Sequence record: MT446419.1
Length of the DNA: 52,329 nucleotides
Reading direction: 5' to 3' (one strand)
Origin: Escherichia virus TH53
Shown: piece by piece, positions 1 to 52,329 of the stretch
Position numbering within the stretch: the first letter of the stretch is position 1
How the letters are laid out: the number at the start of each line of letters is the position of its first letter
Notes under the pieces: generated by a model
Seen by the model: the letters and a program-made list of their open reading frames with translations, nothing else
What the model was told of the DNA's origin: nothing
Database searches by the model: none
Program-made: the position numbers and the translations under genes

Positions 1-332
1 TCAAATTGTTTCAATATTAATGAGACTAGAATTCGTAACAAAGCTACGAGACTCGAATTGTGGCGATATTATTTTATTTTTGAGGTGGCGGGGAGGGGAA
101 GCCCAACGTCCTATCGGACTTAAAATACGGTCCCTACCCCAACTTTTTCCTACAGCCTATCGGCTTTCAAACAACACCAAGTTAGGCGCTTCGCTTATGG
201 GTCAAGGTCAAAGTCTCCGTGCTGTTGTAACAATGGCACAGGTTTGTGATATTAGTTGGAAGTGAATTGTGTAATGGCTACGCTATTATAATCCGTTTCA
301 GTTAAATCATACACAATCTTGGAGACTTACAA

Positions 333-2273
333 ATGACTACTATCACCACTCAAACTATCAAATCCGTTGTTCCTGCTATCACTGCTCTGGTATACCGTGC
401 CAAAGAGAAACAGAACTATATGCAGCCTCAGACTTGTGCTATTGCTGCCTTAGCCATCTTCAAGATGATGACGTCTTTCACTCGTGATGACGTTGTTCCT
501 GCCATCGCGATGGTTGAGCTGGCTTCTGCTTCTATTGCTGATGCCAACCGTTATAACAACGATTTGAAAGCAATGCACTATGTTGACCCAGCTATCAACC
601 TCATTGGTCTGGCTAAGCACTTTGGCTTCATCACCATGAACGAAGACAAGTCATTCCAACAAACTGATACATGGGTTGAGCTGGTTACAACTAAAGACAC
701 CGCAGTGCCATTCACTGAGCGTGTTACATCTGAATCTCGTCGCAAGCCTTTCGTTAAAGGTGGCAAAGTTAAGCCATCCAAGACTCTGAAAGCTGCAATC
801 GAATTCCTGCAAGATACTGAGTACCATGTGGAGACTGAGATGGTTCGCATCATCCAGTCCATGATTGAGCAACGTACTTATGGTGGCTTGCAGATGCCAG
901 AAGCAATCCAGACTGAACTCCATGTTTGGAACAATGCTGTAGCAATGATGAATCAGGATAAGCTGTATTCTGACTACTTTGCTGATAACCGTGGTCGTCT
1001 GTATCATGTAGCATGTGCTGGTCCTAACCCACAATCCTCTGACTTTGCTCGTTGCTTGTATTCTCACAATGTTGAGAACATCGTTAAAAAGTTTAACGAA
1101 GATGGTTCTACTACCATTGCATACAACATGTTCATGGCTGAGCTGGAAGATATTTCCGGTGGTGAATGGTGCAGTGCTAAGCGTTTAACTTATGTTGCTC
1201 AGAATCCAGCTGGTTCACTTGCTCGCATGATGAACATGCCTAAAGCTGAACGTCCTTCTAAGCCATTCACTTATGTTCGTCTGGCTCTGGATTGGTTCAA
1301 GTTTGAGACTACAGGTGAGTGTGATTCTCGTGTAGGCTTCGGCTTAGATGCTAAATGTTCTGGTACTCAATATCTGGCATTCATTGCTGGTAACATGGAA
1401 ATGGCTCGTGCAACAGGTCTGGTTGATTCTGAGACTAAAGCATCTGACCCATACCAGTTATCTCTTCGTGAACTGTTGAAGTTATTGGACCGTTCTTCAA
1501 TGAAGCCATCTCCTGAAATTATGGATGAATTCTTGAATCCGAAAGCTGGTCGTAAGTTTATCAAAACTCCATACATGGCTATCCAATATGGTGGTGGTAA
1601 AGCTGCATTGACTGGTTCTTCTGACTTCATTAGCTACATGACAGAAGCGCTCCAGATTCCTATGGAGAAAGCTGAGGCATTTGCTGAACTGTGTGTAGAA
1701 GCAATCCATAACGCATTGGGTGCTAAGATTAACATGTTCATTGAGAAGGCTGCTGATGCTGCATACAACCGTTGTGTTGAACTTGGTAAAGAGTACATCA
1801 CATACCGTCACACTGATGGTCAGGTTGTAATGAAGCCTTGCTTCCCATCTCGTGAAATCTGTGAGGCATTCAGCATTCGTGTTGACTCTCAAACTCGTGT
1901 TATCTTTGGCCAGATTCAGGAGAATAAGCCTTGGACCATTCGTGAATCCAATCCAACTAAAGAAGAATTCAAGCGTACTTTCGTTGTTAACTACATTCAA
2001 GGTATTGACGCATTGGTTGCTCGTACTGTTGCAGTTAAGGCTAAAGAAGCTGGTCTTCGTGGCTTCACTTCAATCCACGATTGTTTCCGTTGCTGCTTAG
2101 CTGATGCTCCACGCATGATGGAAGTTATTCGTGCAGCATATGTTGAAATCTTCGTAACCAACAATCAATTCGAGAATCTGTCTAAGCAACTTGGTGGCAT
2201 TCAGATGTATCATGAGAACATCGTAACCGAAGAGCTTCTGATGAGCGAACACGCTTACTACTTCTGTCAATAA
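333..2273 (+). CDS. single-subunit T7-like DNA-dependent RNA polymerase, short 646-aa form
   Basis: Seen: motif B-like RKFIKTPYMAIQYGGGK (T7 RSVTKRSVMTLAYGS) and motif C-like SIHDCFRC (T7 HDSFGT). Inference: about 240 aa shorter than T7 RNAP, so most of the N-terminal domain is absent. Confidence 0.85.
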   Translation: MTTITTQTIKSVVPAITALVYRAKEKQNYMQPQTCAIAALAIFKMMTSFTRDDVVPAIAMVELASASIADANRYNNDLKAMHYVDPAINLIGLAKHFGFITMNEDKSFQQTDTWVELVTTKDTAVPFTERVTSESRRKPFVKGGKVKPSKTLKAAIEFLQDTEYHVETEMVRIIQSMIEQRTYGGLQMPEAIQTELHVWNNAVAMMNQDKLYSDYFADNRGRLYHVACAGPNPQSSDFARCLYSHNVENIVKKFNEDGSTTIAYNMFMAELEDISGGEWCSAKRLTYVAQNPAGSLARMMNMPKAERPSKPFTYVRLALDWFKFETTGECDSRVGFGLDAKCSGTQYLAFIAGNMEMARATGLVDSETKASDPYQLSLRELLKLLDRSSMKPSPEIMDEFLNPKAGRKFIKTPYMAIQYGGGKAALTGSSDFISYMTEALQIPMEKAEAFAELCVEAIHNALGAKINMFIEKAADAAYNRCVELGKEYITYRHTDGQVVMKPCFPSREICEAFSIRVDSQTRVIFGQIQENKPWTIRESNPTKEEFKRTFVVNYIQGIDALVARTVAVKAKEAGLRGFTSIHDCFRCCLADAPRMMEVIRAAYVEIFVTNNQFENLSKQLGGIQMYHENIVTEELLMSEHAYYFCQ

Positions 2274-2313
2274 TATTAATTGGTCAAGGATGACCACAAA
2301 CTTGGAGACTACA

Positions 2314-2514
2314 ATGAATACTCAACAAATCAATCAAATCGAAAACTGTTTCAATCCTCACCACACTTGTAGCATGACTGATTTATCTCGTCCTACAGTG
2401 GAGGAGACTAAAGACTTCTTAGAATTGTTAGCAGAATATAAACAAGAGTCGCATGTATTATTACATTCATTCTTACACAATTCTGGATACTTTGATACAG
2501 AGATACCATTCTAA
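2314..2514 (+). CDS. hypothetical small protein with C-terminus ...GYFDTEIPF
   Basis: ORF in track from 2290; second in-frame ATG at 2314 has GGAG 7 nt upstream. C-terminal FDTEIPF resembles the E. coli SSB tail DFDDDIPF. Confidence 0.45.
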   Translation: MNTQQINQIENCFNPHHTCSMTDLSRPTVEETKDFLELLAEYKQESHVLLHSFLHNSGYFDTEIPF

Positions 2515-2520
2515 TATTGA

Positions 2521-2546
2521 GCCTGTCTTCGGACGGGCTTTTCTTG
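2521..2546 (+). terminator. intrinsic terminator-like hairpin
   Basis: GCCTGTC-TTCG-GACGGGC stem-loop (one G-U pair) followed by TTTTCTTG, directly after the stop at 2514. Confidence 0.5.
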
Positions 2547-2611
2547 TGTTACCACAATTTAATTCCAATATTCAAGCAATATTGCTGCATGTAATATTGT
2601 TTCAATATTCG

Positions 2612-2630
2612 ACATTAGTTGGATGTGAAG
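2612..2630 (+). promoter_or_regulatory. conserved motif ACATTAGTTGGATGTGAAG, candidate phage-RNAP promoter, copy 1
   Basis: One of seven intergenic copies of a roughly 19-nt motif, all on the + strand. Confidence 0.5.
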
Positions 2631-3451
2631 TAACAGAATACGGAGAAGTATTCCGCATGTCATGTTGAAATCATTCTAGAAACATTTCAGCATGTCAACT
2701 AAACATACAGTGTTGTAATGATGTGGCAATCATTGAACTCCCTGTCTTTGGCCGGACAAAGTTCCAACAACCATGTGTGAAGTAGGATTATCATTCGAAA
2801 CTGTTACTTCAATATAGCATGTTCAATTGCGACAATATTGCCCCATCTCCTATTATAAAGGCCCACCCACAAGCCGGGAGATAACTTTGGTAATATTGGA
2901 ACTTTTGGACATGCTTCTTTCTTTCAATCAGAATTCGAAAGGGGAGAAGAAGTCGGACAAAGCCTCTCGTTTTCACGCAGAAGCCGCCCCGATTTTGAGC
3001 AACAAATATTGTGACAATATTGTCGCAGTATGGCATGTAAATATTGCTACAAATTGGCATGTTGGAATGTGGCAGAATTGTTAGAGGACTAATCACCTCG
3101 AAGATACAATCGTCTACCAATCTGGCATGTTAATTTTGTAACAGTATTTGTGCCAATTTCGCATGTAGTATTTAACCCAATATTCTTGCAACCCGCATGA
3201 ATACTGGCTTCCAGCCAAGCGAAGGCTTTATCATCGCATGTAATATTGTGACAATATTGGGATAAAACCCTTTATTTAATTAGTTTTATTATGCTGTACA
3301 TGGTCGGTTTTCCGTACCTGCTTGCTCCAATCTTAATGTGCCAAATACGTTAAGTATGGGAGTAAACCTGTAATTAATGGTGCATGTTTAATTGTGACAA
3401 AATTCGTCTATTTGGCAGATGAGTTAGTTGCAATTAAGCATGTTCATTTAT

Positions 3452-3470
3452 CATTAGTTGCATGTGAATA
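3452..3470 (+). promoter_or_regulatory. variant motif CATTAGTTGCATGTGAA, copy 2
   Basis: Degenerate copy about 190 nt upstream of the first early gene at 3662. Confidence 0.35.
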
Positions 3471-3661
3471 AGACCAAATCTCTGTAAATTCTGCTGAAAT
3501 TGTGTGACAGATTTTAGAGAGATTATGTCTCCAAGCTAATCATTGTAGTTTTTCGGCACTTGCTGTGTCACATACTCCCTACAGCTTTAAGGTGGATTGA
3601 GGTAAGACAAGACCTCCACAATCGTTCTGTAGGGAGTTTTCTTTTAACTTAGGAGAATAAA

Positions 3662-3880
3662 ATGACTCGTTTTAAAGATTTGGAAGACGGTGCAATCTTC
3701 TTTACGCGTGGTGGAGAACACCTGCAAAAAGTTTTGGAAGATGATGTTAATGTAAATGCAGTATTCGTTGGTGATTCTAACATTGGTGTTTTATTAAATG
3801 ACAATGAAAGAACTTTTACTGAGGAGGAGTTTAAAGAAATCTCAGCCTCTGATTTAGTTCAAGAGCCAATTGAAGCCTAA
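3662..3880 (+). CDS. hypothetical protein (early region)
   Basis: ORF with AGGAG 7 nt upstream of ATG. Confidence 0.55.
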   Translation: MTRFKDLEDGAIFFTRGGEHLQKVLEDDVNVNAVFVGDSNIGVLLNDNERTFTEEEFKEISASDLVQEPIEA

Positions 3881-3922
3881 TGTATTGGGGGGGAGTAAAC
3901 CCTCCAAATTTGGAGAGCAGAA

Positions 3923-4159
3923 ATGAATTACGCGCTGTATCAATACATCAATCGTGACGGTGTTGTTTCACATGCTTTGGTTAATACTGTAACTAAGGCA
4001 GTAATGTTAGCTGACACGGTGATTTATGGAGAAAGAGGGCGTCTGGTTTGGAAACCTGCTGCACACCCTGAATATGTTTGGCTTGCAATTCAAAATGACA
4101 AGCACAACAAAATTGTGGCAATGGCTACTCACCCTCATTTCATTAAAGCACGAGGTTAA
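3923..4159 (+). CDS. hypothetical protein
   Basis: ORF with GGAGAG RBS; tightly packed with neighbours. Confidence 0.55.
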   Translation: MNYALYQYINRDGVVSHALVNTVTKAVMLADTVIYGERGRLVWKPAAHPEYVWLAIQNDKHNKIVAMATHPHFIKARG

Positions 4160-4161
4160 TC

Positions 4162-4350
4162 ATGGACTTCATCGTCTACTTTAAGTTAAATGGTGTAGAG
4201 CAACGTTTGTACTTCAATTCTTTACTTCGTTTGCAACAGTGGGCGGAGAAGTTTGTTGGGTATGACTTTGAATACATCAACGCATGTACACCTGACGAAC
4301 ATGAGGAAATCGTGTTCAGTTCATTAAGCCAAATTCTGGAGGCTAAATGA
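4162..4350 (+). CDS. hypothetical protein
   Basis: ORF starting 3 nt after the upstream stop; GAGG RBS. Confidence 0.5.
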   Translation: MDFIVYFKLNGVEQRLYFNSLLRLQQWAEKFVGYDFEYINACTPDEHEEIVFSSLSQILEAK

Positions 4351-4601
4351 CACAGTTTAAATTGAAGGCTGACTTAATCGAGTTGGCCTCTTATAAAGAA
4401 AAGATTGAGTTCATCCAAGAGCGTTTGGTTGTTAACTACGAAGGTTGGTGGGATATATCAACAGACGAGTTAGCCACTATTGTTAAAGAGAAGTTCGGGA
4501 TTGAGCTAACCAATAAGCAATTTCTGAATGATGTTCTTACAGACAAAATCATTAAAGAAATTACAACCAATTTCATGTCTAGCTTTGGAGAAGGTCAATG
4601 A
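4347..4601 (+). CDS. hypothetical protein
   Basis: ATGA start-stop overlap with the upstream gene; GGAGG RBS. Confidence 0.55.
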   Translation: MTQFKLKADLIELASYKEKIEFIQERLVVNYEGWWDISTDELATIVKEKFGIELTNKQFLNDVLTDKIIKEITTNFMSSFGEGQ

Positions 4602-4746
4602 AGAAGCTCAAATATATGACCAAAACGGTTACATACATGGCTATGTACGGTGCTTCAAAGCGTAGGGCTAAGAAATTGGCAAGAGCTGCAAATCCTCGTA
4701 TGCCAGCACGTAAGGTGGCTAAAATCGTTAATCTAGTCTTTGGGAA

Positions 4747-4932
4747 TTGGAGTATAAAATGAACGACCAGCAATTCAACACATTCATGCAGCAGATTAAT
4801 CATCAAGAACTGATGGATGCCATCAAAGGCAAGAAGCCAGTCGAACGTCAATATCGTAAAATTGATAATTATATGCCAACAATCATTGCGTGTGTTGGAT
4901 TCCTGATTGCTCTTTACTTCCTGGTGAAATAA
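4747..4932 (+). CDS. small membrane protein
   Basis: C-terminal hydrophobic segment PTIIACVGFLIALYFLV; GGAG RBS. Confidence 0.45.
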   Translation: MEYKMNDQQFNTFMQQINHQELMDAIKGKKPVERQYRKIDNYMPTIIACVGFLIALYFLVK

Positions 4933-5027
4933 TGTCAATTGTTAAGAAATTAGCATTCTGCGTTTTAATGTTCCCTCTAGTGCTGCTCGTTGTGGGCAGC
5001 TTCATGTACTTAAACTAAGGTAATTAA

Positions 5028-5336
5028 ATGGCTTCTTTACTCGAATTCTCAAATATTGCAAATGTTGCTAAGAATTCTATTCCGGAAAATTCGGATGTAG
5101 TTGCATACATGCGTGTTGATGTAAGTTTGTTGGCCTTTGTAATGGACCACATCAACCTCGTTGAGGAGCAGTTGTCTCAAGCCAATGAAACAATTGACAC
5201 TCTTCGTGAACTTCGTACAGCAGAGCAAAGTGCTTACGATGAACTGATGGAGCAAAAGAACAAGCTCCAGGAGCAACTGGCAGACGCACTTCAACAAATT
5301 GAAGACATGAAGCCACCAGCAAAACCAACCGAATAA
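5028..5336 (+). CDS. hypothetical coiled-coil protein
   Basis: ORF with AAGG RBS; C-terminal half rich in E/Q/L heptads. Confidence 0.5.
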   Translation: MASLLEFSNIANVAKNSIPENSDVVAYMRVDVSLLAFVMDHINLVEEQLSQANETIDTLRELRTAEQSAYDELMEQKNKLQEQLADALQQIEDMKPPAKPTE

Positions 5337-5354
5337 TCAAACTTAGGAGTTATT

Positions 5355-5615
5355 ATGGCTACTAGAACAGGCATGATGATTGTCCCAAGCCGTAATAACT
5401 CTTTAAGCGGCTTTACACCATATAAAATCTACGAAGTGATTTCTGGCACTGGTGAAGCAAACCTGTCAGAAGTTGCTTTGAAGTTGGGCCGTATGGTCCA
5501 CTCCGAAATCTCCTGTAACGTAGTTGATGATGAAGGTAAAATCCGTTTTGTAACAATGGATTTCTTTCGTGAATTTAACCTCAAATCTGAATTAGGAGTT
5601 CTGTACCATGAATGA
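5355..5615 (+). CDS. hypothetical protein
   Basis: AGGAG RBS 6 nt upstream of ATG. Confidence 0.55.
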   Translation: MATRTGMMIVPSRNNSLSGFTPYKIYEVISGTGEANLSEVALKLGRMVHSEISCNVVDDEGKIRFVTMDFFREFNLKSELGVLYHE

Positions 5616-5790
5616 GGATGATGTTGTTTGCCCAAAGTGTGGCAGCAATAACGTAGACCATGTAACACACGAAGCAGTGGGAATGTATGGTCCCGTAGTT
5701 CTGGACAGTGCATTCTGTGTAGATTGTGGTTTAAACATTTATCGTGGAAAACTTATAGACAATAGTGGGAATATCCCGCCAAAAGGATAA
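5608..5790 (+). CDS. zinc-ribbon protein
   Basis: Two CxxC pairs (CPKCG ... CVDCG). Confidence 0.5.
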   Translation: MNEDDVVCPKCGSNNVDHVTHEAVGMYGPVVLDSAFCVDCGLNIYRGKLIDNSGNIPPKG

Positions 5791-5792
5791 TC

Positions 5793-6020
5793 ATGAAATT
5801 TAAATGTGTTGCTTCAACCAAAGATTATGTTCCAGTTGGCTTCATCGTTGAAGGTGAAGCTATATCACCTTTGGAATTTAAAGTGACCAAATCGGCTGAG
5901 GATGTTTCTCCAGCATTTCGTAAAGGTGCTGTCGTTCCTATGAATGGTGCATTCTGGACATGGCAGCGTGACCATGAAGCAGAATTTGCAGATATTTGTG
6001 AACAAGGTTTATTACAATGA
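5793..6020 (+). CDS. hypothetical protein, paralog A
   Basis: Starts MKFKCVASTKDY; shares the KFKCV-ST N-terminus and a W-x-W pattern with the next ORF. Confidence 0.5.
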   Translation: MKFKCVASTKDYVPVGFIVEGEAISPLEFKVTKSAEDVSPAFRKGAVVPMNGAFWTWQRDHEAEFADICEQGLLQ

Positions 6021-6247
6021 CAAAGTTTAAATGTGTGAAATCGACCTCTTCATCTGAGTATTCTCCGAAGGTTGGAGATATTATTGAGGGAGAGCTTGTA
6101 ACTATTAAAGACGAGGATGGAGTGCAGACTCGCATAAACATCACAGAAGACAGTGACCGCAGAACTTCCTATGGCGCCCCATATTGGTCTGCGGGAGAGA
6201 GCGTTCCCTTGGAAGGTAGTGTCTGGTACTGGGAAGAAATTGAATAA
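6017..6247 (+). CDS. hypothetical protein, paralog B
   Basis: Starts MTKFKCVKSTSS; ATGA overlap with paralog A. Confidence 0.5.
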   Translation: MTKFKCVKSTSSSEYSPKVGDIIEGELVTIKDEDGVQTRINITEDSDRRTSYGAPYWSAGESVPLEGSVWYWEEIE

Positions 6248-6310
6248 TTTCCTCAACCACTTTTGTAATGAGAGTGGTTGCTGAATATTATTAATTAACT
6301 TGGAGAATTT

Positions 6311-6601
6311 ATGAAACAGCGTACTCGTTTACAACGTGACCCAGCCACAGGTCGCTTGTTACCAGCATATTTGAAGGTTGGTGACTTAGTTTACACTCGT
6401 GACTTTGCTTTTGACATTTGCCCAAGCAAAGCGTATGAAGTTCTTGCCACCAGCTTGTCTGGTCCTAAAGTGATATTTGGTGCTCTTGAGCCAATCCAGT
6501 TAACCGGAACTCAGTTTGTCATCAAAGATGAATCTGGTTGCAATCGCATCTTCAATCTTGAAGGTGGTTTATCCAAATGGGAGAAGGTGAAGCGTGGGTA
6601 A
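6311..6601 (+). CDS. hypothetical protein
   Basis: GGAG RBS 7 nt upstream. Confidence 0.5.
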   Translation: MKQRTRLQRDPATGRLLPAYLKVGDLVYTRDFAFDICPSKAYEVLATSLSGPKVIFGALEPIQLTGTQFVIKDESGCNRIFNLEGGLSKWEKVKRG

Positions 6602-6827
6602 GAATTATATCGAAATATTTAAGCAACTGACCATCAATGGGCAGGAGTTCTTACTAAACGATGCAAGGCAAGATATAGAGCTGTCTGATAAATACAGCTC
6701 ATCGTATCAGAGAACTGTTGTAAAATGGACGTTCTCTTACATATCCTACAATCTTCCAGGAGAAACGCTTGTGATTAGTGGTTCTGGAGATTCCGTATTA
6801 TCCGCTTTGGAGAAACTAAAGCAATGA
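6594..6827 (+). CDS. hypothetical protein (GTG start)
   Basis: ORF overlapping the end of the upstream gene; start codon uncertain. Confidence 0.4.
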   Translation: MGKNYIEIFKQLTINGQEFLLNDARQDIELSDKYSSSYQRTVVKWTFSYISYNLPGETLVISGSGDSVLSALEKLKQ

Positions 6828-7111
6828 ACAAGAATTCAGTCTTACGTTATGTTGGTAAAACAAACTACAACTTTACTAACGGTAAGAAATACAAAATCGT
6901 CGCAGGTCGTGGTGACGGGGTTCCTCGCAACAACGGTACACTCGGTGCGTATATTCAATCTCCTTTGGGTTTTGTCGTTAATGATGATAACCGCAATTTA
7001 TGTTATCGTACATTCTCCGATAATTGGGAACTTGTGAAAGATTCTGGTGAGGTCAGTTGGTATAAACCTGAATCGAACATGGACCCAATTCCGATTTCAA
7101 AGGTGATGTAA
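6824..7111 (+). CDS. hypothetical protein
   Basis: ATGA overlap with the upstream gene. Confidence 0.5.
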   Translation: MNKNSVLRYVGKTNYNFTNGKKYKIVAGRGDGVPRNNGTLGAYIQSPLGFVVNDDNRNLCYRTFSDNWELVKDSGEVSWYKPESNMDPIPISKVM

Positions 7112-7311
7112 TGATTGTAGATACACATTTGTATAGCCACAAAAGCTACAGTCCTACTGGAGTTCCTGCTGGATGGACTTTGTGGTTTGTTGAAGTGGAT
7201 GACAACCCATACTGGCACAATGTTGAGTGCAAATTCCTTCCAGTGAAGCCGACCAAAAAGCAAATACGCAAATTGCGTAGAAAGTTTATAAACGATTGCA
7301 AGTCCTGTTAA
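7111..7311 (+). CDS. hypothetical protein
   Basis: AAGGTGA RBS; translationally coupled. Confidence 0.45.
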   Translation: MIVDTHLYSHKSYSPTGVPAGWTLWFVEVDDNPYWHNVECKFLPVKPTKKQIRKLRRKFINDCKSC

Positions 7312-7351
7312 ATTAACAAGGAGCATTCATTGAGTGTTCCTGATTAATCTA

Positions 7352-7370
7352 ACATTAGTTGGATTTGAAG
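7352..7370 (+). promoter_or_regulatory. motif ACATTAGTTGGATTTGAAG, copy 3
   Basis: Ends 74 nt upstream of the ATG at 7444, the same spacing as the copy before 13357. Confidence 0.55.
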
Positions 7371-7443
7371 AGGGACAAAGCTATTCCGTGGTTAGCAATG
7401 TCACTGAAACTTAAACTGTAATTAACTTAAGAGAATCTTAATC

Positions 7444-7818
7444 ATGGCACAATATTCAGATGTAAACACTGGCATCATCGGTCCTAACGGCTTCAAGAAA
7501 GACCCAAAACATCCTGACATTCGTGGACGTATTAACGTTGACGGAATCTGGTATTGGGTATCTGGCTGGAACAAGCAAGCAAATGGTAATGAGTTTACCT
7601 CACTTGCATTAACCATCATGACCCAAGAACAGGTCGATGAAATGATGCGTAAGCGTGAAGAGAAGGCTAAAGCCAAAGCTCAACCTCAAGCTGCCGCTCA
7701 ACAGCAACAGCAACGCCAGCAGCCTTCTGCACAACAGCAAGCACCTGCTCAGCAACAGCAGCAGAGCAACTACAACCCGAACGAGCCGAAAGACTTCGAC
7801 GACGACATTCCGTTCTAA
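7444..7818 (+). CDS. protein with E. coli SSB-type C-terminal tail (DFDDDIPF), possible ssDNA-binding protein or SSB-tail mimic
   Basis: Seen: C-terminus PKDFDDDIPF preceded by a Q/A-rich linker. Established: DFDDDIPF is the E. coli SSB C-terminal tip that recruits SSB-interacting proteins. Inference: the N-terminal 70 aa may be a small OB-like domain. Confidence 0.6.
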   Translation: MAQYSDVNTGIIGPNGFKKDPKHPDIRGRINVDGIWYWVSGWNKQANGNEFTSLALTIMTQEQVDEMMRKREEKAKAKAQPQAAAQQQQQRQQPSAQQQAPAQQQQQSNYNPNEPKDFDDDIPF

Positions 7819-7939
7819 TGGAGATGCCCTATGAAAATTTTATGTTTTATAGGGCTACATAATTGGGAGATTTCTCATACAAACGATTATGTAACCTTTT
7901 GGGTATGCAAGAACTGTTCAACAATGCGTGAGGAATATC

Positions 7940-8629
7940 ATGGCAAATAAATTTGTCGAAATACCTGCCAATTTGGTAAAGCCCGGTGATGTATTGATTT
8001 ACGGCAACAGGGAATACCGGATTGAAAACATACTCCGGTTTAGTAATGCAGTTCAGTTGCAATATTCTGGTGGGTACTACAATTTTGAATTTGGCCGCAT
8101 AGTCAAAGTGCTCGACAGGCCACCAGCTTTGGAAACTCCAACAGCAACATTCAACACCCAGATAACACCAGTATTTCTCCCTTATGGTGAAGCAGTGAAG
8201 CCATTCTCAGATGAAGAGGATGTTAAAGGCGCTGATGTAGAGGTTGGCGATGTTATTTGGTACAAGGGCAATTGGGCAACTGTTACAAACGTCTACAAGC
8301 ATCCAAACTCGCCATACAATAAAGTCAATATTGACCATGATGATGTAAAAGGTCTGCAAGTACGCCTGACATTATCTGGAACTTATTCGAGAAAGGTAAA
8401 AGCAATAATGGAAACATTAAATATTCAAAATGCAATCGAAGCACAACGTATTCTTCTGCAAAAGCTGGAGCAAATGCTCGATTTAACCCAGCTTCCACCA
8501 ACAGAAGATGGCAAGATTGCAATTGGCAACTGTAATATTCGCGTGGACAAGGCAACAGTTGTTAAAGCCGCACGCGATGAAATGAAAGCTGCCGCAAGCA
8601 AATCCGCAGAGCTTATCAAGAAGCTGTAA
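7940..8629 (+). CDS. hypothetical protein
   Basis: ORF in track from 7928; ATG at 7940 has GAGGA upstream. Confidence 0.55.
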   Translation: MANKFVEIPANLVKPGDVLIYGNREYRIENILRFSNAVQLQYSGGYYNFEFGRIVKVLDRPPALETPTATFNTQITPVFLPYGEAVKPFSDEEDVKGADVEVGDVIWYKGNWATVTNVYKHPNSPYNKVNIDHDDVKGLQVRLTLSGTYSRKVKAIMETLNIQNAIEAQRILLQKLEQMLDLTQLPPTEDGKIAIGNCNIRVDKATVVKAARDEMKAAASKSAELIKKL

Positions 8630-8817
8630 TTAACAGAGGTCATTCCACTTCGAGTGGCCTCGATTAATTATTGGAGGATTTATGTGGGATATTTATCTTG
8701 AAGGTGTTGACGAGCCAATTTCAACACTTAATACACAATTTATTATGGTTGGGTGTGCAATTCTTTATAAAGGTAAGTTACACACTGTATCTAAAATAGT
8801 TCAGAGGCATTAATTCC

Positions 8818-9168
8818 GTGAAAACTTTATACATTGCACTAACAATCCTGTTCGGAGTATTCGCATTTAAATCGGAAGCGTCTGTTCGAAACTTCCAGTG
8901 TGGCGGATACAAAATGTCCGTTGAAACAATTACAATGAGCCAGCCACTCATTGCAACAATTTCTTTGCACGAGGGTACTTGGATTGAGATTCCGGACAAT
9001 GGAAATCCTAACCCAATGTCCACAGTGTTCTATAACACACAGAGCAGTAAGCTGGCTTTAGTTGGTGTTGACGCTGAGGAACGTTTAGTGCTACAGATTT
9101 ATCGTGACATTGACTTCTTTCATGCCAAATTCCCACTGTTATCAACATATTGTAAGGAAGTTAAATGA
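8818..9168 (+). CDS. secreted or periplasmic protein with N-terminal signal peptide (GTG start)
   Basis: N-terminus MKTLYIALTILFGVFAFKSEA looks like a Sec signal peptide with an AFK-SEA cleavage region. Confidence 0.45.
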   Translation: MKTLYIALTILFGVFAFKSEASVRNFQCGGYKMSVETITMSQPLIATISLHEGTWIEIPDNGNPNPMSTVFYNTQSSKLALVGVDAEERLVLQIYRDIDFFHAKFPLLSTYCKEVK

Positions 9169-9398
9169 CGTCATCCGAATTTACCATTGATGGAGTACCG
9201 TACTTACTTGAATCCAGTTGCGAATATCGTCACTGGTCAGTAATTCGCGACCGAGTAGTTAAATTCTTGGAGCGAGTGGGGAAAGATGCGGCTATTCTGA
9301 CTACAGCCACAGTAGAAGGAACAACCGAAATCAATCGGGAGCTTGTATCTTTTAAATTAACCATCAACCCAACAGGAAATCCATTCCGTGAAAGTTGA
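9165..9398 (+). CDS. hypothetical protein
   Basis: AAGGAAG RBS; ATGA overlap. Confidence 0.5.
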   Translation: MTSSEFTIDGVPYLLESSCEYRHWSVIRDRVVKFLERVGKDAAILTTATVEGTTEINRELVSFKLTINPTGNPFRES

Positions 9399-9657
9399 AG
9401 AACTAGCTGACCATCTTGAGGCAGCAAAACAAGAGCTTGCAACTCACTCAGAACGTGTTGAAACACTGAAAGGGCAAGGTTCAACAGCCGAAGAAATCCA
9501 GCTATTTACAGATAATATCTGGTTTTCAATGAATCGTGCACAGTTTATTCAGATTCAGGAAGACCGCCTTGCTGAATTGGAAAAGCGTGTTAAAACACTT
9601 GAGAACTTGCTCGTAACATTGCAAGAAACTTTGGACCAGGAGCTGAAAAATGTCTAA
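9388..9657 (+). CDS. hypothetical coiled-coil protein (GTG start)
   Basis: Charged heptad-rich ORF. Confidence 0.4.
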   Translation: MKVEELADHLEAAKQELATHSERVETLKGQGSTAEEIQLFTDNIWFSMNRAQFIQIQEDRLAELEKRVKTLENLLVTLQETLDQELKNV

Positions 9658-10048
9658 TGTTAAGCTGGGCCAACGTTCTCTTGACCGATTAAAGGGCGTA
9701 AACCCTTCATTGGTGGCAGTTTTCAAGCGTGCATGTGAAACAATGCCGTTTGACGTGACTGTTCTTGAAGGATTGCGCACTTATGAGCGTCAACAAGAGC
9801 TTTTAAAGCAGGGTGCAACCAAAGTTTCAGTTAGCCGACACATGTCAGGCAATGCTTTAGACATTGCACCATACCCAATTGACTGGAATGACCTCGAACG
9901 ATTCCAAATTGTAGCTGAACATATGTTCAAAGCCGCAGAAGAGCTTGGAATTGTCATTCGTTGGGGCGGAACATGGGAGCGTTCATTCACTAAGCCAGTG
10001 AAATGGGCTAAATTCCTAGACGCACCACACTTCGAACTTCCAGCATAA
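9650..10048 (+). CDS. peptidase M15 family (VanY / L-alanyl-D-glutamate peptidase-like) muralytic enzyme
   Basis: Seen: SRHMSGNALD (SxHxxGxAxD zinc-binding signature) and DAPHFEL (second His). No signal peptide. Confidence 0.75.
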   Translation: MSNVKLGQRSLDRLKGVNPSLVAVFKRACETMPFDVTVLEGLRTYERQQELLKQGATKVSVSRHMSGNALDIAPYPIDWNDLERFQIVAEHMFKAAEELGIVIRWGGTWERSFTKPVKWAKFLDAPHFELPA

Positions 10049-10068
10049 CTTCATCAATGGAGCATCCG

Positions 10069-10347
10069 ATGAATTACGAAGATATCCCAAGAGAGTTGAA
10101 TGCACTGGAGTCAAGAACCATCCGTGCAGAGAATATTCTCCACCAGCACCTATCAATTAACGTAGATGATGAAAAGAGGATGCGGTACACTATGGAACTT
10201 GACGATGTAGTCTACACTGTCAGTTACAACGAGAAGGCTGCTATCCTCAGTGCACTTATCAAAGGCGGGAATGAGCGAATCAATCAACTTAAGATTCTGG
10301 ACACAGAATTGAGAGGTACTTGGGAGAAACTAAATGCAAAACGATAG
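10069..10347 (+). CDS. hypothetical protein
   Basis: ORF in track from 10057; ATG at 10069 has the better GGAG spacing. Confidence 0.45.
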   Translation: MNYEDIPRELNALESRTIRAENILHQHLSINVDDEKRMRYTMELDDVVYTVSYNEKAAILSALIKGGNERINQLKILDTELRGTWEKLNAKR

Positions 10348-10882
10348 CATTGCTCAAGCAGTAGAACAGCTTAAGTCCTGGCGTAGAGATGAAACCTTAT
10401 TGGTTCGTTTCTACACAGGCGAAACTAATTCTGAATTTGTAGATGCGTGGATTGATGGCCTGTCTTGGCGTCACTATGATTTCAACATGCGAGATTATTT
10501 GCATGAAGAGTACGGCATTGAATACCCAGAAGACGGTACATATGACGTAATTGAATCAAACGAAGAAGATGTTACCGAAGTTTGCTTTGCCAATGGGCTA
10601 TTCAGCATTCGTAAATATGATAAGTTCAATGAGCTGCTTGTTGACACCGATTTGGATGTAATTCTTGCAGCATTCCGCAGTGGTGAGATTGATATTTTCA
10701 CTGTGGATGATTTGAACGACATGTTCATCACACGTTGCGACTCAATTACAGAATATTTGAAGCAAAGTGAGGCACTGGATATTCCAGACCGCCTTGCACC
10801 ATATATTGATTGGGATGCAATCACCAGAGATTATGGAAGTGACTACATTTTCTCTGAGGGAATATTATTCTTAAATGCGTGA
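10334..10882 (+). CDS. highly acidic protein (candidate DNA mimic)
   Basis: Seen: very high D/E content across 182 aa. DNA-mimic function is inference. Confidence 0.5.
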   Translation: MQNDSIAQAVEQLKSWRRDETLLVRFYTGETNSEFVDAWIDGLSWRHYDFNMRDYLHEEYGIEYPEDGTYDVIESNEEDVTEVCFANGLFSIRKYDKFNELLVDTDLDVILAAFRSGEIDIFTVDDLNDMFITRCDSITEYLKQSEALDIPDRLAPYIDWDAITRDYGSDYIFSEGILFLNA

Positions 10883-11114
10883 TTTAAATATTGCTGAACT
10901 TGAGGCTGGATTGATTGTTCACCACCAGCCTAGAAACACTTTCTATCGTATTCTTGGGCCTACAAAGATTAAAACTCACTGCGGAAGTTGGGTGGATGGG
11001 TTTGCTTACCAGGAAGTGAAGAAGTACGGGGACCATACTTTCTTGAGTATTGACTCTTCTACTATCTACACACGACCGAAAGAGCTATTTGACTCAGATT
11101 GGAAAACACTATAG
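10875..11114 (+). CDS. hypothetical protein
   Basis: ORF with weak RBS. Confidence 0.4.
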   Translation: MRDLNIAELEAGLIVHHQPRNTFYRILGPTKIKTHCGSWVDGFAYQEVKKYGDHTFLSIDSSTIYTRPKELFDSDWKTL

Positions 11115-11183
11115 TTCCAGGCGGGTTTCTTCGAAGTGCCAAGCGGGTTTTGTGCTCGCATTGGCCTTCGGCTTTAGTCTGAA

Positions 11184-11200
11184 ACATTAGTGGGATTTGG
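11184..11200 (+). promoter_or_regulatory. motif ACATTAGTGGGATTTGG, copy 4
   Basis: Preceded by TCTGAA as in copies 5 and 6. Confidence 0.45.
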
Positions 11201-11324
11201 TTCTGGCCACTTAGGGAAGAAAGGCATTATACACTTATCGCCAAATGGGTGTCAAGCATTTTCTTCATTTATTTTAATTTATTCTTATTATTCTTTTTGT
11301 TTGGAATATTGGAATAATTCTGAA

Positions 11325-11343
11325 ACATTAGTTGGAATTGAAG
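11325..11343 (+). promoter_or_regulatory. motif ACATTAGTTGGAATTGAAG, copy 5
   Basis: Tandem with copy 4, about 140 nt downstream, separated by an AT-rich stretch. Confidence 0.5.
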
Positions 11344-11979
11344 AAACAACATCAGATAATAACTTTGTAACTCGGTAGACCGTTGCGGCCGCATCGTGTG
11401 AGAATGTTCGACTCATTCTACAAAGTTATTTTCGATGGAATGTTTCCATCATATACATTTATCTTTTAACATAGGCCATAGGGCCGGAATACTTCTTCGC
11501 AGAAAAGCTATTCACTTGTTATAGGCGATGTATTGGGATGAATTGGAACTAAATAAGCAAGCTGTTAGGGCTGAATAATTAGAGGGTCATGCCTCATGCT
11601 TATGTTAGTCATTCGAAAATAGGTTTGTGCCACAAGCTGCTGGTGCTCTGAGGAAGTCGGACAAACAGGGCTTAGAGTGGCATAATCCGCACAAAACCGC
11701 GCCACCAGCTATGCCAAAGCAGGTGGATTGGGTGAATGTATTGGGAAGGGTTGCAAAGCCTCTGTGACACGCCTGAGCCACAAGGCGACGACACTCATGT
11801 GATTAGCGTATCGCACCCTAACGGGAGCAACCCTTCACCAATGCAGTTATCCAGAATTGACACAAACGGTAGGCAGTGGCCCGATTTTCGGCCTTCCTGC
11901 GCTACTCTGTGGCCTGTTTCCTGGGCCAAAAGATGAGAAGAGAAGTCACAAACATCGAATCGAAAATTGGAGAGTTCCT

Positions 11980-12270
11980 ATGATTCGCAAACATTCTATC
12001 CGGGTCATTAAGGCCCGCAATATTCACACAGGAGAGATGGAAGCATTTGCTTTCTTGGGTGGAAGGTTTTATTTATTTGGTTGGGAAGGAAGCAATTCAA
12101 AGTTTGCATTCTTTATGAATATGTATTCGATTAAAGAGTTGTTAAACAATGCGACCTACAACCCATCTTTCATGGAATATTGTTTCGGCAAGCCAGTCGA
12201 ACATCTTCTATCCAAATCCTTCATTTACAGCTGGACAACAGACCAGCCAATGTACGGAGTTCCATTTTGA
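11980..12270 (+). CDS. hypothetical protein
   Basis: ATG with GGAGAG 5 nt upstream; the track ORF extends to 11857 but that start lacks an RBS. Confidence 0.45.
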   Translation: MIRKHSIRVIKARNIHTGEMEAFAFLGGRFYLFGWEGSNSKFAFFMNMYSIKELLNNATYNPSFMEYCFGKPVEHLLSKSFIYSWTTDQPMYGVPF

Positions 12271-12557
12271 ACTTACAAGACAAATCTAAAGAAGAGTTGA
12301 TTGAGATTATCCAGAAAGAGCACGAACTCGCTGGCATCACGATTAACTTTGAACTCCAGGCAATGCAAGCTGTTGCTTTGGGGCATGGTCTAATGGCTAC
12401 ACTCATTCATGCCAAGAATGTGTTAGGCGTTGACAACGAAAAATACCAAATTCTGGAGAAAGCTGCGCAAGAGCGGATTTCGCAGTGCTTGGTGACATTA
12501 GTTGATTTGGGAATCGACGCAGAAACTGCGAACAAACGTATCCTACAAGGCCACTAA
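12267..12557 (+). CDS. hypothetical protein (TTG start; alternative ATG at 12180)
   Basis: GGAG 7 nt upstream of TTG overlapping the upstream stop; start uncertain. Confidence 0.35.
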   Translation: MNLQDKSKEELIEIIQKEHELAGITINFELQAMQAVALGHGLMATLIHAKNVLGVDNEKYQILEKAAQERISQCLVTLVDLGIDAETANKRILQGH

Positions 12558-12558
12558 A

Positions 12559-13233
12559 ATGTCTTATCATGATGATGACAAAGAGATTGCACTATCAACG
12601 TGTAAGCAATGGCTCAATGATAATGATGCCGTCTATCTTGCCAAGGAAGATGTTATCATTATGTGGGTCCATTTTAATCCAGAATCGAAGCGCGGTGAGT
12701 GGCAACGCTACAAGATGAAAGAGGCTTGTCGCATAATTAAAGCCACACGCGCTGGCTTCTCTGCTATGAAGTACATCAAGCCAGAGATGCTAATGCTTGC
12801 TGCACAGGAAGAAGAACGTGCATATAAGCAAGCTGTTAAATCTCGTTCAACTGTTCCTCCAGAGTTCTTTAATTTGGAGCGCGCTGGACACTTCAACAAT
12901 TTAGAAATGTTGACACTGTGCCTGTTGCAAGAATTAGTTGGAAGGGGTCAAAACATTGAAGCTGTTTGTCTTGGAGAACTCATGAAAGAGTTGTTCTCGG
13001 CAAAGGGCTTTGCTGTACCAAATCGAACTTTACGCTGGAAATTGTTGCGAGCAGTCGCGCAAGAAGCTGGTGTAGTTGTTCGTGACAGAACTAACCGACT
13101 TACCGTAACAGGAGTTGGGCGTTTTGTAGCAATCCAGATTGAGGGTTATGACGAATCAATCATCACTGAACTCACTGTCGCTGAGACAAAGGATTTAGTA
13201 AATAAAACACTGGAACGATTCAATAGGTATTGA
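12559..13233 (+). CDS. hypothetical protein
   Basis: First ATG after the upstream stop; no motif recognised. Confidence 0.5.
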   Translation: MSYHDDDKEIALSTCKQWLNDNDAVYLAKEDVIIMWVHFNPESKRGEWQRYKMKEACRIIKATRAGFSAMKYIKPEMLMLAAQEEERAYKQAVKSRSTVPPEFFNLERAGHFNNLEMLTLCLLQELVGRGQNIEAVCLGELMKELFSAKGFAVPNRTLRWKLLRAVAQEAGVVVRDRTNRLTVTGVGRFVAIQIEGYDESIITELTVAETKDLVNKTLERFNRY

Positions 13234-13262
13234 GTCGTTTGACGAATCAGAGCAGTTCTGAA

Positions 13263-13283
13263 ACATTAGTTGGATGTGGAAAG
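13263..13283 (+). promoter_or_regulatory. motif ACATTAGTTGGATGTGGAAAG, copy 6
   Basis: Ends 74 nt upstream of the ATG at 13357. Confidence 0.55.
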
Positions 13284-13356
13284 AGAAAGGCTCTTTAATT
13301 TTATCTAAGTCACGTCACCGTGGCGTGCAAAACTATTCAATATAAGGTATATACAA

Positions 13357-13695
13357 ATGGCTAAGATTGTAACCGTAACTCAGTACGAAGCTAACGATGG
13401 TTCCCTGTTCCTGACCGAAGCAGAGTGTAATGCACACGACTTCAAACTGGAAAACGGTGCTAAAATTGAGAAAGCTGCCGAAGCGTACCTGAACACCGTT
13501 GGTGCTATCGACCGTTCTCGCTCCATGCAGAAGAACACCATCGAGCAGTTCCTGGCATTCTACCTGCCGTGGGTTGAAGCTGGTGAGCCGGAAGTTGAGC
13601 GTACTAAGTTCGATACTCCGAAAGAAGCTAAAGTTGCTGACGCAAGTGTTGCCGAAGCTGCCGAAGCTGCGGTTGAAGAAGCTCCGGTATTCTAA
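13357..13695 (+). CDS. acidic, alanine-rich protein
   Basis: Strong RBS, own promoter-like motif, acidic C-terminal tail ending in F. Confidence 0.6.
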   Translation: MAKIVTVTQYEANDGSLFLTEAECNAHDFKLENGAKIEKAAEAYLNTVGAIDRSRSMQKNTIEQFLAFYLPWVEAGEPEVERTKFDTPKEAKVADASVAEAAEAAVEEAPVF

Positions 13696-14851
13696 GTTGC
13701 CGACGGCAAACTTGAGAGACTAAGCTAAATCGATCTGGCATGCACTGGAAGTTTTCCGGTGCTGCCTTGAACCCATTCTGAAAGGAAGAGTGGGCTTCAA
13801 TGAGCATTCTTGTGATTAGAGTTGGGAGGTAGGCCGATGCCCAATCTCGTGGCCCAGACAAGAGTGTTCATTGAAGTTATTTCAATATGGATGTACAGTG
13901 GAATGAGAAGCTTCTCCGATAAGAGGAGTGAAAGTAGCTGGAGGACATGCCCACAGAACTGACCGAGACCCATTACAGTAGTAGCGATTCACTACCGCGA
14001 AACAGTATTGAAATTGGCAACGGTTCATGCGGAAGGGCATCGGTGAAATCTACGTTCAGTACGCGTGGTGAAATGAAGGAGTAGTGTCCTGAGAATTAAC
14101 CCTGTCTGGTTGAATGCCAGAGTCCATATTGAAGTAGTTTTCTGAGTCTTACGACGGGCCTAAACTGCCTGGAGTTATTGCGACTGTTTTATTCATTTAA
14201 AATAAATGCAAATGATTCTGAAATGCGAGTTGCGGCTTAATTAAATTTAAGTCCTCTCCGTGGTCTTCCAATCCCACGTAACCAAATTTGGCGCATTGTG
14301 GCTTCGAGATGTGATTAATAAATCGGAGCAATAATTAATTTGTATTCTGCGATGCAATGCAGGCTTAAGTCCCTCAGTGCGCGTGGGGATGTGACAGAGT
14401 ACAAACTTAATTATGCAGTTGGATATTTCTAGAGGACGGACGAGCACACTGGAATGTCTTCAATTGGTTTAGTGTGAGAAGCTATGCCAATTTGAAACGT
14501 AACTCCTTGAGGAAGTGCTCCTCTGGATTTCCCTCCACACAGGAATCTCAAGCCTGTGGCAGCGACTTCGAAGCTGCACTGCGTAACCTAATTCACCCTA
14601 AAGTGAGTTGCCCTGAGCATGGAAATAAACTGCTCTAACCGATGGTATCTACAAAGGTAGATTAAATCAGGTTGCCTGTTGGTACTTGGGTTCAACACCT
14701 GCTTGCACTCGCAAAGTAGTGCCTCGTACCTGAGATGAAGTGAGTCGGGACCATCAATCCCACGTTATGTCAAAACACAGTAGGCGACTCACGGATTCTA
14801 CAAGCCTCGCAGTTCGGGAAAACCTGCGTTACCAAAACCCTCCTATTCTTT

Positions 14852-14944
14852 GGACGAGTAGCTCAGAAGGTCTGCTCCAGAGCTTAGTCAGGTAGAGCAA
14901 TCTGTTCGACAGATGTGTCGTTGGTTCGAATCCAACCTCGTCCA
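14852..14944 (+). tRNA. tRNA-like element: canonical acceptor stem and T-arm, non-canonical D/anticodon region
   Basis: Seen: acceptor GGACGAG / CTCGTCC, T-arm GTTGG-TTCGAAT-CCAAC, D-arm halves GCTCAG and GGTAGAGC separated by about 24 extra nt, hairpin TCTGT-TCG-ACAGA. I could not fold a standard anticodon arm; isotype undetermined. Confidence 0.5.
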
Positions 14945-15122
14945 CCCACTTTCAACAATAACATGGAGTCCTCATGGACATTGATGCACTAGACAATTTG
15001 GACTTCGGTGCTGCCGAAGAAGCAATTGAAGAACTCAAAAAGAAGCAGGACGAAGAAGCAATCGTTCCTGGAGAAGGCGATAACGATTGTACAAGTGGTG
15101 CATGCGCCATCTAAGGTGAATC

Positions 15123-15359
15123 ATGCAACAGCTTAAATCAATAGTTCTTGGCGTCCTGACTGCATTTGGTATTCTTATTGCAGTGTTCCTCAAAGGCAAA
15201 AGCTCAGGCAAAGCCGAGGAGCGTCAGGAAGCCACAGAGAAGCAACTAGATTCATTAAAAGAATCTATCGAGATTAAATCGCATGTTCAGAAAGAAGTGT
15301 CTAGCAGTTCTGATAGCAATGTCGATAGTGAGTTGCTCTCAAAGTGGGTTCGTAAGTGA
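15123..15359 (+). CDS. i-spanin-like protein (Rz-like)
   Basis: N-terminal TM segment IVLGVLTAFGILIAVFL followed by a charged coiled-coil region; the next gene is embedded in another frame. Confidence 0.55.
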   Translation: MQQLKSIVLGVLTAFGILIAVFLKGKSSGKAEERQEATEKQLDSLKESIEIKSHVQKEVSSSSDSNVDSELLSKWVRK

Positions 15360-15492
15360 TTATTGCTTAATTGCACAACCAATCTATTTGGATGTTGCAG
15401 AAGTGAAAATCTTATCGCGCGAAACCAAAACACAGATTTTAGTCCACAATGAAACGTGGGCACAAAAGTGTTCGAAACTTACCCGACAGTGA
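15283..15492 (+). CDS. o-spanin-like lipoprotein (Rz1-like)
   Basis: Signal peptide with lipobox IVSC (MFRKKCLAVLIAMSIVSC); starts inside the i-spanin ORF in the +1 frame and runs past its stop. Confidence 0.55.
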   Translation: MFRKKCLAVLIAMSIVSCSQSGFVSDYCLIAQPIYLDVAEVKILSRETKTQILVHNETWAQKCSKLTRQ

Positions 15493-16396
15493 GTTGAACA
15501 TGGCCTAGCTAGTTGGTGGTGTAAAAGACTGACCAAGGTGACGACAGCCAAACAAATGCTCGCCATCGCATGAACAACATTTGGCAGTCCGGTACGGGAC
15601 TTTAAATACACGTACATTATAGTCGAGGGGGTGCGCGACTTTAAATAACGAGACTCTAGCCACTTGTGGTATAGCAGGTGTAATTCCTGCAATTGCTCTG
15701 GGCATAACAATTGAAATTGCTGCCTCGTATTGAACGCGAGAAAGTTCAGGTAGTCACTTCCTAGAACAGTGGCCGGGAACAGACCTAGACAAAAGTGCTT
15801 GAGAACGTTAGCTCTGTCTTGCCAGCATTAATGGCACGTTGGCCGCGTAAAGGCCACAGCGTCTGACCAACGTATCGGTCGCCAAATTCAATGGATTCGT
15901 AGAGTTAATTAAACCTGCACGATGGGATAGGGATGTAGCATCCGAGGCCGACTGTGTAATTGTGAACTTATCGTTCGCCGAATCCGCCAATTTACCTCAA
16001 CAGTTATGCCTCTGTTCAAAAGGCTCAAGAGAGCGTCTGGCATACCGTAGCGATACGGCTTAGTTGCGCTGATTGTGTTGTGCAGAAAGAAAGTTCAGGC
16101 TTTCGTTTGGGTTACTCCTCATCCCGAAGTTAGCTGGATTCAAAATCCAGACTATGTTCCTATACACATGAAATATGCAAGTCGAGGGTTCTTAATGTTC
16201 AAACATGATGCGAGCATTAAGCGGGTTTATACTTTTCCCCGATGGTCCCCATAAACAAGGCTGATTCACTTGGGCGGTTCGAATCAAATTTAATAAGTGT
16301 CTTGGCCGCAGTGGAAACATCATTTAAGCCAATGTATTGTAATGTTCGTAATAGTCCACGTCAGGACACTTACTTAAATTTTAACCGGAGAGAAAC

Positions 16397-16627
16397 ATGA
16401 AAACTGCTGAAATTGCCGAAGAGATTTATAAGGCCGTAATAGCCAGTCAAATTACCAGTGAAGTCCTGCACATGGATATTGAAGAAGTTCGCAATGCCTT
16501 TGGCGGTTTTGCAATCTTGTCAATAGAAGCTGCGGAAGCACTGACAAACACGTACAATCAACGCGAATATGAAAAGCGTTCTGTACTAAATGCGTCGCTA
16601 AAAGAAATTCAGGCGTCATTAAAATAA
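16397..16627 (+). CDS. hypothetical protein
   Basis: RBS context AACCGGAGAG, repeated before the next gene. Confidence 0.5.
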   Translation: MKTAEIAEEIYKAVIASQITSEVLHMDIEEVRNAFGGFAILSIEAAEALTNTYNQREYEKRSVLNASLKEIQASLK

Positions 16628-16683
16628 TACCATTATCATGGTGCGGAGCTAATTTATCTCCCACCATATGAACCGGAGAGCAA

Positions 16684-17334
16684 ATGATTACTGCAACACT
16701 CGTTGACCACATGGGCAGCGACCTCACAACTGTTAATGCTGCACGAGCCTCTTATGGTGCAGAGTCCCACGAGATGACATTGCGCGACGAGAAGCTGATT
16801 GAATTTCTCGCAAAGCATAAGCACAATACACCTTTTGCCCACGCGTATGTAACACTACGTTGTACAGCACCAATCTTTATTGCGCGGCAGCTTGGCAAAC
16901 ATCAAGTTGGTTTTCGCTGGAATGAAGTTAGCCGTCGTTACAAAGATGGCGAAGCAATCGAAATTGAATGCTTTGTACCTGATGTGGTGTTTGGTCGTCC
17001 TGAAAAGTTGATGACTCAGACTGCACAACCATTGCCACAGGATTTTGCTGACGATATTCACTATCGCATGGAAATCCACAACAAGGCTTGCATTGCAGAG
17101 TATGAAACACTAATTGGTTTGGGGATTGCTCCAGAACAAGCTCGAATGGTGTTGCCACAATCTATGATGACTACATGGATTTGGACTGGTTCTCTGCTGG
17201 GCTGGGCCAATATGTACAAGCAACGCTCTACAGAGCACGCCCAATATGAGGCACGTTTGTTTGCAGAAGAAGTTAATAAAATTATGTCAGAGTTGTTTCC
17301 TGTTTGCTGGGAGGCACTCATTAAACAGGAATAA
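16684..17334 (+). CDS. ThyX-like protein (flavin-dependent thymidylate synthase family) with divergent signature
   Basis: Seen: KHQVGFRWNEVSRRY where ThyX has RHR-x7/8-S-xRY; ThyX-like N-terminal VNAARASYG and C-terminal TTWIWTGSL...HAQYEARLFAEEV. Confidence 0.6.
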   Translation: MITATLVDHMGSDLTTVNAARASYGAESHEMTLRDEKLIEFLAKHKHNTPFAHAYVTLRCTAPIFIARQLGKHQVGFRWNEVSRRYKDGEAIEIECFVPDVVFGRPEKLMTQTAQPLPQDFADDIHYRMEIHNKACIAEYETLIGLGIAPEQARMVLPQSMMTTWIWTGSLLGWANMYKQRSTEHAQYEARLFAEEVNKIMSELFPVCWEALIKQE

Positions 17335-19101
17335 ATGATGAACGTTAAGCAATGTGTTGCCAAGATTAAACACGATGTACCAGACTGTAAATCCACATCT
17401 GGCAAGTCCTTACAGGTTTGGTTGAATGTCGATGAAGCTGGTAATAAGAATTTCTCTGGTTACTGCTTTGCGTGTGGCGTTCTAGTACCAAATCCTTATG
17501 GCAATAATCCGGAGAACATTCCAGAGATTAAAGTCAAGACTCCAGAAGAAATTCAGGAAGAAGTTGACGAAATCACTGCTTGTCCTCCGTTTGATTTAAC
17601 CCATCGCAGCATCGAGCCAGAATTCTGGAAGGCTGCTGGTGTTCGACTCCTGTATTCAGAGTATGATGGTAAGACTCCAAATGCTCTGGCACATGGCTAC
17701 ACCAAAAATGGTAAACTTGTTCGTTGGAAGATTAAACTTCTGAACAAGAAAGTTATGTGGTCGGTAGGTGACACCCAGGGCAACGACCCTTACAACTGGA
17801 TGGCTGCAAAAGCAATTGGCGGTAAGACACTGTTCATCACAGAAGGTGAAGAAGACTGCATCGCATTGCGTCAAATCCTCAAAACTATGAACCGTGGTGG
17901 TGCATATGAAGATTTGGATTTTGCTGTAATTAGTTTGAGTGATGGAAGTGATTCCGTACACAAATGTTTGTCACCAGTTGCAGAAGAAATTAAGCAACGT
18001 TGGGAGCAGGTTGTTATTGTATTTGATGATGATGAACCTGGACGTAAAGCTGCAAAAGAAGCGTGCCGATTGTTGCCTGGTGCAATGATTGCAACACTTC
18101 CAGCTAACGATGCCAACGATTGTTTGAAGCGTGGCTTGCTCAAAGCTACTCAATCAGCTGTTGTGTTCCGTGCTGCTCGTCCTCTGCCTACAGCACTTGT
18201 CAACAAAGAACTTCTTATGGAAGAGCTTGATGATGAGGTTGAACAGGGTGTGGATTATCCTTGGCCCAAGTTAACCGACTTAATGTTTGGTCAGCGTCGA
18301 GCCGAAGTTATTACAATCGGTGGTGCAGAAGGTGGTGGTAAAACTACCTTGTCCCGTCAGATTGTGCATCACAACATTACCAAGCACGATTGGGGAGTGT
18401 TTACTGCATACATGGAGGAAACTCCTACAGAAACACTGCGCCGAATGGCTGGCCTTAACGACAACTTGCCATATTGGGAACCTGCGTTTACTCGTGAAGA
18501 CCCTCGATATGATGAAGCTAAGTTCCGTCAAACTGCTGCGAAGATGCTTCGTAACATGGAGATTTGGGACCGCAAGCAAGCTGGAGAAGACCCTTATGAA
18601 ACCTGGGATGGGTTGAAGACGATTCTTCGTCAGATTGGACCAGACATTGATATGTTTGTCCTCGATAACTTAACCTACTTATCAGAAGGGATTTCTGCGT
18701 CAGAGAAGAACGACTTTCTGGGCAAGCTGTATGCAGACATTACAAAGTTAGCAGACCAGTACCAGTTCCACGTTAATATTCTGTCGCACCTTAACCCTGT
18801 TGCGAAAGGTCAGCGACCTCATGAAGATGGTGGACGTATCAAGAAGTCAGACTTTACTGGCTCTCGTGCTGCTGCTAAATATTCTCATGGCATGTTTGGC
18901 TTTGAACGTAATAGTCAGGCAGTTGACCCAAACTGTTCTATCATTCGTTCCATTAAGGCTCGTAAGAGTGGTAAAACAGAAGGCTTCAAGACGTATTATG
19001 ACACCGAATCTGGTCGAATTATTCAACGTTCTTGGGATGACTCGCTGTTCGAAACCAAAGAGATTGTTCAACTTACTAAGAAGAACGGTCCACACCAATA
19101 A
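17335..19101 (+). CDS. bifunctional DNA primase / DnaB-like helicase (T7 gp4-like)
   Basis: Seen: N-terminal Cys zinc finger, TOPRIM-like ITEGEEDCIAL and VIVFDDDEPGRKA, Walker A ITIGGAEGGGKTT, Walker B-like DMFVLDNLTY. Confidence 0.9.
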   Translation: MMNVKQCVAKIKHDVPDCKSTSGKSLQVWLNVDEAGNKNFSGYCFACGVLVPNPYGNNPENIPEIKVKTPEEIQEEVDEITACPPFDLTHRSIEPEFWKAAGVRLLYSEYDGKTPNALAHGYTKNGKLVRWKIKLLNKKVMWSVGDTQGNDPYNWMAAKAIGGKTLFITEGEEDCIALRQILKTMNRGGAYEDLDFAVISLSDGSDSVHKCLSPVAEEIKQRWEQVVIVFDDDEPGRKAAKEACRLLPGAMIATLPANDANDCLKRGLLKATQSAVVFRAARPLPTALVNKELLMEELDDEVEQGVDYPWPKLTDLMFGQRRAEVITIGGAEGGGKTTLSRQIVHHNITKHDWGVFTAYMEETPTETLRRMAGLNDNLPYWEPAFTREDPRYDEAKFRQTAAKMLRNMEIWDRKQAGEDPYETWDGLKTILRQIGPDIDMFVLDNLTYLSEGISASEKNDFLGKLYADITKLADQYQFHVNILSHLNPVAKGQRPHEDGGRIKKSDFTGSRAAAKYSHGMFGFERNSQAVDPNCSIIRSIKARKSGKTEGFKTYYDTESGRIIQRSWDDSLFETKEIVQLTKKNGPHQ

Positions 19102-19187
19102 CAGAGCTGCTACGCTGCATGGTTCGCCCACCAGCGTGGCCCTCACCAATCCATTGGAGCCATACTGTGTTGTATCCTTGGGAAAAT

Positions 19188-21101
19188 ATGTATGCCAGTG
19201 ACATTGAAACAACTGGCCTGTTGGAGCAAATGCGCAAGCAAGCTGCCCCACGTCTTCACAACATCGGATATATTGATGTTCTGACTCGTGAAGAAACTGT
19301 AATAGAGTGGACCGACAGAAAGTCTATCCAGGCATTTCTAGATACAGGCCCAACATTAATCATGCACAACGGCGCAACCTTTGACTTTGAAGCACTGAGG
19401 TTCCTGGGCTACGACGTTTCAAAATGTACACTAATTGATACTTTGTTTATCAGTTGGTATCTGCAACCTCGTCGTGTTAAGCACGGCTTAGAAGGTTACG
19501 GCGAAGAGTTTGGTGTGCCAAAACCAGTCATTGAAGATTGGGAAAATCAAACTCAAGAAGAGTACAACCATCGTGTGATGGAAGACTGCAAGATTCAGTT
19601 GAAGCTGTGGGAACAGCAATACATTCAACTCTTGAAGATTTATAAATCTCCTAGCGAAGTTAAGCGCTTCGTTGAATACCTGATGACAAAAGCTCGTCAA
19701 CAAGTTATTCAACAACGTACTCGCTGGAAGCTAAACATTGAGAAGGCATTGGCATTTAAGGCCAAGCTGGAACCAATGATTAAAGAGAAGACGGACGCGT
19801 TGGAAGCATCAATGCCACGTGTTCCGGAATATGTTATCAAGACCCGTCCAGCTAAATGCCACAAAATGAACGGGCAACTGTCTGCCACTGGAATTAAGTG
19901 GAAGGCTATTTGTGATGCAAATGGTTTGGATTGGAAAGACCCAGACCTGGCTATCAAAGTTCTTAAAGGTTATAAGAAGCCTAATGCTGGTTCACATGTT
20001 CAAATTAAGGATTGGTTGTTCAGCCTGGGTTGGGAACCGGAAACCTTTAAGTTTGACCGTAACAAGGAAACAGGTGAAACTCGCCAGATTCCGCAAATCA
20101 CTGTGAAGGATGAAGATGGCAATCCTGAAATATGTCCGAGCTTGCATAAGCTGGCGGAAAGAAACCCCGACTCTGGTATTCAACATCTTATTGGGATGGG
20201 CGTGTATAAACACCGTCTGTCTGTTGTTAATGGCTTCCTTCGCGACGTCGATGAAGATGGGTTCCTTACTGCACGATGTGGTGGCCTTACCAATACTTTA
20301 CGCCTTAAACATCGCGAACTTGTTAACCTCCCTTCTATTCGCGTATTTGGCGGTGAAGAACTGCGTTCAATGTTGGAAGCGTGGCGTGAAGACTACGAAC
20401 AGTTAGGCTCTGACTTATGTTCTCTGGAAGACCGTTGTAAGCACCACTTCCAATGGATGTATGACCCTGAATACGTTAAGAAGCAGTTGGCACCAGACTA
20501 CGATGCTCACCTTGCAATCGGCGTAATTGGTGGATTTATTACCGAACAGGAATCTCAGGACCACAAGGACGGAATTAAGAAGTGTAAACAACGTCCAATG
20601 TTTAAGACCACAAACTATGCTTGTCAGTATGGTGCTGGTATACCGACTGTAGCCCGTTCTGCTGGTTGCGACCAGAATACTGCTGCACGACTGCATAAAG
20701 CATATTGGGACTTGAACTGGTCAATCAAAGAGATTGCTGCAAACACTAAAGTTATCACAGTTGATGGTCAGATGTGGCAACAGAATCCAGTAAACAAATT
20801 CTGGTATTCGTTGCGTACAGAGAAAGACAGATTCTCCACATTGTGCCAGGGTACTGGTGCATATGTGTTTGATATCTGGTGTAACAACATCATTGCAATT
20901 TGTAATGAACGTTGGGGCTGTGACCCGCTTCTGTCTGGACAATTCCATGATGAATTGATTCTCCAGGTTAAGAAAGGCTTCCGAGATTTGTGGACGGACT
21001 TACTTAATGAAGCAATGGACCGAACCAACAAAGAACTTAAACTCAATCGTGATTGTGCATGTGATGTACAATTTGGCGATAACTACGCAGAGATTCACTA
21101 A
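19188..21101 (+). CDS. family A DNA polymerase with 3'-5' exonuclease domain (T7 gp5-like)
   Basis: Seen: Exo I MYASDIETTGL, Exo II HNGATFDFEAL, motif B KTTNYACQYGAG, motif C QFHDELIL. Start set at the ATG 19188; the track ORF opens at 19119. Confidence 0.9.
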   Translation: MYASDIETTGLLEQMRKQAAPRLHNIGYIDVLTREETVIEWTDRKSIQAFLDTGPTLIMHNGATFDFEALRFLGYDVSKCTLIDTLFISWYLQPRRVKHGLEGYGEEFGVPKPVIEDWENQTQEEYNHRVMEDCKIQLKLWEQQYIQLLKIYKSPSEVKRFVEYLMTKARQQVIQQRTRWKLNIEKALAFKAKLEPMIKEKTDALEASMPRVPEYVIKTRPAKCHKMNGQLSATGIKWKAICDANGLDWKDPDLAIKVLKGYKKPNAGSHVQIKDWLFSLGWEPETFKFDRNKETGETRQIPQITVKDEDGNPEICPSLHKLAERNPDSGIQHLIGMGVYKHRLSVVNGFLRDVDEDGFLTARCGGLTNTLRLKHRELVNLPSIRVFGGEELRSMLEAWREDYEQLGSDLCSLEDRCKHHFQWMYDPEYVKKQLAPDYDAHLAIGVIGGFITEQESQDHKDGIKKCKQRPMFKTTNYACQYGAGIPTVARSAGCDQNTAARLHKAYWDLNWSIKEIAANTKVITVDGQMWQQNPVNKFWYSLRTEKDRFSTLCQGTGAYVFDIWCNNIIAICNERWGCDPLLSGQFHDELILQVKKGFRDLWTDLLNEAMDRTNKELKLNRDCACDVQFGDNYAEIH

Positions 21102-21373
21102 TGAAAACTGTATATTCTATTTTCGATATGCAGGAATTGGAGCATCACATGTTTGCTACTGATTCCGAAGTTCTTGCAAAGGATGCCGTAATGGCGTTTC
21201 TTGAAAAGATTAAGGGCAACGTATTCGCTTCGTCCGACCCACAGTCTCAAGCACTTAATGACGAGACATTTAAAAGTCTCCAAACTTTAATTTCGGCAAC
21301 GTCTTCATTTGAAGAGCTGTCCGAAGCATTAGTTGAATATGACTTCCGACTTGCTATGTTGCAGGTCGACTAA
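21101..21373 (+). CDS. hypothetical protein
   Basis: ORF overlapping the DNA polymerase stop. Confidence 0.5.
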   Translation: MKTVYSIFDMQELEHHMFATDSEVLAKDAVMAFLEKIKGNVFASSDPQSQALNDETFKSLQTLISATSSFEELSEALVEYDFRLAMLQVD

Positions 21374-21403
21374 CTCTTAAACTGAAATTTAAAGGTACTC
21401 AAA

Positions 21404-22270
21404 ATGGCATTTGCTGCTCCTACACTGGCCTCGAACAAGACTCCTTCTGCTGCACCATTACTGGAAGCGGGTGGTTATCCTGCTCGTGTTTGCCGTATTA
21501 TCGACCTGGGCTTACAGCCTGGTTCTGCTAAATATCCTACTCCGTCCCTGAAACTTCTGGTGACTTTCGAACTGCTCGACGAATACATGAAAGAAGTTGA
21601 CAGTGAAGGTAAAATGGTCATGGTTCAAGACCCAGACGAAGATGACGGCATCATGATGGCGAAGAATCTTGAAGACAAGCCGCGTTGGTTTGACTTTGAG
21701 TTTACCTATAATGCTGACGGCTTCATGGGTGAGAACTCCCACATCTACAAATTCGCTAAGGCGATTGATGCACTGGAAGTTAAACCTAATCTGGAACAAG
21801 GCATTCAGGGCCATCCTGCCAAGAACCTGCCAGATTGGTTGGGCGAACCTCTGATTGTTGGCATTGTTCAGTATACCAAGCAGTCCGGTAAGAATGCTGG
21901 CCAGGTTGCAAACAAAGTTGCTACCTTCTCTCCGATGAAATCTAAGGAGAAGAAAGAAGCTAAAGCTCTGGTTAACCCGACTGTCTTCTTTGACATGTCC
22001 GAGCCGGACTTAGAAGTATTCAACAAACTGCCAGGTGGCGAATCTCCGTATGCAATCAAGAACCGTATTACTTCCGGTGTTGATTTCTACAAGACCAAGC
22101 TGTCTGCACTGTTAGGCGGTAAACCTGCCGATGAAGGCGCTGTACCGAATCAGGCTTCTGATGAAGAAGTTGATGCAGCTATGAAAGCTGAACTGGAAGC
22201 ACAGGCTGCTGCAAAAGCACAGCGTGAAGCGGAAGGTGGTGCTGCTGGCGGTACGGGTATGCCGTTCTAA
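21404..22270 (+). CDS. hypothetical protein, possible T7 gp2.5-like ssDNA-binding protein
   Basis: Gly/Ala-rich acidic C-terminal linker ending in MPF; sits after the DNA polymerase and before a strong terminator. SSB assignment is inference. Confidence 0.35.
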   Translation: MAFAAPTLASNKTPSAAPLLEAGGYPARVCRIIDLGLQPGSAKYPTPSLKLLVTFELLDEYMKEVDSEGKMVMVQDPDEDDGIMMAKNLEDKPRWFDFEFTYNADGFMGENSHIYKFAKAIDALEVKPNLEQGIQGHPAKNLPDWLGEPLIVGIVQYTKQSGKNAGQVANKVATFSPMKSKEKKEAKALVNPTVFFDMSEPDLEVFNKLPGGESPYAIKNRITSGVDFYKTKLSALLGGKPADEGAVPNQASDEEVDAAMKAELEAQAAAKAQREAEGGAAGGTGMPF

Positions 22271-22280
22271 TTATAAATAT

Positions 22281-22305
22281 GGCTCCTTCGGGAGCCTTTA
22301 ATTTT
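22281..22305 (+). terminator. intrinsic terminator
   Basis: GGCTCC-TTCG-GGAGCC hairpin followed by TTTAATTTT. Confidence 0.65.
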
Positions 22306-22318
22306 GGAGCTTACCAAA

Positions 22319-23341
22319 GTGAGTAAGAAACGGGTTTTGTTGCTGGTTGACGGCGACATGGTTGCATTCAGCCACTGTGCTGCTGAGGAATACGGCAAAG
22401 ATTCAGAAGATATTAACTTTGCTAAGATTCAAATGTCAATGGATTCCAAGATGGAATTCCTTGCGAAACGTGTAGGCGCTACAGAAGTAGTTACCTGCAT
22501 TTCACCATCCAAAACATTCCGTAACGTTCTTGCCGAGAATTACAAAGGCAATCGTGATGATGTTTGGCGACCAGAAAACTTGAAGAATGCGAAAGCACAT
22601 CTTATGGTTGCCTGGAATGGCGTATGGATGAAAGGTCTGGAAGCAGATGACCTCCTTGCCGTATTCGCACGTCATGAATACGAAATGACAATGGGTAAAC
22701 GTAATGAGATTAAGAGCCTCAAGCGCATTGGTCCTTGCACATATGATGAAGTCTGGATTGCGTCGCTGGACAAAGACTTGCGACAAATCGGGCAGAATGG
22801 TGGTGCTGGTCCAGTAATTAAACATTACCAATGGGAACGAGAAACCCAAGGTATTGGTGAGAAGGTTGTAACTCCGAAGGATTACGGCGAACTCAAATTA
22901 ATCATCAAGGACAATGGCAAATCGAAGAAGAAAGAAGTTAAAGGCAATGGCCCTAAATTCTTCTTGCATCAATTGCTTATTGGCGACTCAACAGATAACG
23001 TTATGGGTTGCGGAGTTCTTGAAGAAAGAATCTACAAAACTGGTGCCAAAGCCGGAGAAACTTATTTCCGTCGTGATGGCATTGGTGCAGTTGCTTCATT
23101 CGAAATGCTGGATGGCACAACATCTTATGCAGAAGGTTTGAAGAAAGTTATTGGTGCATATATTGTGCGCTTCGGAGATGGTTGGGAACAGGAGCTGCTC
23201 AAAGTGGGCCGTCTTGTTTACATGCACCATCAAATTGAAAAGGGTAATTGTGTTCGCTTGTGGCATTACAAGAACATTAACGAATACTTTGACCTTAAAG
23301 AGAATCGTATCCTCACTCAAGAAGAGTACCTCCAGAAATAA
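22319..23341 (+). CDS. 5'-3' exonuclease / flap endonuclease (T4 RNase H, T7 gp6 family)
   Basis: Seen: LLLVDGDMVAFS, GLEADDLLAV, LLIGDSTDNVMG. Start uncertain (GTG 22319 or TTG 22304). Confidence 0.75.
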   Translation: MSKKRVLLLVDGDMVAFSHCAAEEYGKDSEDINFAKIQMSMDSKMEFLAKRVGATEVVTCISPSKTFRNVLAENYKGNRDDVWRPENLKNAKAHLMVAWNGVWMKGLEADDLLAVFARHEYEMTMGKRNEIKSLKRIGPCTYDEVWIASLDKDLRQIGQNGGAGPVIKHYQWERETQGIGEKVVTPKDYGELKLIIKDNGKSKKKEVKGNGPKFFLHQLLIGDSTDNVMGCGVLEERIYKTGAKAGETYFRRDGIGAVASFEMLDGTTSYAEGLKKVIGAYIVRFGDGWEQELLKVGRLVYMHHQIEKGNCVRLWHYKNINEYFDLKENRILTQEEYLQK

Positions 23342-23352
23342 TTGGAGTTGGA

Positions 23353-23877
23353 ATGGCTTACGGTTATTGTGGAACGGAAGCCAAGTTTGTATCTTGGCTC
23401 CAATCTGCTATTCGAAGTGTTTGGTCTAAACACCCAAGCAAACTCGCGCTGATACAATCTCGACGCATTGCATTGAAGGTCGGTGACTCAAAGAAACCAA
23501 TCTTCCACATTCAATGCTACCATTGCAAGAAGTTGTATAAGCTCAAAGAGATTGAAGTAAACCACAAAGTTCAGGTTGGTGGCCTCCTTAAATTGGAAGA
23601 CCTGCACCGCTTTGTGGACAACCTTCTACTGGTTCAGCCAGAAGATTTGGAATTGCTGTGTAAAGATTGTCACGGCATTATTACATACATGGAACGATAT
23701 GGTGTATCACGTCGTGATGCAGTCATTGAGAAGAAGTGTATTGCATTTGCCAAATTAACTGACGAAGAGCAAATTGCCAAGTGCAATCTTGCTAAAATAG
23801 AGCCAGTTCCTAAAACCAAAATCGGACGCAAGAATGCTGTTCGAGAATACCTGAGAAAGAATCTTAATGTCTATTAA
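23353..23877 (+). CDS. HNH / endonuclease VII-like nuclease
   Basis: Seen: CYHCKK ... VNHKV ... CKDCHG, two Cys pairs with an HNH-like His/Asn. Confidence 0.5.
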   Translation: MAYGYCGTEAKFVSWLQSAIRSVWSKHPSKLALIQSRRIALKVGDSKKPIFHIQCYHCKKLYKLKEIEVNHKVQVGGLLKLEDLHRFVDNLLLVQPEDLELLCKDCHGIITYMERYGVSRRDAVIEKKCIAFAKLTDEEQIAKCNLAKIEPVPKTKIGRKNAVREYLRKNLNVY

Positions 23878-24622
23878 GCTCCTCGCTGATGGTACAAGAT
23901 ATACAAAGGCTCACGCACATGACTGGGAAGACCCAAACTGTCTTATTCGTGGTCGATGCGAACTGTACATCAAAATTGACGGCATACGAGCGATTCGTAA
24001 TGCTTCTGGTGAGGTATGGAGCCGCAACTCTAAACCTCTCCCTCACTGCGACCATCTCAAATTTAAAGATGCAGAAATCTTTCGCGGTTCCTGGAACGAG
24101 ACTTCATCTATCCTTGGGCGTATCGACCCTCCGACCGTACCGTTATCGCAAGAAAACGTTTACGAGTTGAGCGATGGTGCTGTTGACCCACGCCTGTACA
24201 TCGGCTGGTGCAAAGACCCAAGCAATGAAAACCTTAAGGCATTGATGGATAAATATCTGGCGCTTGGTCATGAAGGTATCATTGTCCGTGATGCAAAAGG
24301 TAAATGGTGGAAGATTGTACCATATAAATATGCCGATGTGAAGATTACTGGTATGAAAGAAGGTACTGGTGCTCTTAAAGGTATGTGTGGTTCTATCTCC
24401 TCGAACTACGGAAGTGCTGGCTCAATGGTGAAAGATTGTCTGGCAGACCACGGTATTCCAGAATCTAACACATTGATTCGTAAGTGGTTGTGGGAACATC
24501 GCCACGAGCTAATTGGTTCGATTATGCAAGTTCGGTATCGTGAGAAGACAGAAGCTGGTAAGTTCCGGTTCCCGTCACTCGTTCGTTTACGTGCAGACAA
24601 AAGTGAGGAAAGTTTTGATTAA
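23867..24622 (+). CDS. ATP-dependent DNA ligase (small phage type)
   Basis: Seen: motif I YIKIDGIRA (KxDG), GHEGIIVRD, WWKIVPYKYADVKI, FRFPSLVRLRADK. Confidence 0.8.
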   Translation: MSIKLLADGTRYTKAHAHDWEDPNCLIRGRCELYIKIDGIRAIRNASGEVWSRNSKPLPHCDHLKFKDAEIFRGSWNETSSILGRIDPPTVPLSQENVYELSDGAVDPRLYIGWCKDPSNENLKALMDKYLALGHEGIIVRDAKGKWWKIVPYKYADVKITGMKEGTGALKGMCGSISSNYGSAGSMVKDCLADHGIPESNTLIRKWLWEHRHELIGSIMQVRYREKTEAGKFRFPSLVRLRADKSEESFD

Positions 24623-25241
24623 GCGACTAGCTGTTATTCTCAATGGACCTCCTGGCTGCGGTAAAGACACCATCGCAAATAAGATTGTTGCTGCCGATGA
24701 ACCATACTTTCTAGGTAAGCGCAAGTTCATTAAACACCAGTTTAAGGATGCACTGTATGAGCATACTGCCAAACACTTTCAAGTTGATGTGGACAAGTTT
24801 ATTCACTACGCTTCGGACCGTGACCTCAAAGACTCTATCTCCCTTGCAGGTCTTGGTGGCAGAACACCTCGTCAGGCTCTTATTCACGTTAGCGAAGACG
24901 TGTATAAACCTCGCCACGGACAAGACTACTTCGGTAAGGTTGAAGCTGCTCGTGTTAAAGAACTCGCGGGGCGTATGGGTGGCATTATTAATGTCATTTA
25001 TCCCGATGGCGGTTTTGGTGATGAAGTCGTTGCCATTGAGTCTGCTTATGATTTTGTCCTCATTGTGCGTTTGCATCGTGATGGTTTTGATTTCACGGGC
25101 GATTCTCGCAGATACATCAACCTCCCAGACACACCTACCCGCGTAACAGTGGACGAACATTTAGTTGATGGTAAAGTGGGGGAATCTGTATTCAAAGTGT
25201 TCAACTGGATTGAACGCGTAACTTATCAAGTAGAGAAATAA
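24615..25241 (+). CDS. P-loop deoxynucleoside monophosphate kinase (T4 gp1-like), TTG start
   Basis: Seen: Walker A NGPPGCGKDT and KDAL, resembling T4 gp1 SGVKRSGKDT / KDAL. GAGGA 5 nt upstream of TTG; start uncertain. Confidence 0.55.
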   Translation: MIKRLAVILNGPPGCGKDTIANKIVAADEPYFLGKRKFIKHQFKDALYEHTAKHFQVDVDKFIHYASDRDLKDSISLAGLGGRTPRQALIHVSEDVYKPRHGQDYFGKVEAARVKELAGRMGGIINVIYPDGGFGDEVVAIESAYDFVLIVRLHRDGFDFTGDSRRYINLPDTPTRVTVDEHLVDGKVGESVFKVFNWIERVTYQVEK

Positions 25242-25243
25242 TC

Positions 25244-25789
25244 ATGTCTTGTATGACCCAAGTTGTTGCAGTTAAACGAGTGCATCCTAATGCGAAATTA
25301 CCTGTGTACGCTACTGCTGGCGCTGCTGCTGCTGACGTTTGCACTATCTCCGATAGCACTGTTGTTATCAATCCCGGCTGCTCTGCTGTTTTCGATACTG
25401 GCCTCCAATTCGAGATTCCAGTTGGATACGAACTCAAAGTACATAGCCGTTCTGGTCATGGCTTTAAGTCTGGCATTCGCCTGGCAAACTGCACAGGAAT
25501 TCTGGACTCCGATTATCGTGGCAATCTTATGGTTAAGTTGCACAACGACTCGGACACAGCCTTTGTGGTTCAGCCAGGTGAACGTATTTGTCAGGTGCAA
25601 GTTAGTAAAGCTACTCAACACCATTTCGTTGAAGTATCTGAACTAGGCCAGACTGCTCGTGGTGAAGGTGGGTTTGGTTCTACTGGTCGTACAGAGATTC
25701 CGACTGTAGGTGCGTATGACCATTCCTTGGTTGTTGTAAATAATGATGCACTTGGAAGCCACCACCACGTTGTACCGTCTAGTAAGTAA
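25244..25789 (+). CDS. dut: dUTP pyrophosphatase (dUTPase)
   Basis: Seen: all five trimeric dUTPase motifs (ATAGAAAADV, SRSGHG, GILDSDYRG, GERICQ, RGEGGFGSTGR). Confidence 0.9.
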   Translation: MSCMTQVVAVKRVHPNAKLPVYATAGAAAADVCTISDSTVVINPGCSAVFDTGLQFEIPVGYELKVHSRSGHGFKSGIRLANCTGILDSDYRGNLMVKLHNDSDTAFVVQPGERICQVQVSKATQHHFVEVSELGQTARGEGGFGSTGRTEIPTVGAYDHSLVVVNNDALGSHHHVVPSSK

Positions 25790-25808
25790 CTGACATAATG
25801 GAGTATCC

Positions 25809-26183
25809 ATGTCTACTTTAACTCGAATCACTGCATCAACCCTTAAGATGGGGAGTGAGTTTAAATCATTCCTCCGCTACATGTTCGACGACCCAGAAGA
25901 GATTGGTAACGAGTATGCCAAGCATAGCTCGTGCCGCGTCCAACTTATGGCCACAATCGACGAATCTGTGGCCTTAGAACTTATCGAAAGCTTCAACCTA
26001 AGCCTGTCCAAAGAAGACTTAATTGGCAATTGGATGATAGAATCATTATCTGATTACAATTGGGGCATTGAATGGGACTTGGTCGACGAAGTTGTCAAAG
26101 TTCATAAAGTAACTGAAACTATAACTGTAACTAAATGGAAACCAATCCAAAATGAAACTGTCCTCACCTGTTGTAGTAAATAA
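25809..26183 (+). CDS. hypothetical protein
   Basis: GGAG RBS; position upstream of terminase. Confidence 0.5.
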   Translation: MSTLTRITASTLKMGSEFKSFLRYMFDDPEEIGNEYAKHSSCRVQLMATIDESVALELIESFNLSLSKEDLIGNWMIESLSDYNWGIEWDLVDEVVKVHKVTETITVTKWKPIQNETVLTCCSK

Positions 26184-26481
26184 CCGCAAAGTTAAATTTG
26201 CATACCTCAAGTCTAATGTCACCTCTACTGGTGGCGGGACTTACCTCACCCGTGCACTTGCAGTTCGCAACGAAACAGGTGCGGATGTTATCGTTTTCAT
26301 GCTTCCTCATGGTGAAAACACAATCAAGAACGTCGAACGTATCAAGCGTGGGCGCGAAGATTTAATGTCGGCTGTTAAGCCGCTGATACTGCCATTTAAG
26401 ATTGTGGTGGTTGTTGGTTCTACCCAAGCATATCTTGAAGATTTCTATAAAGATATGGCCTGGAGCGATATTAAATATTAA
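26152..26481 (+). CDS. hypothetical protein
   Basis: ORF overlapping the upstream gene end; weak RBS. Confidence 0.4.
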   Translation: MKLSSPVVVNNRKVKFAYLKSNVTSTGGGTYLTRALAVRNETGADVIVFMLPHGENTIKNVERIKRGREDLMSAVKPLILPFKIVVVVGSTQAYLEDFYKDMAWSDIKY

Positions 26482-26536
26482 GCGACACGCGTAATTAGGG
26501 AGGCTATCTGGCCTCCTATCTTATTCGGAGTCGCTT

Positions 26537-26722
26537 ATGCGCACAATACAATGTCCTAACTGCCATTATGAAATTGCAGAAGATGATTTCATAACGCAAC
26601 AATGTCCTATCTGTGATTCATATATGCCACTAAACCGCCTGTATTTAAAGGCCGATTCTGGTTTAGGCAGCATCATTCGCATCAATCCTGTGCAAACCCA
26701 GCCATTAGTGGATTGTGATTAA
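26537..26722 (+). CDS. zinc-ribbon protein
   Basis: CPNCHY ... CPICDS; GGAG RBS. Confidence 0.5.
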   Translation: MRTIQCPNCHYEIAEDDFITQQCPICDSYMPLNRLYLKADSGLGSIIRINPVQTQPLVDCD

Positions 26723-28760
26723 AAACAAAGAGAACGAATCAATGTCAAAGACTGATGACCTCGGACCGGAGTTTAATGATACAGTAGCCTCGTATCTCGC
26801 CAAACACTACGGTGACGTATTAAAAGTCTCAAGAGAAAGATTCTGTATTCTATCTTTGCCATTGCTCCGTCGATATATTTCAGAAAACACTGCAATAGTT
26901 GACAGCTATGAAGAACAAATTCAAGCAGAGTTAGAAGGCCAGGGTCTTGAAAACGATGCTGTACTGCGTTCCGTTTTCAGAGCACAACTTGAGCGTCTTC
27001 GCTCTGGCGACAAGAAAGACTCGACTGCCTATGCAGATGAGTTGAAGAAAGGTATTCAAGCAGGTGTTACTGACCGTGTTGCAGGTTCCACATTGGAGGA
27101 GCCAAACTCGGAACATGATAACACCGAGGAACTTGTAGACAAGATTCTGCATGACCCACATAACGTGGACCCAACTGTAATCCCTGCCAAGGTTGCAGAA
27201 CGTGTTCGCAAAATCTTGATGAAAAGTTTCGAAGCCTTTGGTAAATGGCAGTTCCACATTCAAATGGGATTTCCATTTCAAGCACAAGACTTTCACGATG
27301 TAATATTCAGTGTTGGTCAGAAGGTTGTTGACGGTGAGATTGACCGCTTAATAGTGACCATTCCACCACGACACTCTAAGACCCAGCTTATGAGTATTGC
27401 ATTGCCCTTGTATTCATTTTGCCACAATGAATCAAGCCATAACATTATTACCTCGTATGCAGAAGACGTTGTTCTTGAATCGAGTGGCTACATCCGTGCT
27501 GTAATGATGGACCCACTGTTCCAACGCATATTCCCGAAGGTGAGAATCGACCCTAACAAACGTTCTCTTGAACGCTGGGGTACAACCAAAGCTGGAGTTA
27601 TGCACGCAGTACCTACTGGTGGTAAGCTAACTGGTAAAGGTGCTGGACTTCTTGTTGCAAAATACTCCGGTTGTTTCGTGGTGGATGACGTTATCAAACC
27701 GAAAGATGCCTACTCTGACACAGTTCGAGCAGAAATCAACGACCGATTTGATAACACCTTTATGTCACGTCTTGCCAACGATGGTTGCATAACTGATTCG
27801 TACGGAAACCAAATTAAGTGTGCCCGTACACCAATGGTTATCATTATGCAGCGAGTTCACGACCAGGATTTAGTTGGTTACATACTCCGTGGTGGCTCTT
27901 CTGACAAATACCATTATCTCAATATCCCAGCGATTATTGAGAAAGGTGTTGGGAGTGCTGAATGGTATGATAAGCTAATCAAGAAGCAGAACTATACTCA
28001 TGCTATTCCCATTCTGTATAATTTGAACAGGAAGGAAGAGAAGTCTGCATTATGGCCTTCACGTAAGAGTTTAGAATCTCTGGAGGCAATGAAAGAGTCT
28101 AACCCATACACATACAATTCACAGTATGCTGGCGACCCATCTGCACAAGGCCACGGCCTTATCAAAGAAGATTGGTGGCAAGAGTATGAGCCAGACGTTT
28201 TCGACAGAAGTCGCATAGTCAGAAGTTTTATTACAGCGGATACAGCATCAACTGCCAAGTCTTATTCTGATTATTCGGTCCTTAAGCATTGGGGCGTGAC
28301 TAAAGAGCGTGATGTTTATTGTTTAGATATTATGCTCGGTAAGTTTGAAACTCCAGAACTCAAGACTGCTATTATCGACTTCTGGAACAAATGCAACAAG
28401 TTGGACTTGAAATGTGTAGGTTGTATTCCTCGTGCACTGTACATGGAAGACAAGTCTGCCGGACAATTCTTGAACCAACAATTTATCAGAGATGGGAGTG
28501 TCCGAGTTTTACCATTGCCTCGTGATGGGATTAATGGTAATGACAAGGTAACTCGATTCCTTAACGCAATCCCATATTTCTCGCAAAAGAGAATATTCTT
28601 CCCTGCTGGTCATGAACACATTGACCACGTTAGACGTGAAATACTTGGATTCACTTCTTTGGGTAGTGGTACTGGACACGACGATTGCGTCGATAACGTT
28701 TCAGATATGGTTGCAATCGAATTCTCAGGCCCAAGTGCCAACTACTCCGCATGGATGTAA
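26715..28760 (+). CDS. terminase large subunit
   Basis: Size and position before portal; Walker B-like CFVVDDV; C-terminal nuclease-like ITADTASTAKSYSDYSV. Alternative ATG start at 26742. Confidence 0.75.
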   Translation: MIKNKENESMSKTDDLGPEFNDTVASYLAKHYGDVLKVSRERFCILSLPLLRRYISENTAIVDSYEEQIQAELEGQGLENDAVLRSVFRAQLERLRSGDKKDSTAYADELKKGIQAGVTDRVAGSTLEEPNSEHDNTEELVDKILHDPHNVDPTVIPAKVAERVRKILMKSFEAFGKWQFHIQMGFPFQAQDFHDVIFSVGQKVVDGEIDRLIVTIPPRHSKTQLMSIALPLYSFCHNESSHNIITSYAEDVVLESSGYIRAVMMDPLFQRIFPKVRIDPNKRSLERWGTTKAGVMHAVPTGGKLTGKGAGLLVAKYSGCFVVDDVIKPKDAYSDTVRAEINDRFDNTFMSRLANDGCITDSYGNQIKCARTPMVIIMQRVHDQDLVGYILRGGSSDKYHYLNIPAIIEKGVGSAEWYDKLIKKQNYTHAIPILYNLNRKEEKSALWPSRKSLESLEAMKESNPYTYNSQYAGDPSAQGHGLIKEDWWQEYEPDVFDRSRIVRSFITADTASTAKSYSDYSVLKHWGVTKERDVYCLDIMLGKFETPELKTAIIDFWNKCNKLDLKCVGCIPRALYMEDKSAGQFLNQQFIRDGSVRVLPLPRDGINGNDKVTRFLNAIPYFSQKRIFFPAGHEHIDHVRREILGFTSLGSGTGHDDCVDNVSDMVAIEFSGPSANYSAWM

Positions 28761-28975
28761 ATATGGCGGTTATCACTCGTTTAGATGCCCGCTCACGCAA
28801 GAACAACTCCTTCCAGATTCAAGATTTGGAAGGAAACATTTTATGTGTGATTGAGGCAGTTTCTACCACAGAGAGCGACTGTGTTAAGTTAAAGCACGAG
28901 TCAAATCTGCGACTCCACACCTCCGACAACATTCAAATTGTTAAAGGTAATGGAACTATTCTAAGGAAGAAATAA
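28751..28975 (+). CDS. hypothetical protein
   Basis: Small ORF between terminase and portal. Confidence 0.4.
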   Translation: MDVNMAVITRLDARSRKNNSFQIQDLEGNILCVIEAVSTTESDCVKLKHESNLRLHTSDNIQIVKGNGTILRKK

Positions 28976-30291
28976 TGACTTCCAAGAAGAAAAACAATCT
29001 TTCTGTTAAAGTTGCAGATGGGTTAGAAAACCTTGTAACGGGGTTGGGCGGTCAGGCAGATAAGTCCACTTTTAACCAGTGGACTTTCTCAAACAAGAAC
29101 GCGAACTATCGCGAACTTATGAACCGCTTCCGTGAGGACTGGGTTGCACAGAAAGTGTGTACCGTCATTCCTCAAGATATGACGCGTAAGTGGCGGCATA
29201 TTGATACAGAAGAGGGACGCAAAGCGGATAAGAAACTTCGTATTCGTAAGCTGTTCCGTGAGGCGTATCAATGGGCCAGATTGTATGGGACTTCGTTTGT
29301 TCTGCTCGACCTAAAAGGTACGGGCAAACTCGATACACCATTGCGACTGGATAACTTGAAGACTGGATGTATTAAATCCATGAGAGTTATTGACCGCTCA
29401 CGCTTATTTGCCGCAGGGACTATGGTTCTGGACCCTTTGAGTCCTCACTATGGTTTGCCAGAGTATTATACTTTGGCTGGGTATTCCGGCTATATCCACT
29501 ACACTCGCTTTCTTCGGTTCGAGGGTACTGAACTGCCGCTGTTCGAATTCCAACGAAACATGTGGTATTCTGATTCGGTACTTATTCCACTGCTGAAAAC
29601 GATTGACCAATTCTACACAACTGCTGCTGCTGCTGCCAGCCTTGCCCAAGAAGCCACCATTGATGTGGTAACTGTTGAAGGCTTACAATCTCTGCTTACA
29701 TCACCGGAAGGTGAAGCTGCTGTGATGAAGCGCTTCAAGCTCATGAAGCTGGCAAAGAGTATTTATAACGTCTTAATTCTCGACAACACTGAGAAGTATG
29801 ACACCAAGTCAATTGCACTATCTGGTGTGAAAGATTTGATTTGGGAATACTTAAAGATAGTTGCTGCCGCAGTTGGTATTCCGGCTACACGTTTCCTTTC
29901 TGCATCTCCAGACGGTATGAATGCTACGGGCGAATCTGACCTCGTAAACTATATCGACTTGTTGACTGGCTTGCAGACTTCTGTGTTCGACCCTCGTTTA
30001 GATGTGGTAGACAAGATTGTCCAGGCGCACTTTGGCATCGAAGAATATGACTACGAATGGTTAGATATCTTCCCTGAATCCAATGTTGAGAAAGCGAAGC
30101 GAGCTAAAGATTTGGCATTCGCTGTTGACCTGCTGGTTAACAACGGCACCATAACCACTGAAGTTGCAAACGAAGTCATGTTCCATTCGGGCGTGTTCGG
30201 AACTTGTGGCCTTGGAAAGCCAAATCCTAATCCTCCTAACATCCAAAAGGGTAACGCAAGTGAAGCAAAACCAAAACCTGGTTCAGCTTAA
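28975..30291 (+). CDS. portal protein (putative)
   Basis: Inference from size and position after terminase; AAGGAAG RBS. Confidence 0.55.
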   Translation: MTSKKKNNLSVKVADGLENLVTGLGGQADKSTFNQWTFSNKNANYRELMNRFREDWVAQKVCTVIPQDMTRKWRHIDTEEGRKADKKLRIRKLFREAYQWARLYGTSFVLLDLKGTGKLDTPLRLDNLKTGCIKSMRVIDRSRLFAAGTMVLDPLSPHYGLPEYYTLAGYSGYIHYTRFLRFEGTELPLFEFQRNMWYSDSVLIPLLKTIDQFYTTAAAAASLAQEATIDVVTVEGLQSLLTSPEGEAAVMKRFKLMKLAKSIYNVLILDNTEKYDTKSIALSGVKDLIWEYLKIVAAAVGIPATRFLSASPDGMNATGESDLVNYIDLLTGLQTSVFDPRLDVVDKIVQAHFGIEEYDYEWLDIFPESNVEKAKRAKDLAFAVDLLVNNGTITTEVANEVMFHSGVFGTCGLGKPNPNPPNIQKGNASEAKPKPGSA

Positions 30292-31324
30292 CGACGAAGA
30301 TACCGTGAATGAAGTAGTTTTGTTGAACGACAAGGCTACTTTAACGACCCGTCGTTTACGTGACTCTGGCGAAATGATTGCAGAATGCACCATCGCTCGT
30401 ACTGGCATTATGCTATACAAAGCGAAAGAACTTGGTGAAATTGCAAAACATCTGGACCCAGAATCTATTTGCCGTGTTCGCACCAAGCCGGAAGTATTAT
30501 TTGACGAAGCAACCATCGAAGGCTGTCGTTCAATTCCGGTAACTATCGGCCATCCGAAAAATGATGTTAACATTAAGAACAACAAAGAACTCCAGAAAGG
30601 GTTCATCGAAGGGCGTCCAGTTGCAGACGGCTCTTTCTTGGCTGCATCAATCGTTTTGAATGACGAGCAAGCTATTCGATTAGTTGATTCTGGTGTTGAC
30701 CAAATCTCCTTGGGCCATAATGCTGAACTGGCTGTATCAGAAGATGATGAAGCCGACTTCGATAAAGTTCGCATTATCCCTAACCATGCTGCAATTGTTG
30801 TTCGTGGTCGTGCTCAGACTACTCGCATTGGTGACTCTGGTGAAGAGATTGCCATTGTTGATAAGGCAACCTTTGACGTTGTTGAAGCAGAGCGTGATGC
30901 AGCGCTTGACAAGATTAGTGCCCTTGAACAGAAACTTGCTGATGCAGAAACTGCACGACTATCCGATGAAGCTATTCAGGCTGAGGTAGACAAACGTGTA
31001 GTTGCTCGTACAGCACTGCTTGTTGATGTGGCCCGTCTTGGCGACGAGTTCTCCAACCTAGATTTCTCCGGCAAGACCGATGCAGAAATTAAGTTGGCTG
31101 TAGTTAATAAATTGCATGACAAGGATTTCAGCGATAAGAGCGAAGACTATATCTCCGCCCGTTTCGATGCGGCTCTTGAAGATTGCGATTCCATTACTTT
31201 GGGAGATGCCCTGAATCAGTCTATGCAATTCGCTGCTAAGAAAGATTCAGAAGCTCGTAAACCTAAAGTTTCTATTTCCGAAGAAGCTAACAAACGTCGT
31301 TTAGAACGCTTCAACTCTTTATAA
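30260..31324 (+). CDS. head scaffolding / prohead protease-like protein (putative)
   Basis: Between portal and capsid genes; C-terminal coiled coil (EQKLADAETARLSDEAIQAEVDKR). GTG start inferred; track ORF opens at 30164. Confidence 0.4.
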   Translation: MKQNQNLVQLNDEDTVNEVVLLNDKATLTTRRLRDSGEMIAECTIARTGIMLYKAKELGEIAKHLDPESICRVRTKPEVLFDEATIEGCRSIPVTIGHPKNDVNIKNNKELQKGFIEGRPVADGSFLAASIVLNDEQAIRLVDSGVDQISLGHNAELAVSEDDEADFDKVRIIPNHAAIVVRGRAQTTRIGDSGEEIAIVDKATFDVVEAERDAALDKISALEQKLADAETARLSDEAIQAEVDKRVVARTALLVDVARLGDEFSNLDFSGKTDAEIKLAVVNKLHDKDFSDKSEDYISARFDAALEDCDSITLGDALNQSMQFAAKKDSEARKPKVSISEEANKRRLERFNSL

Positions 31325-31333
31325 GGTAAGACA

Positions 31334-31807
31334 ATGCCAAAGCAAGATTGGTCTATTAATACTGGTGAAGCATATGCAGGTGAACAATACGGCCTGGCTA
31401 CCACCAACTCCCAGCGCCTGACTTACGTTGCCGAAGAAGAAATGGCAAACTTTGGTCTGGCTGTTGTTCAAGGCACGGCATCCAATCAGGTTAAGCCTGG
31501 TATTGAATCCGACGGCACTGTTCTGGGCATTACTATGCGCCAGATTAACATCGAATCTGCCACTCGTCCTGGCGACGGCACTGTTGCAATTAAAGTTGGC
31601 TGGCCTCTGGGTGTTATGCTGTCTGGCCCAATCATGGTCAAACTGAAAACCGCAATCACCGACAAGAACATTGGCGTATCCACTAAAGGTGAATTTGGTG
31701 GCGTTGGTGCTGGGTACACTAAGGCAACCAACCTGACTGCCCTGCGTTATCCGGCTTCCGCTGGTGATGTTGTTCCGGTCATGATTAACGTAGTCCCAAA
31801 GCCGTAA
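31334..31807 (+). CDS. head-associated structural protein (candidate decoration protein), short form
   Basis: Strong RBS directly upstream of the major capsid gene; ends 5 nt after a CCCAAAG slippery site. Confidence 0.55.
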   Translation: MPKQDWSINTGEAYAGEQYGLATTNSQRLTYVAEEEMANFGLAVVQGTASNQVKPGIESDGTVLGITMRQINIESATRPGDGTVAIKVGWPLGVMLSGPIMVKLKTAITDKNIGVSTKGEFGGVGAGYTKATNLTALRYPASAGDVVPVMINVVPKP

Positions 31808-32100
31808 CGCCACCTCCAGCTCCTACAGTATCTGCTGTAGCAGGAGTTGTAACTGCTGACGCATCTGTATCTGATGCTACTGTAACTGTGGACAAGCTGT
31901 TTAAGTTTGAGAACTCTACAGCAACAGACTATAACTTCGCTGTTACACCTCCCGTGACTGGTGTTTCCGTGGCGGCAAACGGCACTGTGACTGTCCTGAA
32001 TGAGACAACCACAGATACTTCTGCGACAATCAAGGCAACAAATAAAACAGCATCTGGCGTAACTGCAACCAAAGAAATTACCATTACGCCGAAGGCTTAA
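31334..32100 (+). CDS. predicted -1 frameshift fusion adding a Pro/Thr linker and Ig-like domain
   Basis: Seen: slippery heptamer C-CCA-AAG at 31795-31801; -1 frame open from 31789 to 32100 encoding TPPPAPTVS... and a beta-rich T/V/A segment. Confidence 0.45.
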
Positions 32101-32122
32101 GTTGCACTGGCGCAATTAATAG

Positions 32123-33163
32123 TTGCGCCTCACCAAACAATATGGATTAAATTACATGCCTAAGATGATTAAACTGGCGGACGGTTCTGAATTCGAACTG
32201 AACGACGCTATCACCCGTATTCAGGATTCTGGCACTGTTGTCCTGAATGACGACGATGCAGTATTCTTTCAACGCCAGCTTGAGTTCATTGAAGCTCAAA
32301 CTTATGACACTCTGTATCCAGAACTGGAAGCTCGTGCTGCTTTCGGTGTGGACACCACTGGTGGCGCTGGCGTAAACACTCTGACCTACCGTTCTTACAA
32401 CCATGTCGGTAAAGCCCAGGTAATTAACGCCCGTGCAACCGACCTGCCGAAGTCCAGCATTTCTGGTAAAGAATACAGCATCCCTGTTAAATCAGTTGGT
32501 ACTGCATTCGACTACGATATTGACGAAGTAGCGTCTGCTGCTGTTACTGGCCTACCGCTGGAAACCCGTAAAGCAAATGCTGCTATTCGTGGTTACGAAC
32601 AGTATGTTAACTCCGCTGCATGGTACGGCGATAAAGCTAACGGCTTTGTTGGCTTCTTCGAAAACCCAGACATTACCAAAGCAACTGTTGCTGCTGGTGC
32701 TGGTGGTTCTACCAAGTGGGCTGAGAAGACTCCGACCGAAGTTATTGCCGACCTGACCACTGCTGTGTCTGCAATGTATGCCTCTACTCTGAAAATCATG
32801 CGCCCGGATGAAATCTGGATGCCTGTTGAGCATGAGCAGTACATCTTCAACACTGCACGTTCTGAGCAGTCTGACAAGACGATTGGTCAGTTCTTCATTG
32901 ACAACAACCAGTTCATCAACTCCCGCGATAAAATCAAGGGTCTGAACGCAATCAAAGGTCACGGCGACGCTGGTTCTGATTGCTTCGTTGTTGTTTGCCG
33001 CAATGCAATGGGCAACCGCACTTTCCGTCTGCGTGAACCTCTGCCGCTGACCTGGCAACCGGTACAGCTTCATGGCCTGGTTTATGAAGTTTCTGGCCGT
33101 GGTCGTTTCGCTGGCTTCCAGGCGATGTATCCGGCAGCAATCTCCATCAACTCCGGCATCTGA
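32123..33163 (+). CDS. major capsid protein (putative)
   Basis: 346 aa, in capsid position after scaffold-like gene. Start uncertain (TTG 32123, ATG 32156 or 32165). Confidence 0.65.
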   Translation: MRLTKQYGLNYMPKMIKLADGSEFELNDAITRIQDSGTVVLNDDDAVFFQRQLEFIEAQTYDTLYPELEARAAFGVDTTGGAGVNTLTYRSYNHVGKAQVINARATDLPKSSISGKEYSIPVKSVGTAFDYDIDEVASAAVTGLPLETRKANAAIRGYEQYVNSAAWYGDKANGFVGFFENPDITKATVAAGAGGSTKWAEKTPTEVIADLTTAVSAMYASTLKIMRPDEIWMPVEHEQYIFNTARSEQSDKTIGQFFIDNNQFINSRDKIKGLNAIKGHGDAGSDCFVVVCRNAMGNRTFRLREPLPLTWQPVQLHGLVYEVSGRGRFAGFQAMYPAAISINSGI

Positions 33164-33209
33164 TAAATAGGGCGGGACTGTTCTCGCCCATAACTTAAGA
33201 GAAATAGTA

Positions 33210-33650
33210 ATGCAGATTAAGAACAACGAATCACGCAACCTTCAATTCTTCTTCTATAAGAAGGGAAAGTCTGGCAAATCTGAGCTGGACTTTGTTCACA
33301 TTCCTGGTGGCGCAACTGTAGAAATCGACGATGAAATCTACAAATCTCTTACGGCATCTCTGACGGAAGTTGAAGAACTGCGCGAAGAAGTGGTTCCGCT
33401 TGATGACGAGAATATCGGTGCTTCTGTTAAGACCGGTAAAGAAGCTCTTGTCATTAAAGAGTATTACAGCACCGGCAAAACTCGCAAAGTCAACCTGGTT
33501 AAAGAAGCAATCAAAGCTGGCTCTCTTACCATTGTTGAACGTGTAAAAGTTGGTATGCCTGACATTGATGCTATTCTGACTAAGAATGGTATTGATATTA
33601 AGGGTATGCCGGAAGACGTTAAACTGGCACTCTACGATAAGTTGGCGTAA
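33210..33650 (+). CDS. hypothetical structural protein
   Basis: Position between capsid and tail modules. Confidence 0.5.
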   Translation: MQIKNNESRNLQFFFYKKGKSGKSELDFVHIPGGATVEIDDEIYKSLTASLTEVEELREEVVPLDDENIGASVKTGKEALVIKEYYSTGKTRKVNLVKEAIKAGSLTIVERVKVGMPDIDAILTKNGIDIKGMPEDVKLALYDKLA

Positions 33651-34040
33651 ATGATAACACTGACCGATTTGGTTAAACGTTATCCGGCAATGGCTGACAT
33701 GACCCCTGAGCGTTTTGATATTTTAGTTGAAGATGCAAAACTTATCATGGGGACAATCGAATCGCGTTGGTGTGGGTTTTATAACCCAGCTATGGCATCA
33801 CTTATTGCGCATTGGTCTGCAACAATTGACGACCTAATGCCTGGTGATGCCGCAATGCCAGCTATGCCTGTTAGTCGTACCGATGTGGACGATGTTCAGG
33901 TAGAGTTTAGCGACCGAATCATTTCAACAATTCCTTATGTTGAAGCTGATTTCATGTCTACTGTGTACGGTCAACGTTACTTGCAATGGCGGCGAATGGC
34001 ATTTGCTGGGCCGAGGGTTAGCCCTGGGTCGCAGTTTTGA
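33651..34040 (+). CDS. head-tail connector / completion protein (putative)
   Basis: Position; translationally coupled. Confidence 0.4.
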   Translation: MITLTDLVKRYPAMADMTPERFDILVEDAKLIMGTIESRWCGFYNPAMASLIAHWSATIDDLMPGDAAMPAMPVSRTDVDDVQVEFSDRIISTIPYVEADFMSTVYGQRYLQWRRMAFAGPRVSPGSQF

Positions 34041-34399
34041 TTAACCAGCGTCGAGCATTTAACCGCTACACAACCACTCGTATGTATCTTGAGGTATATC
34101 AAGAAGGTTACTACGATGACAAAAATAATTGGGTTGGTGATTCATATGCTCCAAAGAAACCCATCCGATGTACTCCCATACCTTATGGTGACAGGGATTC
34201 TGGCGTAAGCGGTCAATCGCTTAAGGCTACAGAAGTCGGAGAGCGCCAACCTGCATTCATGCAAGTACATTCCCGAACTGAAATGCCGATGAAGTCTATC
34301 CTTACTATCTACGGCCTTCGTTATAAAGTTATTTCTGTTTCTGACTACGCAGCTGCTGGGTTCTTTGAAGTCATTGCTGCTAAGGAGTTAGAGAAATGA
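34037..34399 (+). CDS. head-tail joining protein (putative)
   Basis: Position; ATGA overlap. Confidence 0.4.
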   Translation: MINQRRAFNRYTTTRMYLEVYQEGYYDDKNNWVGDSYAPKKPIRCTPIPYGDRDSGVSGQSLKATEVGERQPAFMQVHSRTEMPMKSILTIYGLRYKVISVSDYAAAGFFEVIAAKELEK

Positions 34400-34908
34400 T
34401 TTACGATGAAGATATTCAGGCGATGAAGGATATTGTGGACGTCTGCGTTGGCGTCCCACGCTTCTCCTATGAGATGCAAGTAAACGCACCTCGACCATCT
34501 GAAAACTATGCCGCAATAAAGTGCGTGTCGTCAGTTAACCCAGGCTTTGACGAAACTCGAATCGAAGTCCGAAATGGCGAGGAAGTATTTGTTACGAGAG
34601 GGATTCGAATCTTAACCTTCTATATTCTCTTCTCACGTCGTGGGAGTGAGTATGTTAAGTTTGACAACTCCTTCTTCCGTCCAGATGTTCAGGCTATGCT
34701 TAAGAGCAAAGGCTTTGCAACACTTGACAAAAATCCACTGAATCTTGCCTCGTTAACTCTTGAGACAAATTGGGAATTCCGAGAAGGAATCCAAATTAAA
34801 TTCAATGTTCTTCGTGAAGACGTAATGAATATTGGAACAATGTCTGACGCCAGTGTTGGCGGCAAATTCTACGATGGTGGTGAACCCATCTTAATTAAGG
34901 GAATCTAA
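34396..34908 (+). CDS. tail completion protein (putative)
   Basis: Position directly upstream of the sheath gene. Confidence 0.4.
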   Translation: MIYDEDIQAMKDIVDVCVGVPRFSYEMQVNAPRPSENYAAIKCVSSVNPGFDETRIEVRNGEEVFVTRGIRILTFYILFSRRGSEYVKFDNSFFRPDVQAMLKSKGFATLDKNPLNLASLTLETNWEFREGIQIKFNVLREDVMNIGTMSDASVGGKFYDGGEPILIKGI

Positions 34909-36357
34909 ATGGCAATTCCAATTTCCGATATCATCCAGGTCAACATTGCGGTATCTCCTAACGCTGTTGCCGTGGAAGGTTTTGGTCCGCTCTTGTTCTT
35001 GAGCAAGCAGTTTGTTCCAGCACCAGGCGAACGTGTTCCTGTTCGTCAGTATTCCAGCATGGCTGCTGTTTCTGCCGATTTCCCATCTGGTGAAATCTAC
35101 CAGGCTGCTTTGGCATGGTACTCTCAGAAACCGACTCCGAAGTATTTCCTTGTGGGTGCTATCACTCATGAAGATGTTACTCCGGCAACTCCAGGCACTG
35201 TTACTGCATCTGCTGCCGCAACCCTGGAAACTATCACTGCGCTGACTAATGGTGTGTTGTCTATTAACGTTGATGGCGTAGACCGTTCTACGGCTCCAAT
35301 CAACTTCTCTTCGGCCTCTAACTTTGATGCCGCTGCCTCTATGGCAAACGCTGCATTTGTTGCTGCTGGCATTCCCGTAACCATGTCCAACAAGACTGGC
35401 ACCTTTAAGGTCGTTGCCAAGTCCGAAGGCTCTAACTCCATTATTGGCGATGTTTACGGCTCTGCTGCTCCAGCATTTAAACTTGATGCAGATTCAAGTC
35501 CGGTGTATGTGCATGGTACTGATGAAGTGTCTGTAGGCACAGACCTGAATGCAATCCTGAACTCAACGTTCAACTTCTTCTTCGTTGCAATCGACCGCAA
35601 ATATCGTGGCAGTGCTGCCGGTAATGTTCAGATGACTGTTGCTAAGTGGGCAGAAGCAAATGAGAAGGTGTTTGGCTGGGCTGACAGTGATAAACAGATT
35701 CTGGTTGCTGGTGCTGAATCTAGCTTCAAGCGAGCTAAAGAGCAGAACCTGCAGCGTACCCTGCTGGTATATGATGCCTCTGACAATGGTGACGAGTATC
35801 CGGAGATTTCTATCCTGGGCCGTGCATCTACTGTCAACTTCAACGTTGCAAACTCTTCACTCGTTCTGGCATTTAAACAAGGTCCGGCTATCAAGACTGC
35901 TGACCTGTCCCCGAACCAGCTCGCTGCACTTGAGCGTGTAAATGGTAACGCATTCATCAACGTTGGTGGGAACACTATGTTCTACAACGGCAAGATGGCT
36001 GACGGCACTTGGTTCGATACCGTTCAGGGTGTATCTTGGCTGACCTCTAAAGTTCGTGCCAACGTGTTCAACCTGTTCTACACTTCTACGACCAAGATTC
36101 CTTGGACCGATACTGGTGTGGCTCTGGTAAACCAACAGGTTACTCTGGCTCTTGAACTGGCTGTGACCAATGGTCTGATTGCTCCAGGTTACGACAATGA
36201 AGGCAACTTCTATCCGGATGGCTACAAAGTCTTGTCTACCGACTTGGCTCTGATGCAATCTCAGAAAGGTGCTCGTATCTGGGAAGGTACTTCCTTCATT
36301 GCGATTGGTTCTGGTGCACTGCAAGGTGCAGTTATCTCCGGCAACTTCGTTCAGTAA
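34909..36357 (+). CDS. tail sheath protein (putative)
   Basis: Inference from order: 482-aa protein followed by a 151-aa tube-sized protein, a frameshifted chaperone and the tape measure. Confidence 0.6.
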   Translation: MAIPISDIIQVNIAVSPNAVAVEGFGPLLFLSKQFVPAPGERVPVRQYSSMAAVSADFPSGEIYQAALAWYSQKPTPKYFLVGAITHEDVTPATPGTVTASAAATLETITALTNGVLSINVDGVDRSTAPINFSSASNFDAAASMANAAFVAAGIPVTMSNKTGTFKVVAKSEGSNSIIGDVYGSAAPAFKLDADSSPVYVHGTDEVSVGTDLNAILNSTFNFFFVAIDRKYRGSAAGNVQMTVAKWAEANEKVFGWADSDKQILVAGAESSFKRAKEQNLQRTLLVYDASDNGDEYPEISILGRASTVNFNVANSSLVLAFKQGPAIKTADLSPNQLAALERVNGNAFINVGGNTMFYNGKMADGTWFDTVQGVSWLTSKVRANVFNLFYTSTTKIPWTDTGVALVNQQVTLALELAVTNGLIAPGYDNEGNFYPDGYKVLSTDLALMQSQKGARIWEGTSFIAIGSGALQGAVISGNFVQ

Positions 36358-36367
36358 GGTGCGATAA

Positions 36368-36823
36368 GTGAAACAATATTCTTTCTATAATACCGACCTC
36401 ATTATCGACGGTGCTCGTGTAGATGGTTTTACTTCTGGTAACTCCATCATCACTGCTCGTCGTAACGCACCTCAACATCTGCCTGTTATTGACGCGTATG
36501 GTAAGTTGGCTGTAGCTACTACGGCGGACTTATCCGGTACTATTACTTTCCCGCTTCTGCAAACCGCAGACTGGAACGAAATCCTGTACAGCCGTGCTCA
36601 GTTAACTCAGGCAACTGGCCTGTCTGGTAACAAATCTCTGTGGCAACCGCTCCAGATTCAGATTGTTGACAAGATGGGTGATGTGCTGGTCAATGGTGTA
36701 AACGGCGCTATCTTGCAGCAACCTGCAATTCAGCGTGGTGTGTCCTTCACGTCTAACGTGTGGTCTATCTTTGTAGAGCGCCTCCAGATTAAGACTGGCT
36801 CTTATCCGGAAATTGGCGTTTAA
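36368..36823 (+). CDS. tail tube protein (putative, GTG start)
   Basis: Size and position between sheath and chaperone. Confidence 0.55.
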   Translation: MKQYSFYNTDLIIDGARVDGFTSGNSIITARRNAPQHLPVIDAYGKLAVATTADLSGTITFPLLQTADWNEILYSRAQLTQATGLSGNKSLWQPLQIQIVDKMGDVLVNGVNGAILQQPAIQRGVSFTSNVWSIFVERLQIKTGSYPEIGV

Positions 36824-36834
36824 TTGGAGTAAGT

Positions 36835-37293
36835 ATGGCTTGTGAATTGCTTCAACGTGAATTCACAAACTCCAAAGGCGAAACAGTGTTAGTCGTTGTT
36901 CGACAATTGTCGGCTTCGGCTGCACTGTCTCTTCACGCGGAGTTGGTAAGCAAGTTAGGCTCACGAGTATTTCCATTCATCGAAGGTAAATATAACTTCG
37001 CTGATATTATATACTTGATGCAGCAAGTAGAGCATACCGTATTCACAGAATTGTTTAAGCGTGTTATCAGCATGCACTCGTCCATAGACGGACAAGAAAT
37101 CAAACCTGCATTATATGATATGCAGTTCAATGGCGAATTGATGTTGTCTTGCCATGTCTTTGCTTTCGTGCTCGAAGCAAACTTCCTTGATTTTTTCAAG
37201 CAAGGGCTCGAAATCAACGAACAGAGACGATTGGAGGCGGAGGAAGCATCCAAGCTGGCAGAGCAGAAGAATTCGAGTCCGGAGACAGTTTAG
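36835..37293 (+). CDS. tail assembly chaperone, short form
   Basis: Position before the tape measure; TTTTTTC slippery site inside the gene. Confidence 0.6.
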   Translation: MACELLQREFTNSKGETVLVVVRQLSASAALSLHAELVSKLGSRVFPFIEGKYNFADIIYLMQQVEHTVFTELFKRVISMHSSIDGQEIKPALYDMQFNGELMLSCHVFAFVLEANFLDFFKQGLEINEQRRLEAEEASKLAEQKNSSPETV

Positions 37294-37469
37294 TATCCCT
37301 GTTCCCCGACATAAAATATTTTCTGCATCGTCCTATAATCGAAGACAGTTCTCTCTGCAAGTTACGTGAATTGCAAGATGGAACCTATTCGATTATGGAC
37401 TTATTGCTATTCCACGACATTCTCGATTTGCGTAAGAAACTCGAACCAGTAGATGAAGACAATGGCTAA
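36835..37469 (+). CDS. tail assembly chaperone, predicted -1 frameshift long form
   Basis: Seen: slippery heptamer T-TTT-TTC at 37191-37197; the -1 frame opens exactly there and runs to 37469. Confidence 0.5.
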
Positions 37470-40400
37470 TCAAAAAGATTTAATGAAGTTGAGTGTTAAT
37501 GAGTTAATTGCATTAGGCTCTCAAAGCGGTCTGACTTTCCATGCTGGTATGAAGAAGTCGCACATGGTTCAACAACTTAGTGCGAGCGCTGCTTCGGGAT
37601 GGCTGGATACAAATGCAGAATTAATGGGTGGGTCGTTTGAAGATGATAGTTTAATTACTGAATCTCTGGGCGACTCTTCCATGATTTCAGACGCTGCCCA
37701 CATTGCACAAGTGCTCTCAAGTGCTGGCTACACAGAAGCATTTCATGCAGCAATGAATGGTCCATCACACCATGTAGAAGCTGTTCACGCATACATGGAA
37801 AGGCTTGGTGTCAACACAGACGATGTGTGGATGCACATGCCGAAGCCAAATCCGAACCTACCGCAGGGTAGCTTCAACATGCTTAATGCCTATATGCGAG
37901 ATACTTTGCAAGGGCATCAAGATATTATGCCAGAAATCCCAGGCCATTATGCTGGCGATATTATGGCTGAATACTCCACCAACCGTGGAAACATTGCTGA
38001 CTCATACAACTACATGGCCCACATGTATGTTGACCGTGAACAATACAGCAATCATGAACAATACGCAAGAGACATTAGTCGAGTTGCCAAACGTCTGGAA
38101 CAAGAGTTACCCGCAGCCTTTAAGGAAGTTGGGTATACCTCGGCCTCTAATGTAGGAAATAAATCGGCTCCACATATTTCTTACATGGATGCACTTCCTC
38201 AGATTGGTTCTCCTTCAATTGTTTCTGGCATTGCACATCCTCGTGCACCTCTTAACGCATCTGGACTCCCACTTGGTTCTTATGGTTCTGGCATAAATCC
38301 AGAATACTCTCTCACTGCATCATTAACTGGTGGCACTGGTTGGAGCGAACCAAGCAAGGCTTTGTATTCTTCCATTAGCGAAGCTGTTAAATCTGCTGCC
38401 AAAGTTTATTCCGGCTCCAAAGGGATGATGAATACTCGTCACGAAGTATCTGACCGTGACATGATTATGGATAGTGCAACTCGCTATACAGATTTGGAAG
38501 AAGCCAGAAGCGGGTACGAAAACCTTCGTTCTGAACTTGCAGATGAACCAGCTTATTCTGCATCGAGTGTTCGAGCTATTCTCGAAAACACTTATGACAA
38601 AATGGATGCCGAACCTGTTCGCATTCCAAAGATGAAGGGAGCTTCACAGCGAGTCGAAAAAGATTCGCAATCAACATCTACAGATTTTACAGCACAACTT
38701 GGAGAGGCCACCAATTGGAACTCTGCAAGAATGCGTCGTGAGGAAATTGCGATTGCAAATATGGATAGTGCTGGATTCCGTGATGTATCTGACTATGGTA
38801 CAGGACGTTCCGAGTCTCCCGTCAGATTCCATGACTTAGAACAGGGTAGCCAAGAGTGGCTAGACTTCCGTAAAAATTATGACATAACTGGCTCAACTGT
38901 TGGAACCTTCTTAGGAAACAACCCGTATACCCGACCTTGGGCGGGAATGATTGACAAGATTGGTTTATCTCGTAGCAAAGAGCACAGCGATTTCACTAAG
39001 AAGATGTTCGCTGATGGTCACAGGACGGAAGAAGAAGCACGCGCTCGTGTTGGTAAGGAATTTGGATTCGATATCAAACAAACTGGCGCTATAACAAATG
39101 ACAACTATCCCGCCTTCATGTATTCTCCTGATGGTCTTATTGGTGATGATGCCATTTGGGAGCACAAGAATCCGCAAAGGGCTGGTAAGTTTGCTGACCT
39201 TCTTAAAGGCGACCATCCAGATTACATGGACCAAATTCAATTTGGTATGCACGTTTCTGGCCGTTCTCGTGCTTTGTTCTCACAAACCATCAACGACGAA
39301 ACACGTTCACAATGGATTGAGAAGGACGAAGGATGGTACGAGAGAAACCGAAATCGTCTTGATTCTGTGCTTGGCCGTCTTGATGCTGGGCGAGAGTTTG
39401 TTAGAAACAATGCTGGGCTAGGCCGAGAAGAACTGATTGCTGGTGCAAGAAGTGCAATGACTGGTGATGGTATCTGGAAGGATATTCGTCAAAGGTCAAC
39501 TCGCGGCTACTCTGCCGTTGCTGGAACTCCAGAAGACCCATTTATTGGTTCACGTTCTTCATACAATCCAAAGGCATCTTATTCAGACTACCAGCCAAAC
39601 TTTGTAATGCACGAGCAAAACTTTCCAGCAACCACAGGAAATGGTGATACTGGAAATGACTCGATGGCATTGTCTGTTAAGAAAGGTATCCTTGCTGCCC
39701 AGGAAGAAAACAGGCAGAAGGGTATCGGTGCAGATGCAGACTTTAATGGCAAAGCCGACTCAATGGGCTGGGACCGTGAAAGATTTGATGCTGCCAATGG
39801 CGGTGGATATTCTGGCGGTGGCGGTGGTCGTGGCGGTAACTTCACAAGTGGTGGCAACTACTATGATGACTACGGTCGCATGGGTGGTTCACTAGCTGCT
39901 GGTATTGCTGGTGGCAGCATTGGTTCAGCAACCAACGGAGTTATGCAAGCATTGATGGCAACTCCTGCTGGACGTATGGCAGCTGTAGGCATTGGTGCTA
40001 TTCAGATTGGCAATGAAGCTGCTGAATACATGAATGACTTTATCGGCAACTCGCTTGATGCTGGTGTTATGAATCCTAATGAATATTCTTCCATGTCGCA
40101 AGGCTTGGAGATGTTAGGACTCAACTCACAACAAGCGGCACGTCTGAATCAAACCACACATAGTGCCTACAACACTATGCTTAACGGCGACCCCAGCGCC
40201 GCTGTGAACATCGTTCGCGGCAGTAGGGGATTGCTCACCATAGGTGATATTCGTGCGACAGGCGGCGACCCTGTGGCCCTGGCTCGCATCATGCAGGAAA
40301 GGGGCAAGGAGCGTGGCTGGAGTCAGGCCCGTATCGCAGGTGCTGCCGAAATGGCTGGCCTGAATGGGATGGCGAGAGCCTACGACCGCACGGAATACAG

Positions 40401-41178
40401 CCATGAGCAAGCTGGTTCGGTGGTAGAAGCGGGTAGAAACTCTGACTTTGCCGAAGGTATGGTTCAGTCAGAAATGTTGCAGGGGAGCCGCGCACGCGTG
40501 CTGCCTAGCTACAACGTGCCACAAAGTGTCCTATCTAATGGCGCCCCAATCTTCGAAGCCGGAAGTGCTGCACTTGATGGTGCTCGTACTGGATTCAATC
40601 AGGCCCGTGAGTTTGCTGGAAGTGTTTACGACTTTATCGCTCAGGAAGAATCCGGTGGTCGTGAATACAATAAAGATGGTTCTCGTGTAACAAGTCGCAC
40701 TGGTGCTCGTGGAATAATGCAAATTCTTCCTTCGACTGCCCGTGACCCAGGATTTGGAATCAAGCCATCTGATGGAACTCCAGAAGATGATGCACGAGTT
40801 GGTCGCGAATACTATGACGCAATGTACAAGCGTTATGGCGACCACGAAAAGGCAATGGCTGCTTACACCGATGGCCCTGGCACTGTAGATGAAGCCATTA
40901 AAGATAAAGGATTAGGTTGGCTTACTGCTGTTCCTAAACAGGCACAGAATCGCGTCAAAGCATTCCGTGAATGGTCCAAGTCTTCTCAATCTTTGGAAGA
41001 GGGTGCTACAGGGTTTACTCGCAATGGAATGTCTTATGGTCAAACCCAAACTGTTGTCAATGTTAAGATTGATGCCAAGGTCAACAACCAGGTTGCTTCT
41101 GCTACAGTTGCAGTTCCTGGGGGCCAGACTGTAACTCAACAAATGAACATGAACAACGGTGCACAACAAAGACGTTGA
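37453..41178 (+). CDS. tail tape measure protein with lytic transglycosylase (SLT) domain
   Basis: Seen: 1241 aa after the chaperone; SLT-like block EESGGREYNKDGSRVTSRTGARGIMQILPSTA near nt 40630-40760; Gly-rich segment near nt 39780-39940. Confidence 0.7.
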   Translation: MKTMANQKDLMKLSVNELIALGSQSGLTFHAGMKKSHMVQQLSASAASGWLDTNAELMGGSFEDDSLITESLGDSSMISDAAHIAQVLSSAGYTEAFHAAMNGPSHHVEAVHAYMERLGVNTDDVWMHMPKPNPNLPQGSFNMLNAYMRDTLQGHQDIMPEIPGHYAGDIMAEYSTNRGNIADSYNYMAHMYVDREQYSNHEQYARDISRVAKRLEQELPAAFKEVGYTSASNVGNKSAPHISYMDALPQIGSPSIVSGIAHPRAPLNASGLPLGSYGSGINPEYSLTASLTGGTGWSEPSKALYSSISEAVKSAAKVYSGSKGMMNTRHEVSDRDMIMDSATRYTDLEEARSGYENLRSELADEPAYSASSVRAILENTYDKMDAEPVRIPKMKGASQRVEKDSQSTSTDFTAQLGEATNWNSARMRREEIAIANMDSAGFRDVSDYGTGRSESPVRFHDLEQGSQEWLDFRKNYDITGSTVGTFLGNNPYTRPWAGMIDKIGLSRSKEHSDFTKKMFADGHRTEEEARARVGKEFGFDIKQTGAITNDNYPAFMYSPDGLIGDDAIWEHKNPQRAGKFADLLKGDHPDYMDQIQFGMHVSGRSRALFSQTINDETRSQWIEKDEGWYERNRNRLDSVLGRLDAGREFVRNNAGLGREELIAGARSAMTGDGIWKDIRQRSTRGYSAVAGTPEDPFIGSRSSYNPKASYSDYQPNFVMHEQNFPATTGNGDTGNDSMALSVKKGILAAQEENRQKGIGADADFNGKADSMGWDRERFDAANGGGYSGGGGGRGGNFTSGGNYYDDYGRMGGSLAAGIAGGSIGSATNGVMQALMATPAGRMAAVGIGAIQIGNEAAEYMNDFIGNSLDAGVMNPNEYSSMSQGLEMLGLNSQQAARLNQTTHSAYNTMLNGDPSAAVNIVRGSRGLLTIGDIRATGGDPVALARIMQERGKERGWSQARIAGAAEMAGLNGMARAYDRTEYSHEQAGSVVEAGRNSDFAEGMVQSEMLQGSRARVLPSYNVPQSVLSNGAPIFEAGSAALDGARTGFNQAREFAGSVYDFIAQEESGGREYNKDGSRVTSRTGARGIMQILPSTARDPGFGIKPSDGTPEDDARVGREYYDAMYKRYGDHEKAMAAYTDGPGTVDEAIKDKGLGWLTAVPKQAQNRVKAFREWSKSSQSLEEGATGFTRNGMSYGQTQTVVNVKIDAKVNNQVASATVAVPGGQTVTQQMNMNNGAQQRR

Positions 41179-41184
41179 CGAGTT

Positions 41185-41198
41185 GGGGAGAAATCCCC
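41185..41198 (+). terminator. hairpin after the tape measure gene
   Basis: GGGG-AGAAAT-CCCC; weak, followed directly by a promoter-like motif. Confidence 0.3.
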
Positions 41199-41209
41199 AG
41201 CTTACTTTA

Positions 41210-41225
41210 ACATTAGTTGAATATG
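41210..41225 (+). promoter_or_regulatory. motif ACATTAGTTGAATATG, copy 7
   Basis: 26 nt upstream of the gene at 41251. Confidence 0.45.
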
Positions 41226-41250
41226 TATTAATTTCAATAGGTATATTGCA

Positions 41251-42363
41251 ATGCCGTGGCTACGCAGAGTTGAAGTAATAGTTTCACGTAAAGAAGACCC
41301 AAGCATTCGGACGGTATTTAAATCACATCGTATTGATTTTGAAGTCCGTTCTACTGTTGGGTGGCCCGCCGATACAGCAAACATAACTCTGTTTAACTTG
41401 TCGCTAGAAGAAGTTAAGTTCCTCCAAGACAAGTCCTACGGAGATATGTATATTGAAATTCGTGCAGGGTATGCAGAAGATGAACGTTCCGATTCTGGTG
41501 GCGGAACTTCTAGTGGTGGTGTTAAGAAGTTTGGTCAAAAGGCTGAACAGAGCGACCGCGTAACAGTGTCCACCTCACTGCCAACCATCTTCTCTGGCAT
41601 TATCACAAACGCAGTTGGCTACAGAAAGCCTCCCGAACATGTAACACAATTGTTCTGTATTTCTAAGGCATATGGTGCATCAACTGATTTCAAACAGCTT
41701 ACTGCAATCAAGCCTGGAACCAAGCTAATTGATGCAATGCGCTCAATGTGTTCTGACTACGGATTCAATACCATCTCTACATTTGGCGTTGAAGATTCAG
41801 TCCTTGAAACAGTAATGCCTCGTGGGCGTGTGTTTCACGACACATTCTTGAATGAATTTCGTAACATGCTTGGCGAATATAATTTGCTATACACTGTTAC
41901 AACTGGTGAAGTTCAAATCTTCCCAGATACCTTTGGTGATAAAGATGCAGTAAACAGAATGTCCAAAGACAGAGAGCCAGTCCAGCTGGATGAAGACTCT
42001 GTTATTGGCAACCCTGTTGCTGGAATCTGCACCTACACTTTAAATACATTCCTAAACCCATCTTTCCAACCAGGTATGATTCTTGATGTATCTCCTTTGC
42101 TCGGTAAGGAGAAGTTGCTTGCTAACGGTGTAACTTCTGTCAATGGTGAGGGCATTGTTCTTAACACTGACCAGTCTGTATTCCGTTGGGCTGTGGAAGA
42201 CAAATACTTCATCATGGAAGTTGTGCATAAAGGTTCAACTCACACAACCACTTATCAAACATCAATCACTGCAATCTTAGGTGGCAATACAATGATGGGT
42301 GGTAAGGAAGCTGCGTGGCAAGAAATGTATGCTAACAGTGGAATGGCAATGGAGTCATTTTAA
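41251..42363 (+). CDS. tail / baseplate hub protein (putative)
   Basis: Position after the tape measure. Confidence 0.45.
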   Translation: MPWLRRVEVIVSRKEDPSIRTVFKSHRIDFEVRSTVGWPADTANITLFNLSLEEVKFLQDKSYGDMYIEIRAGYAEDERSDSGGGTSSGGVKKFGQKAEQSDRVTVSTSLPTIFSGIITNAVGYRKPPEHVTQLFCISKAYGASTDFKQLTAIKPGTKLIDAMRSMCSDYGFNTISTFGVEDSVLETVMPRGRVFHDTFLNEFRNMLGEYNLLYTVTTGEVQIFPDTFGDKDAVNRMSKDREPVQLDEDSVIGNPVAGICTYTLNTFLNPSFQPGMILDVSPLLGKEKLLANGVTSVNGEGIVLNTDQSVFRWAVEDKYFIMEVVHKGSTHTTTYQTSITAILGGNTMMGGKEAAWQEMYANSGMAMESF

Positions 42364-43250
42364 TGTCTATCTTTGATACCGACCTCATTGGTGGTGTGTC
42401 CAAAGGCTTGAAGAATTTTAGCTACGGTCATCATCCATCTATTGTTATGTGGTCCAATGGACCTGCATCGCAGAAGGAAGAAGAGTCTGGACTGTTTGGG
42501 GGATTTGCGAAATCGCTCGAGAGCTTGCCTGTTGTTGGTGAAGCTGCCACCGAAAGTTTTAACTCTTTTAAATTTGATGCAATGGTTAGCGAAGAACATG
42601 CATCCGAAACAACTGTAACCAAGTTCCCTGTTAGTTCTGGGTTCCTGGTTAGCGACCATGTTATTAATCAGAACAGGGTACTTAAGTTAACCGCTGTTGC
42701 TGTCAACATGCAGAACTCCTCCATGTGGACTGCATCTGTACAAGGTTTGTCTGTTGCTTCTGGTGCAATCTTCAATAGCCCGATTATACCAATTCTTGGT
42801 GGCATTGCTGGTGGCGTTGCTTCTGCATTTGAAACAAGCAACCGAATCCAGTCTACCTACGATTTGTTTAACAGCTTCCGTGTTACGGGGCAGAAGTTAT
42901 ACATCTCCACCATTCTGGGACCTTATTTGAATTGCGTAGTAACCTCAATCAAAACCAAACATGATAAAATGTCTTCTGCAATGTTGGCAGTTGAAATTAT
43001 GTTTGAGGAATTGCAGACAGTTGATGAAGATGCTCTTGCCAGCGAAGCTCGTAAAGCAATGGAATCAATGTCTGACTACTCTGAATTTGCAAAGGTTGCT
43101 CAGAGTTTGGGTATGGGTGTTCTTGGAGGTGTTCCACTTCCAGGACTCGGTGCTCTTGGCACTCCTCCAACCAAACAGTTATCCAACTTGAAAGGTAAGT
43201 TGAGTAAACTTGCTTCTCCGCTTTCTTCTATCAAGGGACGTATCCTATGA
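42363..43250 (+). CDS. baseplate protein (putative)
   Basis: Position; ATGA coupling. Confidence 0.4.
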   Translation: MSIFDTDLIGGVSKGLKNFSYGHHPSIVMWSNGPASQKEEESGLFGGFAKSLESLPVVGEAATESFNSFKFDAMVSEEHASETTVTKFPVSSGFLVSDHVINQNRVLKLTAVAVNMQNSSMWTASVQGLSVASGAIFNSPIIPILGGIAGGVASAFETSNRIQSTYDLFNSFRVTGQKLYISTILGPYLNCVVTSIKTKHDKMSSAMLAVEIMFEELQTVDEDALASEARKAMESMSDYSEFAKVAQSLGMGVLGGVPLPGLGALGTPPTKQLSNLKGKLSKLASPLSSIKGRIL

Positions 43251-43609
43251 CTGAGCAGGAACATCAAGCTCTAAAACAGATTGCTGAACTTCTGCCTACC
43301 GGATATGTGAAGAGTGTTCCTTACAATATAAGTAAGGATGTTTCGTTTGAATTTAATGGTGTGACAGTTAAAATGTCTGCACTATATTTAAACGAATACT
43401 TAAACTGCTACATGTTTGACCTTGCTTGGGGAGCAACGGATAAGATATTCGGCATCCCAATTCGATGCGGAATTAATATCCTTAAGCAGTACAAAACTCC
43501 ACTACCAAACATGTATGCAGCCAACACAGTATTCCCTGGTGAAGAAGTAACAAGCTACAGACAACTCTACCTGTTCATTATTGACGAGAGTGTACTTGAA
43601 CGTGGCTAG
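43247..43609 (+). CDS. small baseplate protein (putative)
   Basis: Position. Confidence 0.4.
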   Translation: MTEQEHQALKQIAELLPTGYVKSVPYNISKDVSFEFNGVTVKMSALYLNEYLNCYMFDLAWGATDKIFGIPIRCGINILKQYKTPLPNMYAANTVFPGEEVTSYRQLYLFIIDESVLERG

Positions 43610-44396
43610 TCATAACAATAACCAAAATGCTCCTGACATTAACACAAGTTATCCAGGACACATCTACAACTTCGATGACAAAACACAAACGTGTGAAGTC
43701 CAGCTTGCAATCGAAAACCTGTTTGTGGGTTATGCCGAAGCCTATACCTTGCAGCCTAAACAAAGGTTGCAGGGTGTTCCTGTACAGTTTATTCAGGGTG
43801 GTGGCTGGAGTTTAACCCACCCTGTTCCCGATGGTACACCATGCTATGTTCATTTCTCACAACGAGGAATAGACCATTGGTTGTCACAGAACAAAGACAG
43901 CGCTGGCTTAATAAATGGGCGTCCTGCCCCTGAGTTTAGCCAATTGTTTTCACACAACGCTGCTGTATGCACTATCGGGACTCAACCTTTGACCAAAGTT
44001 ATTCCAGGATTTAATGGTGGAGTAGCAGAGCTGCGCAATGCAGACAGAAGCCAAAGACTGACACTGCACGGCGACGGTCTAATTGAAATCATTACTGGCG
44101 CTGCGAAGATTCAAATCACAAAAGATTCGGAGATTCTCGTTGAAGTTACGTCGCAAGCTACAGTTAAAGCGCCGCAGATTACATTGGATGGCGACACGAC
44201 CGTTACAAAATCCTTGACAGTGATGGGCGGCATGGCTGTATCTGGCACTAAAGATGGCTCTACTGCAACGTTCACTGGCAACTTTAAGATGGATGGTAAC
44301 ATGGTTCAAACTGGTTCCCTCACTCTTAATGGTATTAAGGTTGATGGTCACACTCACACTAACCCAGAAGGCGGCGATGTTGGGCCGATGAAATAA
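43581..44396 (+). CDS. baseplate spike protein (gpV-like)
   Basis: Position before gp25-like and J-like genes; C-terminal beta-rich Gly/Thr repeats and DGHTHTNPEGG. Start uncertain (TTG 43581 or GTG 43602). Confidence 0.5.
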   Translation: MTRVYLNVASHNNNQNAPDINTSYPGHIYNFDDKTQTCEVQLAIENLFVGYAEAYTLQPKQRLQGVPVQFIQGGGWSLTHPVPDGTPCYVHFSQRGIDHWLSQNKDSAGLINGRPAPEFSQLFSHNAAVCTIGTQPLTKVIPGFNGGVAELRNADRSQRLTLHGDGLIEIITGAAKIQITKDSEILVEVTSQATVKAPQITLDGDTTVTKSLTVMGGMAVSGTKDGSTATFTGNFKMDGNMVQTGSLTLNGIKVDGHTHTNPEGGDVGPMK

Positions 44397-44767
44397 TGGC
44401 TGGAAATTTAGCTCTTGATTCAAACCACGACATTATTATTGGGCGTGGAACAACCCGTATTTCAGGTGCTGCTCAAGTTGCTCAATTGGTTAAGTGCAGA
44501 TTGCTGACAATATTCGGCGAATGGAAGCTCGACAATTCGTTGGGCTTACCGTGGTTCGAGGCAATATTTACCAAGCAAGTTCGCCCTTCGGATATTGAGG
44601 CTGCAATAGCCAACATCATTCGAGGGACTGCTGGTGTTCAGCAACTGCTTTCCATAGATATTGATGCAGACTACCGAGACAGAAGACTTGGAATCTCCTT
44701 CACTGCATTGTCTGATTATGGCAACATTACGGAATTCTTAACATGGCAACAATCCAATACGGCGTAA
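44396..44767 (+). CDS. baseplate wedge protein, gp25/GpW-like
   Basis: 123 aa, directly upstream of the J-like gene; family assignment from recalled pattern. Confidence 0.6.
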   Translation: MAGNLALDSNHDIIIGRGTTRISGAAQVAQLVKCRLLTIFGEWKLDNSLGLPWFEAIFTKQVRPSDIEAAIANIIRGTAGVQQLLSIDIDADYRDRRLGISFTALSDYGNITEFLTWQQSNTA

Positions 44768-45900
44768 CAGAGAATGGCTTTGTTCGCAAGCCTGTGGCCG
44801 ACGTTGTAGCTAACCTAAATAACAAATTTATTGCCGCATTTGGTTCCAACTTTGACATAAGTCCAGAATCTCCTGATGGGCAATATATCGGAATCATGGC
44901 CGACGAAATAGCCTCGTGCTGGGAACAGGCCGAACAAGTGTTTAACGCCTTCCGTCCTGGTGCTGTATCTGGTATTGGGTTGGATAATATTTGCGAATTA
45001 ACAAACACTGTTCGGTATGTTGACAAGCCTTCACAGGCGACTGTCTTGTGCAGTGGTGATTCAGGAACTGTTGTACCTGCTGGCTCTGTTGTAACTGACG
45101 GAACCATGCGCTTCACTCTTGATACAGACGTAACACTTCCAGGTGACGTAACTGTTATCGCAGAAGAAGCTGGTGAGTATTATATTGCACCAAACTCTAT
45201 CAACAAAATCGTAACTCCTGTTGCTGGTTGGACTTCTGTCAACAACGAAACAGCTGGAGAAACTGGTATTAACTATGAACCAGACCCACAGCTCCGTGCA
45301 CGTCGAGAAAGGACCACGGCAGTCAGTAGTACAGCCACAGTCGAAGCAATCTATGCCTCACTCGCTGACCTTGATATTGATTACATTCGTGTTCGTGATA
45401 ATGATACCGGCGCTCCTATTGGCAGTCAGCCTTCGGGCACTGTATTTGTTGTAGTTGATGGCGGCACTAGCAATGATATTGCACGTCGAATCTACAATGC
45501 CAAGACTGGCGGTGTTCCTACACATGGCAATATCACAATCACTGTTACAGACTCGAAAGGCTATCCGCACGATATTCATTTCAGCCGACCAACTTACACA
45601 GACATTTATGTCAAAGGTACGTTCCGTCGCCGTGCAAATGCCAACTTGAGTTCTAACGATGCTATTCGTCAGTTAACCGAAGCAACTGTTAACTACCTCA
45701 ACTCCCTGCAACCAGGTCAGAGTGTGGTATGGTCTAACATGTTTGCTCCAATCATGGCTGCAACACAGTCGCTTGAAATTGATTCATTATTTATTGGTAT
45801 TGCTCCAAATCCATCTGGAACAGCAACCATTGATTTGGATATTGATAAGCGTGCTCGTGGCGTTGCTGCAAACATAACTTACACAGATGTGACAGTATAA
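44743..45900 (+). CDS. baseplate J-like protein
   Basis: 385 aa after the gp25-like gene, conserved order. Confidence 0.6.
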   Translation: MATIQYGVTENGFVRKPVADVVANLNNKFIAAFGSNFDISPESPDGQYIGIMADEIASCWEQAEQVFNAFRPGAVSGIGLDNICELTNTVRYVDKPSQATVLCSGDSGTVVPAGSVVTDGTMRFTLDTDVTLPGDVTVIAEEAGEYYIAPNSINKIVTPVAGWTSVNNETAGETGINYEPDPQLRARRERTTAVSSTATVEAIYASLADLDIDYIRVRDNDTGAPIGSQPSGTVFVVVDGGTSNDIARRIYNAKTGGVPTHGNITITVTDSKGYPHDIHFSRPTYTDIYVKGTFRRRANANLSSNDAIRQLTEATVNYLNSLQPGQSVVWSNMFAPIMAATQSLEIDSLFIGIAPNPSGTATIDLDIDKRARGVAANITYTDVTV

Positions 45901-45901
45901 T

Positions 45902-46543
45902 ATGGCTGGTAAACATGGCTTAGACATGCTGCTTTCGCAGTATGCACTTTCACCAAACTTACGCAAATATATCTCCATCTTCTTGGAAGAATTTGCAGAA
46001 GTTAAGAAGGCCATGGCTGACTCAATCAAGTACAGATACTTAGCAGACTCATTCGGCATCATGGTTGATGACCTTGCATATCTTGTAGGGGCTTCTCGCG
46101 TAATACATGGTGCCGCAGCACTTGGGTACTTTGGCTTTTATGCCAACCCAGGTGCATTCTCTGCTGGTGATGACAATAACCCAAATGTTGGTGGTATTCT
46201 GAAATCAGATTACGACAGAGACTCTGGGGACTTTGTTCGAACAGATGAACAGTTGAAGGCTGCAATACGTGCCCGAATCATTAAGATAACTGGCAACTGT
46301 ACCATCGAACAAATCATCATGTATATTGAGTTGGTTGTGGGAAGGGAGCTGAAACTTCAAATCATAGAAGGATTTCAGACAATGGATTATGTTGTTCATG
46401 AAATGCTGTCTGTGCCTGAGAAAGTTCTTATGGCGCACATGCTTCCAAACTTTAAACCTGTTGGTGTTAAGATTACCCTCAGAGATGCTGGAGGCAATAT
46501 CGCCTTGGTCTATGGTTCCAAAGATTATCCTCCGGAGAAATAA
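45902..46543 (+). CDS. baseplate / tail protein gpI-like (putative)
   Basis: Position between J-like and fibre genes. Confidence 0.45.
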   Translation: MAGKHGLDMLLSQYALSPNLRKYISIFLEEFAEVKKAMADSIKYRYLADSFGIMVDDLAYLVGASRVIHGAAALGYFGFYANPGAFSAGDDNNPNVGGILKSDYDRDSGDFVRTDEQLKAAIRARIIKITGNCTIEQIIMYIELVVGRELKLQIIEGFQTMDYVVHEMLSVPEKVLMAHMLPNFKPVGVKITLRDAGGNIALVYGSKDYPPEK

Positions 46544-47688
46544 TGACCCAACGTCTTAAGTTTAATTTTCCCTGGGCGCAAGATGGTGAAGTTAAAGACC
46601 CAGACTTGGACACCTCTGCACCAAGTTTTATCGAAAACAGGTATGCCGACGTAGGTTGGGAAGTTGAGAAGCCACCTAACGAGTGGCAAAACTTCTTGTC
46701 ACAGATTAGTGACTTGAAGATTATCTCGCTCTTGTTTAGTGGTATCGCCGAGTTTGATTCCAGTGTGACCTACCAGGTTGGTGCAGTGTCTTCCCTTAAG
46801 GGCGTTATTCGTGTCAACACTCCCACAGGTTGGGAGGAGGTACTTAATCTTAAGAAGGTTGATTACCTTAATGACATTAGCAACTTGAAGTCCATCTATG
46901 ATGGGCACTTGGCTGCAACCAACCCACACAAGGATACTGTAGACACTATAGTAAACAAGACTTACAGCAAGTCTGCCATTGATGATGCCTTTGGGAGTAA
47001 AACAGACCCAAGAACTGTTGTGTATCATAAGCTGCAAACTGGCCGTGTTCACCAAGAAACCCCTCAACAGCTTGGTACACTTCCAACATCTGGTGGTAAG
47101 TTCTCTGGCCCTGTGTCACTCATAGGTGGGATGAAGTTTGGAACAAACATCTCAATCCGAATGAACCCAGGAAATGGGAGAATTGAGATGCGTACTGGCA
47201 ACAGGATTCTATCCATTGATGCACTCGGCAATGTTCTGTGGAGCATAGTTGGTGGTGAAGAATATCCAGTAATGACTGAACTGAATTATTCAGAATTTCA
47301 GATTCGCTGGGGAAACAGGTTCGCACTTCCTACGCCATATTTGCAAATGGACTTTTCTAGGAGCATTAACGATGGTTCATCTGTTCGTGACTGGACAATC
47401 ACAACCACAGGAACACCAATGTTTCACCCTAGCGGTGGGTTGAAGATAGATGACAACAATGTCACGTTTTCCGAGTTTGATATTACCATTCCAACAACCA
47501 TAGTTGCACTCACCAGAAACTCTGCTGGCGTACTTGGGAGAGGCAACTCAGATGCCCCGTCTGGAGGGTATACGAGCCTAAACACTCTGCTTAAAAACTT
47601 GGGTGTATCAGGTGCTGCATACATCGTCAGTATAACCTGTTACCCAACACTTACCGCATATCAGAAATCAATGTTAGTGAGGCCATAA
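46543..47688 (+). CDS. tail fibre protein
   Basis: Contains an NPHKDT element of the phage tail fibre repeat. Confidence 0.55.
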   Translation: MTQRLKFNFPWAQDGEVKDPDLDTSAPSFIENRYADVGWEVEKPPNEWQNFLSQISDLKIISLLFSGIAEFDSSVTYQVGAVSSLKGVIRVNTPTGWEEVLNLKKVDYLNDISNLKSIYDGHLAATNPHKDTVDTIVNKTYSKSAIDDAFGSKTDPRTVVYHKLQTGRVHQETPQQLGTLPTSGGKFSGPVSLIGGMKFGTNISIRMNPGNGRIEMRTGNRILSIDALGNVLWSIVGGEEYPVMTELNYSEFQIRWGNRFALPTPYLQMDFSRSINDGSSVRDWTITTTGTPMFHPSGGLKIDDNNVTFSEFDITIPTTIVALTRNSAGVLGRGNSDAPSGGYTSLNTLLKNLGVSGAAYIVSITCYPTLTAYQKSMLVRP

Positions 47689-49073
47689 TGGCAATTCGTC
47701 CTAAACTGAACCGAGTCTGGACTTCAAACAACTCAGTCGCAAGACGTGACCCAGGTGATGAAAAATATCTCAAGGGTTGGGTTGCAGAGATTCCGACCTA
47801 TCAGGTTCTTAACTACCTACAATACAAGATTGACACCACAATGCTTGCACAAGCAGAGCGTGGAATCTTTGAGTGGGGCAGTGATGTAAGTTATGGCGTT
47901 GGTAGTTTGGCTTGGGACGAAACAGACAAAACCATTTATGTTTGTACTGTCGCCAGTCCTAGCAAAACACTGCGCCCAAGTGCAAACTCCGCACAGTGGA
48001 GTCCAAGCTCCATCCAGGTTTCTCGTGCAAACTACGACTCAATTGTTGCAGCAATCAATGCACACATTGCAGACGTAACCTCAAACCCGCACAAAGTAAC
48101 TGCTGCACAAATTGGGGCATATGACAAATCTGAACTCGATTCAATTGTTGCCAACTATCGTGCAATGGTTCAAGCGCACGTAACGGACTACAACAACCCG
48201 CACAAACTTACTGCGGTCCAGGTTGGTGCTGTTCCTGCAACTGGTGGTGAATACACTGGTGAAGTAACCTTCACGACTGTGTACCTGAATGATTCCAAGA
48301 CTGCCCAGATTGTTAACGACGGTGGATTGTATCTTCGTAACGGGAGTTATTATCTTGGCATCAATGGTTCCACAGGCAATGCAGAAACTGGTACTGCTTC
48401 AAGCAAGTCTACTATTGTCACAGAACTAAACTTCCCAAATGTGAAGGCAGCACAAGAACCTGGATATGCTCACCTGGAACCAACATTCCAGATGAACTTG
48501 ATAAACTCACTTAACATAGTGAGGGGTTCTGGAACAGTGTCTTCTACGGAAGGTATGAATATTCAATACGACCAAGCTAATGGTGGTGTGTTCCTGTTTG
48601 ACCAGGGCGGCATTGGGCATTCAGTATCTGGTAGTGACGAACTTGTAGTTGCTGGTGAAAACGTACCATTTACAATCGCATTTGATTACTATCCAAACAA
48701 CCCAATAGGCTCAGGATATTGGCAATTTGTTTTGGGATTACTTGGGCATAAGGTACTGTTCAAACTAAACAACACTGTGAACTTGGAGATTAGAAGCTCT
48801 AATGGCTCCAATGTGCAGAAGTGTATCAATTCCTATGTTGCAGTGCCCTATGCTTGGAGTAGGGTTGTTGCAACACATGATGGAACTACATATCGTCTAT
48901 ATGTAAATGGTGTACAGATTGCCGAAGAGGTTGGTGGATTTGCAACGAGAGACACCCCAGCCGACCGCAAGTTCTATATGGGCTTTGCAGCAAATGTTCA
49001 AAAGGCTGTTCGGTTCCGCGGATTTAGGCTGTGGCCTTATGCACTATCTGCTAAACAAGTTTCAACTCTATAG
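47688..49073 (+). CDS. tail fibre protein with NPHK repeats and C-terminal lectin-like domain
   Basis: Seen: NPHKVTAAQIGA and NPHKLTAVQVGA repeats; C-terminal YRLYVNGVQ ... FRLWPYALSAKQ resembles a concanavalin/LamG-type fold. Confidence 0.6.
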   Translation: MAIRPKLNRVWTSNNSVARRDPGDEKYLKGWVAEIPTYQVLNYLQYKIDTTMLAQAERGIFEWGSDVSYGVGSLAWDETDKTIYVCTVASPSKTLRPSANSAQWSPSSIQVSRANYDSIVAAINAHIADVTSNPHKVTAAQIGAYDKSELDSIVANYRAMVQAHVTDYNNPHKLTAVQVGAVPATGGEYTGEVTFTTVYLNDSKTAQIVNDGGLYLRNGSYYLGINGSTGNAETGTASSKSTIVTELNFPNVKAAQEPGYAHLEPTFQMNLINSLNIVRGSGTVSSTEGMNIQYDQANGGVFLFDQGGIGHSVSGSDELVVAGENVPFTIAFDYYPNNPIGSGYWQFVLGLLGHKVLFKLNNTVNLEIRSSNGSNVQKCINSYVAVPYAWSRVVATHDGTTYRLYVNGVQIAEEVGGFATRDTPADRKFYMGFAANVQKAVRFRGFRLWPYALSAKQVSTL

Positions 49074-49081
49074 GATTCAAA

Positions 49082-50131
49082 ATGGCTAAAGGTTACTCTT
49101 TAGATGCGCTGGTTAACGAGCACTACATGAAGTCTCGTACCAACCTGGATAATACAAACTTAGGCACTCTCACAGGAATGGGCAGTGTTGGGGTATATTA
49201 CCAATCAGCCAACGCCTATGCTACCCTCGCAAATGACTACCCTGGTGGCGCTCAGGCGGGAACTCTTGAGGTTCTTCCAACAAATGCCAGCACTGTAGGC
49301 CGTGTTACACAACGGTACACGAACTGGCAAAACCAACGCATGTGGGTGCGGGGACAAAGCAGGAATACGCCTGCTGAATTGGGTTTTGGTCCGTGGGTAG
49401 AGCTTATAAATGCAAACAACATTTATAATGCAATCTATCCGATTGGTATTGTATTGCAGTTTGACAACGCCACCAACCCAAACAATGCCTTCACCGGAAC
49501 TGTGTGGGAGCAAATCACTGATGGTCGTGCTGCTCGTGCTGCGACTGGCCCCACTGCGGGAACTTCTGATGGTCAGATTGGTTCAGTAGCTGGCAGTGAC
49601 TCTGTATCTATCACTGTAGACAATTTACCAAGGCACACACATGACCTGCGTGAGCATACCCACTCCATTGGTGCCCATACCCACACGATGGCCCACACTC
49701 ACACCATCAACCACGACCACGGGGCAGTGAACACCAGCACCGCTGGTTGGCACGACCACTCGCTGAGTGGCACAGCTAACGCTGCTGGTGAACACTCTCA
49801 CCCAATATCTCAGGGTGATAACGCCAACGTACCGAATGGTAGGGTTGCTTCCTCAAACTCTCGTGAGACGCACGTAGGTTGGACAAACGGTGCTGGCAAC
49901 CATACTCACAGCATTAGCGGTACAGCCAATGGTACTGGCAACCACACACACACAGTGGACTTGCCTAACTTCACAGGTACAAGTGGTGGCTCTAGTGCTG
50001 CAAACACTGGTGGGACATCCTTGACTACAGGTGAACCAAGCAACAACACCTCTAATGTTACGGGCGGTGACAAAAACCTCGATGTAAGAAACTCTTCACA
50101 CTACTATGCCTTCTGGAAACGGGTGGCTTAA
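49082..50131 (+). CDS. tail fibre / receptor-binding protein with His-rich HxH repeats
   Basis: Seen: HTHDLREHTHSIGAHTHTMAHTHTINHDHG, GEHSHP, GNHTHSISG, GNHTHTV. Confidence 0.6.
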   Translation: MAKGYSLDALVNEHYMKSRTNLDNTNLGTLTGMGSVGVYYQSANAYATLANDYPGGAQAGTLEVLPTNASTVGRVTQRYTNWQNQRMWVRGQSRNTPAELGFGPWVELINANNIYNAIYPIGIVLQFDNATNPNNAFTGTVWEQITDGRAARAATGPTAGTSDGQIGSVAGSDSVSITVDNLPRHTHDLREHTHSIGAHTHTMAHTHTINHDHGAVNTSTAGWHDHSLSGTANAAGEHSHPISQGDNANVPNGRVASSNSRETHVGWTNGAGNHTHSISGTANGTGNHTHTVDLPNFTGTSGGSSAANTGGTSLTTGEPSNNTSNVTGGDKNLDVRNSSHYYAFWKRVA

Positions 50132-50138
50132 GGAACTC

Positions 50139-50480
50139 ATGGAACGTTTATCTATTCAAATGTTTGTGGACCTCATGCACCAATATGGTGTTTGGCATGG
50201 GCTGCTGGCTGGTCTGACAGCTTTAATCCGTGGGGCATACGAAAGTGAAGGTTTAAGCAAAGCGTTGCTGGATGCAGCGCTATGCAGCTTGATTGGCTTG
50301 TTTGCCTTTCATGTTGCTGGCACGTTTGAAACTTTCACCACTAACGTCACAATGCAGTTAGTTCTGGCTATCGTGATTGGTGTCATTGGTGCAAACCTCA
50401 TTATCACAACTGTCAGGGAAAGTTTCTCTGGCGCAATCAAACAACTTAACCCTTTGACGTGGTTCAAGAAGGCACGATGA
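50139..50480 (+). CDS. holin (putative)
   Basis: Three predicted TM segments; directly upstream of the endolysin. ATG 50139 chosen over track start 50106. Confidence 0.5.
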   Translation: MERLSIQMFVDLMHQYGVWHGLLAGLTALIRGAYESEGLSKALLDAALCSLIGLFAFHVAGTFETFTTNVTMQLVLAIVIGVIGANLIITTVRESFSGAIKQLNPLTWFKKAR

Positions 50481-50497
50481 AATGATAAGGAACTCGA

Positions 50498-51052
50498 ATG
50501 CTATCATTCAAAGTCCTTGCACTTCTAACAGCTTTAGTTCACATCAACGCCCCAGCTTCGGTTGGGGCAGTGAATTCTGCTATTACAGATTTTGCAAGTC
50601 ATTCTTATTTAAATGGAAGTCTGAAACTATCTTCTTCACAACGCAAAGAGCTAGAATGCTACGCTAAAGTTATCTGGTATGAAGCTCGCGGAGAAGACAA
50701 ACATGGAAAGATTCTGGTAGCTAATGTCGTCCGCAATAGAACAGAGTTCGGGAAGCCATTCGCTAACACCGTTTGTGATGTTGTCTATCAACGCAATCAA
50801 TTTGCATGGACACGAGAAGCAAAGAAGAAGAATGCTCAATGGAAGCATGTAGCAAAGATTAATTATGCCACAGAACAACAACAAGTTCTGGACACCATTA
50901 ATGTTGCAATCTCTTTTGTATTATTTAATCAACCCTCTGTCACCAAAGCAACCCACTTTTGTACAGCATCGGAGAAGTGCAACTTCAAGAATGTAAAAGG
51001 TTTGGGACGTTATGGTGGCCATAAATTCTATGAGTATCTAGGAAATCTGTAA
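50498..51052 (+). CDS. SleB/CwlJ-family cell wall hydrolase with N-terminal signal sequence (endolysin)
   Basis: Seen: [29 protein letters not shown]...[15 protein letters not shown]; hydrophobic N-terminus [20 protein letters not shown]. Confidence 0.75.
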
Positions 51053-52152
51053 TGGCTTACACTACCTTTTCACAAACCAAGAATAACCAACTACTAGAGC
51101 CAATGTTCTTTGGTCAGAACGTTAACGTTGCTCGATATGACCAACAGAAGTACAGCATCTTCGAGAAGTTAATCGAGAAGCAGTTGTCTTTCTTTTGGCG
51201 ACCTGAGGAGGTTGATGTTAGCCAGGACCGAATTGACTATGCTGGCCTTCCTGAGTGTGAGAAACACATTTTCACCAGCAATTTAAGATACCAAATCCTG
51301 CTTGATTCCATTCAGGGACGCGGACCAACTACAGTTTTGCTGCCAATTGTGAGCATTCCTGAGCTGGAAACTTGGATTGAAACTTGGTCATTCTCAGAAA
51401 CAATTCACTCTCGTTCTTACACGCATATTATTCGTAATATCGTGACAGACCCAAGTGTTATTTTCGATGAAATTGTGGAGAATGAGCATATTAAAATGCG
51501 TGCAATTGGCATCTCCCAATATTATGACGAGTTGCAGCACCTAACTTCCATGTGGCATCTGCATGAAGATAAAGTTTCTCTTCGTGAGCTTAAGAAGAAG
51601 CTATATTTATGCCTCATGTCTATCAATGCGCTGGAAGCAATCCGCTTTTATGTCAGCTTTGCTTGCTCATTTGCCTTCGCTGAACGCAAGTTAATGGAAG
51701 GAAATGCCAAGATTATTCGCTTAATTGCTCGCGATGAAGCACTCCATTTGACCGGAACTCAGCACATGCTGAACCTCCTTGCAAGTGGTATTGATGACCC
51801 AGAAATGGCTGAAATTGCTAAAGAATGCCGCCAAGAATGCCAAGAAATGTTCGAAAATGTGGCCCAACAAGAGAAAGATTGGGCTGATTATTTGTTCAAA
51901 GATGGCTCAATGATTGGCTTAAACAAGCAAATTCTGTGCGGATATGTGGAATATATCACGAATATCCGTATGCAAGCAGTTGGATTGGATGCTCCATTCA
52001 AAGGTGCTACTAACCCGATTCCTTGGATTAACGCATGGTTGAATTCGGATGCTGTACAGGTTGCTCCACAGGAAACAGAGATTAGTTCGTACCTTGTCGG
52101 GCAGATTGATTCCGAAGTGGACACCAATGCTTTGGGCGGATTTGAGCTTTAA
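51052..52152 (+). CDS. nrdB: ribonucleotide reductase class Ia beta subunit
   Basis: Seen: N-terminus [22 protein letters not shown] matches E. coli NrdB as I recall it; radical/iron site [29 protein letters not shown]. Confidence 0.92.
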
Positions 52153-52241
52153 CGATTATATGTGAGAAGAGATTCGATGCGTTAGCGTCGTTTCTCTTTG
52201 AGCTAGAATAAAACAAGTAAATTAAATATTTATTTATTCCC

Positions 52242-52258
52242 AATATTGCTACAATATT
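52242..52258. repeat. terminal copy of the AATATTG-N3-CAATATT palindrome
   Basis: Perfect palindrome AATATTG-CTA-CAATATT, same family as the 2587-3475 array. Confidence 0.6.
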
Positions 52259-52329
52259 AAGAGTAATATTAGGAATGCGTAAAGTTAAAACCAAATGGTA
52301 CATGGTCGGTCAGCTGTATCTCGCCGAAA

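Follow-up and report, generated by a model that had tools for sequence, protein, structure and literature searches.

A conserved -1 slippery site predicted to append an Ig-like domain to the capsid cement protein of Escherichia virus TH53

In the head module of Escherichia virus TH53, a 157-codon gene ends shortly after a CCCAAAG heptamer, and a second open reading frame (ORF) continues beyond its stop codon in the -1 frame. This arrangement raises the question of how the downstream frame is translated, and what its product would add to the phage particle. An original prediction, made from the DNA letters and a list of ORFs, proposed that some ribosomes slip into the -1 frame and thereby attach an Ig-like domain to a head-associated protein. 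We followed up this proposal by sequence comparison and structure modelling, on which our reading rests: the gene, predicted to encode the capsid cement protein, very probably uses a -1 slip at C_CCA_AAG to produce a minor, longer form bearing an Ig-like domain.

Genomic context and the proposed frameshift junction

The stretch of DNA analysed (the window) is 52,329 nt long and comes from a Chaseviridae (Carltongylesvirus) myophage of the phiEcoM-GJ1/ST32-like type. Over the cement region, its identity is 98.5% with Escherichia phage EcoM1 and 97% with ST32. The order portal, Pa193_gp24-like protease, cement protein and major capsid protein is the same in the window and in its relatives. The features discussed below are listed in Table 1.

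Table 1 Features of the head module and of the cement gene junction in the window.
Feature	Position	Strand	Context or basis
Terminase gene	26715..28760		Head module; ORF list and annotation of relatives
Portal gene	28975..30291		Head module, after terminase
Head maturation protease/scaffold gene (Pa193_gp24-like)	ends 31324		After portal
Predicted cement gene (157 aa, 16.4 kDa)	31334..31807	+	0 frame; ORF list
Slippery heptamer C_CCA_AAG	31795..31801	+	X_XXY_YYZ register; 0 frame GTC CCA AAG
Pro-rich linker AVTPPPAP	31801..31824	+	-1-frame translation
0-frame TAA stop	31805..31807	+	One codon (CCG) past the heptamer
Local hairpin	31817..31849	+	RNAfold of 31802-31880: -22.6 kcal/mol, z -1.75; unremarkable
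Predicted Ig-like beta-sandwich (extension residues 11-101)	31825..32100	+	AF2, Foldseek, PHROG; includes TAA 32098-32100
GTG-started 70-aa ORF	31888..32100	+	ST32 equivalent is RefSeq 'Ig domain containing protein' (gp56)
Major capsid gene	32157..33163		Starts with ATG; 3' of the cement gene after a 349-base gap

The cement gene ends with AAC GTA GTC CCA AAG CCG TAA, giving ...NVVPKP* as the C-terminus of its protein. The heptamer and the stop codon are separated by 3 nt, the single CCG codon, and not by 5 nt as first stated. The -1 frame is closed by a TAA at 31786-31788 and stays open for 103 codons, from 31789 to its own stop at 32098-32100. The heptamer falls inside the overlap of the two ORFs, and the -1 frame opens upstream of both the heptamer and the 0-frame stop, in the overlap as had been proposed. 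A slip at the heptamer would give ...NVVPK-AVTPPPAPTVSAV..., a product of 255 aa and 26.1 kDa as opposed to 157 aa and 16.4 kDa, and re-reading the sequence gave the same ...VVPK-AVTPPPAPTVS... junction that the original prediction had written. The 99 residues added in the -1 frame would comprise the Pro-rich linker (8 residues) and a domain of ~88 residues. The predicted tryptic peptide AVTPPPAPTVSAVAGVVTADASVSDATVTVDK is encoded in the -1 frame upstream of the GTG codon at 31888, and its appearance would require ribosomes to have entered that frame no later than the heptamer.

It should be noted that CCCAAAG is not an unusual motif by itself, occurring nine times in the window against 6.6 expected. 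The case for recoding is built on context and conservation. The non-random features are the register of the heptamer, its position at the end of the gene, the fact that a -1 ORF lacking a start follows it, and its preservation among relatives.

The cement protein and its predicted Ig-like extension

The 157-aa protein is predicted to be a capsid cement (decoration) protein. It matched the Pfam family PF22758 (Phage_cement; E217 gp24/Pam3 gp6) with 61.4 bits against a cut-off of 27 (E = 1.3e-16), in an alignment of residues 4-152 of the protein with positions 4-146 of the 146 in the profile, and it also matched PHROG 563 'virion structural protein'. The AlphaFold model of the protein had a pLDDT of 80, with a flexible C-terminal tail (pLDDT 67). 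A Foldseek search with this model returned Pam3 cyanophage chain 8hdt_G (1.8e-6), together with T1 (9kzj_I), FCWL1, HFTV1, TW1, E217 (8frs_f) and XM1, as well as the N-terminal base of the phi29 head fibre (E = 5e-4). Searching the PDB with the cement-family sequence profile gave zero matches and the fold search alone succeeded, so the structural assignment stands on the Pfam match and the fold match. The description of the upstream protein as head-associated is thus supported by its PF22758 match and by its similarity to decoration-protein folds.

The AF2 model of the -1 extension was all-beta, with nine strands, a pLDDT of 89.3 and a pTM of 0.75. The Pro-rich linker had no secondary structure and the lowest pLDDT of the extension model (74), and the fold starts directly past it, the first strands spanning residues 11-14, 20-22 and 28-31. 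The top Foldseek matches in the PDB were the T5 tail tube protein pb6 and phi29 capsid protein chains (E = 1e-4 to 1e-3), both of which bear Ig-like domains, and lower matches included Rib, cadherin and Ig domains. The extension also matched PHROG 13745 'Ig domain containing protein' (7e-7). No Pfam family, including Big_2, I-set, Ig_2, FN3 and PKD, matched the extension of the window at E ≤ 1. The structure search agrees with the Ig-like fold that had been anticipated. The original size of about 70 aa has to be revised to ~88 residues, the smaller figure being that of the GTG-started ORF in the ORF list.

Conservation of the junction among relatives

The locus was compared across 18 annotated phage records, IMG/VR, metagenomes and Logan contigs, which together provided about 50 distinct sequences. 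An in-register CCCAAAG was present in 28 of the 29 distinct heptamer-bearing cement genes, 7-10 nt 5' of the stop codon, and the 29th gene carried C_CCA_AAA. These 29 genes represent Carltongylesvirus, Loessnervirus, Faunusvirus, Sabourvirus, Suwonvirus, an Aeromonas phage and metagenomic contigs, down to ~55% protein identity. In every relative with CCCAAA[AG], the stop codon followed zero or one codon past the heptamer. Third codon positions varied in 150 of the 156 columns of the cement gene, and the six invariant columns included three ATG codons and the CCA of the heptamer. The codon 5' of this CCA encodes V, I, G, L, A or S, yet it ends in C in all genes. Because the amino acid changes while the final C is kept, the constraint acts on the nucleotides and not on the amino acids. 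Such conservation of the heptamer points to selection for expression of the downstream frame in most lineages.

The heptamer and the extension also occurred together. Among the 31 distinct loci whose canonical heptamer is in register, 29 had a -1 ORF continuing for 92-191 codons past the stop. The other two were Yersinia phage PYps3T, in which an internal deletion has left half a domain, and contig L060, with 11 codons past the stop, and both look like cases of decay. No extension was found in 14 of the 16 loci lacking the heptamer, which have longer and different cement C-termini with the capsid gene directly next to them. The co-occurrence was significant (Fisher p = 4e-8), in a statistic that ignores phylogeny. 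In the more distant locus L047 (40% identity), a different heptamer, G_GGA_AAA, lies 22 nt before the stop and is followed by a 103-codon -1 ORF encoding another Ig-like domain. Two loci have an Ig-like -1 ORF but no full heptamer: L024 reads GTA_AAG and L046 reads GCA_AAG, so that just the tetramer A_AAG is present. Either a weaker single-tRNA slip suffices in these two loci or their extension is expressed by another route, and they are the main loose end of the comparison.

The -1 ORF itself is under purifying selection. Its dN/dS relative to the window was 0.12-0.21, with dS up to ~1.7, and the variable columns at codon positions 1, 2 and 3 numbered 45, 39 and 93, respectively, of 98 ungapped columns. 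The original prediction would have been weakened by a downstream frame that is not conserved in relatives, and these values instead indicate that the frame is maintained as protein-coding sequence. The linker, PK[AVS][VLT][TA]PP..., precedes every type of extension domain, and at least four unrelated Ig-like domain types are found behind this same linker and in the same frame. They include the Big_2/pb6-like type of the window and an Ig_2/I-set-like type (L033, L038, L040 and L024). For the alternative domain of the relatives, the Pfam match to Ig_2 scored 28.2 bits against a cut-off of 27, and those to Ig_3, I-set and Big_2 were below threshold. In Flopper, SA91KD and L056, the linker and the domain are duplicated in tandem and in frame, giving an extension of 195 codons.

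No in-frame fusion of a cement protein with an Ig-like domain was found in two large protein searches, one with the 255-aa product as the query and one with the family profile against 1.8 billion representatives. One candidate, P0168 (248 aa), was rejected because it carries an internal insertion and has no C-terminal domain. The lack of in-frame fusions in these searches would fit selection that keeps both product lengths in use, and it also leaves the two-domain architecture without independent confirmation.

Alternative explanations and current annotation

The downstream frame could instead be an independent small gene, which would start at GTG 31888 and encode a free Ig-like protein of ~70 aa, the heptamer being irrelevant to its expression. 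Such a gene is the reading currently given in RefSeq and GenBank: 12 of the 18 public records call a separate ORF here, six annotate nothing and none annotates a frameshift. The persistence of the ORF in L024 and L046 without a full heptamer also fits a separate gene. However, the annotated starts disagree with each other, the gene callers placing at least six different starts in the relatives. The column of GTG 31888 contains GTG in 4 of 14 aligned relatives and synonymous Val codons (GTA or GTT) in the rest, and no column is filled with GTG, TTG or ATG in more than 6 of the 14 sequences, these codons alternating with the synonymous GTA, GTT and CTG. There is no ATG in the -1 extension of the window, and a single ATG codon occurs in all 31 extensions examined. 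No purine-rich Shine-Dalgarno (SD)-like sequence was found 5' of GTG 31888, and neither a promoter nor a terminator was found between the cement gene and the -1 ORF.

The structure model argues against this start as well. GTG 31888 corresponds to residue 32 of the extension (V32), past the first three predicted strands, and the RefSeq-type start lies 21 residues downstream of the start of the Ig-like fold, so a product initiated there would be a truncated Ig fold. Furthermore, purifying selection and the Pro-rich linker reach back to the heptamer, and a small gene would leave the invariant synonymous bases of the heptamer unexplained. We judge the GTG-started 70-aa ORF to be an annotation artefact on the basis of these alignments and models, and an independent gene seems very unlikely. 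The frameshift reading is favoured by the synonymous conservation of the heptamer in at least five genera together with the lack of a conserved independent start, and all the computational tests capable of contradicting it agreed with it.

The published record of this ORF is also inconsistent. The report on ST32 lists ORF56 as absent from phiEcoM-GJ1 (PMC6266442), but phiEcoM-GJ1 (L020) has the same -1 ORF. The literature searched contained no report of a cement frameshift for Chaseviridae and no virion proteomics for this family.

It is very unlikely, and slightly more so than a separate gene, that the extension is a functionless passenger which is carried along despite frameshifting, or the degenerating remains of an ORF with practically no expression. 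The half domain left by the deletion in PYps3T, the 11 codons past the stop in L060, the several relatives without any extension and the low efficiency expected of a site without a stimulator would all be compatible with such a dispensable sequence. They have to be set against the low dN/dS of the extension over saturated synonymous divergence, against domains that have been repeatedly replaced or duplicated while the frame and the linker were kept, and against the conservation of the heptamer.

Neighbouring genes in phage structural operons are often translationally coupled, and ribosomes that terminate at the TAA of the cement gene might search the vicinity for a start and resume translation in the -1 frame. 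The position of the stop codon, within zero to one codon of the start of -1 coding in all relatives, is in line with this mechanism. However, the first ATG, GTG or TTG in the -1 frame past the stop is the unconserved codon at 31888, 83 nt away, and the linker codons in between are conserved as protein. Termination-reinitiation also leaves unexplained the fixed xxC CCA AAG and the different canonical heptamer of L047, and we regard it as extremely unlikely. Stop-codon readthrough is excluded by the many 0-frame stops past the TAA, and transcriptional slippage is implausible on runs of just C3 and A3.

Stimulatory elements and expected efficiency

Stimulatory elements, i.e., a hairpin or pseudoknot ~5-9 nt past the heptamer or an SD-like sequence upstream, are common at -1 frameshift sites, although they are not obligatory. 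The hairpin predicted in the window begins 15 nt past the heptamer. At this spacing it is too distant to have reached the mRNA entry channel when the ribosome slips and is no classical stimulator, and it is probably not a stimulator of frameshifting. SA91KD has an annotated 'terminator' that corresponds to this coding hairpin. RNAalifold found zero consensus pairs in the downstream region of 18 diverse relatives, a search of Rfam gave no match, and an upstream SD-like stimulator was not conserved at the cement junction among the relatives. Predicted folding was uneven among lineages, with a strong and suitably placed hairpin in L042 (-30.8 kcal/mol from ~6 nt downstream), -27 kcal/mol in L024 and no stable structure in others such as L046. 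The idea of a downstream stimulatory hairpin, which had been suggested as a point to look for, therefore found no support, since no such structure is conserved and that of the window lies too far from the heptamer.

Measurements in Escherichia coli indicate what the heptamer might achieve alone. Of the -1 heptamers measured, C_CC.A_AA.G had the highest efficiency, reaching 54% with the IS3 pseudoknot, and A_AA.G was the best tetramer (PMC4066793). In reporters that had no stimulator, the best V_VV.A_AA.G heptamers yielded only ~0.3%, and the best 3' context raised this up to ~3.7% (PMC4066793). As no stimulator is conserved in the TH53 family, the efficiency is expected to be low and lineage-dependent, with few Ig-bearing subunits per capsid. 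Considering these reporter data together with the missing stimulator, frameshifting is probably inefficient, and the long form may be very rare.

Proposed model and comparison with known systems

We propose that most ribosomes would terminate at the TAA codon at 31805 and produce the 16.4-kDa cement form. In a minority of ribosomes, the P-site tRNA-Pro would re-pair from CCA to CCC and the A-site tRNA-Lys from AAG to AAA, and these ribosomes would read on through the AVTPPPAP linker and the Ig-like sandwich of ~88 residues to complete the 255-aa, 26.1-kDa protein. With the extension attached to the flexible C-terminus of the cement protein, both forms would be built side by side into the surface of the capsid, which would display Ig-like domains in sub-stoichiometric numbers. 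By analogy with the head fibre gp8.5 of phi29, these domains would be exposed on the particle. Their likeliest role would be weak adhesion to carbohydrates or surfaces, as proposed for other phage Ig-like domains. The natural deletions and the relatives without an extension suggest that the Ig-like domain is dispensable, as is usual for such domains in phages.

The addition of C-terminal Ig-like domains by frameshifting is established for the capsid protein 10B of T3, the major head protein of Lactobacillus phage A2 and the Listeria phages A118, A500 and PSA (reviewed in PMC5009743, which refers back to the first survey of Ig-like domains in phages). The TH53 locus shares with these systems a heptamer shortly before the end of a structural gene, a start-less -1 ORF, a linker followed by an Ig-like domain, and signs of domain mobility. 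It differs from them in its predicted carrier, a cement protein of the PF22758 family as opposed to a major capsid or tail tube protein, in a junction that is conserved family-wide while its domain is swapped or duplicated, and in having no conserved stimulator. The assignment of the TH53 cement frameshift to the known class of frameshift-appended Ig-like domains on virion proteins is well supported.

At the level of the slip itself, the site resembles the X_XXA_AAG sites of E. coli dnaX and of IS911/IS3, with tandem slippage and tRNA-Lys on AAG. The dnaX and IS sites use an upstream SD-like sequence and/or a hairpin or pseudoknot at ~5-8 nt, whereas neither is conserved in the TH53 family, so the efficiency is probably much lower here. 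The outcomes are different as well: frameshifting would add a C-terminal domain in TH53, truncates the product in dnaX and fuses the transposase in the IS elements. The tail assembly chaperone G/GT provides another conserved -1 frameshift in a structural operon, with a fixed ratio of short to long product, but it involves another gene at another position, and its product is an assembly chaperone and not a component of the virion.

Ig-like domains displayed on the capsid surface, with a presumed accessory role in adhesion, are also known from T4 Hoc, T5 pb10 and the decoration protein of N4. These proteins are single in-frame products with a fixed stoichiometry and have different capsid-binding folds, whereas in TH53 the Ig-like domain would sit on the frameshifted fraction only of a beta-tulip-type cement protein. 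The head fibre gp8.5 of phi29 has the same base fold as the cement model, and its C-terminal appendage continues outward from that base; unlike the TH53 extension, this appendage is an in-frame coiled-coil fibre without an Ig-like domain and without recoding.

The junction may have a more general function, which we put forward tentatively and consider possible but doubtful. Across Chaseviridae-like phages, the 3' end of the cement gene could serve as a recoding 'socket', formed by the heptamer and the linker, into which unrelated Ig modules are repeatedly inserted and then swapped, duplicated or lost, with frameshifting keeping the copy number of the displayed domain low and tunable on a densely packed cement lattice without a conserved stimulator and the minor form setting adhesion to the host surface or the environment.

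A frameshift at this position would correct the annotation of a whole phage family, in which the extension is currently called as a short ORF with an arbitrary start or not called at all, and it would add a cement/decoration protein to the carriers of frameshift-appended Ig-like domains. The locus would also offer a compact natural system for studying how a bare C_CCA_AAG determines the ratio of products and how one display domain comes to replace another at such a junction. These coliphages and the phages of Erwinia/Pectobacterium might be used in therapy and biocontrol, where an Ig-like adhesin on the surface could influence how well the particles stay on mucus or plants, and the C-terminal socket could serve for phage display.

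Elsewhere in the window, a T_TTT_TTC heptamer at 37191 marks the apparent -1 frameshift site of the tail assembly chaperone.

Duplication and decay of the extension

The extension, the -1 ORF that continues past the stop of the capsid cement gene, varied in size among relatives. Its Pro-rich linker and Ig-like domain were duplicated in tandem and in frame in phages flopper and SA91KD and at a third relative's locus, L056, giving an extension of 195 codons in all three. An insertion of equal size was found at the same site in JL1 and DE15, as judged from the BLAST span only. In Yersinia phage PYps3T, two ...TVTV repeats flanked an internal deletion, the PPPAP linker was lost and 52 codons were left; in the metagenomic contig L060, only 11 codons followed the stop. 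Both loci retained the slippery heptamer although the extension was reduced, which shows natural decay with the heptamer kept; for L060, the short extension could alternatively be an assembly error.

Distant relatives with other signals

Three distant relatives (L024, L046, and L047) encode, and may also express, different Ig-like domains. The signals preceding these domains were A_GTA_AAG in L024, G_GCA_AAG followed immediately by TAA in L046, and G_GGA_AAA in L047. Local folding placed a strong structure downstream of the L024 signal (-27 kcal/mol, top 1% of local windows) and no strong structure downstream of G_GCA_AAG in L046.

Annotation of the extension

The ST32 genome paper (PMC6266442) listed ORF56, the counterpart of the extension, as present in ST32 and missing from phiEcoM-GJ1. 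However, phiEcoM-GJ1 has the same 101-codon -1 ORF, which is unannotated there because it has no start codon. In the SA91KD record, a rho-independent terminator is annotated right behind the stop codon of the cement gene, and a promoter within the extension. The two annotations fall inside the conserved coding sequence of the -1 frame, and each is probably an artefact of prediction. Our scan of the window found no promoter, and no terminator-like site from the cement stop to the extension end; its sole terminator-like match (31751-31764) was inside the cement gene. The phage Mangalitsa record and the window are both exactly 52329 bases long, which appears coincidental, since Mangalitsa is just ~86-89% identical in the cement/extension region.

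A second candidate frameshift

A 152-aa gene of the window, located between the tail tube and tape measure genes, contains T_TTT_TTC in register, and a -1 ORF without a start extends 58 codons past its stop, ending at 37465-37467. This arrangement resembles the G/GT -1 frameshift that is classic for tail assembly chaperones.

Features in the window and its relatives
Feature	Location	Remark
Tandem duplication	L002 (flopper) 1096-1683; L021 (SA91KD) 1562-2149; L056	
Reduced extension	L016 (PYps3T) 1162-1320; L060 1965-2010	
Differing Ig-like domains	L024 1960-2282; L046; L047	Non-identical signals
101-codon -1 ORF	L020 (phiEcoM-GJ1) 1162-1467	
Annotated terminator and promoter	L021 (SA91KD) 1584-1626	
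Tail tube gene	Window 36368..36823	
152-aa gene and -1 ORF	Window 36835..37467	Heptamer 37191-37197
Tape measure gene	Window 37453..41178

Follow-up and report, generated by a model that had tools for sequence, protein, structure and literature searches.

Since the work of Levin et al. 1993 and Xu et al. 2004, frameshifting in tail assembly chaperones has been part of the textbooks. In phage lambda, gpG and gpGT (Levin, Hendrix & Casjens 1993; Xu, Hendrix & Duda 2004, 2013, 2014, to the extent that PMC5009743 summarises them) are encoded by two overlapping frames flanked by the tail tube/major tail gene and, downstream, the tape measure gene, with the stop of the second frame overlapping the tape measure gene start, and Escherichia virus TH53 has the same layout. 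The expected role, which is tape measure chaperoning and tube protein recruitment (PMC5009743), would by analogy be the same in both phages. Lambda, unlike TH53, belongs to the siphoviruses, and no sequence similarity between the two systems is detectable; in TH53 the N-terminal part belongs to Phage_TAC_15 and the extension is DUF6889-like. The heptamers also differ, being G_GGA_AAG in lambda and T_TTT_TTC in TH53. Phage P2 resembles TH53 in having a contractile tail and, reportedly, a chaperone pair between the tube gene and the tape measure gene, and it is said to make gpE and gpE+E′ by a -1 slip on a T-rich heptamer (TTTTTTG), in work attributed to Christie et al. in 2002. The protein families are different in this case too, and no P2 E or E′ Pfam match was found in TH53.

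An analogous argument to the one made here was lately published for the Vandenendeviridae (Pakpunavirus) and Andersonviridae, in which TAC-N and TAC-NC are accompanied by a conserved GTTTTT (PMC12846349). These phages, like TH53, are myoviruses with a related tail module (the TH53 tube protein weakly matches KPP10_Orf10), and they share with the Chaseviridae both a downstream ORF that is routinely mis-annotated as a separate hypothetical protein and a -1 frame that is open across the ‘intergenic’ stretch in all genomes. Both groups have a T-run as slip site, and one member of the Chaseviridae, Erwinia phage Faunus, carries exactly GTTTTT(C). The Chaseviridae are nevertheless another family, and the full canonical T_TTT_TTC is present in 34 of 35 of their loci. 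T4-like phages make a short and a long chaperone from two genes (Vladimirov, Gautam & Davidson 2022, as far as PMC10274946 relates that work). In T4-like phages and in a metagenomic contig described below (L017), as in TH53, a short chaperone is accompanied by a long one with an extra C-terminal domain; there the two are separate genes, whereas TH53 has one N-terminal coding region and two frames. The HK97 tail assembly chaperone structure (PDB 2ob9) also counts among the closest known systems. Within the searchable literature, outside which most subscription papers lie, searches on the Chaseviridae and phiEcoM-GJ1 and on DUF6889 brought up no earlier account of this frameshift.

Two overlapping frames in the tail module of TH53

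The window analysed here is the whole stretch of 52,329 nucleotides from Escherichia virus TH53 (MT446419.1), a member of the Chaseviridae, genus Carltongylesvirus, that is 99.5% identical to ST32 over 36300-37700. The relevant features of its tail module are as follows.

34909..36357, + strand: tail sheath gene, 482 aa (phrog_205 ‘tail sheath’ 1.7e-99; Pfam DUF3383 1.2e-64)
36368..36823, + strand: putative tail tube gene, 151 aa, GTG start (phrog_280 virion structural protein 3.3e-32)
36835..37293, + strand: short chaperone form (G-like / TAC-N), 152 aa, frame 0
37188..37190, + strand: TGA in the -1 frame, directly 5′ of the heptamer, which fixes the earliest productive shift point
37191..37197, + strand: slippery heptamer T_TTT_TTC, in-frame X_XXY_YYZ, with UUU as P-site and UUC as A-site codon
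37197..37469, + strand: -1-frame extension (T-like / TAC-C), 90 codons plus TAA (phrog_4364 2.2e-17)
36835-37197 joined to 37197-37466, + strand: predicted long form, 211 aa, frame 0 then frame -1
37198..37293, + strand: dual-coding overlap, 96 nt; frame 0 is the acidic tail of the short form and frame -1 a linker
37462..41178, + strand: tape-measure-position gene, 1238 aa from ATG 37462 or 1241 aa from ATG 37453

The 152-aa protein matches Pfam Phage_TAC_15 (PF21822) with 67.1 bits (E 2.9e-18, profile positions 5-124 of 127), passing the curated family cut-off of 22 bits, and matches PHROG 11820 ‘tail assembly chaperone’ over its full length at 2.5e-75. The Pfam match and the position of the gene between the sheath and tube genes and the tape-measure-position gene bear out the original prediction, made from the letters alone, that this is a tail assembly chaperone. 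That prediction had also taken the frameshift to support the sheath, tube and tape measure assignments of the neighbouring genes. For the sheath the phrog_205 match upholds the name, and the tube and tape measure labels come mainly from position and from the annotations of others. The gene at the tube position matches Pfam KPP10_Orf10 at 3e-4, below cut-off, and is called tail tube in the Mangalitsa and 4HA13 records; its assignment is mainly positional. The protein at the tape measure position matches phrog_19855 and carries Pfam YqaJ (aa 468-604) and SLT (aa 1060-1152) domains; other records name the 1241-aa protein variously as tape measure, tail fiber or virion protein, with ‘tape measure’ used in those of Mangalitsa, 4HA13 and PP101. 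The order of sheath, tube position, chaperone with -1 ORF and tape-measure position is the same in 16 relatives.

PDB entries listed alongside the 152-aa protein are 5ir0 (unknown function, from a Vibrio PICI-like element), 3klu (the uncharacterised protein yqbN) and 3fgx (uncharacterised, Bacillus stearothermophilus). A Foldseek search of the PDB gave no significant match, a sequence search of the PDB with the 211-aa fusion as query returned just a spurious phosphatase match, and an AF2 model of the fusion computed without an alignment was unusable (pLDDT 39).

At the slip site the 152-aa ORF reads ...AAC TTC CTT GAT TTT TTC AAG CAA GGG..., with GAT at 37189-91, TTT at 37192-94 and TTC at 37195-97 as the frame-0 codons of the heptamer. 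The -1 frame contains many stops upstream of this point, the last of which, the TGA at 37188-37190, abuts the heptamer, and from the heptamer it is open for 92 codons to the TAA at 37467-37469. This TAA sits 5 nt inside the next ORF when that is counted from ATG 37462 and 14 nt inside when it is counted from ATG 37453; the start of the tape-measure-position gene thus overlaps the stop of the extension (ATGGCTAA, with ATG 37462 inside). By frame arithmetic the product of a -1 slip is 211 aa, 121 aa from frame 0 and 90 aa from frame -1. The opening of the -1 frame exactly at TTTTTTC, the 90-aa extension stopping just inside the next gene and the product of roughly 211 aa had all been predicted from the sequence, and each agrees with these coordinates.

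The stretch in which a shift would be productive is 103 nt long, and the heptamer is the sole Z_ZZN slippery motif within it. Over the 96-nt overlap the -1 reading is Arg-rich and then a Gly-rich linker (QARARNQRTETIGGGGS...), and both readings of the overlap are poorly conserved linkers. As in a G/GT gene pair, two overlapping ORFs (36835-37293, and the -1 ORF to 37469) lie between the tube and tape measure positions, and a slippery sequence, T_TTT_TTC at 37191-37197, lies in the overlap in a register that permits re-pairing.

Conservation of the heptamer and the -1 ORF

When the 211-aa fusion was used as a tblastn query, 85 phage records matched it with both parts, each in its own frame. We compared TH53 with 16 fetched isolates covering both Chaseviridae subfamilies and eight host genera (Escherichia, Erwinia, Pectobacterium, Yersinia, Proteus, Aeromonas, Vibrio and Shewanella). 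TTTTTTC was found at the homologous codons in 16 of these 17 isolates (TH53 and 15 relatives), the exception being Erwinia phage Faunus, which has GTTTTTC and deviates from the strict X_XXY_YYZ, and the -1 ORF spans 91-115 codons in all 17. Additionally, TTTTTTC is present in 18/18 uncultured viral contigs, with a -1 ORF of 87-117 codons, at protein identities down to 31%. Over the whole set of 35 loci, TTTTTTC stands at 34 and GTTTTTC at one, and each locus possesses a -1 ORF, with lengths of 87-117 codons. In all genomes the open -1 frame reaches as far back as the heptamer, and in five it opens precisely there; its stop mostly adjoins the start of the next gene across the 35 loci. The slip site and the second-frame ORF are therefore kept in diverged relatives, in both Chaseviridae subfamilies and in uncultured relatives, and the original description of the locus as a conserved G/GT-type arrangement stands.

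We also analysed codon usage at the site in 14 non-redundant phages. The two Phe codons of the heptamer are TTT in 14/14 and TTC in 14/14, compared with 58 TTT to 97 TTC among the other Phe codons of the same genes. The base immediately 5′ of the Phe codons, a third codon position, is T in 13 of the 14 despite a varying residue (D, A or S), and nearly all invariant-residue columns outside the heptamer vary synonymously. T_TTC is the only slippery tetramer common to all permissive windows. In these alignments the heptamer is evidently under purifying selection at the nucleotide level.

A conserved domain in the -1 frame

Beyond the linker, the -1 frame encodes a domain of about 50 aa that is present in all 35 loci.

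37299..37442, + strand: conserved core of the -1-frame domain, DUF6889-like, long-form aa 156-203, LFPDIKYFLHRPIIEDSSLCKLRELQDGTYSIMDLLLFHDILDLRKKL

The consensus of this domain in relatives is LFPDIxYFLHRPxIEDSSLCxLxELQDGTYSxxDLLxFHDILDLRxxL. Its invariant residues span both subfamilies and their codons vary synonymously, a pattern by which the alignments establish purifying selection on the -1-frame domain. The TH53 extension itself matches Pfam DUF6889 (PF21829) with 20.5-21.2 bits (E 2.5e-4 to 4e-4), below the 23.9 cut-off, over profile positions 1-25 of 40.

An exhaustive phmmer search with the 90-aa extension against 1.84 billion representative proteins returned mostly short called ORFs. 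It also recovered, at a library-wide E of 8.4e-4, a metagenomic protein of 194 aa (P0075) that contains Phage_TAC_15 (aa 9-114, 5e-11) and DUF6889 (aa 153-187, 2.5e-12) in one frame. The DUF6889 domain of this protein scores 46.8 bits, over the cut-off, and the TH53 -1 domain is 48% identical to it over 46 aa. We conclude from this in-frame fusion that the TAC_15 and DUF6889 domains belong to one polypeptide. The gene for the fusion lies on a 52-kb contig (L017), directly after a 171-aa TAC_15-only gene, and the two TAC_15 N-domains share 31% identity over 84 residues; the TAC_15-only gene followed by the TAC_15+DUF6889 gene is a two-gene version of the short/long pair. The fusion surfaced solely in the phmmer search that used the extension alone. 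A search of 5.8 billion proteins with the TH53 fusion found no fused form and 46 short forms (135-159 aa, 50-67% query cover). In the phmmer search the extension also had matches, each over several stretches, in three long proteins (1552-2012 aa), and these are likely to be low-complexity matches to its Gly/Ala-rich linker.

A probable programmed frameshift and its mechanism

Taking the comparisons together, we consider it very likely that a programmed -1 frameshift yields a short and a long tail assembly chaperone from one gene. Tandem -1 slippage of two Phe-tRNAs on U_UUU_UUC is the best-supported mechanism, and the classes that shift readily in E. coli reporters include UUN A-site codons as well as all-pyrimidine heptamers (PMC4066793). 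Most ribosomes would translate 36835..37293 into an abundant short chaperone of 152 aa. A minority would slip back by one base while the P site holds UUU and the A site UUC (37192-37197), allowing both Phe-tRNAs to re-pair with UUU UUU, and would then read the -1 frame from CAA (37197) to TAA (37467-37469). The resulting 211-aa long form would have its first 121 residues in common with the short form, followed by a flexible Arg/Gly linker and the DUF6889-like C-terminal domain of about 50 aa. By analogy with lambda gpG/gpGT, the shared N-terminal part may coat the tape-measure-position protein and the extra C-terminal domain may recruit the tube protein. The two proteins of a G/GT pair share an N-terminus, are made at a fixed ratio and are both required for tail assembly; here the short:long ratio would follow from the slip rate, and both chaperone forms would be absent from the virion. 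Here we infer the ribosomal nature of the slip, its frequency and the binding partners, and the roles are assigned by analogy.

A search for stimulatory elements gave one candidate.

37204..37280, + strand: candidate stimulatory helix, GGGCUCGAA (37204-37212) with UUCGAGUCC (37272-37280), closing a branched domain

The candidate helix has 9 bp and begins 6 nt 3′ of the heptamer, which is the canonical spacing, and it appears in the minimum-energy fold of TH53 and of about half of 20 relatives. The z-score of the fold is -1.4 in TH53, and across the 20 folds the scores are mostly above -1.6, non-significant and inconsistent. Paired cells make up 82.5% of the stem, and double changes occur at two of its pairs, a weakly suggestive result for a stem derived from one sequence. 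RNAalifold, run on each subfamily separately, found no conserved structure, Rfam had no match at the frameshift region, and inspection by eye of the 36 nt upstream of the heptamer found no internal Shine-Dalgarno stimulator of the dnaX type. A stimulator is not obligatory in chaperone genes, where frameshifts, that of lambda among them, proceed at a few per cent without one, so that a missing stimulatory element poses no problem for the frameshift proposed here.

Alternative explanations

A coincidence of heptamer and open -1 frame without biological role has to be considered first of all within the genome itself. We scanned 126 mechanical ORFs of at least 80 aa in the window and found 64 in-frame heptamers, 6 of which have a -1 extension of at least 40 codons beyond the stop; 4 of these 6 long extensions are explained by a larger overlapping ORF in the same frame. 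In-frame heptamers are thus common, and on these counts the evidence from one genome alone is moderate. Three further points raise the site well above that level. It is the sole Z_ZZN motif of the productive stretch. TTTTTT occurs once in the 52,329 bases, at 37191, and AAAAAA not at all, compared with expectations of 21 and 28 from base composition and of 27 and 57 from a first-order Markov model, and in the distant relative BUCT696 the T6 of the chaperone gene is likewise the sole T6 within a coding region in 50 kb. The third point, the comparative data, is decisive against chance: TTTTTTC is kept at the same codons in all loci except that of Faunus at protein identities as low as 31%, fixed synonymous sites are confined to the heptamer, the -1 frame encodes a conserved protein domain, and the heptamer is the sole T6 of the genome. 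Chance is effectively refuted by these comparisons, and we assign it a negligible probability.

Another reading accepts that the -1 ORF is a gene and makes it an independently initiated small protein, the heptamer being incidental. Public annotation lends itself to this: several records annotate a ‘hypothetical protein’ of 37-56 aa at this place (RefSeq ST32 gp65, PM1_050, PYps3T gp69, Myduc gp50 and pAh6-C gp9), PHROGs holds a family for the -1 ORF (phrog_4364), and most library matches to the -1 domain are short called ORFs. The annotated starts differ between records, however, that of ST32 being CTG, and many records have no annotation there; none of the annotated relative records inspected contains a joined CDS, and they either leave 170-190 nt as ‘intergenic’ or call a short hypothetical protein there whose start is implausible. 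In 16 of 17 phages the -1 frame offers no ATG, GTG or TTG ahead of the conserved domain, the one exception is a TTG one codon before the motif without a Shine-Dalgarno sequence, and a Shine-Dalgarno sequence for the -1 ORF was found in 0/17. The second frame therefore lacks a translation start of its own, as the second frame of a G/GT pair does. The opening of the -1 frame as far as the heptamer in every genome, and exactly at it in five, the selection that acts on the heptamer at the nucleotide level and the occurrence of a natural in-frame fusion also speak against two separate genes, and we regard that arrangement as very improbable.

The same 211-aa protein could also arise by transcriptional slippage, if a T7-like or host RNA polymerase added one U on the T6. 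TH53 encodes a T7-like RNA polymerase (333..2273, PF00940), all large ORFs of the window are on one strand, and homopolymer runs are strongly depleted genome-wide with the heptamer as the only T6, as the lone T6 inside a gene is that of the chaperone in BUCT696. One extra U gives exactly the identical protein, and sequence alone can therefore not tell a ribosomal from a polymerase slip. Other observations point away from the polymerase. Efficient polymerase slippage in bacteria typically wants runs of about 8-9 or more, of which the T6 here and the T5 of Faunus (GTTTTTC) fall short, and Faunus with its T5 has yet conserved the whole arrangement. The run always lies in the X_XXY_YYZ register, and C occupies the third base of the second Phe codon in 14/14 phages, which blocks growth of the run to T7 or more and is the opposite of the selection expected for polymerase slippage. 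The related families, moreover, conserve GTTTTT (PMC12846349). We thus judge transcriptional slippage to be unlikely, and retain the programmed ribosomal frameshift as the preferred reading.

Possible coupling to the tape-measure-position gene

It is conceivable, if doubtful, that the frameshift also meters the tape-measure-position protein in this clade. Shine-Dalgarno pairing at ATG 37462/37453 is -1.0 to -1.2 kcal/mol, compared with -4 to -8.6 for most neighbouring genes, and the stop of the short form lies about 160-170 nt upstream of the tape-measure-position start. If downstream translation occurred mainly through termination at 37467-37469 and re-initiation, the tape measure would be supplied by frameshifted ribosomes alone, and the dosages of long chaperone and tape measure would be tied together. 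The Shine-Dalgarno sequence is also weak in Mangalitsa, PM1, PYps3T, 4HA13 and Myduc, whereas the Aeromonas, Vibrio and Shewanella relatives have AAGGAG at that place. With the weak sequence confined to part of the relatives, coupling, if real, would be clade-specific.

A second candidate site in the cement-protein gene

Elsewhere in the window, the cement-protein gene (31334..31807) ends with an in-frame C_CCA_AAG at 31795, the most efficient heptamer in E. coli (PMC4066793). A 99-codon -1 extension follows this heptamer and fills the gap up to the capsid gene. It is made up of a Pro-rich linker plus a beta-rich domain, the latter annotated as ‘Ig domain containing protein’ in RefSeq ST32 and Y2. 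Pfam gave no match for the extension, and C_CCA_AAG is kept in 7/7 genomes checked. From its sequence, this site is probably a second programmed frameshift.

Implications for the Chaseviridae

The chaperone frameshift appears to be real and ordinary. It would not surprise a specialist, and it leaves the view of phage tail assembly and recoding unchanged; its use lies in annotation and in naming DUF6889. DUF6889 / phrog_4364 would gain a role as the frameshift-encoded C-terminal domain of Phage_TAC_15 chaperones, and the tape measure name of an unusual 1241-aa protein with nuclease-like YqaJ and SLT domains is backed by the arrangement. The site adds a family-wide U_UUU_UUC example to the catalogue of bacterial -1 sites, and genomes purged of homopolymers that encode a T7-like polymerase would be convenient for separating ribosomal from polymerase slippage. 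The value is mainly one of annotation: about a hundred public Chaseviridae genomes match both parts in two frames, and the correct annotation would be a joined CDS with ribosomal slippage at T_TTT_TTC.

Homopolymer runs and the chaperone heptamer

Homopolymer runs are strongly depleted across all 52,329 nt of the window. From base composition, 21 T6 and 28 A6 runs would be expected; we counted no A6 run and a single T6, which is the slippery heptamer TTTTTTC of the tail assembly chaperone gene (37191-37197). T5 occurs only at 77, 144, 3549, and 11294, and the longest homopolymer of the window is a lone G7 in the early region (3887-3893). In the related phage BUCT696 (L024, positions 1-50000), A6 is also absent and T6 occurs five times, four times between genes and once as the chaperone heptamer. 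Both phages encode a T7-like single-subunit RNA polymerase, found by Pfam at 333..2273 in the window and annotated as gp73 in the BUCT696 record. One might speculate that the purge of homopolymers is tied to polymerase slippage or termination.

Translation and content of the gene in tape-measure position

The stop of the chaperone −1 extension and the start of the gene in tape-measure position overlap. Comparing window positions 37440-37470 with the homologous sites in five relatives (L002, L011-L013, and L015), we found that Shine-Dalgarno pairing at this start is almost nil in the Escherichia/Yersinia/Pectobacterium/Proteus clade, at −1.0 to −1.9 kcal/mol compared with −2.9 to −6.1 kcal/mol for the chaperone gene of the same phages. 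The Aeromonas, Vibrio, and Shewanella relatives carry a strong AAGGAG at the start of the gene. It is possible that translation of the gene is coupled to ribosomes that have frameshifted.

Two domains were detected in the encoded protein (37453-41178, 1241 aa):

aa 468-604, YqaJ-like (lambda-exonuclease-type) nuclease domain, 2e-13
aa 1060-1152, SLT lytic transglycosylase domain, 4e-13

A tape measure with an internal nuclease-like domain is unusual, and public records variously name this protein tail fiber, exonuclease, endonuclease, tail tube initiator, and tape measure.

Chaperone genes and records of relatives

An uncultured contig (L017, ENA ERZ25070720:ctg115445l, 5493-6585) carries a gene with only the chaperone N-terminal domain, TAC_15, followed by a gene with both TAC_15 and DUF6889, which is a two-gene chaperone arrangement without a frameshift. 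A Dit-like gene directly follows the pair, and no obvious tape measure gene was seen between them. The chaperone gene of Aeromonas phage pAh6-C (L006, NC_025459.1, approximately 660-1112) is split between two frames, with the N-terminus (MACKDMNRVI...) in one, the remainder in another, and the break near codon 40. The likeliest cause of this break is an indel error made in sequencing the deposited genome, and it would explain why the chaperone in RefSeq is truncated, at 110 aa. A further record, PP952070.1 (H19, H41), is deposited as 'Staphylococcus phage Pel53' with Staphylococcus hyicus as host and has 95% DNA identity to the tail region of the window's coliphage; probably the host or the name was assigned wrongly, or a contaminant is involved.

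A candidate second −1 frameshift in the cement-protein gene

Another in-frame heptamer lies at the 3′ end of the cement-protein gene, which reads ...GTC CCA AAG CCG TAA:

31334..31807, cement-protein gene (Pfam Phage_cement)
31795-31801, heptamer C_CCA_AAG, in frame in the cement-protein gene

Beyond this heptamer the −1 frame stays open for 99 codons, to a TAA at 32098-32100, filling an otherwise empty gap upstream of the major capsid gene with a Pro/Ala/Thr linker and a beta-rich domain of approximately 70 aa. In the RefSeq records of ST32 and Y2, this extension has an entry of its own under the name 'Ig domain containing protein'. All seven genomes checked (the window, ST32, Y2, 4HA13, Faunus, phiA050, and PYps3T) keep the heptamer, with the extension shortened to 54 codons in PYps3T; PM1, PP101, Fifi44, and Myduc yielded no match to the extension. 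The cement-protein gene probably contains a second −1 frameshift, which would place an Ig-like domain on the capsid as a decoration.

What the first reader, a model, noticed from the sequence alone, without database searches (positions are those of the whole stretch)
37453..41178. Tape measure protein carrying a lytic transglycosylase domain and a long Gly-rich segment
The 1241-aa protein has an SLT-like block near its C-terminus and a low-complexity Gly-rich stretch. A peptidoglycan-cutting tape measure would assist wall penetration at injection; the N-terminus may also be a small Rho-N/SAP-like helical motif, which I hold with low confidence.
Basis: partly seen in the sequence, partly recalled or inferred. 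Interest (0 to 1): 0.4.

Follow-up and report, generated by a model that had tools for sequence, protein, structure and literature searches.

The report
Tape measure protein carrying an exonuclease
This is the tail tape measure protein of a Chaseviridae coliphage.

Summary
The ORF is real: 37453-41178, + strand, with the conserved start probably at 37462 (1238 aa). The window is a Carltongylesvirus (Chaseviridae) myophage, 97% identical to phage EcoM1 across this gene.

The gene sits in the tape-measure slot. Upstream are sheath, tube and a tail assembly chaperone with a conserved -1 slippery site (T_TTT_TTC). Downstream are the baseplate hub and a Dit-like protein. The 64%-identical orthologue of phage 4HA13 was found in purified virions by mass spectrometry.

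- The SLT domain passes Pfam (E 4e-13), and its catalytic Glu is kept in 71 of 72 homologues.
- The Gly-rich stretch has 20 Gly in 50 residues (0 of 2000 shuffles reach this).
- The N-terminal Rho_N/HeH-like motif gets only weak, though recurrent, support.

- Pfam E 2e-13; AlphaFold2 pLDDT >90; TM-score 0.66-0.80 to lambda exonuclease and LHK-Exo.
- The catalytic D-E-K residues and the Arg aligned to lambda exonuclease Arg28 are invariant in 72 of 72 homologues.
- The domain recurs in about 1200-aa proteins in the same slot of more distant phage contigs.
- It is swapped as a cassette among near-identical phages.

The protein is about 40% longer than the 1.5 Å-per-residue rule predicts for a 132 nm tail.

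Verdict: an ordinary lytic tape measure protein with an unstudied nuclease cargo, a new variant of a known kind.

The parts
37462..41178 (+). Tape measure / ejection protein CDS, 1238 aa from the conserved start. The ORF's first ATG is at 37453 and the stop TGA at 41176-41178.
   Evidence: ORF. Start overlaps the stop of the chaperone's -1 frame; in Mangalitsa only MANQKD is conserved. Full-length match to phrog_19855 'virion structural protein'. 91 homologues of 1197-1284 aa.
37471..37596 (+). N-terminal helix-extended-helix motif (aa 4-45), Rho_N/HeH-like. Assignment is weak.
   Evidence: Pfam Rho_N in 6 of 25 family N-termini (best E 0.0057; HeH in 1), all below cut-off. PDB profile top hits are Rho N-terminal domains, E 0.04-0.2. 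hhalign against E. coli Rho gives P 42%. AF2 helices 4-8, 12-21 and 32-55. A similar pattern is readable in distant relatives.
37690..38586 (+). Alpha-helical domain of unknown function (aa 77-375).
   Evidence: AF2 pLDDT mostly 78-93 (lower in places: 42-53 for aa 151-170), helical. Every match with probability 0.8 or more to the N-terminal-half model in PDB or BFVD is a nuclease or a full-length relative, so nothing is attributable to this domain. No family hit.
38596..38811 (+). Mostly disordered linker (aa 379-450) before the nuclease, interrupted by one predicted helix at aa 421-436.
   Evidence: AF2 pLDDT <50 for aa 379-423 and 436-450. Lowest conservation in the family, 0.31-0.47.
38821..39531 (+). 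YqaJ / lambda-exonuclease-like PD-(D/E)XK nuclease domain (aa 454-690). Catalytic D557 (39130-39132), E567 (39160-39162), K569 (39166-39168); R470 (38869-38871) aligns with lambda exonuclease Arg28.
   Evidence: Pfam YqaJ E 2e-13. NCBIfam lambda-exonuclease family E 6e-15. PDB profile hits: LHK-Exo 3syy E 7e-17, lambda exonuclease 1avq E 5e-7. AF2 pLDDT mostly 85-96. Foldseek TMt 0.66-0.80 to lambda exonuclease and LHK-Exo. D557, E567, K569 and R470 invariant in 72 of 72.
39787..39951 (+). Gly-rich low-complexity segment (aa 776-830).
   Evidence: 20 Gly in 50 residues, reached by 0 of 2000 shuffles. AF2 pLDDT <50. Gly-rich stretches (13-19 Gly in 40 residues) lie downstream of the nuclease in seven of eleven distant relatives inspected; four others show no comparable stretch there.
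39883..40014 (+). Weakly hydrophobic Gly/Ala segments (aa 808-851) with a small-xxx-small pattern. Candidate membrane-active region.
   Evidence: These are the two most hydrophobic 19-mers of the protein (Kyte-Doolittle 0.92 and 1.20), still below the usual transmembrane threshold. G814, G818, G826 and G837 are invariant. Membrane activity is an inference.
40009..40491 (+). Conserved alpha-helical domain (aa 850-1010) upstream of the SLT domain.
   Evidence: AF2 pLDDT 87-95. Among the best-conserved parts of the protein, 0.72-0.75 identity over aa 871-960. Foldseek alignments to Slt-type transglycosylases span 361-487 columns, which may include this region (E 0.01, prob 0.97, poor rmsd).
40609..40971 (+). 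SLT lytic transglycosylase domain (aa 1050-1170) with catalytic E1063 (40648-40650).
   Evidence: Pfam SLT E 4e-13. PDB profile hits to Slt/Slt70, E 5e-6 to 8e-4, and to T7 gp16, E 0.03. E1063 kept in 71 of 72, S1064 in 71 of 72, Q1087 in 71 of 72, Y1135 in 71 of 72. AF2 pLDDT 85-93.
41044..41175 (+). C-terminal beta-rich tail (aa 1195-1238), the presumed hub or tail-tip anchor.
   Evidence: AF2 predicts three strands at low confidence. The motif V-N-V-x-I-x-(A/G)...N is recognisable in several distant relatives. In Pa193 and phiTE the TMP C-terminus binds the tail tip or hub (PMC11456595, PMC11972413). Anchoring here is an inference.
36835..37293 (+). Tail assembly chaperone (152 aa), the G-like product.
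   Evidence: Pfam Phage_TAC_15 E 2.9e-18, above cut-off. phrog_11820 'tail assembly chaperone' E 2.5e-75.
37191..37469 (+). -1 programmed frameshift: slippery T_TTT_TTC at 37191-37197, then a 90-codon -1 frame extension ending at TAA 37467-37469. The GT-like fusion would be about 211 aa.
   Evidence: The -1 frame is open from the slippery site to 37469. Both the heptamer and the -1 frame peptide are conserved in Mangalitsa, where the zero frame after the chaperone stop is broken by further stops.

Best explanation
The gene encodes the tail tape measure / ejection protein of a Chaseviridae myophage. It is built as a string of modules, N- to C-terminal:
1. A short helix-extended-helix motif.
2. 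A helical domain of unknown function.
3. A disordered linker.
4. A lambda-exonuclease-type (YqaJ) nuclease with an intact active site.
5. A Gly-rich linker followed by weakly hydrophobic Gly/Ala segments.
6. A second helical domain.
7. A family-1 (SLT) lytic transglycosylase.
8. A beta-rich C-terminal tail.

**Shown here:**
- the domain content and the conservation of both active sites;
- the tape-measure gene position next to a frameshifting chaperone;
- presence of the orthologue in virions;
- recurrence of the architecture in distant relatives.

**Inferred mechanism:**
- With the chaperone's help, a few copies (probably three) are laid largely unfolded inside the tail tube, with the C-terminus anchored in the hub.
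- After sheath contraction the protein leaves C-terminus first.
- The SLT domain cuts peptidoglycan.
- The Gly/Ala hydrophobic region helps form the passage through the inner membrane.
- The N-terminal half leaves last, next to the leading DNA end, and so delivers a pre-made 5'->3' exonuclease at time zero.

**Most speculative step, what the nuclease does.** My preferred guess is that it binds and resects the entering genome end. That could expose the terminal repeat or make the end a poor RecBCD substrate. The alternative is an attack on host or defence DNA.
For: **Position**
- Gene order is terminator, sheath, tube, TAC, this gene, hub, Dit-like, spike, sheath initiator, Baseplate_J.
- A canonical -1 slippery heptamer with a conserved -1 frame peptide lies just upstream.
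- No other ORF in the tail module exceeds 482 aa.

**Virion protein**
- The 4HA13 orthologue (P0022, 64% identical) has 64-67% peptide coverage in CsCl-purified virions.

**Nuclease**
- Pfam, NCBIfam and PDB profile hits.
- AF2 pLDDT mostly above 90 and Foldseek TMt 0.66-0.80 to lambda exonuclease and LHK-Exo.
- D557, E567, K569 and R470 invariant in 72 of 72 homologues, down to 39% identity.
- A PD...ExK motif is kept in eight of the eleven distant ~1000-1500 aa relatives inspected.

**SLT**
-.

**Architecture beyond the family**
- An exhaustive HMM search found 22 long proteins (840-1534 aa) with an internal nuclease domain among the best 150 hits. The rest are 73-591 aa, the size of standalone nucleases.
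- Four of four distant ones inspected sit in the same TAC-to-hub slot.
- Four of seven scanned also carry SLT.

**A separate replication nuclease exists**
- The phage has an exonuclease gene in its replication module (22304-23341, phrog_107). The tape-measure nuclease is therefore an extra activity.

**Solved relatives**
- In Pa193 the TMP C-terminus forms a trimer at the tail tip. The protein carries an SLT domain and is proposed to be unfolded in a 37 Å lumen and to fold on ejection (PMC11456595).
- In phiTE the TMP N-terminus lies at the connector.
Against: - No match to any tape-measure family in Pfam or NCBIfam at E <= 1.
- AF2 predicts compact domains and disordered linkers rather than a long helix.
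- Length per residue is 0.97-1.07 Å/aa (116.5 nm/1204 aa for 4HA13; 132 nm/1238 aa for ST32; 132 nm/1279 aa for PP101), against 1.52 Å/aa for Pa193 (130 nm/858 aa). The simple ruler relation is not met.
- A folded ~25 kDa nuclease would barely fit a 37 Å lumen, and three side by side would not. Unfolded or staggered storage has to be assumed.
- The hydrophobic segments score below the usual transmembrane threshold.
- Nothing here shows nuclease activity, delivery to the cytoplasm or the substrate.
- The 64-67% mass-spectrometry coverage does not by itself prove the nuclease segment is in the virion.
Confidence: 0.65

Rival explanations
1. It is an ordinary lytic tape measure protein. The nuclease-like domain is a structural spacer or evolutionary relic with no enzymatic role in infection.
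For: - Many tape measure proteins carry extra domains.
- No activity data exist.
- The phage already has a replication-module exonuclease.
- The domain is flanked by disordered linkers, as an inserted module would be.
Against: - The catalytic D-E-K triad and the Arg aligned to lambda exonuclease Arg28 are invariant in 72 of 72 sequences, although the domain diverges to about 50% identity between alleles.
- The motif persists in eight of eleven distant relatives inspected.
- The best-conserved 30-residue window of the whole protein (0.84 identity) covers the active site.
Confidence: 0.15
2. It is not the length ruler. It is an internal ejection or 'DNA transfer' protein of the T7 gp16 kind that merely occupies the tape-measure slot, and tail length is set in some other way.
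For: - No tape-measure family match.
- Domains-on-linkers architecture in the models.
- About 40% too long for the tail by the 1.5 Å/aa rule.
- Outside Chaseviridae, the closest matches to the SLT domain include podophage proteins annotated 'DNA transfer protein', 'lytic tail fiber' and 'lysis protein'.
- Weak profile hit to T7 gp16 (E 0.03).
Against: - No other candidate ruler exists in the tail module.
- The slot next to the frameshifting chaperone is the hallmark of tape measure genes.
- Length is tightly constrained across the family, 1197-1284 aa over 35-94% identity.
- The two roles do not exclude each other: Pa193's TMP is itself described as a de facto ejection protein.
Confidence: 0.12
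3. It is a tail fiber, or simply an endonuclease, as several GenBank records annotate it.
For: Records for phiEcoM-GJ1, ST32, Bp7, DE15 and SA91KD call it a (putative) tail fiber. SKA49 calls it a putative endonuclease.
Against: - No fibre-like repeats or receptor-binding domains appear in Pfam or PHROGs.
- The fibre genes lie downstream of the baseplate.
- Its position, the SLT domain and the virion data fit a tape measure.
- The 'endonuclease' label describes only one of its domains.
Confidence: 0.03

Closest known systems
Tape measure protein gp41 of Pseudomonas phage Pa193 (E217-like Pbunavirus; cryo-EM, PMC11456595)
   Same: - Same slot in a related contractile-tail module: sheath PF11863 and Phage_tail_terminator_9 here, with the E217- and Pa193-named families Pa193_gp24 and E217_gp27 on relatives' contigs.
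- Carries a transglycosylase domain.
- Similar tail length (130 nm against 132 nm).
- Its C-terminus is anchored at the tail tip, and it is proposed to be unfolded in the tube and to fold on ejection.
   Different: - Pa193 gp41 is 858 aa (1.52 Å/aa), and the paper describes no nuclease domain in it.
- This protein is 1238 aa (about 1.07 Å/aa). The surplus of about 360-380 aa roughly equals the nuclease module plus its linkers.
- tblastn with the C-terminal half listed no tape measure protein outside Chaseviridae among the rows shown. The remaining matches were SLT-only.
Lambda exonuclease (Red alpha) and LHK-Exo (PDB 1avq, 3slp, 3syy)
   Same: - Same fold (TMt 0.66-0.80).
- Same SPDG...E-x-K catalytic motif.
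- An Arg aligned with lambda exonuclease Arg28, and the Y-M-x-Q-x-Q motif.
   Different: - Those are ~200-230 aa standalone cytoplasmic enzymes that act as toroidal trimers and are encoded beside a single-strand annealing protein.
- This one is an internal module of a virion protein in the tail gene cluster, and the genes next to it are tail genes.
- Sequence identity is only 20-25%.
Muralytic tape measure proteins: mycobacteriophage TM4 Tmp (Piuri & Hatfull 2006), phage T5 Pb2 (Boulanger 2008), enterococcal phage TMPs with lytic transglycosylase domains (PMC10194240)
   Same: A tape measure protein carrying a peptidoglycan hydrolase that helps wall penetration. T5 Pb2 also combines ruler, muralytic and membrane-active parts.
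   Different: None of these is reported to contain a nuclease. Most are siphophage proteins with long helical ruler regions. These comparisons rest on the cited papers and on general knowledge, and were not tested here.
T7 gp16 and related podophage internal 'DNA transfer' proteins
   Same: An ejected virion protein with an SLT domain that helps build the trans-envelope conduit. Weak profile similarity, E 0.03-0.05. SLT-level matches to podophage proteins.
   Different: gp16 is stored in the capsid core, has its SLT domain at the N-terminus and is not encoded next to a tail chaperone.
Virion-delivered DNA-end proteins (T4 gp2, Mu N). Functional analogy only, from general knowledge.
   Same: If the preferred hypothesis is right, all of these are proteins injected with the genome that act on or protect its ends in the first moments of infection.
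   Different: Those proteins protect ends without known nuclease activity. No homology was tested or is claimed.

Membership tests
Tail tape measure protein (functional class) | Gene lies between the tail assembly chaperone (with a programmed frameshift) and the baseplate hub or distal tail genes. | tested here: met
   TAC PF21822 at 36835-37293. Slippery T_TTT_TTC at 37191-37197 with a conserved -1 extension to 37469. Hub and Dit-like genes directly downstream.
Tail tape measure protein (functional class) | Protein length proportional to tail length, about 1.5 Å per residue. | tested here: not met
   0.97-1.07 Å/aa (4HA13 116.5 nm/1204 aa; ST32 132 nm/1238 aa; PP101 132 nm/1279 aa), against 1.52 Å/aa for Pa193. 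Subtracting the nuclease module and its linkers (about 340 aa) brings it close to the rule, but that is arithmetic, not a test.
Tail tape measure protein (functional class) | Sequence membership in a described tape-measure family (Pfam or NCBIfam). | tested here: not met
   Only YqaJ and SLT in Pfam at E <= 1. NCBIfam gives only the lambda-exonuclease family, transglycosylases and chance hits.
Tail tape measure protein (functional class) | Present in the virion, inside the tail tube, as a trimer or hexamer with its C-terminus at the hub. | not testable with these tools
   Virion presence of the 4HA13 orthologue is reported by LC-MS/MS at 64-67% coverage. Its location and copy number are unknown.
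SLT lytic transglycosylase (Pfam PF01464, GH23 family 1) | Profile score above the curated threshold. | tested here: met
   49.4 bits against 21.3, E 4e-13.
SLT lytic transglycosylase (Pfam PF01464, GH23 family 1) | Catalytic Glu in an E-S motif, plus the G-L-M-Q-like and A-Y-N-x-G-like motifs. | tested here: met
   E1063-S1064 (71 of 72), G-I-M-Q1087 (Q 71 of 72), A-Y1135-T-D-G (Y 71 of 72).
SLT lytic transglycosylase (Pfam PF01464, GH23 family 1) | Lysozyme-like fold. | tested here: inconclusive
   AF2 pLDDT 85-93 for aa 1050-1170. The best Foldseek hits are Slt-type enzymes, but at E 0.01 and with poor global rmsd because the query model has several domains.
YqaJ / lambda exonuclease family (Pfam PF09588) | Profile score above the curated threshold. 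| tested here: met
   51.3 bits against 22, E 2e-13. NCBIfam TIGR03033 gives 55.6 bits, below its cut-off of 68.
YqaJ / lambda exonuclease family (Pfam PF09588) | PD-(D/E)XK catalytic residues (lambda D119, E129, K131) and the 5'-phosphate-binding Arg (lambda R28; its role is from general knowledge). | tested here: met
   D557, E567, K569 and R470 align with those residues and are invariant in 72 of 72.
YqaJ / lambda exonuclease family (Pfam PF09588) | Lambda-exonuclease fold. | tested here: met
   AF2 pLDDT mostly 85-96. Foldseek gives E 4.5e-8 to 8e-8 and TMt 0.66-0.80 over about 200-217 columns.
YqaJ / lambda exonuclease family (Pfam PF09588) | Encoded as a standalone enzyme next to a single-strand annealing protein (recombination module). 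| tested here: not met
   It is an internal domain of a 1238-aa virion protein in the tail cluster, and its neighbours are tail genes. This points to a role different from Red-type recombination modules.
YqaJ / lambda exonuclease family (Pfam PF09588) | Toroidal trimer; processive 5'->3' dsDNA exonuclease activity. | not testable with these tools
   No multimer prediction or assay was available.
Rho_N / HeH / SAP-like helix-extended-helix motif | Profile score above the curated threshold. | tested here: not met
   Best Rho_N hits have E 0.0057-0.034. The one bit score reported (14.5) is below the cut-off of 24.9. Six of 25 family N-termini and one of seven distant ones hit.
Rho_N / HeH / SAP-like helix-extended-helix motif | Two helices joined by an extended segment, with the conserved hydrophobic/Gly pattern. 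| tested here: inconclusive
   AF2 helices 12-21 and 32-55 separated by a non-helical stretch, pLDDT 68-80. Rho N-terminal domains are the top PDB hits at E 0.04-0.2. hhalign P 42%.

The most novel reading that the evidence does not exclude
The tape measure doubles as a delivery vehicle for a working lambda-type 5'->3' exonuclease. The enzyme enters the cell with, or just ahead of, the genome and acts in the first seconds of infection. It could act on the phage's own leading end, for terminal-repeat exposure or escape from RecBCD. Or it could act on host or defence DNA. The nuclease module would then be under arms-race selection, which would explain why divergent alleles (50-60% identical) are exchanged as cassettes between otherwise 83-99% identical tape measure genes.
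Probability: 0.35. Interest if true: 0.7.

Novelty: new variant of a known kind. Interest (0 to 1): 0.5.

Why it matters
A peptidoglycan-cutting tape measure protein is textbook. A tape measure protein with a conserved, apparently active recombination-type exonuclease is not.

- **No published description found.** Three full-text searches turned up no paper that describes such an architecture, and a fourth returned no papers at all.
- **Possible new class of cargo.** If the nuclease is delivered, it would add an enzyme that acts on DNA to the known classes of injected cargo in contractile-tailed phages. That would bear on how linear genomes survive entry.
- **A test of the ruler rule.** A ~25 kDa globular domain would have to be stored in a ~37 Å tube without lengthening the tail.
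- **Annotation.** Public records variously call this gene tail fiber, endonuclease, tail tube initiator, virion protein or hypothetical protein. A consistent name (tape measure protein with nuclease and SLT domains), the correct start codon and the unannotated chaperone frameshift would improve Chaseviridae annotation. These phages are being considered for biocontrol.

Tried and rejected
- **Word-indexed homologue search with the nuclease segment alone.** It returned only nine short standalone YqaJ proteins and not even the family itself. I replaced it with the exhaustive profile search.
- **Literature searches.** 'tape measure protein' + YqaJ, 'tape measure' + 'exonuclease domain' + virion, and YqaJ + transglycosylase found nothing relevant. 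'tape measure protein' + 'nuclease domain' + ejected found no papers. The original phiEcoM-GJ1 and Erwinia phage Y2 papers are not held.
- **Fold search for the two helical domains.** Foldseek against PDB and BFVD gave nothing attributable to aa 77-375. For aa 850-1010 there are only long, poorly superposed alignments to Slt-type enzymes. Their folds and roles remain unassigned.
- **Transmembrane reading of the Gly/Ala segments.** Kyte-Doolittle maxima of 0.92-1.20 are below the usual threshold. I keep 'membrane-active' only as an inference.
- **Tape-measure family membership.** No hit in Pfam or NCBIfam.
- **Tail-fiber reading from GenBank.** Rejected on position and domain content.
- **Sequencing artefact or gene fusion.** Rejected: the architecture recurs in 91 homologues and in more distant contigs.
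- **Model coordinates.** They were not available to scripts, so I could not measure domain dimensions or map allele differences onto the surface.

Full report

Yes. An uninterrupted ORF runs from 37453 to 41178 on the + strand, 1241 codons plus TGA. Pfam finds an SLT lytic transglycosylase domain at aa 1060-1152, at E 4e-13 and 49.4 bits against a cut-off of 21.3. The Gly-rich stretch is real: the densest 50-residue window holds 20 Gly, and none of 2000 shuffles of the protein reaches that.

Two corrections are needed:
- **Start codon.** The conserved start is almost certainly the second in-frame ATG at 37462 (MANQKD..., 1238 aa). It overlaps the stop of the upstream -1 frame. It is the only ATG kept in phage Mangalitsa, and it gives the 1237-1239 aa length of close homologues. 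All residue numbers below count from 37462.
- **A missed domain.** Pfam also finds a YqaJ-like (lambda exonuclease family) nuclease domain at aa 468-604 of the 1241-aa reading, at E 2e-13 and 51.3 bits against a cut-off of 22.

**2. What genome is this?**

Across this gene the window is 97% identical to Escherichia phage EcoM1 and 95.5% to ST32. It is 82.7% identical to Mangalitsa, whose record places it in genus Carltongylesvirus, family Chaseviridae; ST32 and phiEcoM-GJ1 belong to the same genus. These are 52-56 kb myophages with a T7-like RNA polymerase and about 3 kb terminal repeats.

Public records name this gene inconsistently. Labels include virion structural protein, (putative) tail fiber, putative endonuclease, tape measure protein, tail tube initiator protein and hypothetical protein.

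**3. Is it the tape measure protein?**

Position says yes. The gene order is:
- tail terminator (PF23961);
- sheath (PF11863);
- tube;
- tail assembly chaperone (PF21822, above cut-off);
- this gene;
- baseplate hub;
- Dit-like protein;
- plug;
- spike N-domain protein;
- a baseplate wedge subunit (a sheath-initiator family protein at this position on related contigs);
- Baseplate_J.

The chaperone ORF (36835-37293) contains a canonical slippery heptamer, T_TTT_TTC, at 37191-37197. From there the -1 frame stays open for 90 codons to the TAA at 37467-37469. Both the heptamer and the -1 frame peptide are conserved in Mangalitsa at about 83% nucleotide identity, while the zero frame after the chaperone stop is broken by further stops. 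This is the G/GT arrangement that marks the gene just upstream of tape measure genes.

No other ORF in the tail module exceeds 482 aa.

The 64%-identical orthologue of phage 4HA13 was identified in CsCl-purified virions with 64-67% sequence coverage.

Against a simple ruler reading:
- No tape-measure family in Pfam or NCBIfam matches at E <= 1.
- The protein is about 40% too long for its tail. The values are 132 nm/1238 aa = 1.07 Å/aa (ST32), 132 nm/1279 aa (PP101) and 116.5 nm/1204 aa (4HA13). The structurally related Pseudomonas phage Pa193 gives 130 nm/858 aa = 1.52 Å/aa.

**4. Anatomy**

I ran AlphaFold2 on the two halves with a 52-sequence alignment. The models show folded domains joined by disordered linkers:

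| Residues | Feature | Model confidence |
|---|---|---|
| 4-55 | Short helices (helix-extended-helix motif within aa 4-45) | pLDDT 68-80 over aa 1-40 |
| 77-375 | Helical domain, function unknown | pLDDT mostly 78-93 |
| 379-450 | Mostly disordered linker | pLDDT <50 except aa 424-435 |
| 454-690 | Nuclease | pLDDT mostly 85-96 |
| 690-850 | Low confidence apart from one helix (aa 734-752); contains the Gly-rich run and two weakly hydrophobic Gly/Ala segments (808-851) | mostly pLDDT <50 |
| 850-1010 | Helical domain | pLDDT 87-95 |
| 1050-1170 | SLT | pLDDT 85-93 |
| 1195-1238 | Beta-rich C-terminal tail | low confidence |

The two Gly/Ala segments have Kyte-Doolittle scores of 0.92 and 1.20, below a typical transmembrane score.

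**5. The nuclease domain**

- A profile of 72 homologues hits the alkaline exonuclease LHK-Exo (3syy, E 7e-17) and lambda exonuclease (1avq, E 5e-7).
- In those alignments SPDG...WEHK sits on lambda's SPDG...ELK (D119, E129, K131), and R470 sits on lambda Arg28, the 5'-phosphate pocket residue.
- The model superposes on the whole of lambda exonuclease and LHK-Exo, with TMt 0.66-0.80.
- D557, E567, K569, R470 and about 30 further positions of this domain are invariant in 72 of 72 homologues, down to 39% overall identity.
- The best-conserved 30-residue window of the entire protein (0.84 identity) covers the active site.
- The phage also has an ordinary exonuclease in its replication module (22304-23341, phrog_107). 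The tape-measure nuclease is therefore an additional activity.

**6. The SLT domain**

- The catalytic E1063-S1064 is kept in 71 of 72 homologues. The G-I-M-Q and A-Y-T-D-G motifs are present.
- PDB profile hits are to Slt and Slt70 (E 5e-6 to 8e-4), with a weak hit to T7 gp16 (E 0.03).
- Outside Chaseviridae, the C-terminal half matches other phages only through this domain. Many of those proteins are annotated as podophage internal or 'DNA transfer' proteins.

**7. The N-terminal motif**

- Rho_N is the commonest Pfam hit among family N-termini (6 of 25, best E 0.0057), and HeH hits once.
- Rho N-terminal domains top a PDB profile search (E 0.04-0.2).
- hhalign against E. coli Rho gives P 42%.
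- One distant relative also hits Rho_N, at E 0.034.
- All scores are below curated cut-offs, so this stays inconclusive.

**8. Distribution**

- All 91 homologues (35-94% identical, 1197-1284 aa apart from a few shorter, probably partial, sequences) share the architecture. Nearly all carry both Pfam domains.
- An exhaustive HMMER search of 1.84 billion representatives with a profile of the nuclease domain gave 6382 hits.
- Among the best 150 hits, 22 are long proteins (840-1534 aa) with the domain at an internal position. The others are 73-591 aa, the size of standalone nucleases.
- Seven distant long ones were scanned. Six have YqaJ and four of those also have SLT.
- Several of them also show an N-terminal helix-extended-helix-like pattern, a Gly-rich run after the nuclease, and the C-terminal V-N-V-x-I...N motif.
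- Four of four inspected lie in the same slot, between a Phage_TAC_15 chaperone (three of them followed by a small ORF) and the next downstream gene, which on the three longer contigs is the hub/Dit-like/Baseplate_J set.

**9. Cassette exchange**

Within Carltongylesvirus-level homologues, aa 1-150 are 86-100% identical and aa 751-1238 are 76-99% identical (83-99% leaving out P0009). The nuclease segment (aa 451-700) falls into three alleles:
- **Type A:** the window, P0001, P0007, P0009.
- **Type B:** P0006, P0008. These are 98% identical to each other and 57-60% to A.
- **Type C:** P0010, P0011, P0012, P0016 (phiEcoM-GJ1) and P0017. These are 96-100% identical to each other, 54-58% to A and 50-51% to B.

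P0006 has window-like flanks and P0008 has P0007-like flanks, yet both carry type B. Type A is closer to the Sabourvirus allele (77-80%) than to B or C. The boundaries coincide with the domain limits in the model. The catalytic residues stay invariant in all three. This matches the published remark that nucleotide similarity between phages flopper and GJ1 is partly low in the putative tape measure gene.

**10. How it most likely works**

*Shown:* the domain content, the conservation of both active sites, the tape-measure slot, the chaperone frameshift, virion presence of an orthologue, and recurrence of the architecture.

*From solved relatives:*
- In Pa193 three tape-measure C-termini bind the tail tip.
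- The Pa193 lumen is about 37 Å wide, and the authors propose that the protein is unfolded in the tube and folds on ejection.
- In phiTE the N-terminus lies at the connector.

*Inferred:*
- The protein leaves C-terminus first.
- The order of its modules from C- to N-terminus (SLT, hydrophobic Gly/Ala region, nuclease, DNA-binding-like motif) matches the order of barriers from outside to inside (peptidoglycan, inner membrane, cytoplasm and DNA).
- The nuclease half would leave last, next to the leading genome end.
- By my rough estimate, a trimer of the 134.6 kDa protein would fill about a third of a 37 Å x 1300 Å lumen. It fits by volume, but folded nuclease domains could not sit side by side.

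*Speculative:* the substrate. I favour binding and resection of the entering genome end, to expose the terminal repeat or to make the end a poor RecBCD substrate. An attack on host or defence DNA is the alternative. The cassette exchange hints at an arms race.

**11. Rivals**

- **Inactive spacer domain.** Contradicted by the invariance of the catalytic residues.
- **Ejection protein that is not the ruler.** Not excluded, and not exclusive of the main reading.
- **Tail fiber or plain endonuclease (database labels).** Rejected on position and content.

**12. Novelty**

Lytic transglycosylase domains in tape measure proteins are well documented, and some records already call this gene a tape measure protein. 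The embedded lambda-exonuclease-type domain is visible in precomputed Pfam annotation and in one 'putative endonuclease' label. I found no paper that describes or discusses it. I therefore rate it a new variant of a known kind, of moderate interest.

Noticed in passing
window 37191-37469: There is a -1 programmed frameshift in the tail assembly chaperone: slippery T_TTT_TTC at 37191-37197 and a 90-codon -1 extension, giving a fusion of about 211 aa. It is not annotated as such in relatives. ST32 lists a separate 56-aa ORF65 there, and Mangalitsa leaves about 390 nt unannotated.
   Followed up: yes
window 37453-37464; L001 9001-9230: Start codon problem. The conserved start is ATG 37462, not 37453. 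In the Mangalitsa record the CDS starts 76 codons too far downstream and so cuts off the conserved N-terminal helix-extended-helix motif.
   Followed up: yes
window 38812-39561 (aa 451-700) compared with P0006, P0008, P0010-P0012, P0016, P0017: The nuclease domain exists as three deeply divergent alleles (50-60% identical to one another). They are shuffled between tape measure genes whose flanks are about 83-99% identical. The same allele B occurs on two different backbones.
   Followed up: partly
window 22304-23341 and 23353-23877: A separate replication-module exonuclease (phrog_107) is followed by an HNH endonuclease ORF (phrog_1985) lying between the exonuclease and ligase genes. This looks like a homing-endonuclease insertion.
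   Followed up: no
window 333-2273: The RNA polymerase ORF (646 aa) matches only positions 154-816 of the PHROG profile. The N-terminal part may lie upstream of the first ATG in the ORF list, or it may be cut by the start of the window.
   Followed up: no
GenBank PP952070.1 (hit H20/H32): A record named 'Staphylococcus phage Pel53' (host Staphylococcus hyicus) carries this Chaseviridae gene at about 91% identity to coliphage sequences. That host assignment is unexpected for a phage family that infects Gammaproteobacteria, and it may be a contaminant or a mislabel.
   Followed up: no
L005 3909-6669: In a distant relative's contig, a 2.7 kb stretch with no called gene lies between the chaperone and frameshift ORF and the small ORF just upstream of the 962-aa nuclease-bearing protein. 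The N-terminal part of that tape measure may be split off or uncalled.
   Followed up: no
whole window: The window is 52,329 bases long, exactly the length of the Mangalitsa record. Yet this gene is only 82.7% identical to Mangalitsa and 97% identical to EcoM1. I take this as coincidence but did not check it.
   Followed up: no

What the first reader, a model, noticed from the sequence alone, without database searches (positions are those of the whole stretch)
51052..52152. Stand-alone nrdB with no nrdA anywhere in the window
The protein has a host-like N-terminus and complete radical and di-iron site residues, but its C-terminal NrdA-docking tail differs from the recalled E. coli tail ([12 protein letters not shown] versus EVDTDDLSNFQL) and an internal segment appears shortened. 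No alpha subunit is encoded in 52 kb, so the product would have to pair with host NrdA or act as a regulator or inhibitor of host RNR.
Basis: partly seen in the sequence, partly recalled or inferred. Interest (0 to 1): 0.55.

Follow-up and report, generated by a model that had tools for sequence, protein, structure and literature searches.

The report
Phage RNR small subunit without partner
This E. coli phage carries an intact, strongly conserved copy of only the small, radical-generating half of ribonucleotide reductase, which most likely teams up with the host's large half to make DNA precursors; this quirk of the phage group was already on record but has never been tested.

Summary
ORF 51052..52152 (+) encodes a 366-aa class Ia RNR beta subunit (NrdB). 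It is about 80% identical to E. coli NrdB. All di-iron, tyrosyl-radical and radical-transfer residues are intact. One 10-residue deletion removes R2's only beta-hairpin, and five of the last eight tail residues differ from E. coli.

The window holds no RNR alpha subunit of any class. The window is a complete Carltongylesvirus (phiEcoM-GJ1/ST32-like, Chaseviridae) genome, so no nrdA lies "just outside". The gene is not host contamination: DNA identity to E. coli nrdB is about 70%, its codon usage matches the phage, and it sits in the same place in about 45 phage records.

Sister genera lack it, so it was inserted after the endolysin gene in the genus ancestor. Since then it has been under strong purifying selection (dN/dS 0.02-0.08). 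Residues that contact E. coli NrdA in cryo-EM structures are preferentially conserved: 54 of 58 are kept.

The best reading is an active beta2 that forms a hybrid holoenzyme with host NrdA, as orphan poxvirus R2 does with cellular R1. An inhibitor role is unlikely.

The orphan status of phiEcoM-GJ1 nrdB was tabulated in 2013. The finding is therefore real and mechanistically untested, but not new.

The parts
51052..52152 (+). nrdB CDS, 366 aa: class Ia ribonucleotide reductase beta (R2) subunit, the last gene of the genome
   Evidence: ORF; PF00268 4.6e-49; NF006576 700 bits vs cutoff 346; about 80% identical to E. coli NrdB with all cofactor and PCET residues kept; best PDB matches are E. coli R2 chains
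51040..51054 (+). Shine-Dalgarno AGGA (51040-51043) and the ATG start. The endolysin stop TAA (50-52) overlaps the nrdB ATG (52-54) by one base, which suggests translational coupling to the lysis cassette
   Evidence: Sequence read directly; the same SD (AGGAAATctgtaATG) is listed for ST32 ORF79 in PMC6266442
51565..51576 (+). Site of the in-frame 30-nt (10-codon) deletion relative to cellular nrdB. It removes R2's only beta-hairpin (E. coli mature residues 173-182)
   Evidence: Alignments. The AF2 model of the full-length E. coli-type protein has strands 174-178/181-185 with local pLDDT about 91; the phage model has none there. Clade members show -4, -7 and -10 residue versions
52048..52149 (+). 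C-terminal 34-residue beta-tail (equivalent to E. coli D342-L375), which carries Y356 and docks into NrdA
   Evidence: 26 of 34 residues identical to E. coli. P348, E350, Y356, L370, F373 and L375 are kept; the differences are N343A, V351T, V353I, D368N, D369A, S371G, N372G and Q374E. Tail role taken from PMC11482829
52162..52203 (+). Strong stem-loop 10 nt after the nrdB stop codon; probable terminator or 3' stabiliser of the late operon
   Evidence: MFE -22.5 kcal/mol, z = -4.0, 0 of 200 shuffles as stable; terminator-like hit; sister phages without nrdB have comparable hairpins directly after the endolysin gene
50106..51052 (+). Holin (50106-50480) and endolysin (50498-51052) immediately upstream: the late lysis cassette onto which nrdB is appended
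   Evidence: PF05106 and PF07486 hits; the same order appears in all relatives
16684..17334 (+). ThyX flavin-dependent thymidylate synthase (context: one of the phage's other dNTP-pathway genes)
   Evidence: PF02511 1.4e-41
25244..25789 (+). dUTPase (context: one of the phage's other dNTP-pathway genes)
   Evidence: PF00692 1.3e-22

Best explanation
The gene encodes a catalytically competent class Ia RNR beta subunit. An ancestor of the genus Carltongylesvirus captured it long ago from a gamma-proteobacterial (probably enterobacterial) nrdB, and it has been kept without a cognate alpha. It is expressed as the last cistron of the late holin-endolysin transcription unit. It assembles its own di-iron tyrosyl-radical cofactor, presumably using host iron delivery and the host ferredoxin YfaE. 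Its conserved C-terminal tail and body surface dock onto the host's NrdA (alpha2). The resulting hybrid phage-beta2/host-alpha2 holoenzyme would raise or sustain ribonucleotide reduction during phage DNA synthesis, after host gene expression has been shut off. It would feed the phage's own ThyX, dUTPase and DNA polymerase. Shown here: gene identity, intactness, absence of any alpha, lineage-wide conservation, purifying selection, and conservation of alpha-contact residues. Inferred: late co-expression, hybrid complex formation, activity, and benefit to the phage.
For: Identity: PF00268, the class Ia beta equivalog at twice its cutoff, and about 80% identity to E. coli R2 with every di-iron ligand, Y122, W48, E52, R236, D237, E350 and Y356 kept. 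Selection: dN/dS is 0.02-0.08 across the clade, with dS up to 0.87, and the ORF is intact in all about 45 phage records at 90% identity or more. Interface: of 58 positions that contact alpha, carry the PCET pathway or bind the cofactor in E. coli cryo-EM structures (Tables S9-S11 of PMC11482829), only 4 differ, against an 18% background (Fisher one-sided p=0.009). Of 237 positions that are at least 97% conserved in 114 cellular NrdBs, 226 are kept. No alpha subunit exists in the window or in fully annotated relatives. Other dNTP-supply genes are present: ThyX and dUTPase. Experimental precedent: most chordopoxviruses encode only R2, and that R2 forms functional hybrid complexes with cellular R1 (PMC2900304).
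Against: No experiment exists for any member of this phage group. Dwivedi et al. state that the function of incomplete RNR gene sets in phages is unknown. Four alpha-contact residues are changed in every clade member or most of them (R57Q, N131T, N343A, D368N/D). Two of these (N131, N343) and the neighbouring Q306 are invariant in 114 cellular sequences, so affinity for host alpha could be altered. Placement at the very end of the late lysis operon is unusual for a DNA-precursor enzyme. It is not known that beta is limiting in infected E. coli.
Confidence: 0.7

Rival explanations
1. Inhibitor or regulator: the phage protein binds host NrdA through its tail, or heterodimerises with host NrdB, in order to shut down or re-tune host RNR rather than to catalyse.
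For: The tail and most alpha-contact residues are conserved, so binding is plausible. A few contact residues that never vary in cellular NrdBs are changed (N131T, N343A; Q306G lies next to contact residue Y307). The gene sits in the late operon.
Against: A decoy needs only the tail, yet all di-iron ligands, Y122 and the whole PCET path are kept under dN/dS 0.02-0.08. The phage encodes its own DNA polymerase, ThyX and dUTPase and needs dNTPs. In vaccinia, an R2 that binds R1 but is catalytically dead is dominant-negative for the virus itself.
Confidence: 0.08
2. Neutral passenger or decaying remnant: a leftover from an nrdAB capture in which nrdA was lost, and which has no current function.
For: It lies at a genome end, a typical place for acquired 'moron' genes. 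Sister genera do well without it. The hairpin has been progressively deleted. The other nrdB-only phage listed in 2013 (Campylobacter CPt10) is a case of nrdA decay.
Against: dN/dS is 0.02-0.08 while synonymous sites approach saturation (dS 0.75-0.87). There are no frameshifts or stop codons in about 45 records, and all three hairpin deletions are in frame. Codon usage is fully ameliorated to the phage. No nrdA fragment remains anywhere.
Confidence: 0.05
3. Alpha-independent or modified role: for example, a beta that forms a holoenzyme with altered allosteric behaviour (weaker dATP-inhibited alpha4beta4 ring, or different affinity), or that replaces host beta when the host radical is quenched by stress or by an anti-phage response.
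For: Lineage-specific substitutions occur at otherwise invariant positions near the alpha and cone-domain contact surface (R292K, D302Q, Q306G around I297/N300; N131T; N343A). The beta-hairpin is lost.
Against: I297, the key beta residue of the alpha4beta4 interface (PMC11447812), and its flanking DGSMIGLNK motif are unchanged. None of the contact lists I read includes the hairpin. There is no direct evidence for any such effect.
Confidence: 0.12

Closest known systems
gp75 / ORF79 'ribonucleotide reductase beta subunit' of phages phiEcoM-GJ1 and ST32 (genus Carltongylesvirus, Chaseviridae)
   Same: Orthologous gene: 91-99% aa identity, in the same position as the last ORF after holin-endolysin, in a genome with a T7-like RNAP as the first gene and no nrdA. 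phiEcoM-GJ1 is listed as 'nrdB' only in Dwivedi et al. 2013, Table S1.
   Different: The window's version belongs to the ST32 subgroup (366 aa, 10-residue hairpin deletion), whereas GJ1 has 372 aa (4-residue deletion). Overall the window is a distinct isolate, about 95% nt identical to EcoM1 and ST32.
E. coli NrdB (class Ia R2; PDB 1RIB, 6W4X)
   Same: About 80% identity, the same cofactor and PCET residues, the same beta-tail core and 54 of 58 alpha-contact/PCET/cofactor positions. It passes the NCBIfam equivalog model.
   Different: It lacks the beta-hairpin. Five of the last eight tail residues differ. Eleven positions invariant in cellular NrdBs are replaced. It is not in an nrdAB-yfaE operon; instead it is appended to a phage lysis cassette.
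Orphan R2 of chordopoxviruses (vaccinia F4 and homologues), which work with cellular R1
   Same: The same strategy: the virus encodes only the small radical subunit. In poxviruses this subunit needs its C-terminal residues to bind host R1 and supplies dNTPs for viral replication (PMC2900304).
   Different: Those are eukaryotic viruses with eukaryotic-type R2 and independent acquisitions. The hybrid complex is demonstrated there and only inferred here.
Phage nrdAB pairs (T4; Privateer; jumbo phages such as Survivor and Special G)
   Same: Class Ia beta proteins, 50-77% identical to the window protein.
   Different: Privateer encodes nrdA directly upstream of nrdB and T4 is listed with both genes; I did not check the jumbo phages for nrdA. 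The Carltongylesvirus clade has none.

Membership tests
Class Ia RNR beta subunit (NrdB; NCBIfam NF006576, Pfam PF00268) | Matches the curated family models above their cutoffs | tested here: met
   PF00268 167.7 bits (cutoff 33.6); NF006576 equivalog 700.3 bits (cutoff 346), full length
Class Ia RNR beta subunit (NrdB; NCBIfam NF006576, Pfam PF00268) | Six di-iron ligands (D84, E115, H118, E204, E238, H241) and the radical tyrosine Y122 | tested here: met
   All identical in the window and in 8 other clade members
Class Ia RNR beta subunit (NrdB; NCBIfam NF006576, Pfam PF00268) | Radical-transfer (PCET) residues W48, E52, R236, D237, E350 and Y356 | tested here: met
   All identical
Class Ia RNR beta subunit (NrdB; NCBIfam NF006576, Pfam PF00268) | C-terminal tail able to dock into the alpha subunit | tested here: inconclusive
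   Residues 342-367 are nearly identical to E. coli and L370, F373 and L375 are kept, but D368N, D369A, S371G, N372G and Q374E differ. The same positions vary among cellular homologues. Binding itself cannot be tested here.
Class Ia RNR beta subunit (NrdB; NCBIfam NF006576, Pfam PF00268) | Generates a tyrosyl radical and supports nucleotide reduction with an alpha2 partner | not testable with these tools
   Requires EPR and enzyme assays
Complete class Ia RNR system (nrdA + nrdB) | A cognate catalytic alpha subunit encoded in the same genome | tested here: not met
   tblastn with E. coli NrdA gives a best E of 0.6; no large-subunit, ATP-cone or NrdD Pfam family among 117 ORFs; none in the fully annotated relative flopper
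Viral orphan R2 that uses host R1 (poxvirus F4-type strategy) | The virus encodes R2 but not R1, and the R2 has intact catalytic residues | tested here: met
Viral orphan R2 that uses host R1 (poxvirus F4-type strategy) | Physical and functional hybrid complex with the host large subunit; needed for efficient replication | not testable with these tools
   Supported only indirectly by conservation of alpha-contact residues (54 of 58, p=0.009) and by purifying selection
Genus Carltongylesvirus (Chaseviridae, Cleopatravirinae) | Collinear genome of about 52 kb with high nucleotide identity to type members: T7-like RNAP first and nrdB last | tested here: met
   92-97% nt identity over the lysis-nrdB region and about 95% over the first 25 kb to ST32, EcoM1, flopper and Mangalitsa; taxonomy lines

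The most novel reading that the evidence does not exclude
The phage beta subunit is not just an extra copy but a takeover subunit. Its lineage-specific changes sit at otherwise invariant alpha-facing positions (N131T, N343A, Q306G, R57Q, and R292K/D302Q near the cone-domain contact), and it has lost the beta-hairpin. Together these could let it out-compete host NrdB for host NrdA and yield a hybrid enzyme with altered control, such as weakened dATP feedback or resistance to radical quenching. That would drive dNTP overproduction late in infection. It would be the first demonstrated phage counterpart of the poxvirus R2-only strategy.
Probability: 0.12. Interest if true: 0.6.

Novelty: already known. 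Interest (0 to 1): 0.3.

Why it matters
Phages nearly always carry RNR as complete sets. An orphan radical subunit that has been kept under strong selection implies that one half of an essential, tightly regulated host enzyme can be swapped by a virus. In 2013 this clade was the only genuine nrdB-only case among 128 RNR-carrying phage genomes (the other case was a decayed nrdA). The system is easy to work with, because E. coli K-12 is a host for flopper and E. coli RNR is the best-characterised RNR. Showing a functional phage-beta/host-alpha hybrid would extend the poxvirus principle to bacteria. It would also offer a natural variant (hairpin-less, with altered contact residues) for probing alpha-beta recognition. 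As a genome-scan finding, however, it is an already annotated and already tabulated feature of a known phage genus.

Tried and rejected
1. Hairpin deletion as an escape from dATP inhibition. The alpha4beta4 contact residue named in the literature is beta I297, which is conserved along with its flanking motif. The hairpins discussed in those papers belong to alpha. No support found.
2. AlphaFold2 models of the phage protein and of an E. coli-type NrdB. Overall confidence was low (mean pLDDT 58.7 and 62.5, from shallow 20-sequence alignments), so I used only the locally confident hairpin region and ran no fold searches.
3. Tail-versus-body identity as a test of host-alpha constraint. It does not discriminate: Privateer, which has its own alpha, has a tail 82% identical to E. 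coli, against 76% for the orphan.
4. Sigma-70 promoter scan around nrdB: 5 hits against 5.2 expected, so no signal.
5. Candidate phage-promoter motif GAGACTNGAATT: only two copies, a chance-level count.
6. Searching for a specific donor. All Enterobacterales are about equally distant (77-82%), with E. coli marginally closest. In an NJ tree the clade pairs with a jumbo-phage NrdB, but on long branches, so the donor is unresolved.
7. Literature searches for functional work on this gene or on phage-beta/host-alpha hybrids found nothing.
8. Host-DNA chimera and 'nrdA just outside the window' are both excluded.

Full report
THE OBSERVATION
The ORF at 51052..52152 (+) is real and encodes 366 aa. It matches Pfam Ribonuc_red_sm (4.6e-49). 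It also matches the NCBIfam equivalog for class Ia RNR beta, NF006576, over its full length at 700 bits against a cutoff of 346. Its best matches among solved structures are E. coli R2 chains.

I aligned it with E. coli K-12 NrdB taken from a RefSeq chromosome. It shares 300 identical residues (about 80%) and has a single 10-residue gap. W48, D84, E115, H118, Y122, E204, D237, E238, H241 and Y356 are all kept.

IS ANY ALPHA SUBUNIT PRESENT, AND IS THE WINDOW COMPLETE?
tblastn of E. coli NrdA and YfaE against the window gives only chance hits (best E = 0.6). A Pfam scan of 117 ORFs from both strands found ThyX, dUTPase, RNA and DNA polymerases, and structural and lysis proteins. It found no RNR large-subunit, ATP-cone or NrdD family.

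The window is a Carltongylesvirus (Chaseviridae, Cleopatravirinae). It is 92-97% nt identical to ST32, flopper, Bp7, Ecp_YSF and Mangalitsa over the lysis-nrdB region, and about 95% identical to EcoM1 and ST32 over the first 25 kb. The fully annotated relative flopper has no nrdA.

The window's last 177 nt plus its first 332 nt are collinear with the nrdB-to-RNAP spacer of the circular Ecp_YSF record. The only difference is about 121 bp missing at the cut. In records permuted differently (MLP1, PYps23T), nrdB is likewise followed by spacer and then the RNAP gene. So the window is the whole genome, and no room exists for a 2.3-kb nrdA outside it.

IS IT HOST CONTAMINATION OR A RECENT CAPTURE?
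No. DNA identity to nrdB of all 5,426 E. coli genomes is only 66-71%. GC3 is 0.44, like other phage genes (0.415) and unlike E. coli nrdB (0.63). At the protein level the phage clade is 77-82% identical to every Enterobacterales NrdB, whereas those are 86-95% identical to one another; E. coli is marginally the closest. This is an old acquisition on a long branch, and the donor cannot be resolved.

WHEN WAS IT ACQUIRED?
All about 45 GJ1/ST32-like records (hosts Escherichia, Shigella and Yersinia pseudotuberculosis) carry it at 90% aa identity or more, in the same position. Sister lineages were checked at the syntenic site: Faunusvirus, Loessnervirus (Fifi44), Suwonvirus (PM1), Myducvirus and the unclassified Aeromonas phage phiA050. 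They have holin, endolysin, about 0.7 kb of spacer and then RNAP, with no NrdB there. I did not scan their entire genomes.

nrdB therefore looks like an insertion in the Carltongylesvirus ancestor, between the endolysin gene and a conserved stem-loop that ends the late operon. In the window this stem-loop is at 52162-52203 (dG -22.5 kcal/mol, z -4.0). Sister phages have similar hairpins directly after the endolysin gene. The nrdB ATG overlaps the endolysin TAA by one base and is preceded by AGGA. This implies late co-expression, which is an inference.

IS IT MAINTAINED?
Nei-Gojobori dN/dS is 0.02-0.08 across the clade, while dS reaches 0.75-0.87. There are no disruptions in any record. The hairpin region has three in-frame states: 372 aa (-4 residues; GJ1, PYps, MLP1), 369 aa (-7; FXie-2024a) and 366 aa (-10; the ST32 group including the window).

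AF2 models have low overall confidence but are locally confident in this region. The full-length E. coli-type protein P0005 shows strands at 174-178 and 181-185, and the phage protein shows none. The deletion therefore removes R2's single beta-hairpin.

CAN IT DOCK ON HOST NrdA?
From the 2.6-A cryo-EM study of the active E. coli alpha2beta2 complex (PMC11482829, Tables S9-S11) I compiled 58 beta positions that contact alpha directly or through water, or that belong to the PCET path or cofactor site. Only 4 differ in the window (R57Q, N131T, N343A, D368N), against an 18% background (Fisher one-sided p = 0.009).

The alpha4beta4 (dATP-inhibited ring) contact I297 (PMC11447812) and its motif DGSMIGLNK are unchanged. 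The tail's variable positions (368, 369, 371, 372, 374) are exactly those that vary among cellular homologues, for example EVNTEDLSGFEL, QVDTDDLSNFEL and EVDTNAFGSFEL. L/F370, F373 and L375 are constant.

Of 237 positions that are at least 97% conserved in 114 cellular sequences, 11 are replaced in every clade member: H68C/N, K78R, T81I, V93T, A94V, N131T, D139E, I161Q, V200I, Q306G and N343A. Two of these are alpha contacts. That leaves room for tuned affinity, but I can say nothing firmer.

MECHANISM
The best-supported reading (confidence about 0.7) is an active phage beta2 that pairs with host alpha2 and sustains dNTP synthesis for the phage's own polymerase, alongside ThyX and dUTPase. An inhibitor or decoy would not need the intact cofactor and PCET sites under such strong constraint. 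A decaying remnant is contradicted by dN/dS, by codon amelioration and by the absence of any nrdA fragment. A modified-regulation role is not excluded.

WHAT IS ALREADY KNOWN
The ST32 paper notes that the last ORF of ST32 and phiEcoM-GJ1 encodes an RNR beta subunit (PMC6266442). Dwivedi et al. 2013 state that "two phages only contain nrdB", and their Table S1 lists phiEcoM-GJ1 (YP_001595470.1) and Campylobacter CPt10, the latter a case of nrdA decay (PMC3653736). They add that it is unknown whether incomplete RNR sets are functional.

The next-closest phage NrdB that I checked (Privateer, 74%) sits beside its own nrdA. The functional analogue is the orphan R2 of most chordopoxviruses, which forms functional hybrid complexes with cellular R1 (PMC2900304). 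I found no experimental work on the phage gene.

VERDICT
The novelty rating is 'already known', because this is an annotated and tabulated feature of a known genus. Interest is modest (0.3), because the function remains untested and the system is easy to test.

Noticed in passing
whole window (1-52329): The window length of 52,329 bp equals the record length of phage Mangalitsa (MN045229). Yet the lysis-nrdB region is only 93.6% identical and nrdB is offset by 272 nt. The nearest relatives are EcoM1 and ST32 at about 95%. This is apparently a coincidence.
   Followed up: partly
related record PP952070 (hits H19, H122): 'Staphylococcus phage Pel53' (host S. hyicus) is a GJ1-like Chaseviridae genome. 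Its NrdB is 90.9% identical to the window's, and the lysis-nrdB region is 89.5% nt identical. The Gram-positive host label looks doubtful.
   Followed up: no
window 51565-51576; loci L005-L009: The R2 beta-hairpin is trimmed in frame in three steps within the genus: 372 aa, 369 aa and 366 aa. This suggests progressive loss of a dispensable surface element.
   Followed up: yes
window 52300-52329 and 1-60; L001 21930-22050: At the point where the window is cut, Ecp_YSF has about 121 extra bp containing a second copy of GGTCGGTCA(G/A)CTGTA(T/C)CT. The window's left end has GAGACT(A/C)GAATT twice (22-33, 48-59) and an imperfect 23-nt direct repeat (103-125, 149-171). These are probably elements of the genome terminus, terminal repeat or promoters.
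   Followed up: partly
window 52162-52203: A very stable stem-loop with a GUUA loop follows nrdB directly. Sister phages that lack nrdB have similar hairpins right after the endolysin gene, which marks the insertion point of nrdB.
   Followed up: partly
window 9650-10048: A second peptidoglycan hydrolase (Peptidase_M15_4, 5.7e-09) lies in the early or middle region, in addition to the late endolysin at 50498-51052.
   Followed up: no
whole window: ARAGORN finds no tRNA in the window, although the close relative Ecp_YSF has an annotated tRNA-Arg.
   Followed up: no
window 16684-17334 and 25244-25789: ThyX-type (flavin-dependent) thymidylate synthase and dUTPase are the only other dNTP-metabolism genes. 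Together with NrdB they form a dTTP-oriented precursor module.
   Followed up: partly

Follow-up and report, generated by a model that had tools for sequence, protein, structure and literature searches.

Both ends of the DNA analysed here (the window, i.e., the whole 52,329-nt stretch of record MT446419.1, Escherichia virus TH53) lie within a family of short palindromes, raising the question of whether the record opens at physical ends of the virion DNA, at a permutation point of a circular map, or at a break adjoining a control region. An earlier note on this DNA had suggested a genome terminus or permutation point. Taken as a whole, it is highly likely that the window is a unit-length genome with an assembly break at its ends, that the packaged DNA carries a terminal repeat of ~2.8 kb, and that the palindromes are conserved elements which may serve in protein binding.

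Compared to the whole Carltongylesvirus genomes of phiEcoM-GJ1, ST32 and EcoM1, the window is ~95 % identical and collinear; among EcoM1, ST32, flopper, GJ1, Mangalitsa and others, identity amounts to 90–97 % over 85–95 % of the window, with the order kept from end to end. All large non-overlapping ORFs are located on the + strand. Collinearity, the T7-like RNA polymerase and the one-direction transcription layout agree with the traits of the genus and family. The window thereby appears to represent a nearly complete, unit-length genome of Carltongylesvirus (Chaseviridae, Cleopatravirinae) from the phiEcoM-GJ1/ST32 group, and the collinearity with whole genomes bears out the supposition of near completeness in the earlier note. 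No identical record was found in the collection searched, and exact searches of IMG/VR, one for the last 37 nt and one for the first 55 nt of the window, retrieved no match. The window is a new isolate of an already known genus, with a genome architecture already known for Chaseviridae. Neither Rfam nor a tRNA scan gave a match anywhere in the window. The genes next to the two window ends are:

51052–52152, + strand: nrdB (ribonucleotide reductase small subunit), the last gene; ORF of 366 aa, annotated as nrdB in relatives.
333–2273, + strand: single-subunit (T7-like) RNA polymerase, the first gene; Pfam PF00940 (E = 6e-18), same annotation in relatives.

According to the ICTV profile, Chaseviridae possess linear DNA with direct terminal repeats of ~3 kb. 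The left physical ends of four relatives from three genera can be mapped onto the window:

Mangalitsa: repeat of 3,234 bp (PhageTerm); record starts with TTAAAATACGG; left end at window position 120.
4HA13 (Sabourvirus): repeat of 3,120 bp (PhageTerm); record start as in Mangalitsa; left end at window position 120–121.
JL1: exact 2,995-bp copy at both record ends; left end at window position 115.
Y2 (Loessnervirus): exact 2,608-bp copy at both record ends; left end at window position 117.

The four left boundaries are no more than 6 nt apart (window 115–121), with the Mangalitsa and 4HA13 records starting at TTAAA(A)TACGG, the JL1 record 5 nt and the Y2 record 3 nt earlier. The four phages resemble the window in gene order, in nucleotide identity of the end region (75–97 %), in the block CCTATCGGAC/TTAAA(A)TACGG to which their left ends map, and in the same non-coding arrays flanking a polymerase-carrying repeat of 2.6–3.2 kb. 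The window differs from them in containing a single repeat copy, in being opened ~119 nt upstream of the left end, and in an intergenic region shorter by 100–163 nt. The Mangalitsa record is likewise 52,329 nt long, which is taken as coincidence in view of an identity of ~91–93 % and a start offset of 119 nt. On the inner side, the Mangalitsa repeat (1–3234) corresponds to window 120–2949 and the 2,995-bp end duplication of JL1 to window 115–2954, which delimits the following features (the slash marks the boundary):

120–2954, + strand: predicted direct terminal repeat of ~2.84 kb, present once in the window (mapping of Mangalitsa and JL1, ICTV profile).
2949–2958, no strand: predicted inner (right) repeat boundary, GAGAAGAAGTCGGAC/AAAGC, deduced from two Carltongylesvirus relatives (Mangalitsa 2949, JL1 2954).

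The predicted repeat comprises the RNA polymerase gene, an ORF of 74 aa, a terminator and the first part of an array of palindromes and GCATGT motifs. From the ends of the relatives we infer that the virion DNA of the window phage is linear and carries a direct terminal repeat of ~2.8 kb. Given the single repeat copy in the window and these boundaries, the packaged DNA should amount to ~55.3 kb, compared to 55,571 bp for JL1 with both copies.

In case of the related phage PYps23T, a repeat of 2,339 bp has been reported from experiment (PYps paper). Its boundaries differ, since they correspond to window ~261 and ~2625, i.e., to positions exactly inside two copies of the promoter-like ATTAGTTGGA. 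This discrepancy could be genuine or stem from template switching from one ATTAGTTGGA copy to the other; neither places a boundary at window position 1. The sequence TCGGAC or CGGAC is found just 5' of both predicted cuts in the window, JL1 and 4HA13 and is a weak lead only. Local alignment of the left with the right boundary region was no better than that of shuffles in three of the four phages.

The region spanning the window ends (52153–52329 and 1–141) is organized as follows:

52166–52199, + strand: rho-independent-type terminator hairpin 3' of nrdB (RNA fold; same sequence in nine phages).
52225–52270, no strand: four AATATT hexamers (52225, 52242, 52253, 52265) including a perfect 17-bp palindrome; invariant in nine phages.
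52242–52258, no strand: perfect palindrome AATATTG-CTA-CAATATT (AATATTGCTACAATATT) of 7-3-7 layout, 72–88 nt from the window end.
52299–52321, + strand: non-coding TACATGGTCGGTCAGCTGTATCT motif; in alignments, one hybrid copy in the window versus two tandem copies in relatives.
52322–52329, no strand: last bases before the break, followed in all contiguous relatives by TTTGTTCGAACAGAAGTCCGACTATG, T-rich tracts, AATATTGCTACAGAATT and AATGAGAC.
2–18, no strand: degenerate palindrome CAAATTGTTTCAATATT, belonging to the first GAGACT-plus-palindrome unit, which is cut just after its GAGAC prefix.
22–45, + strand: GAGACT-plus-palindrome-like unit, GAGACT AGAATTCGTAACAAAGCT.
48–70, + strand: GAGACT-plus-palindrome-like unit, GAGACT CGAATTGTGGCGATATT.
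93–141, no strand: highly conserved block GGGGAGGGGAAGCCCAACGTCCTATCGGAC/TTAAAATACGGTCCCTACCCC, holding the predicted left physical end (115–121).

The terminator scan placed a stem at 52175–52190 followed by a T-run, and the RNA fold extended this stem to 52166–52199. Within the downstream cluster, the AATATT hexamers are spaced by 17, 11 and 12 nt, and the last 71 nt of the window contain a conserved motif other than the palindrome. A T-rich stretch lies between the GAGACT units and the conserved block at 93–141. Two to three GAGACT copies are present per relative (seven contiguous relatives counted), and the flopper record annotates this region as repeat_region. A small ORF from 52274 to the window end (MRKVKTKWYMVGQLYL...) was rejected as a gene, as a 1-nt indel shifts its frame among close relatives. 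Some records annotate a small ORF (MRKV...) over the TACATGGTCGGTCAGCTGTATCT motif; because close relatives read it in two different frames due to the 1-nt indel, it does not represent a gene, and what is conserved here is the DNA itself.

Perfect copies of the palindrome occur at 2593, 3005, 3242 and 52242, a copy with one mismatch at 2567, and copies with two mismatches at 2, 3016 and 3132. The distribution described in the earlier note is thus confirmed: a perfect copy is present in the last 90 nt (not at the end itself, 72 nt from it), a degenerate copy with 2 mismatches over 14 specified positions in the first 20 nt, and both match the array at 2.6–3.3 kb, which contains three of the perfect and the three further weaker copies. 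With up to two mismatches allowed, 10 matches were found in the window (0.51 expected; none of 100 shuffles reached 10), eight of them in 1,171 nt (2.2 %) composed of 52150–52329, 1–120 and 2550–3420. The self-complementary hexamer AATATT is present 48 times in the window (~22 expected), including 17 copies in the same 2.2 %, and its spacing is often 11–12 nt. Since other AT-rich palindromic hexamers showed no clustering in these 2.2 %, the clustering of the palindromes is not a matter of plain AT-richness. Two further features belong to this family:

2541–3661, + strand: non-coding region of 1.1 kb with the palindrome array (2567–3400), very strongly conserved across the genus and spanning the predicted right repeat boundary.
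3242–3320, + strand: paralogue of the 52242–52321 module (perfect palindrome, ~40-nt spacer, TACATGGTCGGTTTTCCGTACCT), located outside the repeat on its other side.

GCATGT occurs in 14 + strand copies between 2451 and 3460 and precedes most palindrome copies. The long module (perfect palindrome, ~40-nt spacer, TACATGGTCGGT...GTA(C/T)CT) at 52242–52321 and 3242–3320 flanks the repeat on the outside. In case of 4HA13 and Y2, a perfect copy with another central triplet (TAG, TCT) is found at the orthologous place after the lysis/nrdB module, followed by AGGAGT or AAGAGT. Both phages also contain units of GCATGT and AATATTG-N3-CAATATT and a perfect copy followed by GGGA. Across the three genera, the arms of the palindrome are identical and the central triplet varies; on the left, the sites occupy a zone ~70–410 nt upstream of the repeat boundary, and on the right, they begin a few hundred nt within the repeat and continue to ~450 nt beyond its boundary. 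The first palindrome beyond the right boundary follows at a distance of 46–51 nt (window, 4HA13) or 74 nt (Y2). The palindromes at the window ends are conserved regulatory-type repeats and not genome termini.

As to their function, the best guess from this anatomy is that the palindromes are candidate binding sites for a dimeric DNA-binding protein. Each 17-bp inverted repeat contains two AATATT hexamers one helical turn apart, and the arrays occupy the non-coding regions in front of the polymerase gene (just outside the repeat on the left) and of the first early gene cluster (straddling the right repeat boundary). A dimeric, sequence-specific protein of phage or host origin binding to these putative sites would regulate early transcription and/or the entry or end processing of the DNA; the palindromes would not be the cut sites themselves. 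In the degenerate copies, the half-site consensus TTG-N3-CA is kept and the complementarity of the arms is lost, and the predicted stability of the DNA hairpin is ~-3 kcal/mol for a perfect copy and ~-0.6 kcal/mol for the degenerate copy at 2–18. Protein recognition is favoured over a folded structure because the half-sites are kept without complementarity and the hairpin of even a perfect copy reaches only the former value.

Two-fold symmetry, conserved half-sites and clustering in intergenic control regions are properties of operator-type sites, and the palindromes show all three. The Cro/CI-type operators of lambdoid phages are 17 bp long, two-fold symmetric and located in intergenic control regions. 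The palindromes share with them the length of 17 bp, the conserved half-sites, the variable centre and the occurrence of several neighbouring copies. They differ in that no cognate helix-turn-helix protein was found, the phage is virulent, more than 10 sites are distributed over two arrays, and there is no clear overlap with sigma-70 promoters. Analysis of 20 early ORFs against Pfam and PHROGs gave no match to a helix-turn-helix or DNA-binding regulator; most of these ORFs belong to PHROG families of unknown function or had no match. We know of no host regulator with an AATATTG-N3-CAATATT site. A literature search on the motif and on inverted repeats in phiEcoM-GJ1-like phages retrieved nothing relevant. 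A role of the palindromes as host promoters, or a regular overlap with such promoters, was dropped, as the sigma-70 scan around the sites yielded 10 versus 10.3 and 3 versus 3.4 in the shuffled expectation.

Alternatively, the arrays may be cis-acting signals, either for an injection stop or pause at the inner repeat end as in T5, and/or for concatemer cutting and repeat duplication as in case of the elements flanking the repeat of T7; this is conceivable, though considered unlikely. In its favour, three genera have arrays just outside the left boundary and straddling the right one, the distance from the latter to the first site beyond it is conserved (46–74 nt), and conservation of the 1.1-kb non-coding region is very strong. 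Against it, the palindromes are tens to hundreds of nt away from the cuts, the left boundary region has no significant similarity to the right one, and two-step entry is without experimental support in Chaseviridae. In T7, the 160-bp terminal repeat is reportedly accompanied by the short-repeat arrays SRL/SRR and the replication promoters phiOL/phiOR. The window phage resembles T7 in its single-subunit RNA polymerase and in a direct terminal repeat bracketed by short-repeat arrays; however, the T7 repeat of 160 bp is non-coding and flanked by direct heptamers, whereas that of the window phage extends over 2.8 kb, carries the polymerase gene and is accompanied by 17-bp palindromes. In T3/T7, phiOL adjoins the terminal repeat (PMC3276506).

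The T5 part of this comparison is based on "Repeat Region 3", a highly conserved, untranslated region of 1.2 kb with repeats and palindromes, which closes the terminal repeat on its inner side, continues into unique DNA and represents a candidate injection stop signal (Davison, bioRxiv 10.1101/866236). The region at 2541–3661 of the window is similarly conserved, untranslated and rich in repeats, and spans the boundary at ~2950, so that in both phages such a region straddles the transition from the inner part of a long terminal repeat to unique DNA. The window differs from T5 in lacking sequence similarity and a DnaA-box cluster, in a repeat of 2.8 kb rather than ~10 kb, and in that two-step entry is not reported for Chaseviridae. 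DnaA boxes are present twice in the whole window (8.2 expected), with one of them (3463–3471) in the region 2541–3661, and the arrangement proposed for T5, with paired boxes in inverted repeats, is absent, which speaks against an entry signal of this type.

It is quite improbable that the T7-like RNA polymerase uses the 17-bp palindromes, which often follow a GCATGT, as promoters or parts of them, with the copies at 52242 and 3242 bracketing the repeat in the manner of phiOR/phiOL. With 17 bp, the element has the length of the -17 to -1 stretch of T7-type promoters, GGGA follows the copy at 3242 in three genera, similar modules are present outside the repeat on both sides, and the ICTV profile states that promoters of the Chaseviridae polymerase are not yet identified. 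However, the sites are two-fold symmetric, contrasting known promoters of single-subunit polymerases, the bases 3' of the element vary between copies (GGGA, AAGAG, CGACA, GTCGC), and the sites are restricted to 2.2 % of the genome. Promoters of the T7 type are asymmetric elements of ~17–23 bp ahead of middle and late gene blocks, which does not apply to the palindromes. A promoter-like distribution is instead observed for the asymmetric ACATTAGTTGGATGTGAAG motif: ACATTAGTTGGAT(G/T)TGAAG is located on the + strand ahead of gene blocks at 252, 2615, 3454, 7355, 11328, 13266, 21329 and 41213, and it is this motif that the GJ1 and SA91KD records annotate as phage promoter. Hairpin promoters of the N4 type consist of a 5–7-bp stem with a 3-nt loop and are used by a giant virion RNA polymerase. 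This type was rejected as well: a 7-bp stem with a 3-nt loop agrees with this geometry, but the hairpin amounts to only ~-3 kcal/mol and there is no gene for a giant polymerase, since the largest ORF of the window comprises 1,241 aa.

The window contains no suffix/prefix overlap, and the longest string common to both ends is 9 nt. Seven relatives are contiguous across the corresponding region (flopper, Ecp_YSF, GJ1, SA91KD, JL1, EcoM1 and ST32), and all of them contain extra non-coding sequence at the join, i.e., in order, TTTGTTCGAACAGAAGTCCGACTATG, T-rich tracts with runs of T7–T12, the palindrome-like AATATTGCTACAGAATT, and AATGAGAC. The GAGAC of the relatives is located immediately 5' of window position 1. 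The sequence absent at the window join amounts to 85 nt relative to GJ1 and ~59 nt relative to ST32. From the nrdB terminator to CGGAC/TTAAA, the joined window measures 273 nt versus 373–436 nt in the seven relatives and is hence 100–163 nt shorter. T-runs of at least 7 nt are present in all seven relatives, with the window alone lacking them. The TACATGGTCGGTCAGCTGTATCT motif region is 36–48 nt shorter than in the relatives; the window is without one of two tandem GGTCGGTCA(A/G)CTGTA units and, compared to ST32, also without one GAGACT unit, both being collapsed or deleted near the join. A 97-nt query across the join matched 43 phage records; the 25 of them that were listed all match as two pieces spanning 146–236 nt, and none of these 25 contains the end-to-start join of the window as one piece. 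Beyond both ends, the contiguous relatives show only non-coding DNA and none of the unrelated genes whose presence there the earlier note had named as speaking against its view.

The window ends are apparently an unclosed assembly or record break and not DNA termini, with an assembly gap in a stretch rich in homopolymers and repeats as the simplest reading. Other records point to difficulties at the same place: that of PO103-1 terminates in poly-T runs (35 and 64), that of FXie-2024a has an end overlap of ~127 nt beginning in a T-run, and that of SKA49 is garbled in the nrdB–polymerase intergenic region. Judging from the left ends of the relatives, the break is probably located ~115–120 bases before the real left DNA end, in a non-coding control region. 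The missing 59–85 nt could in principle also represent a real deletion coinciding with the opening point of the record. A gap is preferred over a deletion, because it is very unlikely that the breakpoints of a deletion would by chance match an arbitrary opening point exactly.

What the earlier note had called a "genome terminus or permutation point" can therefore be upheld only in part. The ends are no terminus, as there is no redundancy and the left ends of relatives map to 115–121, nor are they a closed permutation, as 59–85 nt are missing; the region does adjoin the terminal region. "Permutation point" is better read as an unclosed assembly break. The proposed opening inside a regulatory or terminal region agrees with the present finding that the opening lies in the non-coding nrdB-to-RNA-polymerase intergenic region, adjoining the terminal region.

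A circularly permuted headful genome, with the window as a closed circle and the shorter intergenic region as a real strain-specific deletion, is very unlikely. Support could be seen in the PYps paper, according to which GJ1 had been proposed to have a permuted genome and the terminases are similar to those of the headful type, in the deposition of ST32 and Ecp_YSF as circular records, and in the varying number of GAGACT units among strains. However, the end-to-start join of the window differs from the contiguous sequence of the relatives, later work revealed direct terminal repeats in Y2, PM1, PYps23T, Mangalitsa and 4HA13, and the terminases of PYps23T and GJ1 share 97 % identity. Moreover, unless the loss resulted from the break itself, a deletion at exactly the opening point would have a chance of ~1 in 52,000, and the lost segment is exactly the homopolymer-rich tract in which other assemblies fail.

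That window positions 1 and 52329 are true virion DNA ends, with the palindromes as terminal recognition elements, is hardly credible: both ends do lie in the non-coding region where Chaseviridae termini occur, and the records of SKA49, PO103-1, FXie-2024a and TH25 also end within ~300 nt of this place, but the left end is located at 115–121 and not at 1 in four relatives of three genera, the window contains no terminal repeat in contrast to the family repeats of ~3 kb, the other records ending here represent poly-T artefacts or k-mer overlap, and the window start falls into the middle of a repeat unit.

The window is best regarded as one unit length of a Carltongylesvirus genome in which a short stretch is missing at the join. 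For the record this means re-opening at ~120 and describing the direct terminal repeat of ~2.8 kb once reads confirm it. The record ends of the Carltongylesvirus group cluster in T-rich tracts for technical reasons and are not to be read as termini. The finding itself is ordinary, and the palindrome arrays add modest interest: a strongly conserved palindrome family flanking the terminal repeat in three genera is a modest but real biological residue. One may speculate, with considerable doubt, that the AATATT arrays bracketing the ~2.8-kb repeat in at least three Chaseviridae genera could be essential cis-acting signals (for cutting and duplication at packaging, or for an entry pause after the polymerase gene) or part of a promoter or regulatory code of the Chaseviridae polymerase. 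An entry pause, if true, would mean a T5-like two-step entry in a myovirus with a T7-like polymerase.

Directly 5' of both inferred cuts of the direct terminal repeat lies the pentamer CGGAC, found at this position in the window, in JL1 and in 4HA13 (boundary loci L006/L007 and L015/L016 in the relatives' records), and its presence 5' of both cuts would explain the 5-nt shift of the JL1 record. Taken as a whole, the left boundary region is not significantly similar to the right one.

Short sequence features of the window
115-119 and 2954-2958: CGGAC (window form TCGGAC) at the inferred cuts
252, 2615, 3454, 7355, 11328, 13266, 21329 and 41213, + strand: asymmetric motif (A)ACATTAGTTGGAT(G/T)TGAAG
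2660-2692: larger imperfect inverted repeat ATGTTGAAAT-N12-ATTTCAGCAT within the array, with a GCATGT motif on each side
52299-52321 and 3297-3320: DNA motif TACATGGTCGGT(N5-6)GTA(C/T)CT
3463-3471 and 42222-42230: consensus DnaA boxes

For Yersinia phage PYps23T, a terminal repeat of 2,339 bp has been reported from experiment. Its two ends each fall exactly within one copy of ATTAGTTGGA, a promoter-like motif (boundary loci L013/L014), correspond to ~261 and ~2625 of the window, and differ from the boundaries in Mangalitsa, 4HA13, JL1 and Y2; this discrepancy could reflect either template switching or a real difference. In the window, the asymmetric motif (A)ACATTAGTTGGAT(G/T)TGAAG is repeated ahead of gene blocks, and the same sequence is what the records of GJ1 and SA91KD annotate as "phage promoter". 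Despite this annotation, promoters of Chaseviridae have not yet been identified according to the ICTV profile of the family.

The public records of the relatives PO103-1, FXie-2024a and SKA49 terminate in the same region as the ends of the window and carry technical artefacts, i.e., poly-T runs of 35 and 64 at the record end of PO103-1 (end loci L020/L021), record ends overlapping by ~127 nt in FXie-2024a (L022/L023), and garbled sequence at the record end of SKA49 (L009/L010). Some of these three records additionally contain a duplicated GAGGAGGGGAAG segment right before the left end. The GenBank record of Mangalitsa is exactly as long as the window (52,329 nt); since the two share only ~91-93 % identity and their starts are offset by 119 nt, the equal length is a coincidence.

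At both of its sites in the window, the motif TACATGGTCGGT(N5-6)GTA(C/T)CT follows a perfect palindrome at a distance of ~40 nt, and in relatives a second tandem copy lies upstream of the left end. The small ORF which it overlaps is frame-shifted between relatives and is therefore non-coding.

Elsewhere in the window, a palindrome-like site with 2 mismatches (AATCATGGCACAATATT, 7440-7456) overlaps the start codon of an ORF (7444-7818) matching single-strand DNA-binding protein families (PHROGs); this overlap may be due to chance. The 52 kb contain only 2 consensus DnaA boxes versus 8.2 expected.

GCATGT occurs 37 times in the whole window, counting both strands, with 14 copies on the + strand within ~1 kb (2451-3460); a palindrome-like 17-mer usually follows it after 0-1 nt. 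The inverted repeat ATGTTGAAAT-N12-ATTTCAGCAT is fully conserved across the genus, and units of GCATGT plus a palindrome-like sequence are also present in 4HA13 (Sabourvirus) and Y2 (Loessnervirus).
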